A stretch of DNA of 64,000 bases from a virus. Location of the stretch: positions 64,001 to 128,000 of the IMG/VR virus record IMGVR_UViG_3300028840_003924, one strand, 5' to 3'. The stretch's first letter is position 1. Every line of letters begins with the position of its first letter. A program made the position numbers and the translations under genes. The notes under the pieces were generated by a model. The model was not told the DNA's origin. It did not search any database and saw nothing but the letters and a program-made list of their open reading frames with translations. Below, piece after piece: positions 1 through 64,000 of the stretch.

Positions 1-1339
1 CATGACTGACGCTAACAGTAACGTCAACGTCAACGCTTACACTAACTTCAGCCGAGATGGTGGATGGAATACTGTCAACGACACTGATCACTGATGGCAA
101 GTTGTCAACCACCCTGATTTCGGAGGGGATATTTACGCTCCCAAAGGCGATCTCCGAGGGGATATCCACAGGCCCAAAACTGATTACAGACGGTATATCA
201 ACGGGGCCAAAACTGATAATGGACGGTATGTCAACGGGCCCAAAACTGATTACAGACGGTATATCGAGCGATGGTACGAAACTGATCACAGAGGGAATAT
301 CCAGAGGCGGCACTATGCTGATTACACTGGGGATGTCGCCTATGAGCGAAATCGTAGTTGGTATCTCAGGTGTAATGCTGATAACCGATGGAATCGGCGG
401 AATAATACTGATGACGCTAGGTACGTTAATGTCAATGTTGAAGCTCGGTATTGACACTCCAAAACCGCCTTCGATTTCAATCGGAGGCAAAACAATGGGC
501 GGAAGTGGTGGTGGCTCCGGAATGCTTACCGGTGGTAAATCAAATGGAGGAATGTCGATAGATGGAATCGGAATAATGACATTCTCGTCCGGTGGTGGTA
601 CTTCGGGTTCTAACTCTTCCGTCCGCTGCGCAGCACTCTGAACGATTTCACATGTCGGCGTCTTGACCGTTATAATAGGATCAACACTATTGAATGTCTC
701 GCCCGTAGGGTACAACTTCTGCCCGTCAGCGGCAGTTGATGTTGTGGTCCCGTCTCCAAAGTCAATGCGAAATTCCGAGAACTCACCATCAACATTCACT
801 TGATACTCAATGAGGACGCCTTCGCAGGTGTCTACCGATACTACTTGGTAGGCAAACTGAATCTCGGGGCAACCACCATCATCAGGGCAGTCATCAACAT
901 CCAACTCATCCAAACAACAAATCAGGTTGTCTTCTTCATCACAAACACCACCAAGATATTCCTCCACCTGGATGATCCCCAACGCCAGTTGGTTGTGATG
1001 CTCAGCAATTACATAACTTCGGATATCCGTGTTCTCTATGTTGAATATGGTTTCGTCACCACCAAGATTCCTAACGCAATCCTTGAGAGTGATAACCTTC
1101 CCATATGCATTCTTCTCAACAGAGTCGTAATACAGAAGTTCGCCAGAAATGTTCGCAAAGCCATTGTCTCCCCAAATATCCTCCTGGTCAGAGCGTACCG
1201 GACGTATTGAAATCTCACCAGCCCACGGCTGGTTATCAGCAGTGATTACCGTCTCCGTCGTGTTGTACACGAGGAAGAGCGTGTAGTCGCTGTCGAGTGC
1301 GTCCGGATAAACAGGGACTGGAGGGAAATTAACTGGCAT
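1..1339 (-). CDS. Virion structural protein with PKD-like domain and 11-aa Pro/Ile/Ser repeats (partial, runs off left edge; not in ORF track)
   Basis: Manual translation from ATG at 1339 (GGAG RBS): MPVNFPPVPVYPDALDSDYTLFLVYN...AEHHNQL...IDFGDGTT...(DIPSVISFGPV)n; open to the window edge; N-domain resembles the next two genes. Confidence 0.85.
   Translation of the reverse strand, partial: MPVNFPPVPVYPDALDSDYTLFLVYNTTETVITADNQPWAGEISIRPVRSDQEDIWGDNGFANISGELLYYDSVEKNAYGKVITLKDCVRNLGGDETIFNIENTDIRSYVIAEHHNQLALGIIQVEEYLGGVCDEEDNLICCLDELDVDDCPDDGGCPEIQFAYQVVSVDTCEGVLIEYQVNVDGEFSEFRIDFGDGTTTSTAADGQKLYPTGETFNSVDPIITVKTPTCEIVQSAAQRTEELEPEVPPPDENVIIPIPSIDIPPFDLPPVSIPEPPPLPPIVLPPIEIEGGFGVSIPSFNIDINVPSVISIIPPIPSVISITPEIPTTISLIGDIPSVISIVPPLDIPSVISFVPSLDIPSVISFGPVDIPSIISFGPVDIPSVISFGPVDIPSEIAFGSVNIPSEIRVVDNLPSVISVVDSIPSTISAEVSVSVDVDVTVSVSH
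125..400 (-). repeat. Coding tandem repeat, ~33-nt unit (DIPSVISFGPV)
   Basis: Recurring ggcccaaaactgattacagacggtatatc-like units at 33-nt spacing; degenerate at the flanks. Confidence 0.85.
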
Positions 1340-1370
1340 TTTGCTCCTACTATCTCAACCCGTATGTATG

Positions 1371-3527
1371 CTAAAACACAGTCATAATAAACTGTTCGTT
1401 GCTCGTTGGCCTGCTCCCTAATGAACTAAAGGTCAAGTCAATTTCGTTGAACTTAATGAAGGCATTTGCGCTGTAGTCGTAAGACAAGTACGCTCGACGG
1501 TCTCCATCCGAAGCGGCCCGTAGTGTTTGCGAAGTATCAGCATAGCCATCAATGTTCGCATCCTGTAGTGAACGGAATGAAGCCGCTCCGACACCCGGCC
1601 CCCCTGATGTCCAAACATTCGTGTTGGGGTCATACGCCGAAACCTCACCCGAATTGTTGAATACATACACACCGCCCGAGAGAGGCACCATCTCCATCTC
1701 TGTTCGTGCCGTCCCAGCGATATCGAGTAACTTGCGAACATCCGTGGCCACGTCAGATAGCGTACCTTCTGTCCTGTAGAAGTTCCTAATTCTGAAGAAG
1801 CCGCCAGGACCAGCATCGTTACGAGCGAAGAAACCATTTTCGCCTTGGAAACAACCACGGTACGTCGCAGGTGCCGAATCGGCATACGTCAATAATTCGT
1901 CTGCCCCGTTTATGAAGTTCGAGGCATCATAAGTTGACGTAGTCGTTGTCAGGGTGCTGAGGTTGTGTCGGAATCGCTCCAAGCTAATGTCCGTTGGCGA
2001 ACCCGTAATCGTATCGTGCCCGAAGATAATGTAGATGGCGTCCGGACTACTGAAAGTAAACCAGTTCCAGAACTTCGTCTGCGTCTCCCCGATAGCCAAC
2101 CCAGCGGATGACCACGTTTCGTTGAATGGCTCGAACTGTTTGTAGCGTATAGTTGAGGAGTCTTCAGCCCAGGATAGAATTGCTTGGCCCCTATCTCCCG
2201 AGGCCGTCAAACCCTTCGGAGCCAACCCAGCATTGCGTAAGAAGATATCCCGTTGGTACGTTTGGTTGGGGTAACCCGACATGAACGAGTAGTCCCTTGT
2301 GACGCTAAGCTCTGGCATCACCTCAGATTTGAACGTTTCGCTCGTCAACCCGAACTCGTAAGTCCGAAGGTTCTTCGTGATCGACAATGTTCCCTTCGGT
2401 GAATCAAAAGCTAGGAGCCACAAATTTGTCTGCTCGACTACGTTTACGGCATCCTCCAGCGTAGTAATTCGGTAGGCACCTAACTCCGTATCCACCCTCA
2501 AAACAACATCATAGATACCCCCGACAGAATATAAGGCGGTCGTGAGTGGTGCGCTTTGGTGGGTTAGGTCATCGTTCAATATCCAGGTGTATTCCACAAC
2601 TGGGTCTTCCGTTTGTTCGCCATTATCGGTAGCTTCGATGTTAACCACAGTGTCCGTGCGAACCTTCGTCGGAGCTACGAGGAAACTGGCTTCATCAGGC
2701 GCAGGCGCTCTAGCTGTAAAGAACTCGGGGAGTGTCACCGTATCTCGACCGAATGGGTTTCCAACGGTCAATGTCACGTCATACTTACCCGGTGTGAAAT
2801 AGGTGTGCGTGGCCCGTCGATCATCCTCTGATGGGTCTTGAAGTGTGGCACAAGGCACAGCGCCGACAGCAATCGGCGTTAAAGTGGGTGTCGGCGATGT
2901 AGATACCGATATTCCCGATATTGAAGGACCAGAGATCACACCACCGCCGTCCCCAAAGTCCCACACCCAGGATGTTGGGTAGCGAAAGCTTACATCTGTG
3001 AAGTTGACGGTCGCTGGCACAATACCGATTGTCTTATCGGCTGTGAACCACGCCCGTGGTGTTAACACTAACCGCCTAAGGAAGTTCAACCGCCCGGTAA
3101 GAGTGTCGCCGTATGGCAATACATCAATTTGGCCCTTCACGCCAACAAACTCTTCAATAGCAATGAGGGCGTCTTTGATGGAATTGTGGTGGTCTGCGTA
3201 GACATTCATCGTCACATTTGTGAAACCTTTGAGCTTCGTCACGTCCTCAAAATTTGGCATGATTTCAAGGCTGTCGAAAGTGGTATCCGTATGTGAGCCG
3301 TAATAGAAGGACGTTCCCCTTACCTCCGGTTCGTTACACTGTTCGGTTAGGGTAATGATGCCGGTAGGCGGGAATCTATCCATAACGCCCGGATCAGCGG
3401 AAACGGTAATAGATGTGTCACCAGGGTTGTAGTCCTCTATGAGAACTGCTCGTAGAGAATCATGAACGACAAACAGATTGTCGTCAGTATCGAGTACTTC
3501 GGGATATGTCGTACCTGAGGGAATCAT
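1371..3527 (-). CDS. PKD-domain virion protein (718 aa)
   Basis: WVWDFGDG, HTYFTPGKYDVTLTV PKD motifs; shared N-domain ADHHNSIKDALIAIEEFVG; beta-rich C-terminus. Confidence 0.8.
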   Translation of the reverse strand: MIPSGTTYPEVLDTDDNLFVVHDSLRAVLIEDYNPGDTSITVSADPGVMDRFPPTGIITLTEQCNEPEVRGTSFYYGSHTDTTFDSLEIMPNFEDVTKLKGFTNVTMNVYADHHNSIKDALIAIEEFVGVKGQIDVLPYGDTLTGRLNFLRRLVLTPRAWFTADKTIGIVPATVNFTDVSFRYPTSWVWDFGDGGGVISGPSISGISVSTSPTPTLTPIAVGAVPCATLQDPSEDDRRATHTYFTPGKYDVTLTVGNPFGRDTVTLPEFFTARAPAPDEASFLVAPTKVRTDTVVNIEATDNGEQTEDPVVEYTWILNDDLTHQSAPLTTALYSVGGIYDVVLRVDTELGAYRITTLEDAVNVVEQTNLWLLAFDSPKGTLSITKNLRTYEFGLTSETFKSEVMPELSVTRDYSFMSGYPNQTYQRDIFLRNAGLAPKGLTASGDRGQAILSWAEDSSTIRYKQFEPFNETWSSAGLAIGETQTKFWNWFTFSSPDAIYIIFGHDTITGSPTDISLERFRHNLSTLTTTTSTYDASNFINGADELLTYADSAPATYRGCFQGENGFFARNDAGPGGFFRIRNFYRTEGTLSDVATDVRKLLDIAGTARTEMEMVPLSGGVYVFNNSGEVSAYDPNTNVWTSGGPGVGAASFRSLQDANIDGYADTSQTLRAASDGDRRAYLSYDYSANAFIKFNEIDLTFSSLGSRPTSNEQFIMTVF

Positions 3528-4492
3528 TAAGTCACCACAATTTCATAGTCCACCGTTACCAACTGAATACTCTGATCGGCAAAAACCACAAGCACGCTGG
3601 GTTTGTAGGCACCTGCGGCAGAATACGTGTGTGTCGTTGAGTGGATGTTTGGATTCTCGAAAGTCTCTTGATTGCCATCGCCAAAGTTCCAGTGACGCAC
3701 GATAATGTCTCCATCCGTTTGGTCGACAAAATTGAATACTGTTGAAGTAGTGCCCATTTCGGGCGTTACGTAGAAAAAGCCAGGGGTCTTCGTGTTATCG
3801 ATTTGGATATAGTCCAATTTGTTGGTAACGCACTGTCCGCCTAATGAAGTTACAATGCGAAGCTGAACGCTAAAGTTCCCTTCGGAATTGTATGTATGTG
3901 TCGGGTTCCTTTCCGTCGACGTGCCGCCATCACCAAAGTCCCAAAGGTAACGAATCGCATCGGTGGTCGAAAAGTTCTGAAAGCGGACCTTCATCGGACT
4001 CGACCCCCGTCGAGGCCAAGCTCGGAAAAGGGCTCGGGGAGAAAGGAATTTTGCCTCCAAAGTGGTCAGCCGATGGTTATATGAACCCTCAGCAGGGTCG
4101 TCACTTGTTCCCAAGTAGTTCTCAATGTTCAGAATGGCATCCTTGATAGCGTTATGATGCTCAGCCATCACGGCGTTACCAACAGACGTACCAATGGACC
4201 AACTGTTCTGTCTGGACCCCGCAAAGCCTCGCTTCAAGTCTTTGAAGACCCCAGTAGTCTTCTCTCCATAGTACATAAGCTCGTCACCCACCCGTAACAA
4301 ACCCTTGTCAGGAAACTTACTCGTGTCACCAACTACCAAGTAACTCCCATTGTACGTTAAGCTTTGCGTCAGTTCGGTCTCAGCATTATTACGAACCGCA
4401 TATAACTCATCGGTGCTGTCGATTGCTTCTGGAAAGACGGATAAATCGCCCGTTACATACCCATCATCCAAGCTGCTCAGTCTGTCGGCCAT
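3527..4492 (-). CDS. Tandem PKD-domain virion protein
   Basis: YLWDFGDG...NPTHTY and WNFGDG...THTY; N-domain AEHHNAIKDAILNIENYLG; ATG at 4492. Confidence 0.8.
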   Translation of the reverse strand: MADRLSSLDDGYVTGDLSVFPEAIDSTDELYAVRNNAETELTQSLTYNGSYLVVGDTSKFPDKGLLRVGDELMYYGEKTTGVFKDLKRGFAGSRQNSWSIGTSVGNAVMAEHHNAIKDAILNIENYLGTSDDPAEGSYNHRLTTLEAKFLSPRALFRAWPRRGSSPMKVRFQNFSTTDAIRYLWDFGDGGTSTERNPTHTYNSEGNFSVQLRIVTSLGGQCVTNKLDYIQIDNTKTPGFFYVTPEMGTTSTVFNFVDQTDGDIIVRHWNFGDGNQETFENPNIHSTTHTYSAAGAYKPSVLVVFADQSIQLVTVDYEIVVT

Positions 4493-5150
4493 CTTCAATT
4501 TCTCCCTGTGTATCTACGTCCGCCTCGGTGTTTTCCCGATTACCAAGTGCTTCTTGGCGGTGTTTGATCAGTTGTCGGATGGTGTCTTTGACCGGGAGCC
4601 CCTCTGGCATGGCATAGATACTCTTGAGGACCTCTGGTTCTGGCGGATTACCTAACAGAAGGCGGGTCTCGATCTCCTGCGTCAGTCGGGCATTCCAATA
4701 CTCACCCTGCACTTCCAAAGAATCCCAGTCTTTCGGCTCCTCGATCTCACATAGTTTCTCAAAGAGGCCGATAAGGAAGTTCGCCTCCTCCTCTTTCCCA
4801 CGAAGCTTCTGTTTGAAGTCCTCGATCTGGTAGTCGATAACCTTCATCTTGCGTCGAGCATTCCGAATATTGATCTGCTCGACCTCATTCAACTGATCTG
4901 GATGCCGGTTCTGCTTGATCTCCTCGATCCGCAACTCTTCGATACGGTAGTTGTCGTAAGATTCTTCAATCATCGTTAGAAACGATTCAATCTCATCTTT
5001 CCTTACAATCAACTCATTCTTACAAGCCTGCATTTTCGACTGCACGGTTGGTTCTTTTCCAATCACGAAGTATTGAAGTTGAAAGAAGCTATGACGCTGA
5101 CGACGACCCTCCGGGGCTAGCTCGTCGATTTTCTTGGACAATTCATTCAT
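4464..5150 (-). CDS. Hypothetical coiled-coil protein
   Basis: 228-aa ORF with AGGAG RBS, charged and helical. Confidence 0.7.
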   Translation of the reverse strand: MNELSKKIDELAPEGRRQRHSFFQLQYFVIGKEPTVQSKMQACKNELIVRKDEIESFLTMIEESYDNYRIEELRIEEIKQNRHPDQLNEVEQINIRNARRKMKVIDYQIEDFKQKLRGKEEEANFLIGLFEKLCEIEEPKDWDSLEVQGEYWNARLTQEIETRLLLGNPPEPEVLKSIYAMPEGLPVKDTIRQLIKHRQEALGNRENTEADVDTQGEIEDGRQTEQLG

Positions 5151-5199
5151 GTTTACTCCTTGTTATGCCGATATACCTATTAGAGGAACTAGTGACAAA

Positions 5200-6027
5200 A
5201 TGGCATATAAAAAGAAACCAATCCCTACAGGGGTGAAATACCATAAACTCACGGTTATCAGTGAAGTCGAGAATACACGAGGTGACAAGAAACGATATGT
5301 CGCTGTGGAATGTGAATGCGGATCAACCAAAGTAGTTAGATGGGATATGCTCAAATCTGGCGGAACAAAATCATGCGGCTGCCTTGTTTCCAAGAACGCT
5401 AAACGACAAGCAAGAGGGATGGCTTTAGCTAGCGCCCAAAAACGACAATCGCACAATATTGCCTCCTGCCTAGGTAAGAAGTATCACAAGCTCACCATTA
5501 TTGCCCCTTACAAACATCCGAAACAAAAGTGTAGTTGGGGTGTTGTGCAATGCGACTGTGGAACGATTTTCAAAGCTAACCTTGCCAGAGTTAAGCATGG
5601 CCGACTCAAATCGTGCGGTTGTTTGGCATATGATAACGCCATCGATTACGTTAGTGAGGTGGATGGAGAACAACTCAAATGCTTCGGCGGTCGTGGCGGC
5701 TACCAACGAATCTCATCCGGAAAAAACAATGGTCGCTCTCTCATCCACAGACACGAAGCAGACAAGGTATACGAGCGGATTTACGGCACTAATTTACCCA
5801 ACAAGGCATGCGTTCATCATATCGACTCCGTGACAAGTAACAATCGCCTCGATAACTTATGCGTGTTTGAGGGTAATGGTGAACATAAAAGGTATCACAG
5901 AGCATTTGATAAGGCCGCTTACCAATTCCTGAGAGACAATGAGCTTTTGGATGATTTCTACAACCGTTTTCCCGATTTGCAACCCCGTACTTTGAGAGAC
6001 ATGTTAAATGACAGTAAACAAAAATGA
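5200..6027 (+). CDS. HNH homing endonuclease with two CxCG...KSCGC repeats
   Basis: CECG..TKSCGC and CDCG..LKSCGC, then IHRH...VHHIDSVTSNNRLDNL; GAGG RBS before ATG 5200. Confidence 0.85.
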   Translation: MAYKKKPIPTGVKYHKLTVISEVENTRGDKKRYVAVECECGSTKVVRWDMLKSGGTKSCGCLVSKNAKRQARGMALASAQKRQSHNIASCLGKKYHKLTIIAPYKHPKQKCSWGVVQCDCGTIFKANLARVKHGRLKSCGCLAYDNAIDYVSEVDGEQLKCFGGRGGYQRISSGKNNGRSLIHRHEADKVYERIYGTNLPNKACVHHIDSVTSNNRLDNLCVFEGNGEHKRYHRAFDKAAYQFLRDNELLDDFYNRFPDLQPRTLRDMLNDSKQK

Positions 6028-6559
6028 TAAGGTAAACGAAACGGGGGCATTGAAAGGTGCGAAAATGTACCTATCACTGCCCATTGAGCACACTAACGAG
6101 GGTGATAACGATTGGCGACCAGAAGTCAAACACCACTTGACAGAAAGTTTTGGGATTGATGTCTTTGATCCTCTGGCCGACGAAAAGCAGAAGCGAGCTA
6201 CGGTGCTTAGGGCGGCGATGGAAAAGGAAGATTTCGATCAGGTAGAAGAAATTGCAACCGCTTTTGTTAAAAAGGACCTAGGAAAGATTGATAGAAGCGA
6301 CTTCTTAATTGCCTACAACCCAAAGGGTGTGCCTACGACTGGCGTACCCTGTGAGGTTCACCACGCCGTTCAACTGAAAAAACCAGTCATGATTGTTTGC
6401 CCAGACGGCAAGCGGGCGGCGTCACTTTGGTACTGGGGTTATATTCGACACGAGTACATCTTTGGATCGTGGGCAGATTTGTACGAATATTTGGAAGAAG
6501 TTGATCAGTTTAAGCATCGTGACAATCACCGGTGGTGGTTCGTTTACAGAATGGTGTAG
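6008..6559 (+). CDS. Nucleoside 2-deoxyribosyltransferase-like / nucleotide N-hydrolase
   Basis: YLSLPI, DLGKIDRSDFLIAY, TTGVPCEVHHAVQLKKPV match the NDT-fold pattern. Confidence 0.75.
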   Translation: MTVNKNDKVNETGALKGAKMYLSLPIEHTNEGDNDWRPEVKHHLTESFGIDVFDPLADEKQKRATVLRAAMEKEDFDQVEEIATAFVKKDLGKIDRSDFLIAYNPKGVPTTGVPCEVHHAVQLKKPVMIVCPDGKRAASLWYWGYIRHEYIFGSWADLYEYLEEVDQFKHRDNHRWWFVYRMV

Positions 6560-6571
6560 GATAATCACACC

Positions 6572-6853
6572 ATGAAACTACCCAAGAAACCACCACGACC
6601 CTACACCCAATGCAAACTCTGCAAAGGGAATGCACAGGAAATGGTCTACATCCCTAAGAAGTTCGCCAAGAAAGACAACGTCCTCAAGATCAAGAGGAAC
6701 GGTGTCTGGGATGACCACTGGGTTGTCACTGAGGTCCACGGAGAAGTCGACGAAACCGTCTTAGATGGTATTCGTCGACTTTGGAAGAAACACCGGCAGC
6801 ATACAGATGTTGTCAAAGGCACATTTAAGAAGCCAGAAGGAGAAGAAGAATGA
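6572..6853 (+). CDS. Hypothetical basic protein
   Basis: 93-aa ORF in operon-like spacing. Confidence 0.6.
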   Translation: MKLPKKPPRPYTQCKLCKGNAQEMVYIPKKFAKKDNVLKIKRNGVWDDHWVVTEVHGEVDETVLDGIRRLWKKHRQHTDVVKGTFKKPEGEEE

Positions 6854-7170
6854 TGTTCAAAAATATCATGTACTTCGTAGTGACACTTGCCGCAGCTATT
6901 TGCTTGATGATATACGTGCTTAAAGCCTTTGACGGCACCACAACCATCCAACTTCCAGGTGAGATTCCTCAGTACTGGCATAGGCAAGACGAGCGAACCA
7001 TCATTATCATCGGCCACGACCCCGAGATGCATAATTCTCTCACCGGATGTATCGCCCCAGGTCGCAAACACGGTCATTGGAGAATCTATACATTCCGAGA
7101 TCAAGAGGCGTATGAGAGGGTTGCTGATCACGCTAAGACGGCGGTCCACAAAGCCTTCCCCTCAGAATAG
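6850..7170 (+). CDS. Hypothetical membrane-anchored protein
   Basis: N-terminal hydrophobic helix; ATGA overlap with the upstream gene. Confidence 0.6.
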   Translation: MMFKNIMYFVVTLAAAICLMIYVLKAFDGTTTIQLPGEIPQYWHRQDERTIIIIGHDPEMHNSLTGCIAPGRKHGHWRIYTFRDQEAYERVADHAKTAVHKAFPSE

Positions 7171-7193
7171 CCATATCTCTACTTTACTAAGGT

Positions 7194-7961
7194 ATGAAAT
7201 GGGTTAATGAGCTATATGAGGGCGACTGCGTTGAACTGATGATCCGGATGCCAAAAGATCATGTCGATCTGGCAATCACATCGCCGCCATATGACGATCT
7301 TCGTTCTTATCATAACAATCTTCACGTACCCACCGTCGCCTTCTGTCTCCATCGAGTTCTAAAGCCGGGCGGTATCGTTGTATGGGTTACCGGAGACAAG
7401 ACACACAAGGGAAGTGAAACGCTCTCTTCCTTCAAGCATGCCATTGCTTTCAAAGAAGCTGGTTTCAATGTTCATGACACCATGATCTATGCGAAAGAAA
7501 ATCCAATCCCCATGAATCATAATCGCTACGAACAGGTCTTCGAGTACATGTTCGTCTTCGCAAAAGGGAAACCCAAGACTTTCAATCCTATCCGCACCCC
7601 AATCACATCTCCCCGCCCGGAGCAGCAGGATGTACACCATACTAAGAATTACCAACGTGGAAACAAGAAGAGGGGTCACAATACCACCAAGATTAAGGGT
7701 AACATCTGGAGTTACAAAGTAGGGCTGCATTGCTCCACAAAGGACGTTGAAGCCTTCCAACACCCCGCAATTTTCCCAGACCAACTGGCCGAAGATCACA
7801 TTTTGTCATGGACAGAGCCGGGCGACCTCGTGCTTGATCCCATGTGCGGCAGCGGCACTTCCTGCAAAATGGCCGTAAAACACGGGCGAAAGTACCTCGG
7901 ATTCGATATTGAGTCTCGCTTTGTCGAGTTGGCAAGGCAGCGAATTTTATCCGTAAAGTGA
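7194..7961 (+). CDS. Beta-class N4-cytosine/N6-adenine DNA methyltransferase
   Basis: GDC, ITSPPY, RVLKPGG, HPAIFP, VLDPMCGSGT motifs. Confidence 0.92.
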   Translation: MKWVNELYEGDCVELMIRMPKDHVDLAITSPPYDDLRSYHNNLHVPTVAFCLHRVLKPGGIVVWVTGDKTHKGSETLSSFKHAIAFKEAGFNVHDTMIYAKENPIPMNHNRYEQVFEYMFVFAKGKPKTFNPIRTPITSPRPEQQDVHHTKNYQRGNKKRGHNTTKIKGNIWSYKVGLHCSTKDVEAFQHPAIFPDQLAEDHILSWTEPGDLVLDPMCGSGTSCKMAVKHGRKYLGFDIESRFVELARQRILSVK

Positions 7962-8076
7962 TTTGCGCCGAAATTGCTATTGTGGCAAATTTGATTTTTG
8001 GATACAACAGAGCATAGTAACTTTTTATCCAACGGAGCCACAATGGGCTCTTCCACTCTTTTAGGAGGACCGTTGC

Positions 8077-9387
8077 ATGTCCAAAACAGCACGTTCAGCA
8101 GGTCGAAGTACGAGGAGCAAACAGAAGTCACACATTTTGAAGATCGCTCAAAAGCGGGCCAAAGTTAGAGTCGTATCACCACAGCCAATGGATTTAGCAG
8201 ACATTTCGTCGGCGGACCTCAAATCCTTGGACGCTACAAGCAAAGTCTTGGAGTTCTTGGGAGGCGAACCCGTTGAGAGCAAAACGGTACAAGTTCCTGT
8301 CGACAAATTGGTCGTCAAAACGGATAACCCACGAACCATTTGTCTGTGTGCCGACGACAAGCCCGCAACGGAAGCGGAAATCAAAAATCTTCTGCTCAAT
8401 CACGATGTTGCAAACCTTATACTACAACTGGCCCACAATGGTGGACTTCCCGAACCGATTGTCGGTGTTGCCGAGAAGAAAGGCAAAGTCTCTGTTCTGG
8501 ACGGTAACCGGCGAGCAGTTGCCTCCAAAGTCCTTCTTGGTCAAATTCCCATCCCAAATGAGTGGCCAAAAGGGATTCGAGAAGAAATTGAGGAAGCAAA
8601 AAAGAATGGCTTTCCTCCGAAGGTTCCGGTGAAGGTTTTCACAAAAATTACCCGATTTCAACAACAAGCCTTCTTGGCAATCAAGCATTGTTCGGGTGAC
8701 CGCAAGTGGCCATCTATCGCAAAGGGGGGATTTGCTTACAACATCCTTTGCGAGAGGAGCAAGATGAAGCTCACTTGTAACAAGATCGCCGATCTACGCA
8801 CAATCTGGTCGGAACTTAAGAAAACAAGCCAAGAACAGCTAAAAGCCATTGCTTTGATCTGCGGTACACAAGTCAGTTGCTTGCGGAACTATATCATGGC
8901 CTATGTCGCCAATAGCCTGTACTGTGGAATGTTCAAGGTGGACGACCAACGGGAGCGATTCACCTATTTCGCCAAATTCTACGGCTGGAAATGGGCCCGA
9001 GATATGGCCGAGGGTAAGCAACCCACTATGCGAGACAACGGAGAAACCGTGGACATCCTCGCACCCGACCCAGAAATCGAAGCGAAATTCATGGATTGGA
9101 TCGCTCGAAAGATTATCACGGATTGCTGCCAAGTCGACATTCTGGATACAATTCTCGGCGACGAGCGACTGGTGAAGGAGATGGAAGAAAACGGCATGGC
9201 CAAAGCTTGGGACCTCTACAAACGTGTTCGGGAACCAGCCGTCATCTATGATGATGCCATTGCGTGTATTGAAAATCTCACACCAACAGCTATCAAGGCA
9301 AAGGACGCAAAGGATATGCGTACCAGCCTGAAATTGCTCAAAGAAACGATCAGAGCTTTTGAGAAAAAGCTTGGGAAGCCACTTTAA
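8077..9387 (+). CDS. ParB/sulfiredoxin-like N-domain protein
   Basis: DNPR, GLPEPIV, VLDGNRRA; H...W motif downstream; GGAGG RBS. Confidence 0.7.
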   Translation: MSKTARSAGRSTRSKQKSHILKIAQKRAKVRVVSPQPMDLADISSADLKSLDATSKVLEFLGGEPVESKTVQVPVDKLVVKTDNPRTICLCADDKPATEAEIKNLLLNHDVANLILQLAHNGGLPEPIVGVAEKKGKVSVLDGNRRAVASKVLLGQIPIPNEWPKGIREEIEEAKKNGFPPKVPVKVFTKITRFQQQAFLAIKHCSGDRKWPSIAKGGFAYNILCERSKMKLTCNKIADLRTIWSELKKTSQEQLKAIALICGTQVSCLRNYIMAYVANSLYCGMFKVDDQRERFTYFAKFYGWKWARDMAEGKQPTMRDNGETVDILAPDPEIEAKFMDWIARKIITDCCQVDILDTILGDERLVKEMEENGMAKAWDLYKRVREPAVIYDDAIACIENLTPTAIKAKDAKDMRTSLKLLKETIRAFEKKLGKPL

Positions 9388-9446
9388 CCTACGAGAGGGG
9401 CTACTCAATACCCCCTCAGAACCCCTGAGAGCCACTGTAGCGCAAA

Positions 9447-9486
9447 ACAACCGCCCACAGGACTCTTGAGTCCTGTGGGCGGTTGT
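9447..9486. terminator. 19-bp perfect inverted repeat between convergent genes
   Basis: ACAACCGCCCACAGGACTC-TT-GAGTCCTGTGGGCGGTTGT. Confidence 0.75.
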
Positions 9487-9511
9487 GGCTCTATACGGGC
9501 CTCTCAGGGTC

Positions 9512-10042
9512 TCACATGACCTTTACTCCATGAATGGCTTTGAACTTATAACCTCTCTCCACAGCTTCATAAGCCCACTTGAGTTTGACCTTCTCTAGGT
9601 CTTCGCTCACCTCGTCCATCTTACCGATTTCCTTGATCGCTTTCTTGTGCAGCAGGATGCCGTTCATCGAGCCTTCATAAAACGTCACCCTACCGTCTAC
9701 GATGGGGAAGAGGATGTCCTTTTCGTTATCCACAAAGACCACATATCGGCGGTAGAACAGCGGGCGTATGAAGGAACCGGCGAAGATGACAAAATTCCAA
9801 TCACATCCGGTCTTTTCCAATCCTTTATTGATGAGGGAGGTGTAGGTGCTGCCACCCCGGATGGTCTTGCAGACCTCTTTCATCTCATCGAGTTCTGCCT
9901 TCTTCGTCTCTTTGGGAACGACGCATAAGCAAGGAACGTCGTGGTACTTGCCAATAGACCTAATGGTGCCACGAAGACCATTGATATTTCGCTCCGGACA
10001 GAGGATTACGAACCCAAAGTCCAGCTTCTTGACTTCATACAT
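9512..10042 (-). CDS. Degenerate GT-A/family 2 glycosyltransferase-like protein
   Basis: FVILCPERN..LRGTIRSI and SLINKGLEKTGCDWNFVIFAG resemble GT2 motifs; DxD absent. Confidence 0.45.
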   Translation of the reverse strand: MYEVKKLDFGFVILCPERNINGLRGTIRSIGKYHDVPCLCVVPKETKKAELDEMKEVCKTIRGGSTYTSLINKGLEKTGCDWNFVIFAGSFIRPLFYRRYVVFVDNEKDILFPIVDGRVTFYEGSMNGILLHKKAIKEIGKMDEVSEDLEKVKLKWAYEAVERGYKFKAIHGVKVM

Positions 10043-10067
10043 ATCTTTACTCGTTCTAAGCGGGTGC

Positions 10068-10814
10068 TTAGGTTGTTGGTCGGTCGAAATCGATTCTGAG
10101 AGTGTCACTGGACGCTTTCGCCTTATTGAGTGTGAAAACACCAGTGTCCGGATCGGTTTCTGTGTAGTAAAACCCAGCAATCATAGTTGGGCCTTTGGTT
10201 AGTCTTAGGCCACCCATGTACACCCTTAGGCTACCTGCTGTGTACGGTGTATTAGAGGATGATGTCTTGAAAATCATATCCCCCGACACATGCACGGGCG
10301 TAACATCGTAGCTTTTTACGGTTATCAGGGATTTCGAGAAGGTCGTATCAGCTTGAACCTCCCCAGTTCCTAGTTCTACCCGCCATGCCACCGTGTCTGA
10401 ATCAACAAGACTGACGGTATTTGCAAAATCGGGCCATGTCAGGGTGGCCGAAACGGTTGCGATTTCCACTGACAGGTTCGTAGCGGCGCTGTCTACAAGG
10501 CTGAGCTTAGATCGCTCGGCATCTGTCATTCTAATGTAGCCACCCTCGTCCAAATGCTCCGCAATACTGTGGAGCGCCTCATCGACGGCGATGGTCTTTA
10601 ATGATCCATTTGCCTCCAAAGACTGGTTCAGTCTATTCGACAGGCTCCCCGCCGTCCCAACGGATTCCTCAATATCGTTCTGGTTGATGTCTACTTGGGC
10701 ATTAACCAGGAACATCTGCGTATTGATCCCCTCAATAGGCAGATTGTCATAGTAGTAATGATAGGGTTGCAACGCCTCGTAGCGTGGAATTGGCACAGAG
10801 TCCAGATTTGGCAT
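10068..10814 (-). CDS. Putative virion structural protein
   Basis: 248 aa; C-terminal GSLRVYMGGLRL...YTET...FTL adhesin-like beta module; AGGAG RBS. Confidence 0.65.
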   Translation of the reverse strand: MPNLDSVPIPRYEALQPYHYYYDNLPIEGINTQMFLVNAQVDINQNDIEESVGTAGSLSNRLNQSLEANGSLKTIAVDEALHSIAEHLDEGGYIRMTDAERSKLSLVDSAATNLSVEIATVSATLTWPDFANTVSLVDSDTVAWRVELGTGEVQADTTFSKSLITVKSYDVTPVHVSGDMIFKTSSSNTPYTAGSLRVYMGGLRLTKGPTMIAGFYYTETDPDTGVFTLNKAKASSDTLRIDFDRPTT

Positions 10815-10836
10815 TGTCTACTCCTTGTATCGGCTT

Positions 10837-11208
10837 CTAGCCCTTCAATCTTGAGTTTTTCTTCTTAAAGAAGTCGTCTTCTTCACCGAAAGCGATGTTT
10901 GGAGCAAACTGACGGCGTGTAGACGGGATCGTCATTCGCTTGAAAAGGGCCACGTCGGCTGTGGTTGTCCCCACTTCATTGACCATATCTGGGTCTCGCT
11001 CTTTGAGCCATTCTTCAAAATGTGTATGTTCCTTTTTCACTGGTAACCCCTTCTCTTTTGTCTTGGCGAATTTCCTGAGGTCTTTCTTCCCCATGCTTTG
11101 GTACATCTCTTTGGCCGAACCCCTCAGTTCAGAGGGATCAAACTCGCCTTTCTTGGCAGCATATGCCATACCTGCTGCTTTTCGTTGTTTCTTTGATACT
11201 GCTGGCAT
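10837..11208 (-). CDS. DUF3008-like small basic protein with C-terminal extension
   Basis: MPAVSKKQRKAAGMAYAAKKGE..SELRGSAKEMYQSM..DLRKFAKTKEKGLP matches DUF3008 as recalled. Confidence 0.7.
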   Translation of the reverse strand: MPAVSKKQRKAAGMAYAAKKGEFDPSELRGSAKEMYQSMGKKDLRKFAKTKEKGLPVKKEHTHFEEWLKERDPDMVNEVGTTTADVALFKRMTIPSTRRQFAPNIAFGEEDDFFKKKNSRLKG

Positions 11209-11209
11209 G

Positions 11210-11311
11210 TTAGATAATCTTCTTTGGGTTAATAATCTTCTGCTTACTCTCTTTAAGTTTCTTTTGAGCGACTTGTTTCAGCTTATTCAGTTCTGCGTTG
11301 ATATTCGCCAT
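11210..11311 (-). CDS. Small lysine-rich protein (33 aa, below ORF-track cutoff)
   Basis: MANINAELNKLKQVAQKKLKESKQKIINPKKII fills the gap between neighbours. Confidence 0.5.
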   Translation of the reverse strand: MANINAELNKLKQVAQKKLKESKQKIINPKKII

Positions 11312-11329
11312 ATCGTATATATCCTATGA

Positions 11330-11944
11330 TTAGAGAAACGTCACTCGCCAGTTGATGGTCAGTTGCATGGATGCCGTCTTGTTCAAGTCTGGGAAGGTTA
11401 CCATGCTGTAGAGGTCACCACTCTTCATCACCAATGCCATTTCGTTGATTGGATGGCCAACCGCTTCATCAAAACCTACAACCGAAGTGAGGATAGCTGT
11501 CGTCGGCCCGGAAGGATCAATGGAAGAGATAACGTTCTTCGTGAGGAGCGTCGTCCCAAACAAACCATTTCTCGTTTCCTCAACGAACTTAGCCGTACCG
11601 CCCGTAGCACCACCAGAACCAAAGATCATCGATTCTATGTAGAAGTCGTAAGGATCAGCTACCTCATTGGCCAGACTACTTGCTAACGCTATCTTTCCGT
11701 TGCGCAGGATCGTGTTCGGCGTCTTGTGGACCTCTGTCGAGCCATCCGTGTACTCCACGATGACCTCTACGTCGCCACGACCCTTTACCTTGGTGCTCGG
11801 ACTCGTTATATTGCTCACCTTCTCTTGGACCATGTTGCGTAGCGTCTGCTTTGCGTCATCTCGTTCCAAAACTAGGCTCAATTCTTCGTCCGAAATGTCC
11901 TCAGGAGTGAGCATCTCTCTCCATGTCTCAAAATTGCTATGCAT
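11330..11944 (-). CDS. Baseplate/tail-fibre attachment protein (tail-collar-fibre N-domain-like)
   Basis: NTILRNGK, IFGSGG, INEMAL, FPDLNKT..LTINW pattern; lies directly after the wedge genes. Confidence 0.65.
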   Translation of the reverse strand: MHSNFETWREMLTPEDISDEELSLVLERDDAKQTLRNMVQEKVSNITSPSTKVKGRGDVEVIVEYTDGSTEVHKTPNTILRNGKIALASSLANEVADPYDFYIESMIFGSGGATGGTAKFVEETRNGLFGTTLLTKNVISSIDPSGPTTAILTSVVGFDEAVGHPINEMALVMKSGDLYSMVTFPDLNKTASMQLTINWRVTFL

Positions 11945-11945
11945 G

Positions 11946-14873
11946 CTAATCTTTCCAATCTATCTCTATAGTTACACCTTCGCCTTGCGATTGTATGTCC
12001 ATATTTCCCTCATCTGAATTGAGTAAGTTCGCAAGCATTGACATCGGTGTCATCGTTTCAATTTCAATATCCACTACGTCATTGTTCCGCCTGTCGACAA
12101 ATGAAAGCGTATCACCGTGGATAGTTACAGGCACTTTCGTGAACTGGTGAATCTCAAAACTTACAGCAGTTCCACTGAGACCCCACATTTTCTTCGGAGT
12201 TGAAAGCGTAATCGTAGTACCGTCGATCTCCAGAATCTCGTGATACTTGCCACCAATCAAAACTAGGAAATTCTCCTTGAACTGACTGTTCTCAAGAAGT
12301 GGCCCCAACCAGTTAGCACCATTGGATATGGATAGGCCAGTTTCGTAGTTGGTCGGACTGGTATCTAACGTCAGTCCACGCACGTCTAGGTAACCTACAG
12401 CCTCGTCGATCAGCCGCCTGAAGACCTCTGCGCTCGTCACGCCCATTGATCCGAAAGTCCAACCGGTAATCAGGAAGTTCTCGTCGTCAATGAACTCACG
12501 AATCTCGTATTGGACGCCACCAATGCGAATATAGTCTCCAACGTTCACTTGGTATTTCGTTCTGAAGTCCGTACCACCATCAATCCGGCCTCGTCGACCT
12601 ACCGCTATGCGACCAGTTGTGCTGGGGTCGCCAACAGATACATCCAAATCTGTCTTCAACTGGTAAGTGATGTTCGACCTATCCTTCAAGTCGCCCCAAC
12701 TAGCCAGAATCAAAGAATCGTTAGGCAACGTCTCGTCAATAAGATAAGTGCCCGCCACCACCGAAGGTGCCGTAACCTCAATCTTCCAGCCAGGAGCCAC
12801 GTTGTTGTGACGGAAATCTACGTCCTCGTCAGTGAAGGTGAAAAGATTGTCCTCAGTGATGCTCGTCACCGTCCCATCAAAAAGCTCATTCGATAACCTG
12901 AAAGGGAACGCAGCAGTATTGAGAGGCCAACCAATCGTGTCGGGAACACCCTGCACAATGTCCACAATCATATTTTGAGGATTCGTCACCTTGTACTCGC
13001 CCCCATCTGGACCCGATAGGATTTCCAAAAGATTGTCCGTTGTATCCAAACCAGAAACGGTGACATCAAACGTCACGCCAGGGGAGTAAAGTACAATAGC
13101 GTCATTCAAGCCACTACCGCTGCCTGTGGCAGCGGTAGTGGCGGTGGCGGTGGCGTTGCGGCGTACTGCGACTGAATCTTCGAGTCCATGCTTGATAACC
13201 CTTGTAAAGATGTCCTGACCGTTGGTCAGAACATCTTCTGGTGTTAGTTGCATGAGTATTTCCACTTCTTCTTGTTGCGGGGTTACATTCTCATTAACTC
13301 CTGCTTGATAGGTGAGCGAGTTCACGAACATGTGGAAGGGTTTGTATTCTTCGATTACATTCTCAATTTCCTCAACACGGGCATCTGTGATATTTTCGAT
13401 TTCTACATCGATATTCACCATGCTACTGATACAACAAGAACATTCATCTAAGAAAGCCTTATCCATATCACAAGGATCGGTCGAATCCCTTAATGAACCG
13501 TTATATTCCTCCATATTATAGATGTTTTCGCTGAATGGAAACTCGGTACGGACACGTCCCCAAACGACGAGAGGTTGTGTTGGGTGACGTGTGGGGCAAA
13601 TCACATCGAACATCGTATCCGTCTCTTCGATCAATCTTACATTCCAGTTCTTTGGAGGGTAAGTTACATCGGCTTCATCTCGCTGATCCGCCAGTGGAAG
13701 CGAGCGGATATATGCTTCTATAGTGGGATCGATGATGGGCCCAATCTTATAGACGATTCGCACGATATCACCATCCACCAATGCAATAGGTGTAGGTGCC
13801 GTCTCACCTGTCCAGGTTAAGACGTAAACGGCATCGTCTGCATCGTAGGTGATTTCGCCATAGTCACTGGCCGTTAATGTCGTGTAAGTAGATGAGCCAT
13901 TAGGTCGGAGGTAAAGCTCAAAATCAGAGGTATCGTAAACACTCTTTGCTAGTTCAAATTCGGTTTGATCATCAGTGACGGTGAAGGCTTCCTGCCATGT
14001 AGCCGACGAGGTAACTTGCCAGAATTGGGTAAGATTATTCAATGTGGCCGCTGATTGGGCTAACGCTTCCCTCAACCCCGCCAAGGTACCTTTTCTTTTG
14101 AAGAGCGGAATTGCTCGTTTGATTTGCCGCCGCCATAGTGTGACATCATCGGATCGCAAGCTCAGATTGAATAGGTTCGACAGATACAATATCATTCGCT
14201 CGTGAATGGCGTTTGCGTCCTGTAAGTCGACCATTTGATTTGCAAGGTCTTCGAGAACAACAAAACCATTAGCCAGTGCTGTGTTGAATCTATCCAGAAT
14301 ATCCGGCGTGAGGTCACCAGGAGCTATCTTTAGTTTCAAGTATTCCGGAAGATACCGTTCAAGCAGAGTGGGATACTTATCGGGATCGGTGATATGAGTG
14401 GGAACTGCCGTATTCGAGGCTGTGTCTGACGCCAACTCAAACGTGACGGACTGTCGCATCAAGTCCCCGGCGATAATTGGCGTCCACGACCAACAGAGGA
14501 TATAGTCACCCTCTCTTGCAAACTCCGGTACCCAGGTAATCTCGAAAGTACCTGTTGAAACCTTCGTAGCTATCGCCATATCCGTATCGGTGGATAGCCA
14601 AGCGGGGTCAATATCCGTTCCAAATGTCTTTGCGACAGTCGCTTGGTTGAAGTAACTTGACAGAACCAAGTCGTCGCCCTCATCAACCTCAATGGTCTTG
14701 TCGAGTCGAAGTGTCTTATCTGTAGTGAACTCTCTTGCGAGGAAATAGACGGTAACCTGATCTAACTTGTATGGATCAATCAGATTTCCATCAGCATCTG
14801 TTGTCGTAACTTCCAACAGAATTGTGTCACTGGTTTTCGGCGATTCGTCTATTCTTACTGGTTCTGTTGGCAT
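11946..14873 (-). CDS. Baseplate wedge protein, P2 gpI/T4 gp7-like, extended (975 aa)
   Basis: LYLSNLF...WRRQIKRAIPLFKRKGTLAGL; EEYKPFH; follows the J-like gene. Confidence 0.8.
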   Translation of the reverse strand: MPTEPVRIDESPKTSDTILLEVTTTDADGNLIDPYKLDQVTVYFLAREFTTDKTLRLDKTIEVDEGDDLVLSSYFNQATVAKTFGTDIDPAWLSTDTDMAIATKVSTGTFEITWVPEFAREGDYILCWSWTPIIAGDLMRQSVTFELASDTASNTAVPTHITDPDKYPTLLERYLPEYLKLKIAPGDLTPDILDRFNTALANGFVVLEDLANQMVDLQDANAIHERMILYLSNLFNLSLRSDDVTLWRRQIKRAIPLFKRKGTLAGLREALAQSAATLNNLTQFWQVTSSATWQEAFTVTDDQTEFELAKSVYDTSDFELYLRPNGSSTYTTLTASDYGEITYDADDAVYVLTWTGETAPTPIALVDGDIVRIVYKIGPIIDPTIEAYIRSLPLADQRDEADVTYPPKNWNVRLIEETDTMFDVICPTRHPTQPLVVWGRVRTEFPFSENIYNMEEYNGSLRDSTDPCDMDKAFLDECSCCISSMVNIDVEIENITDARVEEIENVIEEYKPFHMFVNSLTYQAGVNENVTPQQEEVEILMQLTPEDVLTNGQDIFTRVIKHGLEDSVAVRRNATATATTAATGSGSGLNDAIVLYSPGVTFDVTVSGLDTTDNLLEILSGPDGGEYKVTNPQNMIVDIVQGVPDTIGWPLNTAAFPFRLSNELFDGTVTSITEDNLFTFTDEDVDFRHNNVAPGWKIEVTAPSVVAGTYLIDETLPNDSLILASWGDLKDRSNITYQLKTDLDVSVGDPSTTGRIAVGRRGRIDGGTDFRTKYQVNVGDYIRIGGVQYEIREFIDDENFLITGWTFGSMGVTSAEVFRRLIDEAVGYLDVRGLTLDTSPTNYETGLSISNGANWLGPLLENSQFKENFLVLIGGKYHEILEIDGTTITLSTPKKMWGLSGTAVSFEIHQFTKVPVTIHGDTLSFVDRRNNDVVDIEIETMTPMSMLANLLNSDEGNMDIQSQGEGVTIEIDWKD

Positions 14874-14875
14874 GA

Positions 14876-16429
14876 CTATTCATACGAAAAGGTGATTGTT
14901 ATGTTGTCGGGCCGAATAATTTCGTAGTACTGGGCCGTTACGATGGAACCAGAATTGTCCGGATCGGCAGTTACGAATGTGATATCACTTCGTTTGATTT
15001 CCGAGATGTCCGACAAAGCCTTCACAATATCAGCATCCTTAAGGTCATCACCGTAATCCCAACGATTCAAATCGAAGAACGCAGCAGTGCGTGTCTCTGC
15101 CCTTACCTGTACTTCCTCTTGGAACTTCTTGAAGAACTTGTCCATCGTCAATTCGGCAATTACGTCAACCTCAATCACTTCGCCGTCCTTAATACAAACG
15201 TGATCCGTGATCATCTTCTTCTCATCCAACTCTTCGGAAAGGGCAACCTTTAATCCATCGCTGGCCTGTTCTAAGCCACCTTCGTCATTTCTGGCGAGCA
15301 CGAAGAGGTCGATAACGTTCCCCGAACATCCATGGTTTCTCAAGACCGCTGTCGACTTTCCAATTTGACCTTGGTAAGATGTCACAAACTGGTCTGCCAG
15401 CGTCTTGTAATCGTCGCCCGTGACCGCCCGATCCTGTGTCCTTAGGTATGGCGGAAGCTTCAGGCGGATGTCGGTAATCGTGTCACCGTTGTAACCGCCC
15501 GTAGCTCGTGTGTAGTTTGTTATTTCCACGGGTACGGAAATGGCGAAGCCTGTCACTTCAAACGGAAGACTCTGGAGAACCGCATTCGTCACAATGTTTC
15601 CAATGACACCACCACCTTGACGATACGTAACCTCAATAGATGAGCCGCTCGGCGGAATCGCCCCTGCCCGGTTATTGCCGAAGATGATGAATGCCTGCCA
15701 TGTGGAATCAAACTCAACACGATACTCTCGCCTGGGCTCCGAGTCTGTGAAGTACTCCACCTGTTCCCATCGCACCCCGTCTACATCTACACGAACACTA
15801 TCGTACAAGACAGGAATTTCAGTGAGTGTATAACTCTGATTTTGCGACCCGTCGCTCGTAAAGGTGATAACCCTCGTGTTACCCTCCACGCCAACAATAG
15901 ACGTGTTAGAGAAGTTACCCGCAGGAATGATGATATCCTCATCGAAGATCGGTTCGTTGTCCTCGTCGGCGGGGAACAACTCAAATGTCATTGGTGTATC
16001 ATTCGCTACAACATTGATGGACACCGGCGTCGGCATAATCAGGTCCGTGTCAAGTAGACTTCCAAGGGTCGCAGAGAAGTTCGCCTTTGCCGCTATCGGT
16101 GGTGTGGGGGTGAAGCCAACCAACTTTGATAAACGAAAGGCATTCTCGATCTCCCCAACAGTGTCGATGAAAATCTCATTGGCAATCTGGTCCATCTTGT
16201 AGGACAGCATGTCAGCGATAAACGCCCAGTTCTCGATCAACAAAATCGCTAAAGATGACTCGACGAAATCATTGAAATCATCCGGAAAACTCTCTTCGAT
16301 GAATTGAATCAAACGAGTTTTCATAGACCAGAAGTCTTGATTCGTGTAGTTCAAATTGAATTGCGCAGGCGTCCGAATGTCTTGTGACTCCGAAATAGGC
16401 ACCGACTCTAAGTTGCAGTTTATTGTCAT
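14876..16429 (-). CDS. Baseplate wedge protein J/gp6-like
   Basis: DFNDFVESS..AFIADMLSYKMDQIANE, FGNNRAGAIP, QDRAVTGDDY. Confidence 0.92.
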   Translation of the reverse strand: MTINCNLESVPISESQDIRTPAQFNLNYTNQDFWSMKTRLIQFIEESFPDDFNDFVESSLAILLIENWAFIADMLSYKMDQIANEIFIDTVGEIENAFRLSKLVGFTPTPPIAAKANFSATLGSLLDTDLIMPTPVSINVVANDTPMTFELFPADEDNEPIFDEDIIIPAGNFSNTSIVGVEGNTRVITFTSDGSQNQSYTLTEIPVLYDSVRVDVDGVRWEQVEYFTDSEPRREYRVEFDSTWQAFIIFGNNRAGAIPPSGSSIEVTYRQGGGVIGNIVTNAVLQSLPFEVTGFAISVPVEITNYTRATGGYNGDTITDIRLKLPPYLRTQDRAVTGDDYKTLADQFVTSYQGQIGKSTAVLRNHGCSGNVIDLFVLARNDEGGLEQASDGLKVALSEELDEKKMITDHVCIKDGEVIEVDVIAELTMDKFFKKFQEEVQVRAETRTAAFFDLNRWDYGDDLKDADIVKALSDISEIKRSDITFVTADPDNSGSIVTAQYYEIIRPDNITITFSYE

Positions 16430-16430
16430 T

Positions 16431-16745
16431 CTAATCTCCGAACTTCTTCACGAACTCTTCATACGTCATGCTTTCGAGAAATTGGTAAACCAGCACGTCG
16501 TCATCGTGATCGTAACTTGATGCTTCACCTTCGAGGACATAAACACCTATGCGACTATGCCTCGCCGGTCGTTGCTTAAAGATATGACTTCCCAAAGGTC
16601 TCTTCCGAGGTAGTTTTCCGACCTCCAAATAAGACATTCTAGGAGGAATATCCGTATTCAGCGTTACGACACAACTCTCTAAACCATCTGCCGGGCCACC
16701 GATGTATTTGGCTTCAAACTCGTAACCAAACCCTTCAAACTCCAT
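16431..16745 (-). CDS. Hypothetical protein
   Basis: 104-aa ORF with YIGGPADG motif, tightly packed between baseplate genes. Confidence 0.6.
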   Translation of the reverse strand: MEFEGFGYEFEAKYIGGPADGLESCVVTLNTDIPPRMSYLEVGKLPRKRPLGSHIFKQRPARHSRIGVYVLEGEASSYDHDDDVLVYQFLESMTYEEFVKKFGD

Positions 16746-16749
16746 GTAA

Positions 16750-17169
16750 TTATCCCCCTGCTAATGGAACTTCTAAGAGAAGCTCCTTAATTTCCTTTAT
16801 GTTCTCCGGGTCGAGGAAGGAAATGCGTATCAACAATATCGATTCCCGCTGCGTGAGGTCGTCGGCGACATCGAGGTCATCTTCATTAGGGGTTAGCTGA
16901 ATTTGAATGTCCTGAATCACCACCCTCGGCTCCCAAGCAGTCAGTTGCTGTGCTATTCTGGTTCTCACCGACTCAACGGTGAAACTATCGGCAGGCTCAA
17001 AAAGGAAATCATTGAGACCCGTGCCGAATCCCGGCAACATCACCCTCTCACCCGGATGTGTTAGTAATAGAGCAAGCATATCGGACTTTATCTGGGCCGT
17101 TCCTTGCTGAACATGGAAATAACCTCGTGCGTGAGGTTGAATCGGATAAGGCATACCAGCAAATCTCAT
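16750..17169 (-). CDS. Baseplate wedge subunit gp25/GPW
   Basis: LLLTHPGERVMLPGFGTGL..LFEP, WEPRV. Confidence 0.93.
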   Translation of the reverse strand: MRFAGMPYPIQPHARGYFHVQQGTAQIKSDMLALLLTHPGERVMLPGFGTGLNDFLFEPADSFTVESVRTRIAQQLTAWEPRVVIQDIQIQLTPNEDDLDVADDLTQRESILLIRISFLDPENIKEIKELLLEVPLAGG

Positions 17170-17183
17170 TTTGTCTCATTCTC

Positions 17184-19274
17184 CTATAGGGTTGCCACTG
17201 TTCCCGCACCCGCACTAGCGGCACCCACACCTGCGGCACCCGCACCTGCGGCACCCAACCCAGTACAAGTTGGGAACCAACCCATTATGGGCACAACCGA
17301 CGTAGCTTCATCTGATGCTGAAACGAAAACTCTATCACTTATAGTTAGTCCACAAGGACCCCAACAGGCTACCGGCATAAAGCATGGCACCGTGTTTGGC
17401 CCCAACTCCACCGAGTCACAATCGAGACCAGCGCCCAGAGCAATAATGTCGTCTGCGAAGTGAACCTCTACCCCACTCTTATAGAAATACACCTCATTAG
17501 CCATGTGGAAATCACTCTCGGTTACAAAGGTTATTTTCGACGCCGGGTAACCAGGAAAGTCCTTAATTCCCACCTGTTCTACCCAAATATCAGTACTAAC
17601 ACCTATGTAGTAACCACCAGATTTGAGAAGAATGAAACCGGGATCACTTGGTGGTGATTCTTGCATTCTGAATAGGTGTGGGCCATGCTCATTCTTCTTC
17701 TGCGGAGACATCAACTCAATGAACTGACCTTCCGCATCGCCATCTTGGTTATTGTCATCTCGCATCAAAAGCTGCAAGCCATAACCCGTTTTCAAAGCGA
17801 CATAGGCTTTATCAGCGTTAGCTGTTGGCTCACCCCCCTCTTTACGGTCGGGCGGCTTGTTATCGACACCCTCGTCAACCATCATCAAGCTGTGCTTCGA
17901 TGTACTCTCAATCTTGATGTGACGAAATTCGCCACCCTTTTTGCTCGATAAGGTGTGATCATTCAACTCGACTCGATGCCCAGCAGCGGTAACAATCTGA
18001 ATGCCATTCGGTTCAAATTCCGGGTCTGACTGGTGGATGAAATCGCCTGATCGAATGTTCGGCTCATCCTCGGCATCACCCAATTTGATCATGTGACCCG
18101 TTGCACTCTTCATGTACATCTTGCCGTAGAACTTATTTTCACAGCCGAATGGGAAAGGTGCTGTTCCCCGCTCCCAGTTCGGTATTCCCTCTGGCTCACT
18201 CACTTCATCGTCCATGACAAAAACGTGACCACTGATTGAGGAAAGAAAAACCCCCGTTTGCTTCAAGATGCATTTATTGTTTTGAGGTGTACACGGACCC
18301 CTAAAGGCTCTTACTTCACTCTCGTGCTTGAATAGTTGATTCTCACATTCAATTTCCGCATAATCACCACACATTGGTGGCTGCCTTACCTTACGGCAGT
18401 CTTCATCGTCACCAATAAACGGGTCAGAACACGCTATCCCACTCCCAGGCCCACCACTAGCATTAGGACCGCACTCGCAAGCCTTTGGATTGACATGCTG
18501 TGCCGCTGCATGCATGTGGTCGTCCCACATGAGAAACGTGTGGCCACCACTAGAACCCAATTCCAAGTGTGTGAAACGCTGATTACAATAGTAATTGCCA
18601 TCATCGAACTTCAGACGATGTTTCCCCGGCGTCTTGATCTCATAGATATGAGAAGGCGTCACCTTGAGAAGAGCTTCCGTGTCCTGCTCAAAAGACTTGA
18701 GGTCATCGAAATCCTTAATGTTGTAGTTCTCCGTATTAGACGGAGGTAGTACTTGCGACTCATCATTCTTTCCAACGAAGTAACCGTTACGATGACCTTG
18801 GTGGATGCATTCATACTCGGGAACGCCGACATTCCAACTATGTGGTGGTTCCCCACGGTTTCTCGTCCAAGTGGTCCCCACGTAGTAAGGCAAATGGCGG
18901 TCACCATTCTCGAAAATAATGCAAACCGTGGAACCTGCGGGAGGGACCCATAAGGCCCCAGAGTCATCAAAGCCACTCAGTGTGGAGATTGGCCATGCCC
19001 ACGGAAGAGAATCAACTGGTGTTTCTTTTGGCGAAATGGCTGGGTGATAGAAACGAATACGACCCTGAGCCCATGGGTCCTTCGTATCAATACAAAGAGC
19101 TAAATGTAAACCATAAAGAGCTTCACTCTGAGTGTCCAAAACCCAGTTCTTTTTCAAAGCAGATTGAACTGCTTGAAGGGTGTTGTACGCAAACTCACTA
19201 AACGTATCCTCTACGCTTGTAAGTCGTTCATCAATTTCAAAGACCCTTTTGAGAGTGTCATTAACCCATTTCAT
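17184..19274 (-). CDS. Baseplate spike gp5/VgrG-like (OB fold plus beta-helix)
   Basis: DPWAQGRIR..LPWAWP..VPPAGSTVCIIFENGD..PYYVG; repeated GH.l...D units; GGAGGAG RBS before 19274. Confidence 0.85.
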   Translation of the reverse strand: MKWVNDTLKRVFEIDERLTSVEDTFSEFAYNTLQAVQSALKKNWVLDTQSEALYGLHLALCIDTKDPWAQGRIRFYHPAISPKETPVDSLPWAWPISTLSGFDDSGALWVPPAGSTVCIIFENGDRHLPYYVGTTWTRNRGEPPHSWNVGVPEYECIHQGHRNGYFVGKNDESQVLPPSNTENYNIKDFDDLKSFEQDTEALLKVTPSHIYEIKTPGKHRLKFDDGNYYCNQRFTHLELGSSGGHTFLMWDDHMHAAAQHVNPKACECGPNASGGPGSGIACSDPFIGDDEDCRKVRQPPMCGDYAEIECENQLFKHESEVRAFRGPCTPQNNKCILKQTGVFLSSISGHVFVMDDEVSEPEGIPNWERGTAPFPFGCENKFYGKMYMKSATGHMIKLGDAEDEPNIRSGDFIHQSDPEFEPNGIQIVTAAGHRVELNDHTLSSKKGGEFRHIKIESTSKHSLMMVDEGVDNKPPDRKEGGEPTANADKAYVALKTGYGLQLLMRDDNNQDGDAEGQFIELMSPQKKNEHGPHLFRMQESPPSDPGFILLKSGGYYIGVSTDIWVEQVGIKDFPGYPASKITFVTESDFHMANEVYFYKSGVEVHFADDIIALGAGLDCDSVELGPNTVPCFMPVACWGPCGLTISDRVFVSASDEATSVVPIMGWFPTCTGLGAAGAGAAGVGAASAGAGTVATL

Positions 19275-19281
19275 GCTCCTC

Positions 19282-21024
19282 CTATTGCATTCGTGCGCCG
19301 CTCGCATTACCTCCCAGCAACTTATCCCAGTCAATCGTTGAGCCGGGTGCCGGTAGGGTCAGTTTTAGAGTAGTAGTATACGACCCAGGTTTGATATCAT
19401 GATGTATACCGAAGACATACCACTTGAAGTTACTGAAACTCTCGTTGCAAGTCGAGTTAGCTAAAGACCCGGTGGTACCAGAAGGCACCCACTCCGGGCA
19501 ACCACCAGGAGCCGCAGGGCCAATTTCGGTGCTAATTAAACCACTTGATGTCCGACGAGTTTGAACAGTACCTGCCTGTAAGAAGAATGGGTTGATCACG
19601 ATAAGCGATACATGAGCCTGCTTCATCACAAAAGGATGATCTAAAGTGGGGTCTCCTTGTATTCTCAATTCAGCAGTGATTGGTTCATAATTTCGGTTCG
19701 CTCGGGTATGCTTACTATCCGCCTCCATAACAGCATTTCCAGCATTATCGGTCCCGTGTATTCTCACGGAGCCGTCATCCGCAGCTACAATACTAAGAAG
19801 GCCACCTCGGCTTTCTTCTTGACAAGCATCGTTTAGCTTTGCATCGTTATGATCCTTTTGTTTCAAACCCCTAGCGGTAGTTCTATCATGGTGACCACCC
19901 GTGTTCGCCGCCCACATGAAACTCCACTTAACCTGCGGGTTAAACTCAATTACCGGACTGCAATAACCACCATTGACAATGTACGTACCAAGATGATTAT
20001 TACCAACCTTACCCGTAGCACGACTTACTGTTTCGCTGGGTTTTGGTGACCCGTCTTCCCAAATTGCAATCGTTGGGTCTGGGTCTGTATCATGCCACTC
20101 AAATCGTACACCCTTGTCATTCTTGGTCACGGCCCCAGCCATAGAAATCCAATGCTTCGCAGCTTTGTATGCCGCCAAACCTTTGGAATCATAGGGTCTC
20201 TTGTAATCCTGCTTCCAAAACTCCTTGGCAGTTTTTTGTTCGTGCTTGCCGGTACTTGCATTTCGCCAGTGATATTGAACCTTAGCTGGTGGACAACCCG
20301 CAGCGAACAACTGATCTAAAGCATCTCCTAAGGCAACCGGTTCCTTATCAGTACCAACGATCACGTTAGTGGTACCTTCGAGCCCGATCTTCATCTGGTC
20401 AACAGCTTGCAAAACAAATGTGTAACCCTTGTCGAACTTCACGTCCACCTTAATGAGAAGAAAATGATGAAGGCTGCTCCTACTTTGCTTTTTGGGCGAC
20501 CCCCCATTACAGGTGCTAAACTGCCAGCCAAACTGCACGATCACCTGATACTTCTGGCCAGCCTCCGACATATTACTCATCATCTTGGTGAAAAATTTGT
20601 GGAAAGCACCACCCTCTTCGTCCATAATTGAGATGACGACACCCGAACCGTTATCTTGACCGTATTGAAACGATTTGATTACAGCCTTGTTCTGAAACCG
20701 TCTCGATGATTGATTTGAAACGGATATGGTATCATTCGTTCCCGCTACCCGTACTTCAACCCATGGAGCGAGTACCTCTGCATCAAGGGGCTTCTTTACC
20801 GAACCCTCCTTTCCGTTGGCACTAAATCTCTGGCCGCATGAATAGGATAGGCATGAAAAACTCCCCGATTCCGAACCAAAGGTAAGCGCACCGGCACCAC
20901 CACCAGCCCAATTTGGTGGTCGGTCACCATGATTTACTCCCCATTTATCCGGACCTACGCCACCAGCACCTACCTTACCCCCATTGCCTCTTGCTGCTGC
21001 GCCTCGATTCACGCCATCAACCAT
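19282..21024 (-). CDS. Baseplate hub, gp27/P2 gpD-like
   Basis: VIVQFGW, ELRIQGDPTL, YVFGIHHDIKPGSYTTTLKL; located between gp53-like and gp5-like genes. Confidence 0.7.
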   Translation of the reverse strand: MVDGVNRGAAARGNGGKVGAGGVGPDKWGVNHGDRPPNWAGGGAGALTFGSESGSFSCLSYSCGQRFSANGKEGSVKKPLDAEVLAPWVEVRVAGTNDTISVSNQSSRRFQNKAVIKSFQYGQDNGSGVVISIMDEEGGAFHKFFTKMMSNMSEAGQKYQVIVQFGWQFSTCNGGSPKKQSRSSLHHFLLIKVDVKFDKGYTFVLQAVDQMKIGLEGTTNVIVGTDKEPVALGDALDQLFAAGCPPAKVQYHWRNASTGKHEQKTAKEFWKQDYKRPYDSKGLAAYKAAKHWISMAGAVTKNDKGVRFEWHDTDPDPTIAIWEDGSPKPSETVSRATGKVGNNHLGTYIVNGGYCSPVIEFNPQVKWSFMWAANTGGHHDRTTARGLKQKDHNDAKLNDACQEESRGGLLSIVAADDGSVRIHGTDNAGNAVMEADSKHTRANRNYEPITAELRIQGDPTLDHPFVMKQAHVSLIVINPFFLQAGTVQTRRTSSGLISTEIGPAAPGGCPEWVPSGTTGSLANSTCNESFSNFKWYVFGIHHDIKPGSYTTTLKLTLPAPGSTIDWDKLLGGNASGARMQ

Positions 21025-21032
21025 AATCCTCC

Positions 21033-21362
21033 TTAAAACCCTGTTAATGCCGGAATGCGTATCGTAAGACCAGCTTTGTAATGAAAGACATCACTGAAAC
21101 TATTTGCTTCCATTATCTGCCACCAATAATCCGGTGTGTTGTAAGCGTACAACGAAGTGATGTCGGGCCGGTATTCTTCACCGGGTGTAATGATTGAAAC
21201 CAAATCATCAATAGTAGTCTCTTTTAGCTGCCTCTTGTAAATCTCAAACGTGATAATGCGATCATCGCCCCGCAATAGTACATCGGAACTCATATACCGA
21301 CTTGTCGTTGGTACAAAGTCACTTTGTTGTGCATTTGGTATAACTTCTACAGGAACTGCCAT
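21033..21362 (-). CDS. Baseplate gp53/LysM-like protein
   Basis: YRPDITSLYAYNTPDYWWQIMEAN...GLTIRIP. Confidence 0.85.
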   Translation of the reverse strand: MAVPVEVIPNAQQSDFVPTTSRYMSSDVLLRGDDRIITFEIYKRQLKETTIDDLVSIITPGEEYRPDITSLYAYNTPDYWWQIMEANSFSDVFHYKAGLTIRIPALTGF

Positions 21363-21983
21363 TTACTGTCCTTGTTTTAAGATTCTATCTTGGTTTGGAA
21401 GCGAATTAGTTTGTGACCCAGGCGTAGAAGTGTACACAACGTGCCACGAAGTATTCACTTGGAAGTAGACTGGGTACATGTTTCGGGTATCGATGGGAAC
21501 CCACGCCACATTTGTGGGGTAGCTGACACTGTAATTCTCAAGAACGGCACACACAGTTCCATCTGTACCTGTCGGTGTTCCACCACCAACAGGCCCTCCT
21601 AGCAATGACCCAAATCGCAACTTACAAACAGGAGGGGGTTTATACGGAGTGCCTTCTCTGGGATAAACCGCACTTTGTATCGCCCATAAGTTTGATCGAT
21701 TTTCCTCTAAATCGGTCCACTTAATAGATAAGAAATGTAACCGCACGGTGACAATCCGATTATCGCTATGCGAATACGTTTTAATCGGATTTGAACGACC
21801 AATGATCGAAGTATCCGCATAACTCGCCTTTTTCGTGTCTGTTACTTCGGGGAGAATCTTCAATTCAATAACAACTGGCCCGCCACCGTTACTAGGAACA
21901 CTGATTGTAAAATCCTTGCCTAGTGGTCTTAGATCACCACCAAGTCGCTCCGTGGCTAACGGCAACTGGGTCGACATAACCAT
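21363..21983 (-). CDS. Tail tube initiator (gp48/gp54/CIS-tube-like)
   Basis: IIGRSNPIKTY, YP....PPPVCKLRFG; between tape measure and LysM gene; GAGG RBS. Confidence 0.7.
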   Translation of the reverse strand: MVMSTQLPLATERLGGDLRPLGKDFTISVPSNGGGPVVIELKILPEVTDTKKASYADTSIIGRSNPIKTYSHSDNRIVTVRLHFLSIKWTDLEENRSNLWAIQSAVYPREGTPYKPPPVCKLRFGSLLGGPVGGGTPTGTDGTVCAVLENYSVSYPTNVAWVPIDTRNMYPVYFQVNTSWHVVYTSTPGSQTNSLPNQDRILKQGQ

Positions 21984-22048
21984 AAGTGCCTCATATTTCA
22001 AAAGGAAGGTTTCAGTATATAGGAGCGCCACCGTTCTATTTACCGGGA

Positions 22049-25000
22049 CTAGCCGGGTCGTGGTGGCACGGGTCCGTGGGAGGGCAATGCCGTCCACGCA
22101 CCGTCAGGTTGGCCAAAGCCGTACAGGCTTCCTCTAGGTACTTTTCTAGGCCGGGGGTCCCCCGGCTCGATTTGTGAGTCGTACATATTTGGCGGCGTCT
22201 TGTCGATGAACTCAATGAACCGTCGCAGATCGTCAGCCAACTGCTTCAACCACTTCACCGACTCATCGGTGTTCTTTCGCATACCTTTCAATTCTCGCTT
22301 GGTCGCTTCTGTCTCAGGTTTGGAATCTGCAACTCGCCTCTCTCGCAGCTTGCCGCCCATGGTCTTTGTTGCACCATCTTCACCAGGAACTCTGGGGGAA
22401 ATCATAGTTCCCACTGGTAAACCCGCAGCGCTACCTGTCAATGGAATCACCGACTTGGCACGTTTATCTTCACGGCGTCCCATCTCAGCCCCAACAGCCG
22501 CACCGATAACGGCCCCCACGGGCCCACCAAGAAGCATACCAGCTACAGCCCCTGCCGCACCATACTTAAGCGAGCGAATACCTTTGCTGCTACCTTTCAC
22601 TTCCATTGCTTGGTAACGGAATTGCTGTAATTGTGTTAAATGAATCCTAGTCAATAAGGACACCACCCGTTCGCCAGCGCTTTTCGCTTGACCCGTCTTT
22701 GCTGGGAAGCCGAATATTTCGTTCTTGTCGACCTTGGCTAGTCCGCCCTTTGTAACGACGCCTCCGGTGTCAAGACTCTGAACCTTAGCGATGTTCTTCG
22801 TCGCCTTTTCAAACTCTTGGAGAGACGTACCAAACATTCGTTGGACGTATAGACTCTTTTCCGTTCTATCCTCCATCGCTCGTATTTGTGACACCTCTCG
22901 TGCAGTAGGTGCGGTGAACCCTCTTTGAGCAAAAATGTCTTTCTTGCGACGAGTCGATTTGTCTTTCGCCTTATCTCCGGTGACGAATAAATTGGCTATC
23001 CATTTAGTCCAACTTCCCTGTGGTCCGAGATGCTTCTTGAAAACGCCAAATGTTAAAGCATTAAGCCCTCCCGTAGCTAACCCCGCAGCCCCAGCAGTAA
23101 GCCTCATCCCGGTAGTTACCTTCTCTTGTTCTACGCCGAAAATATCAGCAGCGTTAGCAGCGGCACCGAAAGCATTAGTAATCTGGCCTATGGGACCGGG
23201 TATCCTTTGCAAAACATTCGTGATCGAGTCGGCATTATCCACAAACCATTTCCGTAACGGAGACCCCTCTTTAGTTGCAATCTTATAGATTTGTCCACCG
23301 GCACCCAATGCTGCGCCAATAGCAGTACCAATTCCGGGCGCAATCATAGTTCCGATCAATGCTCCTGAGGCGGCTGCGCCACCAACACCAATAGCTTCAT
23401 TCAACGCCGTTCCTTGTTTTGCCCCAACCATCGAACCAAGCATACTTTCGGTGCGAGTACCTCCGGTAAGTACACCAAGTACTGCCGATTCGATCTTTCC
23501 CCCTACGCCCTCACCCTTTGCCAAACCAACTCTCTGGGCCTCAGCTTTTTCAATCTCAGCTTGTGTGGCACCTTGTTCACGGAGTAATTTAACCCGTTCA
23601 TTAGCTGCGTTGGCTTCCATCACGCCCATCGCACCGCCCATAACCGCCATCATTGCCGGACCCAGGTATTTCAGCGTAGCCCCAGCAACGCCCTTCACAG
23701 CAGCCCCAGCCCCTAGTTTTTGTGCTGTAGCCAAACCTTTAGTAGAACCGCCGACTAGTTGTAAACCCCCGGCACCGGCACCGGCTCCACCTAACCTTTG
23801 TGCTGTCATCAAACCTTTGGTAGAACCACCAACTAATTGTAATCCACCACCGCCACCTCGAATCATAGTTCCTGTTTTCAAACCCGCAGCGCTACCTGCC
23901 AACGGAATCACCGACTTAGCAGCACCGCCGCCTCTAATCATAGTTCCTACTGGTAAACCCGCAGCGGTACCTGCCAATGGGATTACAGACCTAGCGCCAC
24001 CCATAGCACGGGCTCCACCAGCAACACCAGCAACACGACCAACCCGACCCATACCACGACCACCTAAGGCACTCGACAAAGATATTTGCCTTAACAGCCC
24101 GATCATAGTCATTCGTTGAATCCTACCTTGCATATCATTCGTGTAGATGCTACCGGGTGTAGACGCCTTCAGGAACAAGCCCCTTACGCTCATACCCATC
24201 TCTCTCACGACTGGCATCAAACCCCAGAGGAATCGGGCGAGGGCAATACCTTGCAACACTAAAGTCGAAAGGGAACCAACCATAATCCCTAATGGCGCTA
24301 GCCATATTGCCATTTTTGACATCCACCAACCAAATGAATCTTGCAACATACCCTGGATTCTATTAAGGTACCTAGCTGAACGTTCTGTGGGGTTTTGTAA
24401 TGACTGAGCAGCCATTTCCGATTTCGATATAGAATTATCGATAGCCTCCCTCAAGTCACCTAACTGCTTCTCTCGCTTTTGCGGATTCTGTATCGCCATG
24501 ATTCTGCTAAGGTTCTCAGGTGTGAATTGGTCAACTTCACCAACCTCACCCGCCCACGCACCTGCGGCCATAGCAGCGTCACGAGCTTGTTGTGCTGCTG
24601 CCATTTGGGCTTCCATACCCATCCGCTGAACAGCCTCTTGGCGATCCGCAGCGGAAATCCTCGAAAGATGTGCCCTCGCCTCAGTCTCACTACCGAACTT
24701 ATTTTGCTCTACCAACAGTGTCGCCAACGAATCAACCGAGTTGGTGAAGCCTTTATCCATGGCTTTAGATGCTTCGGCGAACATGAGAGATGCTCTTTCT
24801 AAATCGAGATTCGCCTTTTCAACATCAGTCATATACTTGGTACGCTTCTCTTCAAGCTCCTTCAAACGATCAGCAAAACTCATATTTGCTCTATTGGCAG
24901 CTTCCTGTATCGTACCCAGCTTTCCGACACTCATCTTAAAGGTTGCTTGGGCTTGTAAATCTAATTGCGAAATGAGTGCAGAAGCTTCTTTGTATTCGGT

Positions 25001-26923
25001 AGTATGTCTCCCAAACTTTTCAGTGACCTTGAATAGATCGTTGATGTTAGCAACTTCGAGACGCCTGTCTCCTAATGATTGGGAGAATCGTCGACCAAAA
25101 TCGGTAATCTGACTACCGAAATACTCATCAATGACCTCTCCTCTTTTTTCAAATAGTTGTTCCATGAGGTCTTCACTTCGACCTACTACTCCACTTGCAA
25201 TTTCCTCAAAAGTGAAACCAGCCTTCTCACCAGCCTTTAGAAGCAAAAGGGCTGTCCCAGGACCCTGTTGTAACGCCTTGATGAAATTGTCACTTCCTTT
25301 AGTTAGGAGGTCCAACGACTCACCCATTTCACCTTCGACACCAAGTTTCTGCGCCTCTCCTACCAATCTACTCAAATGACCCGCTGCTTCAGCGGACTCT
25401 CCCCCTATATCACGCAAGTTGATAAGCAACTTTTCGGTAGCCTTGGCAGCTTCAAGTAAGTTCTCACCCACGAGGCCGGTAGTCTTCGCAGTATGTTGGA
25501 TTTCCCGGTTTACCATGCCCATCTCTGTGGTGCTGAGCTTCAAGTGCATTTTCCACTTCCGCATCATCTCGGCGGTTTGCTCAGCATCGGAATTTATCAT
25601 GGTTGAAAGTTTAAGAGCCCCTAGTGCCATCTTGTTGGCCACCTTAGCATCTTTGATACCGGCACGAACTATCTTGGTACGGGTCTTCAGTACCGTGTTA
25701 TAGTCTTTGCCAGTTCGATAGATTGCTTCCCTCGAAAGCACGGAGCGTTCAATATCCGAACTCAATTCACCTTGCACAAATCTTGTTAGTCTAATCTCAC
25801 GCAGATATTCAGCTTGACTCTTTATGGCCTTCTCAACACTGAAAGCTCCCTCTATATCAACAGCAATAAGAGCCGCTGTCCATTTTCGGACACCCTCGTC
25901 CAGTCCTTTGAGAATTTCTTCCCATCTCGATGCGACTATTGTTTGTGTCCTCGAATGGACTAAGGCTAATTCATTGGCTTTTTCGAGGTGATCAAGATAT
26001 GCCTTCATGGCCTGATCACGATTTTCACCCTCATCGGACATAGCAAGCTGATTTTCAAGATGCTTCAGTTGAGCCTTATGTCGCTTACTGTAGAATTGTT
26101 CTAATTGGCTGGAGAGAACGATAGCTTTCTTCTGACTCTCATTAGTGTCTTTGTGATCACCCAGCCAATCCGCAAGAATTTTCTTGGTTATGCTTTTTGA
26201 TTGGTTTAATCTTGCGATATGAAGTTGAAGTGCCTTATTCCATTTCTCCATACCATCCGCAGCCAGCATTTCCTGCTCTAGGACTTCTTCATGAGTACCC
26301 TTAAACTCCTCCATCAAATCATTAGCTTCCTCCATACTGGCTGTGCTAACGGCACCGGTTAAGACATCCGCAGGTGTCGGAGTTGGCCCAGCGGGTGCCC
26401 CTCCAGGTTTCGGCCTACCTGGGGCCGATGCTGCCATGCTGGCACTGAGTTCGCCGAACTTGCTTTGAAGTTGACCTAGGAGCTTAACCATCTCCTCGGC
26501 GAGCTTTTCAAGTCCTTTGTTCTTCGTAGCAACAGTATGCTCAGATGCAAGATTAGCAAGCCCCCTTGCAGCGTCTTTCCCTAATGCTTTCTCCACACCC
26601 TTTTCAACACTCGCTTCCACATCACTTATAGAGAGGTCTTTGATCGCTGTACTTTTCTTACTAGGGGCTCGAAGCTCCAAACTTTTGGCCATTTCCATGG
26701 TCTTCTTCTGGGCCTTTTCCAAGTCTTCGAGCTTCTTGTTCATACCCTCGACGGCCTTCACAGCCTCGCCCATAGTCTTAGTCAGTTCTTCATTTTGCTT
26801 CTGCCCCTTCTCCATACTATCGGTGAGTTTTTTGACAATCTCAGACTCCTTAGACCTTCCTGTCGGGCCTAATAAATCCTGACGACTCAATGTCACTTCT
26901 TCTCCACGATAGTCAGTTGGCAT
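22049..26923 (-). CDS. Tail tape measure protein (1624 aa)
   Basis: Long helical Ala/Gly-rich ORF, hydrophobic stretches, PGIGTAIGAALG and TGGVV motifs; canonical gene position. Confidence 0.85.
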   Translation of the reverse strand: MPTDYRGEEVTLSRQDLLGPTGRSKESEIVKKLTDSMEKGQKQNEELTKTMGEAVKAVEGMNKKLEDLEKAQKKTMEMAKSLELRAPSKKSTAIKDLSISDVEASVEKGVEKALGKDAARGLANLASEHTVATKNKGLEKLAEEMVKLLGQLQSKFGELSASMAASAPGRPKPGGAPAGPTPTPADVLTGAVSTASMEEANDLMEEFKGTHEEVLEQEMLAADGMEKWNKALQLHIARLNQSKSITKKILADWLGDHKDTNESQKKAIVLSSQLEQFYSKRHKAQLKHLENQLAMSDEGENRDQAMKAYLDHLEKANELALVHSRTQTIVASRWEEILKGLDEGVRKWTAALIAVDIEGAFSVEKAIKSQAEYLREIRLTRFVQGELSSDIERSVLSREAIYRTGKDYNTVLKTRTKIVRAGIKDAKVANKMALGALKLSTMINSDAEQTAEMMRKWKMHLKLSTTEMGMVNREIQHTAKTTGLVGENLLEAAKATEKLLINLRDIGGESAEAAGHLSRLVGEAQKLGVEGEMGESLDLLTKGSDNFIKALQQGPGTALLLLKAGEKAGFTFEEIASGVVGRSEDLMEQLFEKRGEVIDEYFGSQITDFGRRFSQSLGDRRLEVANINDLFKVTEKFGRHTTEYKEASALISQLDLQAQATFKMSVGKLGTIQEAANRANMSFADRLKELEEKRTKYMTDVEKANLDLERASLMFAEASKAMDKGFTNSVDSLATLLVEQNKFGSETEARAHLSRISAADRQEAVQRMGMEAQMAAAQQARDAAMAAGAWAGEVGEVDQFTPENLSRIMAIQNPQKREKQLGDLREAIDNSISKSEMAAQSLQNPTERSARYLNRIQGMLQDSFGWWMSKMAIWLAPLGIMVGSLSTLVLQGIALARFLWGLMPVVREMGMSVRGLFLKASTPGSIYTNDMQGRIQRMTMIGLLRQISLSSALGGRGMGRVGRVAGVAGGARAMGGARSVIPLAGTAAGLPVGTMIRGGGAAKSVIPLAGSAAGLKTGTMIRGGGGGLQLVGGSTKGLMTAQRLGGAGAGAGGLQLVGGSTKGLATAQKLGAGAAVKGVAGATLKYLGPAMMAVMGGAMGVMEANAANERVKLLREQGATQAEIEKAEAQRVGLAKGEGVGGKIESAVLGVLTGGTRTESMLGSMVGAKQGTALNEAIGVGGAAASGALIGTMIAPGIGTAIGAALGAGGQIYKIATKEGSPLRKWFVDNADSITNVLQRIPGPIGQITNAFGAAANAADIFGVEQEKVTTGMRLTAGAAGLATGGLNALTFGVFKKHLGPQGSWTKWIANLFVTGDKAKDKSTRRKKDIFAQRGFTAPTAREVSQIRAMEDRTEKSLYVQRMFGTSLQEFEKATKNIAKVQSLDTGGVVTKGGLAKVDKNEIFGFPAKTGQAKSAGERVVSLLTRIHLTQLQQFRYQAMEVKGSSKGIRSLKYGAAGAVAGMLLGGPVGAVIGAAVGAEMGRREDKRAKSVIPLTGSAAGLPVGTMISPRVPGEDGATKTMGGKLRERRVADSKPETEATKRELKGMRKNTDESVKWLKQLADDLRRFIEFIDKTPPNMYDSQIEPGDPRPRKVPRGSLYGFGQPDGAWTALPSHGPVPPRPG
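22400..23990 (-). repeat. Three ~57-nt copies (SVIPLxGxAAGLxxGTMI) and two GLQLVGGSTKGL copies inside the tape measure
   Basis: Copies at about 22400-22456, 23861-23917 and 23936-23990; second unit at about 23730-23770 and 23810-23848. Confidence 0.9.
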
Positions 26924-26931
26924 AAGTTATT

Positions 26932-27579
26932 CTACGCTCCCATAGGTGGCCGTGTGGCGGGCGTTCCTGGTATTGTTGCTGGGCGTGGAGCGGTAGGAGG
27001 TATTCCTGGTTTAGCTCCTGGCACTGGCGTTGCAGCACCCCGTGCCATTTCTTCGGCAGTTGGGTTTACTTGTCGCTGGAGTTGTTGTCGGATCATATCT
27101 CGTATCAGCTTCATTTCCTGCGGGTTCGTGCGGGTTCGACCTTCAAGACTCGGTAATAACTGGGTACGTATCTGATTGCAGTCGAGAAAGTGAATCTTCC
27201 GAAGGCCGATTTTCTTATACGTCCGAAAAGCGTTAACTATATAGGGATCGGGTTTGATGAATTTGTAGTCAAACTGACTGTTCCCGCAGTAGGTCAAAAT
27301 CAAATTGCGGACGTAGTTGTACGTCAGGTAGTGGAGATTGACACCTTTAATCCGATCTGGTAAAACCCTCGTCACAAGAATCAGTGGACTGGCATCATGT
27401 TTCCAGAACAGGTACTGACAACTAACGAGTGTCCCCCGCTGTAACCGGTTGATTGGCATGAACGGTAGCCAGTTCAATAGCCTTGAAAAGAAGCCGGGTT
27501 GTTGTTGCGGTTGCGGCTTTTGTGCCTGCCGACCAAAAAGTGCTGGTTGTTTTCCTTCAGGTCTACCAAAAAGTGGCAT
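26932..27579 (-). CDS. DNA end protector protein, T4 gp2-like
   Basis: HDASPLILV...KGVNLHYL and AFRTYK resemble the gp2 family signature; Pro-rich tail. Confidence 0.6.
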   Translation of the reverse strand: MPLFGRPEGKQPALFGRQAQKPQPQQQPGFFSRLLNWLPFMPINRLQRGTLVSCQYLFWKHDASPLILVTRVLPDRIKGVNLHYLTYNYVRNLILTYCGNSQFDYKFIKPDPYIVNAFRTYKKIGLRKIHFLDCNQIRTQLLPSLEGRTRTNPQEMKLIRDMIRQQLQRQVNPTAEEMARGAATPVPGAKPGIPPTAPRPATIPGTPATRPPMGA

Positions 27580-27609
27580 GTTCTCTCCGGATGAGCGTAC
27601 ATACTACAT

Positions 27610-27870
27610 ATGAGAGACTACGACCAATTCTTTGAAGCGAAAACCACTGACACTCGATATATGAATGCGATTGTTTCGCTTGCCGCAGCAATAGCCGGGG
27701 TCTTCAAACGCTACTCCAGAGGCACCCGCAAGACGGCTTGGCGGGCAATATCAACTGGTCAGGGCAAAAAGGAAGTTGAAAGGTTGCTCCTCAACCCAGA
27801 CCTTCCCGTCACGAGGTTCCGAAGGATCACGAGGCGAAACTTCAAGGAATGGATGGCCGAGGAGCGTTAA
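27610..27870 (+). CDS. Hypothetical protein, possible internal head protein
   Basis: MRDYDQFFEA N-terminus, NFKEWMAE C-terminus; TACATA just upstream. Confidence 0.55.
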   Translation: MRDYDQFFEAKTTDTRYMNAIVSLAAAIAGVFKRYSRGTRKTAWRAISTGQGKKEVERLLLNPDLPVTRFRRITRRNFKEWMAEER

Positions 27871-27954
27871 TTCCCCCTCTTATGCGGTATGAACTACCAC
27901 TAAAGTAGTAAGATAAACCGTATTTTCCGAATTTTTGCCAAATTGGACATTGGG

Positions 27955-27966
27955 TTGTGCTATACT
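27955..27966 (+). promoter_or_regulatory. Extended -10 promoter candidate TTGTGCTATACT
   Basis: TGnTATACT in an intergenic gap; identical 12-mer at 34787. Confidence 0.55.
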
Positions 27967-28007
27967 CCTAGTGGAAGAGTAAACAAATCCTCTACTGGAG
28001 ACAAACA

Positions 28008-28760
28008 ATGTTCACCGCACGCAACAATGACGCTCCCTTCCCTGGTGCCGAAGCGGGGAAAGTCGCCGACAACATCGTCCACTTCCTTCGTGGTATAATC
28101 ATCCTGGGTGTCCTCGTGATCGGCATCCCACTGTCGATAGTGATCACGTTCTCTCGAAGTGCCATTCTCCGAGTGTGCAATGACACGACTGTGCGCATCG
28201 TGGAACTCAACCCGAACCTCTACAAGGTAAGCGAATACCCGCTTCTCGAATCCGAAGACACACCCTGTTACGCCATCGTTGGTTCCTATGAGGAAGCCGA
28301 AGACTGGTTGTTAGAACGAGGCTACCACTGTCGAACAATAACAACCCGCTACACAGGCGATTGGCACAAATACAACAACACGGCAGACAAGACATTCGCC
28401 GTCAAAGGTGAACCGGGCTCTCCGTATGAGTCCGTGATCATGCTAATCACAGATTACGGTGATGATTACCCCCACTTTGTTCCTTTCCGCTACGAGGAAA
28501 AGGAACAGCCAGTGGACTTCGCACGTTTTCATCGGACACCGATTGACGTGAACACAGCGTTTGAGCTTGGTTACTACTCAACGCACTTCGATGATCCCGG
28601 CTGGTTTCTCCGGTGTACAGGCGCAGTGGAATGGCCAAGAGGAATCTACTATGCCGAAACTTACGAAGAGGAAAACGAAGAGATCGCCAAGCAAGCTGCT
28701 TTCACAACGGCTAACCGAGAGGCATCTCTCGAAGATAAGCTAAACCTTATCGATTTTTGA
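28008..28760 (+). CDS. Hypothetical single-pass membrane protein
   Basis: GGAG RBS; hydrophobic segment GIIILGVLVIGIPLSIVITF. Confidence 0.7.
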   Translation: MFTARNNDAPFPGAEAGKVADNIVHFLRGIIILGVLVIGIPLSIVITFSRSAILRVCNDTTVRIVELNPNLYKVSEYPLLESEDTPCYAIVGSYEEAEDWLLERGYHCRTITTRYTGDWHKYNNTADKTFAVKGEPGSPYESVIMLITDYGDDYPHFVPFRYEEKEQPVDFARFHRTPIDVNTAFELGYYSTHFDDPGWFLRCTGAVEWPRGIYYAETYEEENEEIAKQAAFTTANREASLEDKLNLIDF

Positions 28761-29238
28761 TGTCATAGACTTGGTTTGCGTAGTCAGTGCCAGTAGACCT
28801 CATCTTCACCGACCCCATGGGATCAATTATGGGGTTTTCTTTTTCGGCTTTCGCTGATCGCTCGAAGAACTCTTTCAACTCTTGAACGATAGCCTGGACA
28901 ATCTCCTCACCCTTCTTCTGGTCGTCCATATCATCTTCACCCAAGAGGTCTTCAAACATCTTCTCAACCGGAACGGCATAAGCTCTTCCATAAGGTTCGG
29001 TGTCCTGACGATTTTGAATACGATAAGCTACCTCGCCACCAATCTCGTACATACGCACGCCCTCAAACGGGAGGTTGAAATCAGCAGGGTTCTTGATAAA
29101 CAGGTGCGGGTCACCACCTGATTTCAACTGGTCTACCACCTCAAAACCGCCCTTTTCAAGGACTCGCTTAACGAGGTCCAGGTGCTTACGAGATTCACGT
29201 TCCTTTTTGTCTACAAACTCTTGAAATTGCATTAACAC
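28747..29238 (-). CDS. Hypothetical protein
   Basis: 163-aa ORF, GGAGG RBS, N-terminal QFQEFV. Confidence 0.7.
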   Translation of the reverse strand: MLMQFQEFVDKKERESRKHLDLVKRVLEKGGFEVVDQLKSGGDPHLFIKNPADFNLPFEGVRMYEIGGEVAYRIQNRQDTEPYGRAYAVPVEKMFEDLLGEDDMDDQKKGEEIVQAIVQELKEFFERSAKAEKENPIIDPMGSVKMRSTGTDYANQVYDIKNR

Positions 29239-30503
29239 CTCCGTAAGAGCATTTCAACGGTACTCGGTACACAACGCATGATATCAACGAGGTCACTAGG
29301 ATTACCCTGGTAAGGCACGGAATGATACCACATACCCGGCATACCACCGGACAACTCCTGCAATGTGTCCGTTGTAGCTGTTAGGTATAGTACGCCGTCC
29401 CTCTGTTCCATGAACGGAACGTCTTTAGAACTAACGCTTCCCCCAGGTCCCATTTCACCACTTTCGCCCTTGTAGTTGATAGCGTAACCAAATAGCGGTA
29501 TGATCGCCCCATCATCATCAATCATTGCGTCACGGAACTCACCCTTTTTCTTCCGAACAACGAGCTTACCTTCCTTGTAACCAGCCCGTAAACCTTCAGC
29601 GATATCCCACGCAAATGCGTGAACCTCACCACTATCGGGTTCAATGATATGGATCAGGTAGGCACGCATATTGTATTTCGTCGCAATCGACTCCAGACAA
29701 ACACGTCGCCGTAGCACAATCTTTTCCTCGGGCGAACCATTCTGTAAACGATCCAACTCCGGGTCCGAAAGAAACTTCTCTGGATCATCCTCTTGAAGCA
29801 TCCACTTACCAACGGTGATATCACCAAACCTCGTGAAACAACGTGTGGATATATCGATTGAATAGTCACGAGCGGGGTAAATCAGATCAGGCTTCACGCT
29901 TCCGACACCACGTTGAATGGAGCCGGTCAGGGCAGCGATGTAACGACGATGAAGCTCTCCCTTGAAGCCACCCTGACCAGCAAGCTTGATGAAGATCGTT
30001 TGTAACATCGGATACGCCTCCAATGTGTTCATGATATGCTGCATGACAGAAACGCCTGGGTTGTTCCGGTCAAGCTCTTCGCTGATCTTCTTCCTTATCT
30101 CCTTGGATGCCTTGTCAATGTTCGCATCCTGTCGCAACAGCAGAATCTGAAAGTTGTCCTCCACAAACCTACGCTCGGCGGCATCCAACTTACGATCCCT
30201 CACCTGACTGATCGCATTCAACATCTCGTTTGCATCACCCTTGATGGCAAGGTCGTAGAACTGCCGACGCCATGTGTGAAAATCATCAGTATCATCACTG
30301 ATATCGGCCATGTCCGGAGCTTCCGGTTCTGGGCCCACAGGGGGCCCGCCCGCAGGCTCTTCTGGCGCAGGGCCCGCAGCACTAGGATCAGTCGCAAGGC
30401 CCATAGGGCTCATCGTAGGGTCCTGAGCGGGTGGTCCTAGATCGGGAGCATCCGTCAAACCACCTTGTTCGAGCCATGTCTTGATATTGTTCAAATTACT
30501 CAT
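29232..30503 (-). CDS. Hypothetical protein with acidic Pro-rich N-terminus
   Basis: 423-aa ORF beginning NNIKTWLEQ. Confidence 0.75.
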   Translation of the reverse strand: MSNLNNIKTWLEQGGLTDAPDLGPPAQDPTMSPMGLATDPSAAGPAPEEPAGGPPVGPEPEAPDMADISDDTDDFHTWRRQFYDLAIKGDANEMLNAISQVRDRKLDAAERRFVEDNFQILLLRQDANIDKASKEIRKKISEELDRNNPGVSVMQHIMNTLEAYPMLQTIFIKLAGQGGFKGELHRRYIAALTGSIQRGVGSVKPDLIYPARDYSIDISTRCFTRFGDITVGKWMLQEDDPEKFLSDPELDRLQNGSPEEKIVLRRRVCLESIATKYNMRAYLIHIIEPDSGEVHAFAWDIAEGLRAGYKEGKLVVRKKKGEFRDAMIDDDGAIIPLFGYAINYKGESGEMGPGGSVSSKDVPFMEQRDGVLYLTATTDTLQELSGGMPGMWYHSVPYQGNPSDLVDIMRCVPSTVEMLLRRC

Positions 30504-30966
30504 TCTCTGGTGACTCCATTTCTTGTGCCATCTTGATCAGTTTGCGTACGTTGGGATTAGGTTTGGAAACCTCGTACTTATTGTTCTGTTGGTAAGCGTA
30601 TACCTCTGACTTTGTTGCACGCTCTTTCATCTTCAGCCGAGTCCAGAGGTCCAAAACTTTGATCATTTGGTTTACCCCATCATTTTTCAGCTTCAGAAGA
30701 TTCACCAACCCTTCTTTCGTGGCAGAACTAGGATCGCCCTCGTTCAATACCATCTCGCAAAAATCCAGGTATCGTTCATGCGCCTCTTCCCTATCTTCCT
30801 TAATGCAGGAAATGGCGTCTTCGTAGTAACTCACGACCTGTTCGTCAGGGATCAAATCAGTAGATTCCTTTGGCTGCTCGACCATTGACGTTTGTTCGTT
30901 TTTCGCAACCAGCTTTGTCGACTCTTCGTTACCCTGTGGTTTTGTTTCTTTATCTGTTTTTGCCAT
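30496..30966 (-). CDS. Hypothetical helical protein
   Basis: ATG at 30966 (MAKTDKETK); TATATA 10 nt upstream. Confidence 0.65.
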   Translation of the reverse strand: MAKTDKETKPQGNEESTKLVAKNEQTSMVEQPKESTDLIPDEQVVSYYEDAISCIKEDREEAHERYLDFCEMVLNEGDPSSATKEGLVNLLKLKNDGVNQMIKVLDLWTRLKMKERATKSEVYAYQQNNKYEVSKPNPNVRKLIKMAQEMESPENE

Positions 30967-31013
30967 AATACCAAGTATATAGAGATACGAGAGGCTCTTT
31001 CTTGGGGAATTGA

Positions 31014-31424
31014 ATGGACGAAACACTATTTCGGGAAGTCACCCAATCCATCAAAGCGGTTTTCGATCTGACCGCACGGGTGGACGAGCGTGTCAAAATG
31101 CTCGTTGAAAAGCAAACGCAAATCGACAGCAAAATAGAAGCTCTGGCCCTCCAACACACCGACCTCGTGACTAAGGTTGGTATATTAGAGTCCCGAAACG
31201 AAAAAGAGTTCAAAGACCAACTCACCAGATTCGAGGATGATATCAAAGAGGCATCGGATGACCTCAAAGAATTTGACCAGAGACTCTATCATGTTGAGAG
31301 GTCAACTTCCACGAGCGAGAACAGGTGGAAAAGCGTCTATCAGTTCATCCGTGACACTATATGGGTCGTAATCGTGTGTTACCTGCTCTACAAACTGAAC
31401 CTAACACCACCACCGTTGCCATAA
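31014..31424 (+). CDS. Coiled-coil protein with C-terminal TM helix (holin/XhlA-like architecture)
   Basis: Heptad-rich body followed by IWVVIVCYLLYKL. Confidence 0.55.
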   Translation: MDETLFREVTQSIKAVFDLTARVDERVKMLVEKQTQIDSKIEALALQHTDLVTKVGILESRNEKEFKDQLTRFEDDIKEASDDLKEFDQRLYHVERSTSTSENRWKSVYQFIRDTIWVVIVCYLLYKLNLTPPPLP

Positions 31425-31425
31425 C

Positions 31426-32220
31426 ATGTTCAAAGATTGGTTAGTTCAAGAAGAAACGCATAAAAACAACATCATCAAAGTCGATGTCTTCGATTTTGAT
31501 GACACGCTGGTATTCACGCCCAGCGCCAAGAAAGCCAAAGACATCCTACACAAGCATAACGTCAAAGCCGCCATCGAGGGGACGGATATGATCCGTCCCC
31601 TCGATGGCCATTGCTTCTACTACGCCTACCAATCATTGGAGCCGCCTTTGGTTCCAGAACCGTGCCCCTGTTCCATGTTGAACCAAGGTGTCGCACAACA
31701 ATTCTACGCTTCTGCTGGCGATCCTAGGCGAATGACGGTCATTCTTACAGGCCGACCACCACATCTGGAAAAACACATCCGGCGTATCCTGGGAGACTTC
31801 AAGATGGAACCGAATCGTCTGGTCACCGTGCCCGTGACAAGTAGTACATTGCCAAAGAAGATCGAAGTGATTGCCCGGCTGCTCGACGAGTTCCCCAGTA
31901 CCGAAGAGGTGGAGATGTGGGATGATCGGGGTCCGCTGAAAGCCAAGCTCTATAACAAACCTGAAGAGAACCATATTAGTGAGTTCCGCAAGTTCCTCAC
32001 CACCTTCAACAGCTACCGTGGCGAGAAACCTATCAAGTTCAAGATCAATGAGGTACCACCTCGTGATGTCACTGCATCACAACTGTTCCAGCAGTATGCA
32101 ACCCAAGTAGGAAAAGAGCAGAAAGAGCGGAAGGAAAAGGCTAAGGAGAAGAAGAAAAAAGCCAAAGCGAAGAAGGCTGAGACTAAGAAGACCAAACCTA
32201 AGGCTAAGAGCAAGAAGTAA
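31426..32220 (+). CDS. HAD phosphatase, Swiss-Army-Knife RNA-repair-like, with Lys-rich tail
   Basis: VFDFDDTLVFTP, VILTGR, KK, EMWDDR. Confidence 0.8.
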   Translation: MFKDWLVQEETHKNNIIKVDVFDFDDTLVFTPSAKKAKDILHKHNVKAAIEGTDMIRPLDGHCFYYAYQSLEPPLVPEPCPCSMLNQGVAQQFYASAGDPRRMTVILTGRPPHLEKHIRRILGDFKMEPNRLVTVPVTSSTLPKKIEVIARLLDEFPSTEEVEMWDDRGPLKAKLYNKPEENHISEFRKFLTTFNSYRGEKPIKFKINEVPPRDVTASQLFQQYATQVGKEQKERKEKAKEKKKKAKAKKAETKKTKPKAKSKK

Positions 32221-32253
32221 ACCACCTCCTGCGGCTTAGCCGCAGGAGGTGGT
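32221..32253. terminator. 15-bp perfect hairpin between convergent genes
   Basis: ACCACCTCCTGCGGC-TTA-GCCGCAGGAGGTGGT. Confidence 0.65.
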
Positions 32254-32331
32254 GGTAGCTACAACCTAATATAGGAGGGTTGTGTGTGTGCTCTGACTCT
32301 TCTCTGGCGAGAAACAGCCAGCATCATTGTA

Positions 32332-32694
32332 TCATTCATCGTCTTCTTCGACGCACAGACCTTTTACTGCCGAATAATCTACACAACCTCGTTTCCGGCC
32401 ATCAGCCGAGAACCTATATGATTGATAGTCGGGTCCAAAGACAATAGGTCCACTGATGAACACTCGCTGACCGACCTCTAGGCCATGTTCTTTTGGAACA
32501 CGAGGGCCAATGCCGAGTACATATGCCTCGTTAACACGAACTTCGGTTGTTCCTGGCAGGTCCAAGTTGGTGCCCATCGTCTCTTGCGCAGACAGCACCT
32601 CGACGTAGACATTCGTTCCCAGCGGGCTAACATCGGCGATTTTGGGTACAGAACTAAGTCCACCACCGTTACCACCATAGATCAATTCTGACAT
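32332..32694 (-). CDS. groES: Co-chaperonin GroES/gp31-like
   Basis: SPLGTNVYVE, LDLP, AYVLGIGP, LEVGQRV; AAGGAG RBS. Confidence 0.75.
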   Translation of the reverse strand: MSELIYGGNGGGLSSVPKIADVSPLGTNVYVEVLSAQETMGTNLDLPGTTEVRVNEAYVLGIGPRVPKEHGLEVGQRVFISGPIVFGPDYQSYRFSADGRKRGCVDYSAVKGLCVEEDDE

Positions 32695-32725
32695 AGTATT
32701 CTCCTTCTTTATCTAAGGAGAGTAA

Positions 32726-32893
32726 CTATTTGTCAAATTGCAACAGAAGAAACCCGATGGCAACTTTCATGTAACCGCTTAGGTTTCGTAACACACCATC
32801 TTTGATACTGCTTGGTGGTCTGAGGAAAAGCAAGTCCACGAAATCAAGGAATGCCCAGACGAAGAAAGCCAATGCTATTAGTGGGTAGATCAT
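32726..32893 (-). CDS. Small two-helix membrane protein (55 aa, not in track)
   Basis: MIYPLIALAFFVWAFLDFVDLLFL...KVAIGFLLLQFDK fills an intergenic gap. Confidence 0.45.
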   Translation of the reverse strand: MIYPLIALAFFVWAFLDFVDLLFLRPPSSIKDGVLRNLSGYMKVAIGFLLLQFDK

Positions 32894-32955
32894 TCTACCG
32901 TTATAATACCGTTGAGTTCCTAATTCCAGATCAGTTTCTGGCGCATAGATAATGT

Positions 32956-33198
32956 ATGTTGATGAGCTACCAACAATGGCATGAGTTCAATTATGGTTCG
33001 ACGAGCTACGACCAAGCTTTGCGACGGGCACAGTACATCCAACCTATCTTCAGGGTGCTAGGCTCCGGTATCACGCAGGCGGGTCTTCAGCAGGTGGACC
33101 CAATGAAATCCACCTTGCACGGAAAGGAAAAGAAGCCAGCAGATAACAGCCCGGCTTCCCGACTTTTCGGTTTTTCTCGTAAAAAGCCTAAAGAGTAG
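32956..33198 (+). CDS. Hypothetical protein, possible internal head protein
   Basis: MLMSYQQWHE N-terminus; TAGATA immediately upstream. Confidence 0.55.
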   Translation: MLMSYQQWHEFNYGSTSYDQALRRAQYIQPIFRVLGSGITQAGLQQVDPMKSTLHGKEKKPADNSPASRLFGFSRKKPKE

Positions 33199-33248
33199 AC
33201 CACCTCTTTGCCGATCTTCTCTTTAGGGAAGATACTAAGAGGTGATTT

Positions 33249-33587
33249 ATGCCAACTCCAGATGAAAATGCCGTTCCGATTGCGATTGAAGACATGGACG
33301 ACGCCACGGTGCGAGAGGTCAGGCAAATTGTCAACAAGGAAGTCGAGCGACGATGCAAGGCGTGGTTCGACCAGATTTGCGTTCCCAACAATGTAACAGA
33401 GCTTGAGAGGGCCGTCATTGCCATGATGGTTGCCAGAATAAAGCAGCGGAAGATTGAACGTAAGTTGCTCGATCTTAATAAACGTGTAAATGAACTGCGT
33501 GATCCGGAGGCCGCTGGTGAGCGACACGGCACATGCCATGTGATAGCTGACCATCTCGTAGAGTTCTGTGCTAAATTCGGAGGTTGA
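33249..33587 (+). CDS. Hypothetical protein
   Basis: GAGGTG RBS; 112 aa. Confidence 0.65.
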   Translation: MPTPDENAVPIAIEDMDDATVREVRQIVNKEVERRCKAWFDQICVPNNVTELERAVIAMMVARIKQRKIERKLLDLNKRVNELRDPEAAGERHGTCHVIADHLVEFCAKFGG

Positions 33588-34048
33588 TGATGGATATTGA
33601 TCGTAGCGAACTGGAGATGGTGATCGAATTGATCGAAGAGGACGGTCCATTGGATAGCCTCACCGATCTTTACTACGCCATCAATGATGCTATGAGCCTT
33701 GATGTCAGCCATGCTACCCTCAAGAACCGCATCGATAAGTGGGGGATATCGCTTAAAACGAAGGCAAGCAGAGGCCGCAAGCCGGATGCCGAGGAGGATT
33801 TAAGCCTCTACGCCGTCCCAAGAGAGTTGCCCATACACACGCCAGCCGGGGCCTGCCCTTACAAACTAAAGGGGATAGACTCCGAGACGGTAGCGGAGTG
33901 GGTGAAGAAGGTTCAGGCTTTCGGGGCTGAAAAGGGGCTGCGATATTTGGCTCCCGCCTTCATTTACTTCTCACGAGAGTTCTACGAAATCTTCAGCGAC
34001 GAGTATGAAACTGTGAAAAGCCATGTCCGGGCATTGCTGAAGGCTTAG
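33584..34048 (+). CDS. Hypothetical, possibly DNA-binding (HTH-like plus RGRKP)
   Basis: VSHATLKNRIDKWGI...SRGRKP; GGAGG RBS. Confidence 0.6.
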   Translation: MMMDIDRSELEMVIELIEEDGPLDSLTDLYYAINDAMSLDVSHATLKNRIDKWGISLKTKASRGRKPDAEEDLSLYAVPRELPIHTPAGACPYKLKGIDSETVAEWVKKVQAFGAEKGLRYLAPAFIYFSREFYEIFSDEYETVKSHVRALLKA

Positions 34049-34326
34049 TCGAGCAATTTGCGTAGCATATCAAATGCCTCGCAGGCAAGTGTCATCTGGT
34101 CATCTGCCAGTGCGTCGGTCTTCTCAAGAGCCTTGTTCAGCAGTTCCATCTCTTCCTTCCGCTCCTCAGCGATCTTACCCATCTCGTTCTTATCAGCAAT
34201 CCTATGACGGTTGCGATACAATGTTGACTGGGCGAGGAAATCCTCGTACTGTTGCATAGCCTTATTCAGCTTTGTCAGGTTGTGATAGAACTGAGCTACC
34301 TTTTCTTTCTTTGTTAAACGGGGCAT
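34045..34326 (-). CDS. Hypothetical helical protein
   Basis: AGGAG RBS; 93 aa. Confidence 0.65.
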   Translation of the reverse strand: MPRLTKKEKVAQFYHNLTKLNKAMQQYEDFLAQSTLYRNRHRIADKNEMGKIAEERKEEMELLNKALEKTDALADDQMTLACEAFDMLRKLLD

Positions 34327-34355
34327 AATATCTCCTGTTAGATACCATCATATAG

Positions 34356-34736
34356 TCAGTGCCAGCAAATTCTCACCTTGTCATCTTGCTCAGCTTCGGT
34401 AAATTCTACAGAAACGCCATCAACAACCAGAACATCATAACCACGCTTCAGATATTCGGCTTTGATATCTTCACGAAAGGCATCCTCCGCTAGGATGTTA
34501 CCTACCAAAGCGACATTTATATCTCGTTGATTGGCCAAGTGCTGACGAAGACCCGGAATGGGGTTGGTGAACAGCGCAGCCACCCGACCCAAACCCTCCG
34601 GGCACCAGATGGCCAGATTTTCCGAAAAAGCATCAAGGTCGGTATGCTTCCATGCCGATAACTCTGAAGGGAGGTCCTCCAAGGGGCCTCTGAACAGAAC
34701 GGCAGTATGGCGGTTCTGGAATACGTTGTAGTTCAT
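34356..34736 (-). CDS. Hypothetical protein
   Basis: 126-aa ORF. Confidence 0.6.
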   Translation of the reverse strand: MNYNVFQNRHTAVLFRGPLEDLPSELSAWKHTDLDAFSENLAIWCPEGLGRVAALFTNPIPGLRQHLANQRDINVALVGNILAEDAFREDIKAEYLKRGYDVLVVDGVSVEFTEAEQDDKVRICWH

Positions 34737-34786
34737 GATTTATACTAGTTTTTGCGGCTAAAATTGGTGTAGGTCGTATGGTCGGT

Positions 34787-34798
34787 TTGTGCTATACT
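34787..34798 (+). promoter_or_regulatory. Extended -10 promoter candidate heading the plus-strand accessory region
   Basis: TTGTGCTATACT, the same 12-mer as at 27955. Confidence 0.55.
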
Positions 34799-34838
34799 AT
34801 GGGTAGACAATTCTCGAATCTCCCACAACAAGGAGTTT

Positions 34839-35123
34839 GTGATGGAAACTGCGACCCTCTATAAACTAATTATCTTGGGAATCGCTCTGGCGGCCTTCTT
34901 CTTCCACGACAGCAATCGCTTTCGCCACCGAATCCGGTGGTCGTTGTACACGGCGACGGCGCTGATGACCGTCCTGTTTTTCAACCAGTACGGATTTTTC
35001 AGCATGTTTCACCCTGCCATCTGTCTCGGCGGCGGTATCGGGCTGGCCTGGGTCGTTCACACCGGCGTCCCATCGCTTTTGAAACGTTACGCACCAAAGT
35101 GGTACTGGGGTAAACTGCGATGA
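34839..35123 (+). CDS. Small multi-pass membrane protein
   Basis: Three hydrophobic segments; AAGGAG RBS. Confidence 0.7.
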   Translation: MMETATLYKLIILGIALAAFFFHDSNRFRHRIRWSLYTATALMTVLFFNQYGFFSMFHPAICLGGGIGLAWVVHTGVPSLLKRYAPKWYWGKLR

Positions 35124-35590
35124 CAATCCTTCCAGGTTGGGACATTATATGGCAGTGGGTTCGTGACCGTTTCGACGAGACGGAGTTCGCCTGCTTTAGT
35201 GGAATCGCCGTGATGCTAACCATCGGAGCCGTAGCACTCTGGTGGGTCATTGCAGAAGACCAACAGAATCGACGGGCCCGACAAGCAATCGAAGACTCAG
35301 CGGTCAATCGGTACGTCGTCATTGACGCACTAGAGGTAGACCTGATAGGTCCAAAGAATGGCGGCGAGCTTACCACAAAGAGAATTGCTTTTTGTACCGA
35401 CCTGGAGACCGGCGAGACTTTTCATTACATTGCCACATGGCGTATCGAGGGAGAGGATGTCGGTCGCAAACACGTTATTACAACCAAACAGTTCCCAGAC
35501 ACAGGCCCACCAACAATCGTCGATATCGAGCATGTCGATAAAGACAGGGTTTGGTATCGGGATGGCGAGTTGGTTCACTTAGGGGAATGA
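35120..35590 (+). CDS. Single-pass membrane protein
   Basis: TM segment GIAVMLTIGAVALWWVIA; ATGA coupling. Confidence 0.65.
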   Translation: MTILPGWDIIWQWVRDRFDETEFACFSGIAVMLTIGAVALWWVIAEDQQNRRARQAIEDSAVNRYVVIDALEVDLIGPKNGGELTTKRIAFCTDLETGETFHYIATWRIEGEDVGRKHVITTKQFPDTGPPTIVDIEHVDKDRVWYRDGELVHLGE

Positions 35591-36045
35591 AAATGATGAA
35601 CGTTGACAAAATGAAAGAGGCGAACCGTATCGTGCGGACGGTGTTGTTTTTTGTCTCCCTGGCCCTCGCTATGTTGTTTTTCACATGGGGTTTCACGAGC
35701 TACCTTTACCACTGTCGGCAAGCGAAGGTAACGCCGCCCACCGTAGGCAGGCAGATTGTAACTGAGCGGTTTCAGGCGTGGCGGGATACCTGCCAAACGA
35801 ACTCAAGAAACTTCACCCACTTATGGGCTCGGGGCTGGACGAAGGACCGGGAGCAGTTAGTCGAACTCCGTCGCCTTGAAATTGCAGCGGAACACCTTCA
35901 GCTAATCCAGTTGCTGAAGATGGCCCGCTCCGAAAACCCCGACGAGTTCATCATCGACGTAGAAGCCGACATGGAGGCCGAGGCGAACAAACTCAAAGCC
36001 GAAGCGGATAAGTTGGCGAAGGAATTTGACAATGTTCGAGAATGA
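35587..36045 (+). CDS. Single-pass membrane protein
   Basis: TM segment VLFFVSLALAMLFFTWGF; ATGA coupling. Confidence 0.65.
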   Translation: MKMMNVDKMKEANRIVRTVLFFVSLALAMLFFTWGFTSYLYHCRQAKVTPPTVGRQIVTERFQAWRDTCQTNSRNFTHLWARGWTKDREQLVELRRLEIAAEHLQLIQLLKMARSENPDEFIIDVEADMEAEANKLKAEADKLAKEFDNVRE

Positions 36046-36397
36046 TCCCGAAGTCATTTCGTTAGGCCGTATGGCCATCTTCTTCTTGCCAATCAAGAAG
36101 CTGCGCCAAGTTTGTGGAGAGCAAACACACGAGTCGGCCATCGATAAGGAATTGATTGCCCGCTACGAAGGGCTCAGCAAGATCACCGGTCACGTCGAAG
36201 GCTGTTACCGAATGAAATCCGAGATCGTCGACGACGATCATGTGAGATATGAAGTCAGCTTCCTAGGCAAGAACAAAGTTATCGAGTTCGTAGAGTTCCT
36301 GAAAGAAGTATGCCGCCGACTTGGTGAGGAGAGCATTTACCTCACGATGGGCGAAAAATCATACTTGGTACAACCAAAAGAGAGAGGTGAGTCATGA
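36032..36397 (+). CDS. Hypothetical, ferredoxin-like fold (DUF3574/PII-like)
   Basis: G...ITGHVEG.Y...YEVSF...VCRRLGEESIYL pattern. Confidence 0.5.
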   Translation: MFENDPEVISLGRMAIFFLPIKKLRQVCGEQTHESAIDKELIARYEGLSKITGHVEGCYRMKSEIVDDDHVRYEVSFLGKNKVIEFVEFLKEVCRRLGEESIYLTMGEKSYLVQPKERGES

Positions 36398-36744
36398 ACG
36401 AAAACGATTGGCTTATTGTGGGCATGATTGTGATCGTTGGAGCTATAGTAGTTGCCATCCCCTTCATCATCTGTTTCACAGGGGGCAAAACGATGGAGAT
36501 CACCGTTGACCGATACGAGATATTGGATGAACACGTCGTTTTCTATCTGGAGGACGGCGGTGCCCTCAGGGTTAGGGCGGGTTGCGGTGAGACCTTCACC
36601 TTTCCACTCCACAAAAAGGTAAGGTTGACAACAAACGGGTTCGGGCGCATTACGGGGATTACCCACCTGAGCGACCCCTTCGAGCCAAAGATCGATTTGG
36701 GAAATGTCGATACCCCACTTATTGCTGGGGAAAACTCACCTTGA
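36394..36744 (+). CDS. Single-pass membrane protein
   Basis: Long N-terminal hydrophobic helix; GAGGTG RBS. Confidence 0.65.
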   Translation: MNENDWLIVGMIVIVGAIVVAIPFIICFTGGKTMEITVDRYEILDEHVVFYLEDGGALRVRAGCGETFTFPLHKKVRLTTNGFGRITGITHLSDPFEPKIDLGNVDTPLIAGENSP

Positions 36745-36769
36745 CCTGATTCTGCATTTCGGCGATACT
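36741..36769 (+). promoter_or_regulatory. Sigma70-type promoter candidate
   Basis: TTGACC-N17-GATACT upstream of the RHH gene. Confidence 0.55.
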
Positions 36770-36825
36770 GTTCGTATTCTCCGGAAAGGAAGCCAATATC
36801 TTTTCTCCCCAAGGGTGGATAGGGT

Positions 36826-37335
36826 ATGGATAAGCAGAGTGCGAAAGAGGTCCTCGCTATAGCCGAGGAATTGTATAGGCAGTCACCTGATTTGGGTACG
36901 TTCTTCCGTGAAATCTTCGGTGTCGGGGGCGCTGTGTGCAGCAAATTCCCTACCCTAGATGAGCGGGAGGAGTTCCACAAAACGGAAGAGTATGGGCATA
37001 TTCGGGCGATGATGGCCAAGTTGAACCCAAACACGGCCAGTGAACCCAACCATACCCTTACCATCCGGTGTTCCAAGCGACAGCATACTAAGTTCCGGGC
37101 GGAAGCCATGGGATTCTATATCAGTATGAACAAGTTGGCGATTTTCAAGCTCCAACAACCCGTTGACGCCGACCTCCTCGGTGCCATATCCGAAGAGAAA
37201 GCAATCAGCATCCGACTACCCAAAAGCCTCCACGAAACGCTCAAGAGAGAGGCCGTTGATTGGAATACGAGTATGAACAAGTTGGCTGTTGCCAAGTTGA
37301 TCAAACCTATTGATCGAAATTTGATCCTCAAATAA
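36826..37335 (+). CDS. Tandem ribbon-helix-helix (HicB C-terminal-like) DNA-binding protein
   Basis: LTIRCSKRQHTKFRAEA...SMNKLA and ISIRLPKSLHETLKREA...TSMNKLA. Confidence 0.75.
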   Translation: MDKQSAKEVLAIAEELYRQSPDLGTFFREIFGVGGAVCSKFPTLDEREEFHKTEEYGHIRAMMAKLNPNTASEPNHTLTIRCSKRQHTKFRAEAMGFYISMNKLAIFKLQQPVDADLLGAISEEKAISIRLPKSLHETLKREAVDWNTSMNKLAVAKLIKPIDRNLILK

Positions 37336-37345
37336 GGAGTGAGTT

Positions 37346-37852
37346 ATGGAACCCGCTTATCAACATGCTTTGGAGACGGGGGCGATTGTCGTCGTCGTTG
37401 CATTCGTCGTCGTTATCCTTTTGTGTAAAGTTCGCAGCGCCCTTTGTGCAGAGCAGGAAGAAAGGACTTTCACCCGGTACGCCATGATGGCTGGAGGTTT
37501 GGCTACCATCGTCACCGTGTGCGTCTTAGGCGCACACCTACCGCCAGTCGACGGTGTCGTGAAGCACGACCAAATACGAAAAGACCTGTGCTCCTTGCGA
37601 GGGTGGTACGTCGCTTCCACCACTGACGCCATGTGGGAGTCTGACGAAGAACGTATGAAGTTGGCCGAAGACCTGGGAGAGAGACTTCTCGAAGTCGAAC
37701 AGAGCTACGCCAACTTCATCCAAGAGACGGATGACGACTACCTTCAACAACAACTGTACGTCCGCATGTGGGTGTACAGCGTGCTCACCTTCCTTGGTGT
37801 CGGTGGCCTCGGTACGCTGTTATATGGTTTGATCCTCTGCGAAAGACTCTGA
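37346..37852 (+). CDS. Three-TM membrane protein
   Basis: Three hydrophobic segments; AAGGAG RBS. Confidence 0.7.
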   Translation: MEPAYQHALETGAIVVVVAFVVVILLCKVRSALCAEQEERTFTRYAMMAGGLATIVTVCVLGAHLPPVDGVVKHDQIRKDLCSLRGWYVASTTDAMWESDEERMKLAEDLGERLLEVEQSYANFIQETDDDYLQQQLYVRMWVYSVLTFLGVGGLGTLLYGLILCERL

Positions 37853-37869
37853 GAATAAGGCGGCAATCC

Positions 37870-38601
37870 ATGAGATGCCCCTTTTGCTGGACCCCATACA
37901 ATGAACAGGAGCGTCTGAAGTATTTCCCATTTTGTTCTCATTGGTGTCGCTTGAATGGCCTTAAGTGTGCCATGACACCTGACGATGACGACCTTGAACT
38001 GCGAAACAAAGCGAGAAAGGCTACGTTGAGCAGAAGTGATACGCTAGATGAACTCTATCTGAGTGAAGTTAATTTGGAGAATCCCATGTACGACGGTGTT
38101 GAAAATCATGGCAAAGCCTGTAGCTTGGATGTGGATATGAGTAAAGCCATCCGAGATGCTGCGGTACATTGCCGGGATGTTTGCGCACGGGAGCACATCA
38201 AAGCAACCGACCGGCATGAACGAGTCGGACTCTTCGTCACATCATTGCGACACCGTTGCAGTCTCTACACGGATCGTAACCTCAATCGGTATCTTTCCAA
38301 AAATATATGCAACAAGGCAATCTGGTACGACGCTGGTATCTTAGATAAACCTCTGGCCCAAAAGCTCGTCCCTACTTGCGACGTGGGTTGTTACGGTAAT
38401 ATGAACTTAGATCGACTTAAGAGGTGGATTATGGTCGCAAAAATTGTCCCACTCGAAACAGAAGAGGCGGAAATCGACGCACTCATCACCGAAGCGAAAA
38501 CTGACCTTGCTGAATTGAGGCAACTTGATACAATACTTGATGACAACGCCACGCAATCAGAACGGTTAGCAGAAGAATTAACTGTCCTGCTGGCTGACTG
38601 A
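37870..38601 (+). CDS. Protein with N-terminal YacG-like zinc finger
   Basis: MRCPFC...YFPFCSHWCRL matches the CxxC...PFCSxxC pattern. Confidence 0.6.
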   Translation: MRCPFCWTPYNEQERLKYFPFCSHWCRLNGLKCAMTPDDDDLELRNKARKATLSRSDTLDELYLSEVNLENPMYDGVENHGKACSLDVDMSKAIRDAAVHCRDVCAREHIKATDRHERVGLFVTSLRHRCSLYTDRNLNRYLSKNICNKAIWYDAGILDKPLAQKLVPTCDVGCYGNMNLDRLKRWIMVAKIVPLETEEAEIDALITEAKTDLAELRQLDTILDDNATQSERLAEELTVLLAD

Positions 38602-38634
38602 CCAACCCAAACCCGGAGAGAACAGGAGTATCGT

Positions 38635-39000
38635 ATGGCACAATCAAATCCACGGGAAATACTGGAGGCCCTTTTGGGTAAGGATGCCCTATCGAAAAAC
38701 CCTAATGCCGAAATCTTCAAGGAGGCGCTGGCCGAGATTACCGAAGGCCAGAAGGAGGCGAAGAAGAAGATCGTGAAGACAAAGGTGGAGGAAGCACTAA
38801 AGCTCCTTGCCGAAAGGGACAAACTGGAGAAGGAGACCAAGGGGAAGATCGCCAAGATCGACAAAACCTTGGGGAAACTCATCAAGGCCATCGATAGCAT
38901 GTCCAAAGGGGAATGCCATTGCCAAGGGAAATGTGAGGAGGGAGCAGCGCCCGCCGAAGAGGGTCAAGCTGAGGCCGAGAACCCCGGTGCCGAAGGTTAG
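38635..39000 (+). CDS. Hypothetical coiled-coil protein
   Basis: AGGAG RBS; followed by a terminator. Confidence 0.75.
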   Translation: MAQSNPREILEALLGKDALSKNPNAEIFKEALAEITEGQKEAKKKIVKTKVEEALKLLAERDKLEKETKGKIAKIDKTLGKLIKAIDSMSKGECHCQGKCEEGAAPAEEGQAEAENPGAEG

Positions 39001-39027
39001 GCGCTTAAGGCTATCGACGCAAGCTAC

Positions 39028-39071
39028 GAAACCCACCACCCCGCACAGCGGGGTGGTGGGTTTCTTTTTTT
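39028..39071 (+). terminator. Rho-independent terminator
   Basis: 17-bp stem GAAACCCACCACCCCGC-ACA-GCGGGGTGGTGGGTTTC plus T run. Confidence 0.85.
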
Positions 39072-39084
39072 GGGGGAATCCATC

Positions 39085-39113
39085 TTGACAGATGTCGACA
39101 AGGGGTGTAAAGG
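39085..39113 (+). promoter_or_regulatory. Possible sigma70 promoter
   Basis: Perfect TTGACA right after the terminator; -10 element weak. Confidence 0.35.
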
Positions 39114-39156
39114 ATAGGGAGTCAACCAAGATTCTGCTCACACGGAGGCCACTCTC

Positions 39157-39561
39157 ATGTCCGACAAGGTAATCGCTACCCTTATGGTTGTGGGCGCTCT
39201 TACCGTCTTCACCTTGCTGCTCACTCCGACCATCTACTACAGCTTTACGTGGAAAGAGATCGGCTATGTCGAGAGCGTTGAGGCGACCGTCACCAGAGAT
39301 CGCAGTATAAAGCAAGTCAAGATGGTGACGATCCACATGGAGAACAGCGAGAAGAGGCGAATCAAAATGCCGATGGGCGTTCACATTCAAGCTGGCTACT
39401 GGTACATCTTTGATTTCGCTCGCAATCCGGGCGGTGGCCTCCGTATCGAGAAGTACCAGAAGATCGAAGATAAGAGTTTCAAACCACCACTCATCGATAC
39501 TATCACGGAACCTATTTCATTAGAGGAGGAATCTCATGTCGGGGGAGAGGCTGGAAGATAG
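39157..39561 (+). CDS. Single-pass membrane protein
   Basis: N-terminal TM; GGAGG RBS. Confidence 0.65.
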   Translation: MSDKVIATLMVVGALTVFTLLLTPTIYYSFTWKEIGYVESVEATVTRDRSIKQVKMVTIHMENSEKRRIKMPMGVHIQAGYWYIFDFARNPGGGLRIEKYQKIEDKSFKPPLIDTITEPISLEEESHVGGEAGR

Positions 39562-40012
39562 GTCGTTGCTTCAAGTCCAATTACGAATCGCACGGGGGGA
39601 ACTTAAGGCGCAATCGGTGGATATTGAATGTCCAAAGTGCCATAAGAGTATGCCCAATCAATGTAAGAAATGCGGACATATCCTGGTCCCATCACTCAGG
39701 ACGTTTCCGCAACATGCGACGGGCATTATCACGCCCGACGATGGCTGGGTGGCTGTCCACGAGACCTTCGGCGGGATGCTTCCACTGAAAGGAGGCAAGT
39801 TGGACGAGTTAGTCGATCCTGGTCTTCGAGCTAAGATTGCTTACGAGCAATATCATTATGCGGAGATGATGGAGCATCTTCACAACGGTCTCCAACCTCA
39901 AATCCGGTTGGTGACCTATGAGATGGTCCCAAGACCTCTCATGGAAAACGATAAGGATCACGGCGTCATCATGATCGAGGGAAAGAAAACAAGAACCCAG
40001 AGGAACCTTTAG
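39536..40012 (+). CDS. Zinc-ribbon protein
   Basis: CPKC...CKKCG; GAGGAGG RBS. Confidence 0.65.
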   Translation: MSGERLEDRSLLQVQLRIARGELKAQSVDIECPKCHKSMPNQCKKCGHILVPSLRTFPQHATGIITPDDGWVAVHETFGGMLPLKGGKLDELVDPGLRAKIAYEQYHYAEMMEHLHNGLQPQIRLVTYEMVPRPLMENDKDHGVIMIEGKKTRTQRNL

Positions 40013-40023
40013 GAGGTTACGCC

Positions 40024-40581
40024 ATGCGATACATGTTGATTGTGCTTACAGCCTGTCTGCTGGCGGGTTGTAAGGAGGATGTTATTGGCACCGTACTCAA
40101 AGTCGATCAAGTGATCATCAAAAGTGATCAAAACAATTTGACTGAATACGATGTCATTACGGTTCAAACTGATAGCGGCGAGGAAGAGCAGTACTATCGG
40201 GTCGCAACCGGATTTGAGTGGAAGATCGGTAGCCGGTACATCTTTAAGTTCGCCGACAGTAAAGTCAATGGTTGCCCAAGGATTAACCACCTTCACGAAA
40301 CAACGGCCCAAATCCTCGATGAGGACGAGAAGGTCGCCGAGGTGGAGTTCACCGAGATTCCTCTTGAGGAAACGGAAGCCGAAAAGGAAGAGGAGGAAGA
40401 GGAAGCGATCTCTCATATCGATAAGCTTGATCTGAAGTGCGAGGAGCTTAATGACCGGTTTCAGTGTCTCAGACTTGCTTTGCAACAATTATACAATCAT
40501 CAAGCCATTGAAATCGAGAAACTCAAACTCCAAGTAAAAGCTCTACAAGAACAAAATGAACAAGCACACTATAGACATTAG
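40024..40581 (+). CDS. Putative lipoprotein
   Basis: MRYMLIVLTACLLAGC lipobox; AGGAGG RBS. Confidence 0.7.
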   Translation: MRYMLIVLTACLLAGCKEDVIGTVLKVDQVIIKSDQNNLTEYDVITVQTDSGEEEQYYRVATGFEWKIGSRYIFKFADSKVNGCPRINHLHETTAQILDEDEKVAEVEFTEIPLEETEAEKEEEEEEAISHIDKLDLKCEELNDRFQCLRLALQQLYNHQAIEIEKLKLQVKALQEQNEQAHYRH

Positions 40582-41675
40582 TACGGCGTAATCAAGTCAC
40601 CACTCTGAAGAACGTAGGGCTCAATCGTAATCTGATCTGGTTCGGTGTTCGCACCCGTGTACGTGAACAACGTCAACTTCGCTGCATCGCCCACTTCTGC
40701 GCCCGCAGGATACTCGATCTTCCGAGTCACTCGGTTACTTCCGTCTACCACGTTGCTGGTGAAGAGATAGGTGGGCGAAGCACCTTGAAGCAACTCGTAG
40801 TCATCTCTCACGTCCGCTGCTGTATACCCTAAGCTATTACCACGGAAGTCTACGGCATTGTTGATTACGTCCTGCTCAACACCCGTCATCCAGACACCAC
40901 GGGTACCACCTTGGGTTGTTGTATCAACAGCGACACTGAAAGTATCCGCCGTCAGCACGGTTGCCGTGCGGGTACCATCCAAAGTCGCATCCGTATCACT
41001 GTTGGCAATCAAGATTGAATCCCCAGTGGTCAATCCGTGGTTCGTTGATGTAATCACACCGGGGTTCGCCGACGTACAACTCTCAATCAGATGACCCAAC
41101 GGTATCAGTTTGGTCACCGACGCCGGGTAGGTGTGAATGGAACCAACAATATGCCTCAGGTAGTACCAGGGTAGTTCGCACACGCCCGCATGCTGGTTGA
41201 ACCGGAGGAGCGTCTCTGCACCACCGTTGGCAATGAAGAAGATCATCTCAGTGTTGCTGTGCAACGTACTACGAATGATTACACGGCTCTCAGGACCACT
41301 TGTAGCTTGTGTTCCATCAAAACTCGTTATCGAAGCCTCAAAGCGGCTTGCGAAGAGATCATCGGCGTTCAAAGCTGCGATAATTTCTGCCGGGGTGACG
41401 GCGGTTACCACAGCGGCTGAGGCTGCTACATTGATCGTTAGGTTTGCAAACAGGTTGAGGTTTGGTCCGTGAGCAAAGGTGATCGTCAGGTTACTCGTCG
41501 GATTTCCATCCGCATCATTTCCCGACATATCAAACGGGCCCTTCACCCAGGTCATCACAATATCGGCACCACGACCTTTATTGGCTGGGCAATCATAGTT
41601 CTGGATATACTTCCGGTCGTCTACCAGTGACGGACCTTTGAAATCTTCGGCAAATGGGTTCTGAAAAAACGGCAT
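40578..41675 (-). CDS. Putative virion structural protein, isolated on the minus strand
   Basis: Thr/Gly/Ala/Asn-rich; ANPGVITSTNHGLTTGDSILI...TADTFSV beta module typical of tail proteins. Confidence 0.65.
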   Translation of the reverse strand: MPFFQNPFAEDFKGPSLVDDRKYIQNYDCPANKGRGADIVMTWVKGPFDMSGNDADGNPTSNLTITFAHGPNLNLFANLTINVAASAAVVTAVTPAEIIAALNADDLFASRFEASITSFDGTQATSGPESRVIIRSTLHSNTEMIFFIANGGAETLLRFNQHAGVCELPWYYLRHIVGSIHTYPASVTKLIPLGHLIESCTSANPGVITSTNHGLTTGDSILIANSDTDATLDGTRTATVLTADTFSVAVDTTTQGGTRGVWMTGVEQDVINNAVDFRGNSLGYTAADVRDDYELLQGASPTYLFTSNVVDGSNRVTRKIEYPAGAEVGDAAKLTLFTYTGANTEPDQITIEPYVLQSGDLITPY

Positions 41676-41765
41676 ACCTGTTTCCTTCTGGCTATCTATT
41701 CACACCTAGTTGCAGATACGAAGCCTCCACACGGGCGTTGCATATGATATATAAGCCTGTGCAAA

Positions 41766-41801
41766 GAAAAACCACCCGGCGAAAACGCCGGGTGGTTTTT
41801 C
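41766..41801. terminator. Bidirectional terminator
   Basis: GAAAAACCACCCGGCG-AAAA-CGCCGGGTGGTTTTTC. Confidence 0.8.
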
Positions 41802-41828
41802 AAATAGCCGAAAGGCATAGACATTTCG

Positions 41829-42227
41829 TCACTTATTAACCACCGAAAGTATCTTTTTGGCCATAGCAAATGGTTCGACCGCTGGCTCCTCTGCCAGGAT
41901 GCTCATCACATCGATAACTTCGGGGCAGTATTCGTCCATATCATGCTCATCCATGAAGCGAATTTTCTTGTTCAGGTCCACAAGCGACTCGCTGATTTCA
42001 TCCCGTGCCTCTTCAAGCTGCTTTCTGGTCACACTGACCACTTGACAATCCTTTGCAAAGAGATTATTACCTTCCCAATCCTTATCTAGGGCTTTCGCTT
42101 TTAACGTATTGCCGTCATCTGAGGCATACGTAACTTCGTACACCTTGCCCACAATGTAGCTGCTGCTATTGGAGTTCCTGATCGGGCGTACTAGGTTTCC
42201 GGGCTGAATTTTAACCTTCTGAAACAT
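41829..42227 (-). CDS. Hypothetical protein (KOW/SH3-like N-terminus plus coiled coil)
   Basis: AAGGAGG RBS before MFQKVKIQPGNLV. Confidence 0.65.
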   Translation of the reverse strand: MFQKVKIQPGNLVRPIRNSNSSSYIVGKVYEVTYASDDGNTLKAKALDKDWEGNNLFAKDCQVVSVTRKQLEEARDEISESLVDLNKKIRFMDEHDMDEYCPEVIDVMSILAEEPAVEPFAMAKKILSVVNK

Positions 42228-42344
42228 CGTCTTCCTCCTTATTCCTAGTATCGGTTTGCAGGGCCTCAAACTTTAGTGATATTGCACCAGCGATCTTTTT
42301 TTCCTAAAATGGGGCGTCAACCAAGCCCGCAGAAGGAGATTACC

Positions 42345-43571
42345 ATGAAGATGTTCGAGTCCAAGGGATTTCGTGTTCTCCATATTCCCACTAACGGCCC
42401 CAGTGATATCGTCAATGCCCGCATTGTGGTCAACGTCGGAGCGGCCTATGAGCCGCCCGACTCATACGGAGCGGCCCACTTTCTGGAGCACATGTTCTAC
42501 AAGGGTACTCCCAAGTGGAATTGGAGGGATTTGAATCTCTTGACATCGAAACTCGGCAATGCCAATGCATACACGAGCCACATGCGCACGGCCTTCTACT
42601 TAAGCTTTCGCCGCAAGGATTTGGCCCTGGCCATCGAGGTCCTGACCGACATTCTCTTCAACGCCACGCTGTGTGAAGAAGAATTTACGAAAGAAAGGGA
42701 CGTGATCATCGAGGAGTTCCACGCCGGTCAGGCCGACCCACTCATCTTCTTCTTCGGTCAACTTTACACCGATACCTTCGGCGAAAACTACGGCCACCCG
42801 GTCATCGGTAACGAGGACAGCCTCAAGGCAATGACCACCGACAAGCTCCGCAACATTTGGCAATACTATAACCCCAGCAACCTGATCATTTCGGTGGCTG
42901 GGAACGTCGAAGAGGACGAAGTTAAGGATGTCCTCGAAAGGTACCTCCCTGAAAAAGAGCCAGTGGTCGCAACAGGGAATGCCCCTGAGTTCAACTGGGA
43001 GAACTACGACTTCAACCACATCTCCAAACAAGCCGTCATTGCCTTTACGGTAAGGGGCATCACCGGCAGAGAAGAGATCGAAAGGAACTTTGTTGCGGAC
43101 ATCTTCTGCAACGGCCTCGCCGGGCGACAACATTCGCTACTCTACAACCGGATGCGAGAAGAGTTGGGTCTGTGTTACCAAATCGACTCTTACCACACAG
43201 CCAACGAACTGTACGGCGTAACAATCCTCTTCTGCTTGCTCGATGAAAAAAACGTCGAACAAGCTACCGAAGAGATCAACGCTATGATCGACAAGATAGT
43301 TGAAGAGGGCTTCAGCGACGAGTTGCTCGAAACGTGCAAAGCCAACTACCTCTTCCAATTCGGTTGTCGATTGGAGACGAGTCGAGGTACCAACCAAATC
43401 GCCGACAGTTTCTTCTCGATTGGCGACTACCCGTTTGCCAAGTTGATCGATCCCGAGGAACGAAGTAGGGCGATTGACAGCCTCACCAACGACCACATCA
43501 CAGAGTATGCCAACGAGTTCTTCGGCAAGCACATCCCCAGAAAAATCCTCCGTATGACCGAACAGAAGTAA
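42345..43571 (+). CDS. M16 family zinc peptidase
   Basis: GAAHFLEHMFYKGT, NAYTS, KERDVIIEE, SLLYNRMREELGLCY. Confidence 0.93.
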   Translation: MKMFESKGFRVLHIPTNGPSDIVNARIVVNVGAAYEPPDSYGAAHFLEHMFYKGTPKWNWRDLNLLTSKLGNANAYTSHMRTAFYLSFRRKDLALAIEVLTDILFNATLCEEEFTKERDVIIEEFHAGQADPLIFFFGQLYTDTFGENYGHPVIGNEDSLKAMTTDKLRNIWQYYNPSNLIISVAGNVEEDEVKDVLERYLPEKEPVVATGNAPEFNWENYDFNHISKQAVIAFTVRGITGREEIERNFVADIFCNGLAGRQHSLLYNRMREELGLCYQIDSYHTANELYGVTILFCLLDEKNVEQATEEINAMIDKIVEEGFSDELLETCKANYLFQFGCRLETSRGTNQIADSFFSIGDYPFAKLIDPEERSRAIDSLTNDHITEYANEFFGKHIPRKILRMTEQK

Positions 43572-44059
43572 TGCTTCAACCAATCACCTACTTTCGTGGG
43601 AAGAACTTCTTCCTTTCCAACTCCTTCCCCATCAAGGTGAAGTATCAAGGCCGGATGTATCCCAGCGCCGAACATGCCTTTCAAGCGGTTAAGACATTCA
43701 ACGACAAGGAGCGAGCTTGGATTGCCGCAGCCACTGGGCCCGGCTTCGCAAAACAGCGAGGAAGGCAAGTAGAACTGCGCCAAGATTGGGACCATGTGAA
43801 AATCCCTTTGATGGATGCAATCGTGCGGGAGAAGTTTGCATCGTATTCGCTTCTGACGGCGATGCTCGTGGCCACGTTGGACCGAGAACTGATTCATGGG
43901 AATGTTTGCGGCGACACCTACTGGGGGGTATGTGCTGGCGAAGGAAAGAACCTGCTGGGGCGAATCCTGATGACGGTTCGCCGGGATTTGAACATGTCGG
44001 TAGGGCTCCTGATCAGAATGCAGGAAAAAGGCTTCAAAACCCGTGAAAAGTCGCAATAA
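43571..44059 (+). CDS. NADAR (YbiA-like) family protein
   Basis: FLSN, YPSAEHAFQAVK, LRQDWD, DTYWG, GKNLLGRILMTVR. Confidence 0.92.
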   Translation: MLQPITYFRGKNFFLSNSFPIKVKYQGRMYPSAEHAFQAVKTFNDKERAWIAAATGPGFAKQRGRQVELRQDWDHVKIPLMDAIVREKFASYSLLTAMLVATLDRELIHGNVCGDTYWGVCAGEGKNLLGRILMTVRRDLNMSVGLLIRMQEKGFKTREKSQ

Positions 44060-44220
44060 ACTGCTATTGGTGATTTCGGCGTTTTGGGGTATCCTTACCC
44101 TAATTGAAAAGGACCCGATATGCCCCGCTACCCACCTTAACCTTGACCATCACCTGTTTACCCCGCTCCATGAGGAGTTGGGGCTTACCCGTTTTTCCCT
44201 GTTTCAGAAAAGGTTTTCAC

Positions 44221-44700
44221 ATGAGTCAGACCCAAGAACCCCAACAGCCCGATAGGATGATCAACTCGGGCAGCGGTAAAACGATTGTGACATGCATCGT
44301 CGCTTTTGCCGCCATCCTCATCGTCGTCGCTCTGTTCCGACACTTCGGCGAGAAAGAACCGGAGGTCTCTCCGACGACGGAGACGCAGACCACGACGACC
44401 GAGGGTGAAACCACAGAAGGTACGACGGAAACTCCCACTACCGGCACGGAGACCACCACCGAGACTCCGACGACCGGCGAGACTCCAACGGAGACGACTC
44501 CAACGGAGACGACTCCAACGACTCCAACGGAGACGGAGACGACCCCGACGACTCCAACGGAGACGGAGACCACTCCGACGACGCCCACCGGGACTACGGA
44601 TACCTCGGTGCCCGCTCCTGTGATTTCACCCGCCGCAGGGACACCAGAAACTACAACTGGAGGCACGACAACTGAGCCGACCTCCCCAAGTACGCCGTAA
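44221..44700 (+). CDS. Membrane-anchored Thr/Pro/Glu-rich (mucin-like) protein
   Basis: TM segment then TPTETT repeats; ATG at 44221. Confidence 0.75.
   Translation: MSQTQEPQQPDRMINSGSGKTIVTCIVAFAAILIVVALFRHFGEKEPEVSPTTETQTTTTEGETTEGTTETPTTGTETTTETPTTGETPTETTPTETTPTTPTETETTPTTPTETETTPTTPTGTTDTSVPAPVISPAAGTPETTTGGTTTEPTSPSTP
44455..44590 (+). repeat. Coding tandem repeats, 15- and 30-nt units
   Basis: actccaacggagacg repeated. Confidence 0.85.
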
Positions 44701-44726
44701 GTTGTCCAGTTTCACCGTCCCCAAAC

Positions 44727-44757
44727 CGCCCACCTGCCGCTTTGCGGCAGGTGGGCG
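44727..44757. repeat. 14-bp perfect palindrome lacking a U-tract
   Basis: CGCCCACCTGCCGC-TTT-GCGGCAGGTGGGCG. Confidence 0.8.
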
Positions 44758-44765
44758 TTACTACT

Positions 44766-45014
44766 ATGAACCTAGAACAAGTTGAACGATGGTTTGATGG
44801 CGCAGGGTTCAAACTCGATAACACCCTGCTTTGGTCCTTATACAAATCACTCCTCGCTGCCTCCATCGGTCACAGGGTTGTTCACAAATTTGAGCGATGT
44901 AAAAGCGACCCAAACGTACCAGGAGGGCTTGTCCGATTGCCGCCACTCGCCGACGACGAACTACCGCCATTCGATTGGGAGTACGAACTGATCAAGATAG
45001 CGAAGAACTTGTAA
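44766..45014 (+). CDS. Hypothetical protein
   Basis: MNLEQVERW...; TAATG coupling to the next gene. Confidence 0.55.
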   Translation: MNLEQVERWFDGAGFKLDNTLLWSLYKSLLAASIGHRVVHKFERCKSDPNVPGGLVRLPPLADDELPPFDWEYELIKIAKNL

Positions 45015-45655
45015 TGTACACAAACTTGAAGAACTCCGTACTCGTGACGGCTCTCGAAGAACTCGTGGGGACGATAGAGAGTGACGCCTGCTCGATCTTG
45101 GCGAGCGGCAAGGTAGTTGGCGAAGGTATCGACTATCACAAATCTTATGGATTTGTTCCCTTCAACGTCACGAGCTTCATAGAGACGATGGTGGCCGTAG
45201 TTAGGCACATCCGAAAGCAGGGTTGCAATCCATGGGACTTTACATTTCTGGATGCAGGTTGTGGTATCGGAACGAAGCTCATCCTTGCCGAGTCCATGGG
45301 ATTCCCCGCTATTGGTTTGGAAATCGACCAGAAGATGATCCGACGAGCGAAGAGGCAATACGGCATCCGGAGCCTCAAAGTCTCCAAGGGGAGAATATTT
45401 CGATCCGCCCGCACACCAGTCATCGTCAATCAGGACGTTTTGAAGCACCACTACGACCACTATGGCGTCATCTTCTTCTACTGCCCGTTTCGGAATGACG
45501 AGTTGGAGAGCGAGTTCGAGCAACGGGTCTACGAACAAATGTTGCCCGGTTCTTACGTCATCCCCAGAATGCACCAAAGCGAACTTCCGCAGAGCATAAA
45601 ACCCATCGACAATCGTAGTCGAGTTTACTGGAAACCAAAGAGGAGGAGATCATGA
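45014..45655 (+). CDS. Class I SAM-dependent methyltransferase (DOT1-like motifs)
   Basis: FLDAGCGIG, GLEID, YGVIFFYCPF, PGSYVI. Confidence 0.8.
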   Translation: MYTNLKNSVLVTALEELVGTIESDACSILASGKVVGEGIDYHKSYGFVPFNVTSFIETMVAVVRHIRKQGCNPWDFTFLDAGCGIGTKLILAESMGFPAIGLEIDQKMIRRAKRQYGIRSLKVSKGRIFRSARTPVIVNQDVLKHHYDHYGVIFFYCPFRNDELESEFEQRVYEQMLPGSYVIPRMHQSELPQSIKPIDNRSRVYWKPKRRRS

Positions 45656-45951
45656 ACTGGCAAGCCATCTTTACCGATCCGATGACGTATATCCTCTGGT
45701 ACGTCGTGTCCCTGTTGGTGGGCGCTCCTGTTTTCCGACACGCTTTCAAAAAAGCCAAAGTGCCGAAACACTACAGCGGCGAAAACAACTATGCCGAGAT
45801 GTACGCCAGAGTCATCACGCTCTTAGTCTTCTCGCCCGTCACCGTTCCGGCCTACCTCATTATTTATTGGTTTCTCTGGCGGTGTTTGTTCAAGCCCGGA
45901 GCAGAATACATTCTGCCTGACTACGCACGATTACCAGAGGGGGAAGAGTGA
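45652..45951 (+). CDS. Two-TM membrane protein
   Basis: Two hydrophobic segments; GAGGAG RBS. Confidence 0.7.
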   Translation: MNWQAIFTDPMTYILWYVVSLLVGAPVFRHAFKKAKVPKHYSGENNYAEMYARVITLLVFSPVTVPAYLIIYWFLWRCLFKPGAEYILPDYARLPEGEE

Positions 45952-46352
45952 CCATGGAGTTTTGCATTATAACCGCTATCGTCATTGGGCTGATCCTCTG
46001 GGCGATCTTCTCGCCAACAAAGAAGCCAGAGAAGCCAAACCCCGATGTCGGGAAGTCACCGCAGCAGTTGATCTTCGAGAGTTACCTCGACAACATCTTC
46101 GCATATCTCGACAACAAGAAGATGGTGAAGAACCCATACACCGGCGAGTACGAAGACCCCAGCGAAACCTTCATGCGGGAGATCGAAGAGGGTATCGGTG
46201 TTCCCGAACAAGGCGCTGACGACTTCAGACGATCCATGGCTGCCTTCGTTGCCATGACTGTTCAACATAAAGGGTCTGAGGCCCTCACATGGCATTCTAA
46301 CTCCGACATGGAGAAAGCCATTAACGCCTACATCGTGTTGTGTCGGCCATAA
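45948..46352 (+). CDS. Membrane anchor fused to a PrkA/YeaG C-terminal-domain fragment
   Basis: YLDNIFAY...VKNPYTGEYEDPSETFMREIEEGIGVPEQGADDFRR resembles the PrkA C-domain. Confidence 0.7.
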   Translation: MTMEFCIITAIVIGLILWAIFSPTKKPEKPNPDVGKSPQQLIFESYLDNIFAYLDNKKMVKNPYTGEYEDPSETFMREIEEGIGVPEQGADDFRRSMAAFVAMTVQHKGSEALTWHSNSDMEKAINAYIVLCRP

Positions 46353-46362
46353 GGAACTTGTC

Positions 46363-47172
46363 ATGATCATTCTCAAAATCATCGTCTTCATCGTCGCCAT
46401 CGCCCTCATCGCCTGGGCCTGCGGTTTGCTCAAAAGGAAGAAGGTTTCAGCCTCCACCAGAGGAATGACCTTCCAAGAATACTTAGACAACTGTAAAACG
46501 CCACCAGAAGCGAAGGTGGAGGACGAGAAGTTTATGAAGGCCGTGAAGGGAGCGTTGGACAAGCCCCAGAAACCACTTGGTGCCAAAGAAATACAACAGC
46601 GAATCAGCGAATTGCAGAAGAAGCTTATAACCGACTACGGCTATATCCCTTGCGGTGTAGGCTCCCTCGCTCAAGATGATAAGAAGGAGGAACCCAAGGA
46701 CCCACAAGAGATCACCGAAGCCGACATCAATACTTGGGTCGAAGTGTCCTCCCCACGTATATATGAAGGAACATGGCAGCGAAGACAACTCGTAAAAATC
46801 AACGCCGGTCCAGGCGACTACCAATACAAAACGAAGCATCCATCCTATTCAAACAAGCCGGAGTATTGGGCTAATGCTCGGAAAACAAAAGAGCAAAAAC
46901 CAACCCCCAAGTGTCCTTCGTGCCGAGGGAACTCAATGCACTTTGGTTGTGACCTCTGTCACGGCTCAGGTTACCTGCCGGTCGGCCAACAGGCCATCGA
47001 CGAAAAGTTCATCGGTCACACAATCGAAGTCAAGCAGCAACACAACACCAAATGGGTGCGACGTGAGTTGGTAGAAATCCAACTAGACTCGCTCCTACCA
47101 TTCGTTTGCAAACCCAAAGAAGGACAAGGCGCACACCAGACAATCCGCTGGGGGGAAGCTCGTCCCTTATAG
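46363..47172 (+). CDS. Membrane-anchored protein with 2 W/ARP modules and a DnaJ-type Zn finger
   Basis: N-terminal TM; VEV..W.RR.L..W..AR twice; CPSC...CDLCHGSG. Confidence 0.8.
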   Translation: MIILKIIVFIVAIALIAWACGLLKRKKVSASTRGMTFQEYLDNCKTPPEAKVEDEKFMKAVKGALDKPQKPLGAKEIQQRISELQKKLITDYGYIPCGVGSLAQDDKKEEPKDPQEITEADINTWVEVSSPRIYEGTWQRRQLVKINAGPGDYQYKTKHPSYSNKPEYWANARKTKEQKPTPKCPSCRGNSMHFGCDLCHGSGYLPVGQQAIDEKFIGHTIEVKQQHNTKWVRRELVEIQLDSLLPFVCKPKEGQGAHQTIRWGEARPL

Positions 47173-47186
47173 AAGAGGTATGAACT

Positions 47187-50100
47187 ATGGACGCCACACA
47201 ATTCATCGCCATCGCCATCATTGCGCTCCTCGTATGGCTCCTCTACAAGAAGAGGAAGGCGAAACGGCTCGTTGCGAAAACGGACATCCCCTACCCAACC
47301 TCACCACCAGACCCCGAACTCGACCACTTGGTGGAGGAGTTCGATAAGTCATTCGAGAAGGGCATGGAATCCTGCTGTCAAATCGAAGGAATGCTCAAGG
47401 CAGCGAAAAAGAGTGGCACACCATTCGTCAAAACAGAACCGACCGTCGACGAGTCGCACATCGGAAAGATGATCGAAGTGCGTGGGACCATGAACCCACA
47501 CGACAACCAAGCAAAATGGAGATTGCGAAAGCTGTTCGAGATTGTCCCCGAGAAGGATGCCCCTTACGGGTGCGAAAACATATGTGCTTCGGGTGAAACC
47601 ATTTACTGGTGCGAAGCTCGACCCATCCAAGAAAAGAAACCCGAACCACCCCCAACGGTCGGCATAGCCAAGGATGACGAGTTCCCCATCGGCAGCCGAG
47701 TCATTGTCGATGAGCCTATCGCCGACTATCGCCGCCGTGGTAAGGTCACCGGAACAAGGGAGGGTGAACGTGCTGTTCGACTTGATGATAACGACTCCGA
47801 CCATTCCAAATTCTACCCGGTCAGTCGGCTAGAACTCGAAATGCTCCCCGAGGGAACGCCCGTCAAGATCGACAAAGGGAACAAAGAAGACGGCCCCAAA
47901 GAATCATTTTGGGCCAGCTTCGATGGGCTCACCGGGAAGGTTCGTCAAAGCAGAGAACTCGGATGTCACATCGATATGGATGGGCCTAACCCGCCACATC
48001 CCGGTGCCTATCTTAGTAGAAAACATCTTAGGGTTATCAGCAAGCCGCTGAAGTTTCCGGAAGTGTCCGTTGAAGAGTGCCTCATGGGTCATACGAGTGA
48101 TCCAGCATATCGGAAAATCAAAGTTGCGACCGAAGTCGACAGGTCCTTCATCGGCAAGATGATCGAAGTGCGAGGTATCGGAGAGAACGAAGTACGAGAA
48201 TGGCTCCAACGTAAACTGAAGCGGATTGAGGACCGAGAGCAGAACCGCTATGTTTGCGAGAACGCAGTCAATCCGAAGATCGATTCCCTATGGCACGAAG
48301 CCCGACCTCTTACGTGCGACAATGAGCCGATACTCTTAACCCACAAGGGAGACCGGGGTGAAGTGCGAGAGTGGCGTCTCCCAGGTGGTGCTTACCATCG
48401 GACAGATGGACCGGCGTTGATCCGCACCTACGACAAAGAGCAGACGTTCCAACTGGCAAGTAGAACTCCACGCAAAGATATCCGCTACGTCCGAGAAGAA
48501 GTGTGGTTCGACAATGGAAAGATGCACCGCAAAAACGCTCCTGCTCAAATTTTCTATGATGGCGATAAACGCATCGTTTACGCAGCATGGTGGGAAGGTG
48601 GAGAACAAACCCACGACAGCCTGTGTCGTAGCGACCGTGTGCGGGTTCAACAGGCCCACCGTGCCCAAAGAGAGGGAACGGTGAAGGGCATCTATGAGGA
48701 CAATTCGATCTTGGTCGAATGTACTGATGGTTCCACCGCAGGCGAATATCGACCAATCTATTCTCTCATCAACGGAAAGATCGACAATCCGTCCTACGGC
48801 TCCGTGGACGAATCGTTCATCGGTAAATGGATTGATGTCCGTGATACAAGGTCTTACGAAGGCACATGGCAACGGAGGAAACTTTTAGCTATCGACTCCG
48901 ATAGGTCCGAACACTATTATTGCCTGCATCCAAAGGGAGGCACCCTTACCACCAACTGGCCTGAAGCCCGACCGGCAAGTGAAAACAAGCCGACCGAAAA
49001 GTGTCCGCACTGTGAAACTCTCAAACGCCAAGCCGATTGTAAGCTTTGCTTCGGCGCAGCTTACTTGCCAGCAGGGCCAGGGCCTGTGCGGGAAGAGGTC
49101 AAAGAGGTTGAAGAAGTTGACGAATCCTACGTCGGCAAGATGATCGAGGTGCGGGCACTTGCAAGTAAAAACTGGGTCACGGTGGCCGACATCGGCAGGA
49201 TGATTGAAGTTCGGGATTACCCAGATCGCCCATGGCAGACAAGACAACTCGTCGACATTCGACCAGCATCCGCCTACCGTTACCAATGTAAAGATGACAA
49301 GATCGACGACGGTAAGAGGAGTTGGAGGTATGCCCGTCGAATCAAAGAGAAGGCACCACCAGGATGCTTAGGACCCAATACGTACCAGTACTACATCAAC
49401 AAGGAAGTAGAGGCTTCCGACGACGGGCAAGAATGGAAAGTGGTAGTGCTGACGCATTACCGAGAAGATTCCGACTACCCTTTCATAGCATGTAGAGATC
49501 ACACCAAATGGAGGTTCGCCCGACCAGAATGCCAGACCAAATGCCCCCAATGTGGAATTGCTATGTGCCACAGACCGGGCCATGAATGCGCCACTTGCCC
49601 CCAAATGGATCACTGTGCCAATCACGCCGAGGGTTGCACGTCGTGGGAAGTGGTCACCGAAGAACAAATCGGTAAGATGATCGAAGTGCGAGATCATCAC
49701 ACCCACGACTGGAATGAAAGGGAGTTGGTCGAAATCAACAAGGGCCAGTTCAGAGCTTACCTTTGTAAGAAGTTTGGCAACCCTCTCAGCACAGCCGAGT
49801 GGAAGTTCGCACGACTAATCAAAAAAGAGCCACCGAAGGGCCTGATTGGCAAACAACATATCGGCAAGATGATCGAGGTGCGTCAAGGTGATGGCGACGT
49901 ATGGGAACGCCGGAAGTTGCTCCGGTTCACTGATAAGGATGAATACGGACAAGGCGGCGTGCGACCCTACGTTTGCCAAGTTCCCGCCCAGAAGGTAGTG
50001 TCCCGATCAGAGCACTGTTGGATACAAGCCCGACCAATCGCAACCGGAACACCCTGTAGCCAAGCAGAGCCACCGGCCAAAAAGAAGCCCGAACACGTCT

Positions 50101-51251
50101 GTGGTTTACAAGGCTTCGGCCACAGCCTGAACGATGTGTGCCCAGCATGTGAAGCTCAGGCAAAGGAGTGGGAAGAGAAGAAAGAGAAGAGTACACCACC
50201 ACCGAAGCAGGAGGAGGCGGGCCAACCCATGGTTGGTGACAGTCCGCTGTTCTTGCTTGCCAGAGACCCAACCAACTTGAAGAAGACGAAGTGCGAATTT
50301 GGCGATTTGAATTGCTACGTCGAAGACGACTGCTTCCACAGGATGACCAGCTACCACCTTCCCGATGGCCGTTGCCATCGGGAAGATGGTGCGCCTGCAT
50401 ACAAGGCGTTTTACAGGGTCGGCTACGAGAAGGTTTCGACCCCACAAGGCGAACAACAATTCACTCTGGTTGTCCGATGGTACAAAGACGGCGTACCTCA
50501 TCGGGAAGACGGGCCAGCCGCCATCTGGTATCTCCACGGCAAAGAGGTACACAGAGAATACTATCTGGAAAACTGTTGTCTGGAAAGGTTCACTTGGGAG
50601 GTGCGTCGATCACTAGGCCACAGAAGTGTGGCATGCCATACAAATGATCGCTCGGAATGGCGGTTAGGAACTGCCGATGGACTGCTTCATCGCATTGAAG
50701 GGCCTGCTGTTGAATGGACTAACGGGCTGCACGAGTGGTGGCTCTTTGGAGTCCATGTGGCCGTAAAAGATCACAAAGAGTGGGTGAAGCTCCTCGAATG
50801 CGAAGGGTCGCAGAAGATTAAAGAGAATCTCCCCGTTTACGTTAAACAAAACCCGGAGATCGACCAAAGGATACCAAGGGAACGGAAGGAAGTGGTGGAC
50901 GAGTCAGTTGCCCACGGTTTCACGCCCGAAGAGATGAGACCTTACGTCGGCAAAGAAGTCGAAGTAAGAGAAGTCAGGAACAATAGGTGGTATCCTCGCA
51001 CACTAGTCAAGATCGAGGGTGACAAGCCTCCATTCGTCACCCCCGGAAACGCTCGTTGGTCATTCGCCCGACCGATCAAAGTGGTGGACGAATCCTTCAT
51101 CGGAAGGAGAATCGAAGTGAGAAACGATCCCGATGGTACGTGGTGGCTACGGGAACTTGTTTCAATCAACGCCAATGGGGAGTTTCTTTGCAAGGTGGAT
51201 CAGGGTACTTACCCATGGAAGTTCGCTCGGCCCATCCAAGAGACATCCTAA
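47187..51251 (+). CDS. Large membrane-anchored modular protein: ~10 W/ARP modules, HRxDGPA repeats, Zn fingers (1354 aa)
   Basis: N-terminal TM; IGKMIEVR...W..R.L...Y.C...W..ARP repeats; five HRxxxPA units. Confidence 0.9.
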   Translation: MDATQFIAIAIIALLVWLLYKKRKAKRLVAKTDIPYPTSPPDPELDHLVEEFDKSFEKGMESCCQIEGMLKAAKKSGTPFVKTEPTVDESHIGKMIEVRGTMNPHDNQAKWRLRKLFEIVPEKDAPYGCENICASGETIYWCEARPIQEKKPEPPPTVGIAKDDEFPIGSRVIVDEPIADYRRRGKVTGTREGERAVRLDDNDSDHSKFYPVSRLELEMLPEGTPVKIDKGNKEDGPKESFWASFDGLTGKVRQSRELGCHIDMDGPNPPHPGAYLSRKHLRVISKPLKFPEVSVEECLMGHTSDPAYRKIKVATEVDRSFIGKMIEVRGIGENEVREWLQRKLKRIEDREQNRYVCENAVNPKIDSLWHEARPLTCDNEPILLTHKGDRGEVREWRLPGGAYHRTDGPALIRTYDKEQTFQLASRTPRKDIRYVREEVWFDNGKMHRKNAPAQIFYDGDKRIVYAAWWEGGEQTHDSLCRSDRVRVQQAHRAQREGTVKGIYEDNSILVECTDGSTAGEYRPIYSLINGKIDNPSYGSVDESFIGKWIDVRDTRSYEGTWQRRKLLAIDSDRSEHYYCLHPKGGTLTTNWPEARPASENKPTEKCPHCETLKRQADCKLCFGAAYLPAGPGPVREEVKEVEEVDESYVGKMIEVRALASKNWVTVADIGRMIEVRDYPDRPWQTRQLVDIRPASAYRYQCKDDKIDDGKRSWRYARRIKEKAPPGCLGPNTYQYYINKEVEASDDGQEWKVVVLTHYREDSDYPFIACRDHTKWRFARPECQTKCPQCGIAMCHRPGHECATCPQMDHCANHAEGCTSWEVVTEEQIGKMIEVRDHHTHDWNERELVEINKGQFRAYLCKKFGNPLSTAEWKFARLIKKEPPKGLIGKQHIGKMIEVRQGDGDVWERRKLLRFTDKDEYGQGGVRPYVCQVPAQKVVSRSEHCWIQARPIATGTPCSQAEPPAKKKPEHVCGLQGFGHSLNDVCPACEAQAKEWEEKKEKSTPPPKQEEAGQPMVGDSPLFLLARDPTNLKKTKCEFGDLNCYVEDDCFHRMTSYHLPDGRCHREDGAPAYKAFYRVGYEKVSTPQGEQQFTLVVRWYKDGVPHREDGPAAIWYLHGKEVHREYYLENCCLERFTWEVRRSLGHRSVACHTNDRSEWRLGTADGLLHRIEGPAVEWTNGLHEWWLFGVHVAVKDHKEWVKLLECEGSQKIKENLPVYVKQNPEIDQRIPRERKEVVDESVAHGFTPEEMRPYVGKEVEVREVRNNRWYPRTLVKIEGDKPPFVTPGNARWSFARPIKVVDESFIGRRIEVRNDPDGTWWLRELVSINANGEFLCKVDQGTYPWKFARPIQETS

Positions 51252-51253
51252 CC

Positions 51254-51478
51254 ATGAAGAAACCAAAGAAGATTGGCATCTACCTCTGCACTTATCCTGA
51301 TGGCAAGCAGACATTGGAGGTCATCAATTACGATCCGGGGTTCCCCAGGCGTGACAAGGAATTGCGAGTTGTGACCCCAGAGGAAGAAGGCGACGGCGAA
51401 CCGCTCCACCACCCGTGTTTTAACGGGTGTAAATGGGAGGGCCCTTTGACGCCAAAAGACGTGAAAAAGTCATCTTGA
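51254..51478 (+). CDS. Hypothetical protein
   Basis: MKKPKKIGIY...WEGPL; starts 2 nt after the upstream stop. Confidence 0.6.
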   Translation: MKKPKKIGIYLCTYPDGKQTLEVINYDPGFPRRDKELRVVTPEEEGDGEPLHHPCFNGCKWEGPLTPKDVKKSS

Positions 51479-51502
51479 CCCGAAATCGAGAAAGGAAGTA
51501 CA

Positions 51503-51850
51503 ATGCCCAAGTATAAGGTGATCCTAGAGGGGTGCGATAGCCGTATTTTCGAGGTAGCCGACGACTACGAGCCCAAAGGGGAGACCATCGTCGACACCTG
51601 GGAGGAAGCGAAGGAAAAGGTTTGTAACTACCTCCTTGAGGAAGCTGGTAGGAACATTCAGGCCCTTCGCCACTTCAACGACTGCAAGACCTTCGAGGAT
51701 CACAACGGTGCCCCAGCCGCCACTGTTTGGCCTCCACCACAAATGCATTTCGACACGATTGGCCAAGTCATGGAATGGCTTTACCCCAAAGACCCAGCCG
51801 AACCCGAAAATGAAAAGGAAGTCGACGGTGACGAGGAAAACAAAGGCTAG
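51503..51850 (+). CDS. Hypothetical protein (paralog at 60036)
   Basis: KYKVILEG...EVADDYEPK..IVDTWEE. Confidence 0.7.
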   Translation: MPKYKVILEGCDSRIFEVADDYEPKGETIVDTWEEAKEKVCNYLLEEAGRNIQALRHFNDCKTFEDHNGAPAATVWPPPQMHFDTIGQVMEWLYPKDPAEPENEKEVDGDEENKG

Positions 51851-52073
51851 TACTCGGCGATATCTTTGCGCCGGTCTGATCTGTTCTGCGATCTTGATGG
51901 TGACAGGTCTGGTCATCGGCCTGCTGGATGCCTGTATCTTTGAATGGGACGAGAGGTTGATGGGCGTCATCACCCTTTTCTATGTCGTCTCTTTCGTCTT
52001 TGTCACGTTCTTCTTTTGGCGCATTTGCCATTACGATTTCCAACGGTGGTTAGAAGAAAGGAAGATACAGTGA
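51828..52073 (+). CDS. Two-TM membrane protein
   Basis: Two hydrophobic segments; start uncertain. Confidence 0.6.
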   Translation: MTRKTKASTRRYLCAGLICSAILMVTGLVIGLLDACIFEWDERLMGVITLFYVVSFVFVTFFFWRICHYDFQRWLEERKIQ

Positions 52074-52918
52074 GTAAGAAGGTCACCAGAAAACACATCG
52101 GCAAAGTCGTTATGGTTCGGAACCATTCCGACAAGTGGAAGGAACGTAAGTTAATCGATCTTGATGGTGGTTCTGGATATCGTTATCGCTGTCAGGGTGG
52201 TGACGGCTGCGGGATATACTACTGGAAGTACGCCAAGCCGTTGAAGAAGAAAAAGAAGAAGTGCCCCATCACCGAAGAACACGTCGGTCAGTATATCCTT
52301 GTGCGGGACTACAAATGGGAGAGTTGGAAAGGCCGACAGTTGGTGCGCATTGCGAAAGGTGCCAAATCGCCCTTTGTTTGCAAGCGCCCAGGTAGTGAGA
52401 GCACAGAAACTTGGAAGCACGCCAAACTCGAAAAGAATCGTTCCGAGGTCACTCCGAGTCACATTGGTTCAACAGTTTACGTCTCTGACACTGGTGGTAG
52501 TGCTTGGTGTCGCCGGACACTGAGCGGGGTCAGGCCCGAGTCATCATACCCATACAGAACAGGCCGTAGCGGTTGCTGGCAACACGCCCGATTGGATCGG
52601 CCTGATGGTCCGCCCCCGACAAGAAAAGAGGCGAAAAAGGCTGTGGTGGAGAAAACTGAGGTAGAGCAAAACCAACCAACATCAGGAGGTGGGGTAGTTG
52701 CTCTTATTGTCCTTGCCGTCATCATAGTTGGCCTTGTCGCCGCTCTCTTTGGGTTTCTTGGTGGGACTGCGCTGTCCGTTCAAGAAGTCAAAGACTGGAA
52801 AAATTCATCCGCATATTGGGAGAACCAAGCCGACCTGCTCAACCAGCAGTTGGACTACCACACAAAGAAGAACAAACAAATCCCGTTACCAGAAATTCCT
52901 CAAGGAGAATCGCCATGA
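52070..52918 (+). CDS. Protein with 3 W/ARP modules and a C-proximal TM helix
   Basis: GTG start with AAGGA RBS; HIGKVVMVR, HVGQYILVRD, HIGSTVYVSD units; TM VVALIVLAVIIVGLVAALFG. Confidence 0.8.
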   Translation: MSKKVTRKHIGKVVMVRNHSDKWKERKLIDLDGGSGYRYRCQGGDGCGIYYWKYAKPLKKKKKKCPITEEHVGQYILVRDYKWESWKGRQLVRIAKGAKSPFVCKRPGSESTETWKHAKLEKNRSEVTPSHIGSTVYVSDTGGSAWCRRTLSGVRPESSYPYRTGRSGCWQHARLDRPDGPPPTRKEAKKAVVEKTEVEQNQPTSGGGVVALIVLAVIIVGLVAALFGFLGGTALSVQEVKDWKNSSAYWENQADLLNQQLDYHTKKNKQIPLPEIPQGESP

Positions 52919-53475
52919 AGAAGTTACTCGTCGCCGGTGGCGCTGTTGTTGTCCTACTCATCTTTATCTTTTGCGTCTGCATCGGTACGGTGAACAGGGA
53001 GGTCACCCTTCGCACGGGCTTTGAAGCCTCCGAAAAGAACGTGACCATCTCCTTCGACAAGATGTGGAAGACGTTGGCCAACCAAGCCGAGATCAACGAG
53101 AAGTACAAGGACGACTTCAAGGACGTTGCGCCGGAACTTGTGGAAGCCCGCTACAAAGGCGGGACCGGCAAGCTCATGGCGTGGATTCAGGAACACAATC
53201 CCGAGTTCACCCCGGCCATGTACACGAAGCTGATGGACTCGGTCGCCCAAGAGCGAACCGTCTTCAACCGTGAGCAACAGAAGATGATCGACTACCACCG
53301 GGAGCACACTCAGTTCGTGCGCAAACCGGTCCAGAAGATGATCCTGGGAATGTTCGGTGATTCCTCCGAACTGACCATCTCGCTTATCACTTCCTCGAAA
53401 ACAGAGGACGTTGTCGCTACCGGCAAGGACGACGACGTGAATCTCTTTGACAAGAAGAAGCCGGAAAAGGAATGA
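52915..53475 (+). CDS. LemA-like membrane protein
   Basis: N-terminal TM then NREVTLR..FDKMWK..WIQEHNP..R..FNREQ helical bundle; AAGGAG RBS. Confidence 0.6.
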   Translation: MKKLLVAGGAVVVLLIFIFCVCIGTVNREVTLRTGFEASEKNVTISFDKMWKTLANQAEINEKYKDDFKDVAPELVEARYKGGTGKLMAWIQEHNPEFTPAMYTKLMDSVAQERTVFNREQQKMIDYHREHTQFVRKPVQKMILGMFGDSSELTISLITSSKTEDVVATGKDDDVNLFDKKKPEKE

Positions 53476-53479
53476 GACG

Positions 53480-53821
53480 ATGCAAGCAATTCAACACGGA
53501 CGGTCTTGGGAAGCGCCGAGACGGGAAAACCTCATAAGGGTGGCAGACAAACTTTGTGCTGCCTCCTATGGGCTTCTTCACGGGACCGAGAAGGCTCGTT
53601 ATAGGTGCCTGAGTAACACCATCAACGAGTTTGAAGCGGTAGCGGGTGAGCAACCCCAAGTTCAAATGCGATCCTGGGAGACGCCGAACACCTTACAGAG
53701 GTTGGCTTACGGACTTCTCCATGCCGCTTGGACAATCATTCGTGGCCGACCAAACAACCGGTTCGCCGAACTGGAAGTCGCTATCCAGAAATACAGGAAG
53801 TTCCGAGAAGAAAACGAATGA
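53480..53821 (+). CDS. Hypothetical protein with internal duplication
   Basis: RSWE.P...YGLLH occurs twice. Confidence 0.6.
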   Translation: MQAIQHGRSWEAPRRENLIRVADKLCAASYGLLHGTEKARYRCLSNTINEFEAVAGEQPQVQMRSWETPNTLQRLAYGLLHAAWTIIRGRPNNRFAELEVAIQKYRKFREENE

Positions 53822-54987
53822 TCGTTTGGTTTTTACTCCTGATCCCCATTGTCACCGCCGCCGTCCTTTGGATCGGCTGGGCGCAAAAGGTGACATGGTG
53901 GGAACTGGCGGCACAATTAGGAGTTAGCTTCTTCATCGTTCTGATCGCCAAACTCTGTGTAGGGACCTTCCGCACGTCCGATCTCGAATACTGGACAGAG
54001 GTCGTCAATCAAGCCGAGTACCACGAGGCATGGACTGAACGATACACCACCACCGAAACCTATACGGATGGTAACGGCGACCTACAAACAAGAGTCGTCA
54101 CCCGCACCCGTCGACACCCGCCGTTCTGGCGACTGATCCTCTGTGACGGACGCAAGGTTAGCGTCAGTGAAAAGAAGTACAAACTGGTCGTTAGGCGGTT
54201 CGGCAACGAAAAGGAGGTAGACCTCAGCCATTGGGGACAATGCTCCTGGGGCGATGGTGACATGTACGTCACGAAATACAATGGCCCAAGAGAAAAGATG
54301 CTGACCGCCACCACAACACATCGATATACTAACAAGGTCCAGGTGTCAAAGAGTATCTTCAACTTCCCCGAATTAACCAAAGAGGATGTGGAGTTCTACC
54401 AACTCTTTGAATATCCCGGCGTTGGCGATCCCACAACGACACCCTGCATCCTGGGTACCTACTCAAAGAAGGCGGCGGCAGAGGAAGAGTTGCGACGATG
54501 TAACGCTGAACTTGGCAGGGCTAAACAGGTCCGCATGTGGATACTCATCTTCAAAAACCAACCGCTTGACGCTGGGGTCATGCAGGAAAGCTACTGGTGT
54601 GGTGGCAATAAGAATGAACTCGTTCTCTGCGTCGGCCTCGACGACGCAGAGAGCGTCCAGTGGGCTTACTGCTTTTCGTGGACCGAAGTCGAAAGTCTCA
54701 AGACCAGCGTGCGCAACTTCGTGCAAAGTCAAACCAAATTTGATGCCTACAAAACAAGCAAGCATATGGCAAAGGAAGCCAGCAGCCAATGGGTTCGGAA
54801 AGAGTTCGCCGACTTCAACTACCTGACCATCGAACCATCTGTGTGGGGTATGTGGATTGCTGGCGTCTTGATCTTCCTACTGAATGTCGGCATGGGCATC
54901 TGGATCGTACTTAATGAACACGAAGTATTGGAAGAGGGGGCCACCCCTTCTCGCCATCGCTATCGATCCTTCCGTCACTACCGATGA
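53818..54987 (+). CDS. Membrane protein with TPM-like soluble domain
   Basis: Two N-terminal TMs and one C-terminal TM; QESYWCGGNKNELVLCVG...FSWT. Confidence 0.65.
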   Translation: MIVWFLLLIPIVTAAVLWIGWAQKVTWWELAAQLGVSFFIVLIAKLCVGTFRTSDLEYWTEVVNQAEYHEAWTERYTTTETYTDGNGDLQTRVVTRTRRHPPFWRLILCDGRKVSVSEKKYKLVVRRFGNEKEVDLSHWGQCSWGDGDMYVTKYNGPREKMLTATTTHRYTNKVQVSKSIFNFPELTKEDVEFYQLFEYPGVGDPTTTPCILGTYSKKAAAEEELRRCNAELGRAKQVRMWILIFKNQPLDAGVMQESYWCGGNKNELVLCVGLDDAESVQWAYCFSWTEVESLKTSVRNFVQSQTKFDAYKTSKHMAKEASSQWVRKEFADFNYLTIEPSVWGMWIAGVLIFLLNVGMGIWIVLNEHEVLEEGATPSRHRYRSFRHYR

Positions 54988-54996
54988 GGATTTACC

Positions 54997-55254
54997 ATGT
55001 ACAAGGTGATCGAGTTCATGTTCGGGGGCGGCTCGTCAGCCCACTACGAATACTACATCCTTAACACTGAGGCTGATGGTGGCGAAACGATGTCTGATCT
55101 CAACGATAAATGGAAGCGGAGAAAAAGATCGTTTGATGGACGTTGGGTCATAATGCCCAACGGTAAACCCTACACATTCGCCCACAAACCAGATGCCGAT
55201 GCATTCGCCGCAGCACTTAACTTCGGGGCAACACAACTGGAGAATAAACCATGA
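54997..55254 (+). CDS. Hypothetical protein
   Basis: GAGG RBS; 85 aa. Confidence 0.6.
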   Translation: MYKVIEFMFGGGSSAHYEYYILNTEADGGETMSDLNDKWKRRKRSFDGRWVIMPNGKPYTFAHKPDADAFAAALNFGATQLENKP

Positions 55255-55469
55255 AGCAATCACTGATCGACAGTCTAGTTGGCCTTTCCTTTGATGACGC
55301 CACCGAGAAAATCAAGGAGAGCGGTTTCGACCTGATGGTTGTTGACGTGGGGGCGGTAATTACCGAAATTGCCCGTCCTAACATCATCATTGTGGGCGTA
55401 GAAAACCAAATGGTCAAAGAGGCTCGTGCCGGTGACCCTACACAACTGGAAACCGAACCGGAGCAATGA
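55251..55469 (+). CDS. Possible proteinase-inhibitor I78/I13-fold protein
   Basis: LVGLS..DA...VVDVGAVIT..RPN.I.V.V....V...RAG. Confidence 0.5.
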   Translation: MKQSLIDSLVGLSFDDATEKIKESGFDLMVVDVGAVITEIARPNIIIVGVENQMVKEARAGDPTQLETEPEQ

Positions 55470-55708
55470 AGATCGAACTCGTAGCCCTACTCTTCATAGC
55501 CCTGATACTGAAAGGAGCCTTCCAAACCGGAGTCGGATGTAGTAGAGGCTACAAACCTCCAGACCAAGAAACGCTTCGTATCCACCAGGAAATGATACGA
55601 GCCCGAATGAACCGACAAAATCAACCTGTGATTATTCACAGATCGAATATGAGGAGAGCGAAAACGTTTCACTACCCACCACCACGTTTACGGACAAGCG
55701 TACCATGA
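55466..55708 (+). CDS. Small membrane or secreted protein
   Basis: N-terminal hydrophobic helix; ATGA coupling. Confidence 0.55.
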   Translation: MKIELVALLFIALILKGAFQTGVGCSRGYKPPDQETLRIHQEMIRARMNRQNQPVIIHRSNMRRAKTFHYPPPRLRTSVP

Positions 55709-55902
55709 CAGCAGAAGGTCAAGCGGCAGCAATTCAATGGTATGAAGAAACCATTGACGAACTGCAAGCAACGTTGCTTCGGGCAACCCGAGAAGATGTC
55801 AGACAGTATATCACCCAACGGATCACGAAACTTAGAGCACATGTAAAGAAGCTGAAGGCCGTAGAGCCCTCCGAGCCTCGTGTGCTCGTTTTACAGACGT
55901 AG
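55705..55902 (+). CDS. Hypothetical helical protein
   Basis: ATGA coupling; 65 aa. Confidence 0.55.
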   Translation: MTAEGQAAAIQWYEETIDELQATLLRATREDVRQYITQRITKLRAHVKKLKAVEPSEPRVLVLQT

Positions 55903-55910
55903 GAAATCAA

Positions 55911-56267
55911 ATGCCATTCCAACTCGTAACACTCGACGTTCCCGGTGGCGAAGTCAAACGGGACAACGAGGTGTACGTCGTAGTAGACAACACCTTCCTC
56001 CAGAACCTCACCGTGAGCCAAACAACATTGCATCCCGGCCAATCCACCCAAGGCCACTCGCACGACGGCCTTGATGAAGTATACATCTTCATCAGCGGTC
56101 AAGGGCGAATGGAACTTGATGATGCACTGCTAGAGGTGAAGGCGGGAGATATGGTCCTAATCCCTGGTGGAACCTTCCATCGTGTTCACCAAGGCATGGA
56201 CATCCCCAGCAAAGACCTGATCTTCACCTGTATCTTCCAACAGTACGAAAGAGAAGAAGATAAATGA
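55911..56267 (+). CDS. Cupin-domain protein
   Basis: GHSH...EVYIFISGQG...GDMVLIPGGTFHRV. Confidence 0.9.
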   Translation: MPFQLVTLDVPGGEVKRDNEVYVVVDNTFLQNLTVSQTTLHPGQSTQGHSHDGLDEVYIFISGQGRMELDDALLEVKAGDMVLIPGGTFHRVHQGMDIPSKDLIFTCIFQQYEREEDK

Positions 56268-56662
56268 GCCAAACCACCACCACCGATTACCCGGATGACA
56301 TCCGGGTAATCGGTGATAAGATCGCTGGCCTTACATGCGCCGAGGCGCAAGAACTCAACGAGTACTTGAAGTACACCTACGGGATCGAACCACCGGCAAA
56401 GCCGACGCAATACCTCCCTGAAAAAGAAGAGGAGGTGGAACCCGACAAGCCCGACAGCTTCAAGGTTGTTCTCCAAAGCTACGGAGACAACAAGGTCAGC
56501 GTCATCAAGGTGATCCGTCAGATCACCGGCTTGGCGCTGAAAGCTGCCAGGGACTTCGTGAATGAGGTTCCCCAAGTAGTCAAGGAAGACTTGTCGAAAC
56601 CAGACGCCGAAGCCCTCAAAGAACAACTGGAGGTAGCTGGGGGTGTCGTTACATTAGAATAA
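56264..56662 (+). CDS. rplL: 50S ribosomal protein L7/L12 (phage-encoded)
   Basis: FKVVLQSYGDNKVSVIKVIRQITGLALKAARDFV...KEDLSKPDAEALKEQLEVAGG; N-domain KIAGLT..EA.EL..L...YGI. Confidence 0.92.
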   Translation: MSQTTTTDYPDDIRVIGDKIAGLTCAEAQELNEYLKYTYGIEPPAKPTQYLPEKEEEVEPDKPDSFKVVLQSYGDNKVSVIKVIRQITGLALKAARDFVNEVPQVVKEDLSKPDAEALKEQLEVAGGVVTLE

Positions 56663-56674
56663 AGGAAACAAACC

Positions 56675-57436
56675 ATGCAAATGGGATTAGAACAAGAGTT
56701 CTTCCTGGTCAACGGTGACGATCAGATAATCACGATACCAACCGGCAGCGGTTTGCCCCATGACGAGTGCGGTTGGCTACTTGAAGCCCGTGGCAAACCC
56801 TTCGGCAACATCACCGAAGCCGTCTTCAGCCTGAAAGCCGATGTGCATCGACTCGACCGGTCAATCATGAAAACCAACGCATCTACAAACCAACTACACC
56901 GAATGGTCGCCGAACCCTTCCGTACCATTCCACGTACTGTTCGGACAGCAGCCAGTCGCAACTATGCCAAAGGGTTGACCCATTACCAAAACCTTTACGG
57001 ATACCCACACCACAACTTGCCCGAAGGTGTCTTCGCCGCAGGTATCCATATCACCTTCAGCCAAATACGAACCGTCGCCACCAAGCACGGTGATGTGGAG
57101 TATTGCGAGAACTTCGATTGGCCCCGTCTCTTCCGAATGCTTGATGCCGAATTTACAACCGAGATCGCCAATGCCCGGCGTCTCCCCGGCTTCTACGAAA
57201 TAAAGAGTACCGGAATGGTCGAGTACAGATCATTACCGAACAACCTCGACCTGGAGGCGATCCCTGATCGAGTGACCGAGGTCTTCCGCCGCTGGGGGCG
57301 AAAAGAACCGGAAAACTACCTGCCGCCCGTAATCCCCAAAGAAGTTTTCGAGAGAGCGGTGGCGACCGAAGGTGGTAGCGGTTGCCCAAACTGCGGCTTC
57401 GATGCCGAGAGCGGACAATTCGCAGGGACACAGTAA
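56675..57436 (+). CDS. COOH-NH2 ligase (glutamine-synthetase fold, phage amidoligase-like)
   Basis: MGLEQEFFL, LLEAR, AGIHITFS, VEYRSL. Confidence 0.7.
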   Translation: MQMGLEQEFFLVNGDDQIITIPTGSGLPHDECGWLLEARGKPFGNITEAVFSLKADVHRLDRSIMKTNASTNQLHRMVAEPFRTIPRTVRTAASRNYAKGLTHYQNLYGYPHHNLPEGVFAAGIHITFSQIRTVATKHGDVEYCENFDWPRLFRMLDAEFTTEIANARRLPGFYEIKSTGMVEYRSLPNNLDLEAIPDRVTEVFRRWGRKEPENYLPPVIPKEVFERAVATEGGSGCPNCGFDAESGQFAGTQ

Positions 57437-57439
57437 GAC

Positions 57440-57631
57440 ATGGAACGACAAACCCTTTTGTTGTTGCAAGAACGCACCAAAGAAGAACATGCGCTAGTGC
57501 TTCAAATGCTTCGCACATTACTACCAGATGGAAAGTTTAGCTTCTCGGCCAATGCGGGAGAACATGGCGGCTTTGTAACCGACGATCCGGAAACGTATCA
57601 GTACTGGAAATCACACTTAGGACTTTGGTAA
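57440..57631 (+). CDS. Hypothetical protein
   Basis: 63-aa ORF in operon spacing. Confidence 0.5.
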   Translation: MERQTLLLLQERTKEEHALVLQMLRTLLPDGKFSFSANAGEHGGFVTDDPETYQYWKSHLGLW

Positions 57632-58245
57632 TGCCCATCTACGCAAAAGATCAACCGAAAGCAGAATACACCCCAGTACAATGCGTCGGCATGTACTGCG
57701 GACACCCCTCTTTCTTCCCAGAAGGGGAGGTCAAAGACCTGAAGACGTTGTTCGCCGATCTCGTGACAAGGGAATGGAGCAGCAGAGCAAATAGAGGCGT
57801 CCACGCATCCGCCCTCGGTTCGACATGGGTTATCGTCGTCTGGTGGAATGCAGGATGGGTCGAGTTCGGCTATGAAGCAGCAAAGGAAGTCATAGCCAAG
57901 TCCGACGTGAAGTTCGATGCAATTAAACCTATGCCGAATGAGAATGTAAAGCAAGGAACACCAAACCAATTCAGAGATACTACCCAAGAACCCTTAAATC
58001 CGGAATGGCTAATCCCCTCTTGTCTCGTTCTCGACAACCAGCAGCAAGAGCGACTGGCTAAATTTGTGGAAAAGTACCTGACACGAGAGATGATCGAGGC
58101 TGCGAGAGAAGAATCTTGTTCCCCAATTTCGCCCTTGGAGTTTCGCCTGCGAGATGGTAGCATTGTTGATATTGTCACCGCTCATATCGGCGACCACAAA
58201 TGCGACCTCACCCTGGATGATGAAGACAAGCTGGTCCCCGAATAA
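57631..58245 (+). CDS. Hypothetical protein
   Basis: TAATG coupling; about 204 aa. Confidence 0.6.
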   Translation: MPIYAKDQPKAEYTPVQCVGMYCGHPSFFPEGEVKDLKTLFADLVTREWSSRANRGVHASALGSTWVIVVWWNAGWVEFGYEAAKEVIAKSDVKFDAIKPMPNENVKQGTPNQFRDTTQEPLNPEWLIPSCLVLDNQQQERLAKFVEKYLTREMIEAAREESCSPISPLEFRLRDGSIVDIVTAHIGDHKCDLTLDDEDKLVPE

Positions 58246-58262
58246 CTAAGGAAAATAAAACC

Positions 58263-58856
58263 ATGAAACGTAGACACTTCATACTCTCCAGCGTCGTGAC
58301 AGCCATCGCCACCACCTTCGGCTGGAAGCCGAAGGTGGTGGCTGAAGAACCCGAACAACCTCGCCCTAGAAAGGGCGATATATGGAAATATCCAGAGACT
58401 GGCGATCTGATTGTGGTGGATAAAGTACGTCTCAAACTGGTTTTCTACCACTTCAAAAAACAACCAGACATCAAACGGGCCATGGCACCCTGGCAGTTTC
58501 GTGATACGTATGTATTCGTTAAACGGAAAGGCTCTGAAGATAACCCAAAGGGTCTGCCCGTTGTCCTGTTCGACGAGAAGGGGAAGATCATCAACGGAGA
58601 GGAACTGTTCAAAGACATCAACTGGACTGTCAAGCCGCCATTTTTTCATTCCGCCACTCGTCGGCGGCGTGCTTGGGTTCCCCAATTAACCCCTATGGCT
58701 CAAACTCGCTGCGCCGGGGCTTGTGTTTTCTGGGGTGAGGTCATGATGGAAAACTATTCGTGGGGACAAATCGATGTTGACCCCACGGAACATTCCGTGG
58801 TAGCCTACCGTTACGCAAGCCAAGAAGGTGTGACTAACCACGTCACTATCAACTAA
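58263..58856 (+). CDS. Twin-arginine signal protein, paralog 1
   Basis: MKRRHFILSS + h-region; NPKGLPVVLF; FWGEV. Confidence 0.75.
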   Translation: MKRRHFILSSVVTAIATTFGWKPKVVAEEPEQPRPRKGDIWKYPETGDLIVVDKVRLKLVFYHFKKQPDIKRAMAPWQFRDTYVFVKRKGSEDNPKGLPVVLFDEKGKIINGEELFKDINWTVKPPFFHSATRRRRAWVPQLTPMAQTRCAGACVFWGEVMMENYSWGQIDVDPTEHSVVAYRYASQEGVTNHVTIN

Positions 58857-58898
58857 CCATATAACCAGTTAATCGCCACTAACGTAAGGAGGGGTAAA

Positions 58899-59402
58899 AT
58901 GTCAGGGAACGTCATTTTCTTCATCGTCGCCAGCGTAACCATTGTTCTGTGGATCATCATCAGTGAAGTGAAGGCAAGACGCAAAAAAAGTGGAAAGATC
59001 ACCAACGACGACATCGGCAGACTCATCGAAGTGCGACAGAAAACATCGCAACAATGGAAGAAGCGGAAGCTCACCAACGTCAACAAAAGTGAACACCCCT
59101 ATACCTGTGAAGAGCCGGGGGATTTGCCCATCCACTGGCGACTCGCTCGACGGTGCAAGGAAACGGACGAGGTCGGCGATTACAACCCAGAGTCTGAAAA
59201 GAAAAACCCCAAAGGAACCGGAACCGTCGTGGGTGGCAAGCTGCTTAAGGGTGGCGAAATGATCGAGGTCCGGACCAGCACGGCACAGCGGTGGAAGAAA
59301 CGCAAGTTCCTAAGCTACCACGCCGAGTTGACTTCACCCTTCTACTGCGAAGAAGCTCCGGGTGAAGGGAAGTACTGGAAACTTGCCCGAAGGACTAAGT
59401 AA
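58899..59402 (+). CDS. Membrane-anchored protein with 2 W/ARP modules
   Basis: N-terminal TM; DIGRLIEVR..W..RKL..Y.C..WRLARR twice; AAGGAGG RBS. Confidence 0.8.
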   Translation: MSGNVIFFIVASVTIVLWIIISEVKARRKKSGKITNDDIGRLIEVRQKTSQQWKKRKLTNVNKSEHPYTCEEPGDLPIHWRLARRCKETDEVGDYNPESEKKNPKGTGTVVGGKLLKGGEMIEVRTSTAQRWKKRKFLSYHAELTSPFYCEEAPGEGKYWKLARRTK

Positions 59403-59404
59403 CC

Positions 59405-59797
59405 ATGAAACGCAGACACTTCACCTTATCCAACGCCATCGCAGCCATCGGTGCCGCCATTGGCGTGAAAGCAGAAAGGGCGAAAGGGAAAGGTCCTGGT
59501 AACAACCCAAAGAATCTGCCGGTTGTTAAGTTCAAGGAGAGCCTTCTCGCCATTGCAAACGAGAAGGAGCTATTCGAGTACGCAAGCAACCTCCCCGAAA
59601 ATAAGCCGATGGCATACGAAGGGGTCTTAAAATGCCGTGTGTGGGTCGATGTACCTACAAAAAATGATGAGGATGGGCCCTGGTGGGGCGAGACCGGCCT
59701 CGAAATGGAATACACGGCTTTCGACGAGTGGGGTACTGATGGCTTCTTCCTATACCGGGTCGATGAATCGATAGACTTTCCAGTTGCCCACATTTGA
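59405..59797 (+). CDS. Twin-arginine signal protein, paralog 2
   Basis: MKRRHFTLS; NPKNLPVVKF; WWGET. Confidence 0.7.
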   Translation: MKRRHFTLSNAIAAIGAAIGVKAERAKGKGPGNNPKNLPVVKFKESLLAIANEKELFEYASNLPENKPMAYEGVLKCRVWVDVPTKNDEDGPWWGETGLEMEYTAFDEWGTDGFFLYRVDESIDFPVAHI

Positions 59798-59838
59798 GGG
59801 CACTTTTTTTCTGTTTCTCTGTTTAAGGAGTGGGTGTG

Positions 59839-60036
59839 ATGCCACAAGGCAAGATTAAGAAGTTGATTACGGAAAAGGGATTTGGGTTCATCGAGGCGCA
59901 AGGTGGAGACATCTTCTTCCACCACTCGTCGCTCCAAGGTGTGACCATCGAAGAACTTTGTGAAGGCCAAGAAGTCGAATACGACAAAGGGAGTGGACCG
60001 AAAGGACCACGAGCCGAAAACATCAAGGTGCTGTAG
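59839..60036 (+). CDS. csp: Cold-shock protein
   Basis: KGFGFI (RNP1), IFFHHS (RNP2), GPKGPRAENI; AAGGAG RBS. Confidence 0.93.
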   Translation: MPQGKIKKLITEKGFGFIEAQGGDIFFHHSSLQGVTIEELCEGQEVEYDKGSGPKGPRAENIKVL

Positions 60037-60188
60037 TGTCAAAGTTCAAAGTAACCTTTGAAGGCCACGGTCAGATCGAGGAAGTTCCCGACGACTACGA
60101 GCCTAAAGAAGACGAAGAACTCGTCGATACGCACGAAGAGGGAGAAAGGGTGCTGATCCTTTCCATGTTGAGTGGCCTCCTACCCTAG
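60036..60188 (+). CDS. 50-aa paralog of the 51503 gene (not in track; possibly truncated)
   Basis: GTG overlapping the csp stop; SKFKVTFEG..IEEVPDDYEPKE...VDTHEE. Confidence 0.6.
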   Translation: MSKFKVTFEGHGQIEEVPDDYEPKEDEELVDTHEEGERVLILSMLSGLLP

Positions 60189-60195
60189 GTGAACC

Positions 60196-60660
60196 ATGAA
60201 ACGTAGAGTTTTTCTCGCAGGGGCAGCAGGGGCAGCCGTCACCACCACCTTGGGCGTCCCGCCCAAGGTGGTGGCTCGTGAAGCTCCCCAAAAGGAACCT
60301 GAAAACCCAGAAGGCTTAGCCGTCATCAAGTTCTCCAAAGACGGCAAGAAAGTCATCAACCTCAAAGAGATCATCGAACATGGAGGAACCCGAGATAACT
60401 TCTTCATGAGTCGAGATGATAAGATCGCTGGGCCAAACGGAATCTTTCTTGAGTGTGCCGTGTGGCTTCGCAAAAAAGATGCCATGGCGGACTGCTGCCG
60501 CCCCTACAATACACCCGGCCTGTATTGGGGTAAGGTAAAGATGCATTACGCTATCGCTGACGATTACGATGTTAGCTTCTATCTCCAAACAACCGAGGAG
60601 TCGCACGCAATCGACTTGCCAAATTTTGACACGGACTTCGAGGTCGACGAGGTTCGGTAG
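60196..60660 (+). CDS. Twin-arginine signal protein, paralog 3
   Basis: MKRRVFLAGAAG; PKVVA; NPEGLAVIKF; YWGKV. Confidence 0.75.
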   Translation: MKRRVFLAGAAGAAVTTTLGVPPKVVAREAPQKEPENPEGLAVIKFSKDGKKVINLKEIIEHGGTRDNFFMSRDDKIAGPNGIFLECAVWLRKKDAMADCCRPYNTPGLYWGKVKMHYAIADDYDVSFYLQTTEESHAIDLPNFDTDFEVDEVR

Positions 60661-60672
60661 TGTTAGGTCGAA

Positions 60673-60707
60673 CACCACCTCCCGCCGCATAGCGGCGGGA
60701 GGTGGTG
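60673..60707. repeat. 16-bp perfect palindrome lacking a U-tract
   Basis: CACCACCTCCCGCCGC-ATA-GCGGCGGGAGGTGGTG. Confidence 0.8.
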
Positions 60708-60717
60708 GGAGGGAACT

Positions 60718-61044
60718 ATGAAATTCAGTATTAGCGTGATGGGCACTGACGAGTTAGCGCCACAACAACTCGGTGCCGAAGACTTGTTCACAGCAGATGC
60801 GGGCGTGTACGCCTCTGAGCAGTACGAGGACTACTATGTGGTAGTCTTTCCCAACTGGAATACAGAAGAGGCTCCGGAGGCCGTGCTCGCTTTGAATATG
60901 GTGGGGCAGGAAGTTAAGGCTTTCGATCCCGGCGAGTTTGGTAACAACGACACCTTTGTAAGGGTCAACGCCGAGGTGAAGGTTGCCATCCAACTCAGCA
61001 AGATTGAACTGCCAGAGATCGAGTTTGAAGGAATCATGGAATGA
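60718..61044 (+). CDS. Hypothetical acidic protein
   Basis: GGAGG RBS; 108 aa. Confidence 0.7.
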   Translation: MKFSISVMGTDELAPQQLGAEDLFTADAGVYASEQYEDYYVVVFPNWNTEEAPEAVLALNMVGQEVKAFDPGEFGNNDTFVRVNAEVKVAIQLSKIELPEIEFEGIME

Positions 61045-61697
61045 GCAATTCACGGATCAGAGAATTAGACCGAAAGAACACGGACCTCCTGAGCGCCCTA
61101 ACCTTCCTCGTTGATGCTATCGAAAGAGAGCCGAAGGATAAGTGCGACTTTCGTCCAACCAAAGACTCTTACAGGTTCATCCCACTCAACATTCATTCCT
61201 TCATGGGAGCGATGGAGACGGTAGTTACCCATATGAAGAAACGTCGTGTCTTCGACAGAGACATCCCGAATCGCCCGCCACGGGGATATCCAACTTTCAT
61301 GGACGCCGGTTGCGGGTGTGGGACGAAGCTCGTTTTAGCAACTTCATTCGGCTTTGAATCTTACGGCTTAGAAATTGATCGCAAGCTGGTGCGCCGGGCG
61401 AAGAGGTTGTTCTCTGCGAATATCTCAGGCGATGACCATCACTTCCTTTCCAACCGTCACGGGCACATGCGATTGCCCCAGGTTATCACCAAGAATGTTC
61501 TCAACTGGGATTATAGTTCCTACGATGTGGTCTTCTTCTACCGCCCGTTTGAGGACCGTGAAAAGGAAGAGACCTTTGAGACGTTGGTCTACAGGCAGTT
61601 GGCGAAGGGAAGCTATGTGATCCCTGTCTATAGAGCACTGAACCCACCCGGTCGTTTCAAGCATCTGATGGGCGATGTCTTCTACAACCCGAAGTAA
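61041..61697 (+). CDS. Class I SAM-dependent methyltransferase, paralog of 45014
   Basis: FMDAGCGCGTKL, GLEID, YDVVFFYRPF, GSYVIP. Confidence 0.8.
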   Translation: MSNSRIRELDRKNTDLLSALTFLVDAIEREPKDKCDFRPTKDSYRFIPLNIHSFMGAMETVVTHMKKRRVFDRDIPNRPPRGYPTFMDAGCGCGTKLVLATSFGFESYGLEIDRKLVRRAKRLFSANISGDDHHFLSNRHGHMRLPQVITKNVLNWDYSSYDVVFFYRPFEDREKEETFETLVYRQLAKGSYVIPVYRALNPPGRFKHLMGDVFYNPK

Positions 61698-61699
61698 TC

Positions 61700-61728
61700 T
61701 TGACTGAAGGCGAGCTAATGATTCTAAT
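61700..61728 (+). promoter_or_regulatory. Sigma70-type promoter candidate
   Basis: TTGACT-N17-TCTAAT in an intergenic gap. Confidence 0.4.
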
Positions 61729-61755
61729 AGGGGAAAACTATGGATAGGTCTTCCG

Positions 61756-62484
61756 ATGCCGCCACCATACATCCTCTATCTCGACAACAAAGAGCAACAG
61801 GATCGCATTCCGACCCTGTACGGGACGATAGAGGCGTTGTGGAGTCATTTGGAGACGGTGAATGAGGGTTACCGCCGCAACTTCGGGAATGCCAACAACG
61901 GCAAAGCATGGATCGTAACGGACGCTTGTGCAAAAGGCACCCAAAAAGTTGACAAGACCGCCGCATATCGGATACTCCAAAAGCAAGGAACGATCAACCT
62001 ATACTGCGAATGTACGAGTTGTGGACTTTTTTATACGGGAAGTGCCCGGAGGGAGGACGTTGGCCGTTTAGTTCCTAAATCCCACAAGATCGACAAGCTC
62101 GTGATGCGGACGAAGAATGTGGAGCAACAATTCCAACGGATGCTCGACCATGAGTCTACCTCAACTTGGGAACCCCATGAAGTCAACCCTGTTCAAGCCC
62201 TTGCTGCTGCCGAGGAACGCATCTTTGGGTTCAACCTTTACCATGCACTTCAAGCAAGTTCGTTGGGGTTAGAGGAGATTGAAGAAAAGGCAGGCTTTGC
62301 TCCTGATACGTTGCTGGCGATGATGAGTGCCATCAAACCACTCAGACCGACAGGTGCCCAGATCGACAAACTAGCCAGGATACTGAAAGTCAAACCCGAA
62401 GAGCTTTGGTACGATGCGGTGGCGGTTTACCTCGATGCGACCAACAGTTGGGACAAGTATATTAAAATGGAGGACACGCCATGA
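61756..62484 (+). CDS. Protein with C-terminal XRE-type HTH
   Basis: LGLEEIEEKAG....L......RPT...IDKLARILKVKPEEL. Confidence 0.65.
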   Translation: MPPPYILYLDNKEQQDRIPTLYGTIEALWSHLETVNEGYRRNFGNANNGKAWIVTDACAKGTQKVDKTAAYRILQKQGTINLYCECTSCGLFYTGSARREDVGRLVPKSHKIDKLVMRTKNVEQQFQRMLDHESTSTWEPHEVNPVQALAAAEERIFGFNLYHALQASSLGLEEIEEKAGFAPDTLLAMMSAIKPLRPTGAQIDKLARILKVKPEELWYDAVAVYLDATNSWDKYIKMEDTP

Positions 62485-63416
62485 GAGTCTTAAGCTTCTC
62501 TGTCGTGATCGGTGGAACCAAGTGTAATGCTGCTTGTCCCTTCTGCGTCTCTCGCATGACGGCACCACCACGCCGGGCGCTGAACCCCAACTGGTTCGCT
62601 TTCAAGAAAGCTGTCCAAGCCGCTCTCGATGCCGGGGCCTGGGGAGTCATGTTTACCGGTAAGGGCGAACCGACCGAGTACCCCGACTTAATAACACAAT
62701 ATCTTCGGATGCTGGGAACGATAGGAATCCATCTGGGGAAGGTTCGCCGCACGATACCGAACACGATCTATTCGTTATTCGGAAAGCCGCAGTTCGATTT
62801 TCTTCCCTTCGCCTTCGCCGATCTGCAAACCAATGGAATCAACATCCCGCAACAGAGAGGTTTATTAAAGAAATGGCATCGACTTGGCCTGAGTACGGTT
62901 TGCATTTCTCTTGCTCACTGGAACGATGCCGAGAATTGGTCCATGATGCGACACCACACCGTTAAGCCGATGAACATCTGGCAGAACGTTGGAATCTTGA
63001 AGGACCTCGGCTATCTGACTCGTTTGAACTTTACTGCGATGCGTCGGGGTGTCGAAACCATTGAAGATGTAGAGATCGTGATAGCCCTGTGCCGCAAGTA
63101 CGGCGTAGACCAACTCACCATTCGAGATGTTGCCACACCGGATGATAAGGATAGTCGCAATCCACAAGTAACGCAGTACGTGAAGGATCATCGAATCAAC
63201 TTGGAACCGGAACTGCGTGAGTACATGAAGGAAGCTGGTTCACCAGCAGTCATGCTTCTTTCGCATGGAGCAACGGTACACTATCACCATGGCATCAGCT
63301 TCTCTGTTAATAACTGCCTTACCACCTCCCAAAACCCTGATGAACTTCGGCAACTCATTTCGTGGCCCGATGGGGCCTTAACGCCCGACTGGAAATACGA
63401 CCTTCGACTTTTATGA
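62481..63416 (+). CDS. Radical SAM protein
   Basis: CNAACPFC (CxxxCxxC), FTGKGEPT, LQTNG. Confidence 0.9.
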   Translation: MRVLSFSVVIGGTKCNAACPFCVSRMTAPPRRALNPNWFAFKKAVQAALDAGAWGVMFTGKGEPTEYPDLITQYLRMLGTIGIHLGKVRRTIPNTIYSLFGKPQFDFLPFAFADLQTNGINIPQQRGLLKKWHRLGLSTVCISLAHWNDAENWSMMRHHTVKPMNIWQNVGILKDLGYLTRLNFTAMRRGVETIEDVEIVIALCRKYGVDQLTIRDVATPDDKDSRNPQVTQYVKDHRINLEPELREYMKEAGSPAVMLLSHGATVHYHHGISFSVNNCLTTSQNPDELRQLISWPDGALTPDWKYDLRLL

Positions 63417-63449
63417 AGATTTGATCACGTTTAGTAACCCTTCCTCCCG

Positions 63450-63838
63450 TACCCTCATTTGCGAAGCAAATTCGGGGGTCGCATTCGCTCCTCCATAATA
63501 AAGCCTATATCCGTAATAAGCCGCATATTCCCCGTAAAAACTGGGGTTGGTGGATTTCCGAGCCTCTGGTATACTCTGTCTTTGTCCTGAGTAAGGCCCG
63601 TGTTCCAAGAGTCCTTCAGGACACCCATACACTCGACCTGTACTAAACCAAAAAAAACCGGTGAGGAGCCGGGAGCACCAGTGTCGTTTGTAGCGGCACG
63701 ACGAGTGTATGCATGGACCCCAAAGTATTATTGCTTTGGGGTCCATCAGTTTGGGTATTTCCCGCCGTTTAATGCCCTGCGGTGGGATTACATGGCCGGT
63801 CCTTTAACGTTAGACGACGTGGAGGTACCGGCCTTTTC
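63450..63838 (+). ncRNA. Candidate structured noncoding RNA (unclassified)
   Basis: At least six consecutive or nested stems, with G-U pairs valid only on the plus strand; last stem followed by TTTT. Confidence 0.55.
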
Positions 63839-64000
63839 TATGCGCCGAAACTGACGTTGACCCAAATCGGTGAAAATGGGATCATATAGTATCGTCAACC
63901 CCAAGGGCATGAGTATTGTCGATATCCTTCTTTGCACCAAACCAACATAAGGATAGAGCCATGGACTTTCTACTCATTGCCGCCGCCGCTGGTGGCTTCC

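Follow-up and report, generated by a model that had tools for sequence, protein, structure and literature searches.

A structured noncoding core downstream of a radical SAM gene in a very large phage: a candidate for a new phage RNA

What does the gap of 544 nt between a radical SAM gene and the next gene of a very large tailed phage contain? It might hold a structured noncoding RNA, the spacer between two operons, the leader of the downstream gene, a small protein gene or a site that acts as DNA. An earlier note, made from the letters alone, had proposed a densely structured noncoding segment of ~400 nt, a candidate for a novel phage ncRNA, and this interpretation is partly supported by the analysis reported here. 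The gap does contain a stretch that is sharply delimited, statistically exceptional, structured and noncoding, and this much is real, but the element measures ~275 nt (63581-63855) and is thus smaller than had been proposed. The core is a reasonable, though unproven, candidate for a new phage ncRNA.

The gap and its genomic setting

The window is the whole stretch of DNA that was analysed, 64,000 nt corresponding to bases 64001-128000 of a 136,132-bp IMG/VR virus record, and coordinates refer to it unless a genome position is specified. The record is 27% complete according to CheckV, which implies a genome of ~500 kb. It comes from a tailed phage, since its baseplate wedge protein matches PHROG 219 (E 6e-27); this protein has 284 relatives in viral contigs (56-78% identity), several of which are on records of 230-340 kb. 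The phage is found at sediment or seawater sites. The sequencing runs containing the stretch are two DNA metagenome runs, both flagged as possible sources of this DNA, and no RNA run; none of their contigs could be placed on 61000-64000, and the runs have no bearing on expression or variation.

The earlier note was right to place the segment after the radical SAM gene, which ends at 63416, the gap beginning at 63417. The alignment of the radical SAM protein with its two closest homologues (49-50% identical) reaches the final residues, indicating that its C-terminus is complete. An identical copy of the protein is encoded on a second contig (339,821 bp), the next relatives being only 48-49% identical, and a single-protein search of viral contigs returned no match. 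The gene is missing from five related phage records, and the neighbourhood therefore belongs to a variable part of the genome. On the other side of the gap, the 903-aa protein is hydrophobic at its N-terminus and contains (EEPPK)x6 as well as KOW/SH3-like repeats, the KOW motif (E 4e-4) falling under the Pfam cutoff; the protein has no relative in viral contigs. Among the ten further upstream genes that were scanned, eight matched no Pfam family. The earlier note had called this the largest gap lacking a convincing gene; crude codon-based gene calls revealed other gaps of similar size in the genome, although the caller is too rough for ranking gaps.

The features of the locus are as follows, P1 to P6 designating the predicted helices or domains.

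62481-63416, plus strand: radical SAM gene upstream of the gap, 311 aa (Pfam PF04055, E 1.8e-8)
63417-63960: gap between the flanking genes (544 nt), the next gene running from 63961
63417-63580: spacer that starts after the radical SAM stop codon, with no structure beyond chance
63452-62/63466-76: imperfect hairpin with a GCGAAGC cap, 9/11 complementary, 36 nt past the radical SAM stop codon
63547-63575, plus strand: promoter-like site, consisting of TTGGTG (63547-52), a 17-nt spacer and the extended -10 TGgTATACT (63567-75)
63583-91/63615-23, plus strand: P1 hairpin as predicted by folding, in which 63583-90/63616-23 is a perfect stem of 8 bp
63626-63711, plus strand: P2, a three-way domain with a 10-bp closing helix (63626-35/63702-11)
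63713-25/63734-46, plus strand: P3, a perfect hairpin of 13 bp that has 15 pairs, one of them G-U, in the MFE fold
63747-63853, plus strand: 3' domain, in which the long-range helix P4 is closed around P5 and P6
63747-52 and 63754-56 with 63844-46 and 63848-53, plus strand: P4 helix
63760-68/63779-87, plus strand: P5 hairpin of 9 bp, including two G-U pairs
63794-63841, plus strand: P6, a long imperfect hairpin (63794-63833) with three G-U pairs, followed by TTTTCTAT
63857-63885, plus strand: second promoter-like site, upstream of the 903-aa gene, with TTGACC, a 17-nt spacer and (TG)GATCAT (9/12 matches)
63961 to genome position 130672, plus strand: 903-aa gene downstream of the gap, with AAGGA 7 nt before its ATG

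All the stems listed in the earlier note lie where it had put them, and P4 is an addition to its list. When P4 is written as the stem 63746-55/63845-54, nine of its ten positions pair, and about two such 10-mers would be expected by chance in the region according to our estimate; P4 alone could thus be a chance pairing. A longer version of the closing helix of P2 (63626-40/63697-711) pairs at 13 of 15 positions, and the domain encloses an A-rich single strand, which includes a run of eight A (63650-57), together with sub-hairpins at 63658-72 and 63681-99. P6 has a GC-rich base (GGCCGGU/ACCGGCC). P1 is lost to other pairings once 165 nt of upstream sequence are added to the fold, and an alternative that can be read off the sequence is that 63601-07 competes for 63616-24. 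Except for P3, the helices are imperfect and contain G-U pairs, whereas the perfect DNA-level palindromes of this genome have none.

Fold stability, strand and transcription signals

The core (63581-63860) has a plus-strand folding energy of -122.2 kcal/mol and a z-score of -7.32; none of 200 dinucleotide shuffles was as good, and the centroid structure hardly differs from the MFE fold. The minus strand gave -109.3 kcal/mol and a z-score of -4.84, with a single shuffle out of 200 as good. The shuffle comparison on both strands, which the earlier note had named as a way to check its proposal, thus came out with the core far better than shuffles. The 5' part of the proposed segment fared differently, as 63431-63580 does not outperform its shuffles (z +0.63 on the plus strand and -0.67 on the minus strand), so that of the ~400 nt it is the core that stood, and the beginning, including the hairpin with the GCGAAGC cap, that did not. 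The signal in the core is more than that of the perfect hairpin P3 because the domains on either side of it are both significant in its absence, with plus-strand z-scores of -3.13 for 63581-63712 and -5.53 for 63747-63855. Taken by itself, 63625-63712 (P2) has z-scores of -3.40 on the plus strand and -3.03 on the minus strand.

Shuffling was complemented by a genome background made of 280-nt windows, taken at 140-nt steps on both strands of the whole record, of which 967 have no overlap with the core. None of these 967 windows matches the core in plus-strand energy or in GC-adjusted residual, which is -4.1 sd for the core and at minimum -3.3 in the background. The start of the core window was selected, whereas the background lies on a regular grid; even so, -109.0 and -111.5 kcal/mol were obtained for the two overlapping grid windows. 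On the minus strand, ten of the 967 are as low as the core.

Hairpins are a common feature of this genome, and this colours how P3 is to be understood. The 136-kb record contains 32 perfect hairpins whose stems measure 10-19 bp, where about one would be expected; 20 of them are inside ORFs, and the other 12 (P3 included) are in gaps between good ORFs. Two of these gap hairpins lie close behind the preceding ORF, starting 1 nt and 13 nt past its end, and most are devoid of a U-tract. Apart from the core, each of the stablest windows owes its rank mainly to a single perfect hairpin. Since hairpins of the same kind stand at many gene ends, P3 is best read as the usual 3'-end or terminator hairpin of this genome, and part of the 'dense structure' that had been noticed may consist of ordinary terminators. 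What is unusual here is that ~130 nt of structured, ORF-poor sequence with a promoter-like site precede P3, and it is also unusual that P3 is followed by a two-hairpin, strongly plus-biased domain with a U-tract.

The earlier note had also pointed to the recurrence of G-U pairs on the plus strand as a mark of selection on RNA. This holds overall, with G-U accounting for 12 of the 86 predicted pairs on the plus strand vs 6 of 89 on the minus strand, and it holds for the 3' domain, but not for the 5' domain. In the 3' domain (63747-63855), the plus strand (-50.9 kcal/mol, z -5.53) is favoured over the minus strand (-35.7 kcal/mol, z -2.89) by 15 kcal/mol, and this domain is the sole source of the plus preference, whereas the 5' domain (63581-63712) has no strand preference (z -3.13 vs -3.19). 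Strand differences of 13 kcal/mol over 280 nt are not unusual here, being found in 39 of 855 windows. The assignment of the core to the plus strand is thus made mainly through the 3' domain, and it draws on the bias of this domain, on the U-rich tail that follows P6 on the plus strand only and on the orientation of the neighbouring genes and of the promoter-like site.

This promoter-like site has an extended -10, TGgTATACT, that lies 7 nt ahead of the first stem and matches the -10 hexamer at five of six positions. Its -35, TTGGTG, matches at only three of six positions, which is why the site was missed by a sigma-70 scan. From the extended -10, a start near 63582, just before P1, would be predicted. 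The motif TGNTATANT occurs eight times in the window vs 3.4 expected, a number reached in none of 100 shuffles, and the copies of TGCTATACT at 27958 and 34790 are in gaps just upstream of plus-strand genes with a good Shine-Dalgarno sequence. Both of these other copies of TGCTATACT are in divergent gaps. As for the second promoter-like site, three sites like TTGACC-17-GATCAT were found in a 2-kb scan vs 1.9 expected, which is not significant. At the other end of the core, the tail of P6, TTTTCTAT, contains six T in eight positions, of which only four are consecutive U, and it is terminator-like on the plus strand only. P6 itself is a bulged and imperfect hairpin of 40 nt, unlike the clean terminators of this genome, and it went unflagged in a simple terminator scan because the scan accepts only ungapped stems with loops of 3-8.

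Coding potential and relatives

Three ORFs in the gap were compared, by means of a codon log-odds score trained on 73 long ORFs of the record with stop codons left out, with two sets: out-of-frame spurious ORFs of matching length and chunks of true genes.

63411-63746, minus strand: 111-aa ORF, codon score -0.044, the median of 74 spurious ORFs
63600-63854, plus strand: 84-aa ORF with a GTG start, codon score 0.043
63455-63628, minus strand: 57-aa ORF over the unstructured spacer and P1, codon score 0.148

The 111-aa ORF, whose conservation as a protein would have spoken against a noncoding segment, is judged not to be coding. Just 0.4% of true-gene chunks score as low, and a phmmer search of 1.84 billion representative proteins yielded no real homologue: the two hits were both long repeat proteins, matched over and over through a single stretch of 28-34 aa, with pairwise E-values of 1e-3 to 2e-5, and are read as score inflation by repeats, not as homology. 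The 84-aa ORF is probably not coding either: 18% of the 95 spurious ORFs compared with it attain its score, and 4% of the true-gene chunks are as low. A search of 5.8 billion proteins found no candidate for it, itself included, and from this lack of a self entry it is taken never to have been called a gene in the source. Neither of these two ORFs has a Pfam or PHROG match. The status of the 57-aa ORF is ambiguous: 5.3% of the 245 spurious ORFs compared with it attain its score, 25% of the true-gene chunks are as low, and neither a homologue nor a self entry was found in the 5.8-billion-protein collection. In tblastn searches with four small ORFs of the gap, no match was found in the fetched radical SAM loci or in the genome.

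No known RNA family accounts for the core, in agreement with the earlier note, which had been unable to match it to tRNA, tmRNA, RNase P or intron consensus. The whole window has no match at gathering score to any of the 4227 models of Rfam 15, which include GOLLD, ROOL, HEARO, OLE, 6S, RNase P, tmRNA, group I/II introns, riboswitches and small ribozymes, and with permissive filters (E <= 10) there were chance hits alone, at 8-14 bits vs thresholds of 36-50. ARAGORN detected no tRNA or tmRNA gene in the window or in the 136-kb record. When the gap was compared by blastn with its own genome, it matched only itself, with no second copy, the one other match in the 136-kb record being that of P3 to its own reverse complement; a search of 50,697 GenBank phage records produced one 41-nt chance match (E 0.6).

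The radical SAM gene offered another route to relatives, the fetched loci of its homologues being at most 37% identical to the phage protein. In 89 such loci, blastn and nhmmer searches with the gap found nothing below E 2.7. A covariance model, R1, built from the single sequence entered twice with its predicted structure, detected only itself in its own record, nothing in ten related giant-phage records (12-340 kb) and, among 118 loci, one hit of 9 bits (E 0.61) in a set of 91 and none in the other 27. Exact patterns, used in three scans, were found neither in viral contigs nor in genome contigs. Downstream of radical SAM homologues (the 72 loci in which the contig extends far enough), none of 358 windows had a z-score below -2.5 on the plus strand, which implies that the element does not accompany the radical SAM family in a conserved way, and the region downstream of the closest viral radical SAM locus is unstructured (z -0.2). 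By these sequence comparisons, the element is a singleton, an orphan outside every described family.

Possible roles of the core and known systems

The best explanation, which we favour with less than even confidence, is that the core 63581-63855 is a structured noncoding RNA element on the plus strand and most likely forms a small transcription unit of its own. The extended -10 of the promoter-like site (63567-75) would drive transcription from near 63582, and the RNA would fold into P1, the three-way P2 domain, the perfect hairpin P3 and a P5/P6 domain, with a 3' end either after P3 (~170 nt) or at P6 with its U-tract (~257 nt). We infer the promoter, the RNA ends and the production of the RNA itself. 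As to function, a stable regulatory or protein-binding RNA during infection may be guessed at. In bacterial small RNAs of the Hfq type, the usual 3' module is made of a stem-loop, an A/U-rich linker and a terminator hairpin with a U tail, and in the core an A/U-rich linker, AUUACAU, is found between a stem-loop and the terminator-like hairpin. Against an ncRNA unit speak the single sequence, the minus-strand fold that is also unusual, the 5' domain with no strand preference, the poor match of the -35, the imperfect stem of P6, the richness of the genome in hairpins and the 57-aa ORF that overlaps P1 and has gene-like codon use. A bolder form of this reading, which is possible but doubtful, sees in the core the representative of a new class, a multi-domain phage RNA of ~170-260 nt with its own promoter beside the accessory radical SAM/methyltransferase cluster, that would act in trans, for example in protein sequestering or anti-defence.

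That the gap is no more than a spacer between operons, in which P3 and P6 terminate and stabilise the radical SAM transcript, the next promoter follows and the other stems have no dedicated function, is unlikely, although several features speak for it. Perfect hairpins like P3 occupy gaps elsewhere (the 12 of 32 that are not inside a good ORF), mostly with no U-tract, and one such hairpin dominates each further window of high stability; the two flanking genes share the plus strand, with the promoter-like site at 63857-85 after P6; and since the radical SAM stop codon has no hairpin directly at it, P3 or P6 could be the terminator of this gene. However, P3 and P6 come 297 nt and 378 nt past that stop codon vs 1 nt and 13 nt for two other hairpins, the domains that remain when P3 is removed still have z-scores of -3.1 and -5.5, and these domains have imperfect helices containing G-U pairs, in contrast to the other perfect hairpins of this genome. 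A promoter-like site lies between the stop codon and the stems, and the core is the stablest plus window when set against the 967 others. The order in which a promoter-like site, a structured RNA, a terminator-like hairpin and a gene succeed each other would also suit a cis-acting leader of ~255 nt, transcribed from 63567-75 and belonging to the 903-aa gene, in which P6 and its U-tract would be a regulated attenuator. The leader would immediately precede this gene on the same strand, the promoter-like site at 63857-85 has no statistical support (3 vs 1.9 expected), and P1 has an alternative pairing in which 63601-07 competes for 63616-24. Yet none of the riboswitch or leader families in Rfam matches, no clear antiterminator alternative to P6 was found, and we consider a leader less probable than a spacer.

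The two remaining possibilities are improbable. One is that the gap contains a small protein gene or genes, mainly the 57-aa minus-strand ORF, which would be convergent with the radical SAM gene and share the hairpin 63452-76 with it as a terminator. The hairpin does overlap the stop codon of this ORF, between the convergent ends, and the codon score is within the range of true genes, with about one in twenty of the spurious ORFs scoring as high; however, the ORF has no clear Shine-Dalgarno sequence ahead of its ATG and no homologue or self entry, and the 111-aa and 84-aa ORFs are noncoding by score and have no real homologues. As the 57-aa ORF spans only P1 and the unstructured spacer, P2 to P6 would be left unexplained. 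The other, which we rank last, is an element that works as DNA, such as a replication or packaging site, a cluster of protein-binding palindromes or decayed palindromic mobile elements. It would fit the unusual fold of the minus strand (z -4.84), the lack of strand bias in the 5' domain and the many perfect DNA palindromes of this genome, 20 of 32 of which are inside ORFs. It would not fit a gap with no iterons, direct or tandem repeats and no turning point of the cumulative GC skew, a sequence with no other copy in the 136-kb record or a 3' domain that is strongly plus-biased through its G-U pairs.

Several more specific identities were considered and set aside. An intron or split gene was dropped, both flanking genes being complete, and a replication origin was dropped in view of the missing iterons and skew turning point. 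A retron, a TnpB/IscB guide RNA or a CRISPR-related RNA was rejected at the level of the direct neighbours, which are the radical SAM gene and the gene for the KOW-like repeat protein; as eight of the ten upstream genes have no Pfam family, a retron, TnpB/IscB or cas partner is neither supported nor excluded there. A dispersed palindromic repeat, MITE-like or RPE-like, was rejected as well, with no further copy in the 136-kb record and no exact hairpin pattern in viral contigs.

Among known systems, the nearest for comparison are in the genome itself. The perfect 13 bp of P3, and the GC-rich base and U-rich tail of P6, resemble the genome's own terminators and 3'-end hairpins. However, the gap hairpins of this genome stand alone, while the core has five or six mostly imperfect helices within 275 nt and begins 165 nt past a stop codon. 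Regulated read-through of a terminator is known from the lambda pR'-tR' '6S' short transcript, from put-type leaders and from riboswitch leaders. The core shares with the lambda pR'-tR' and put leaders the succession of a promoter, ~200 nt of untranslated structured RNA, a terminator and then phage genes, here in putative form; in contrast to them, no antiterminator protein and no put-like two-hairpin motif was identified at the core.

The noncoding content of the large accessory regions of giant phages is almost unexplored. Transcriptomics of Pseudomonas phage PA5oct is reported to have identified four ncRNAs (PMC7318152), and RNA maps of jumbo phages are described for phiKZ (PMC8244752) and 201phi2-1 (PMC11512511). 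Like the ncRNAs of jumbo phages, the core is intergenic and noncoding, belongs to a very large phage and has a putative promoter and terminator of its own that would delimit 170-260 nt, but those ncRNAs are defined by RNA data, whereas the core is known from its sequence alone and was compared through Rfam only (no match). Its present value is that of a well-delimited, strand-assigned candidate, based on a single sequence, for which there are explicit promoter and terminator hypotheses.

GOLLD and ROOL are conserved families of RNAs of roughly 600-800 nt that are often found near tRNA genes. Two reports describe them as large, ornate and phage-associated (PMC12286853, PMC5737381). The core resembles them in being highly structured, multi-domain and located in phage or prophage DNA, and the function of these RNAs, too, was unknown at their discovery. 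It differs from them in measuring ~275 nt, in being a singleton with no Rfam hit at E <= 10 and in coming from a 136-kb record with no tRNA gene. The packaging RNA of phi29 is another structured RNA of phages, and such RNAs, GOLLD and ROOL included, have repeatedly proved to be biologically and structurally unusual. Should the core prove to be a real RNA, an orphan fold would join the structured RNAs of phages, and at ~260 nt this RNA would be a compact target for probing and cryo-EM.

Genes on either side of the element

The structured non-coding RNA candidate (the element) lies between a radical SAM gene and the gene of a 903-aa protein, and two further genes precede the former.

Genes flanking the element (window coordinates unless stated)
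61041-61697, methyltransferase-like gene (weak), ahead of the radical SAM gene
61756-62484, HTH-like gene, ahead of the radical SAM gene
62481-63416, + strand, radical SAM gene
63961 to genome position 130672, + strand, gene of the 903-aa protein, downstream of the element

The radical SAM protein is a member of a family, about 290 aa in length, that has no name. It is matched by 327 proteins at E <= 1e-3, for which the source label is mostly 'MoaA'; a comparison with NCBIfam gave no match above the NCBIfam cutoffs. Further viral contigs carry members of this family, as do MAGs of Patescibacteria, Planctomycetota and archaea, with identities of at most 37%, and the gene was not found in five related giant-phage records. 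In the 903-aa protein the N-terminus is hydrophobic, EEPPK is repeated six times in tandem and KOW/SH3-like repeats are numerous; relatives were sought in viral contigs and none was found. On the upstream side, 3.5 kb from the element, there is also a gene encoding a 68-aa cold-shock-domain protein of the RNA chaperone type (window 59830-60036, + strand; Pfam CSD, E 4.5e-18).

Perfect hairpins across the record

Perfect hairpins with a stem length of 10-19 bp number 32 in the whole 136-kb record (G000), where about one would be expected. Their stems are mostly 14-19 bp long, with loops of 3-4 nt.

Examples of perfect hairpins
Window coordinates: 58308-58342, 60242-60274, 60673-60707, 31570-31608, 13110-13142
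Genome coordinates: 128821-53, 129456-90, 131395-429, 131839-73

Twenty of the 32 fall within ORFs of good codon score, two of them in frame in the gene of the 903-aa protein, and those inside ORFs code for short linkers, for example PPPSAAQPQKVV or TTTLGVPPKVVA. The outer arms CCACCACC/GGTGGTGG, which are also the most frequent 8-mer of the genome (57 occurrences versus a mean of 4.5), are common to about 12 perfect hairpins. That these might be copies of one mobile element was ruled out, since the inner arms of hairpins with common outer arms are unlike one another. ARAGORN found no tRNA or tmRNA gene in the 136 kb of G000, the phage being estimated at about 500 kb.

Extended -10-like motifs and a short repeat

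Two extended -10-like motifs, TGCTATACT, are present elsewhere in the window, in gaps upstream of + strand genes.

Extended -10-like motifs (window coordinates)
27958-27966, + strand, TGCTATACT
34790-34798, + strand, TGCTATACT, in a gap separating divergent genes

Good Shine-Dalgarno and start sites follow some 35-45 nt downstream, and both motifs are likely to be promoters for a sigma-70-type polymerase.

An 18-nt direct repeat (78% identity, + strand) has one copy at window 63639-63656, in the single-stranded A-rich part of the element's P2 domain, and another at 63933-63950, immediately ahead of the Shine-Dalgarno sequence of the gene that follows; because this is only a two-copy match, it may be due to chance.
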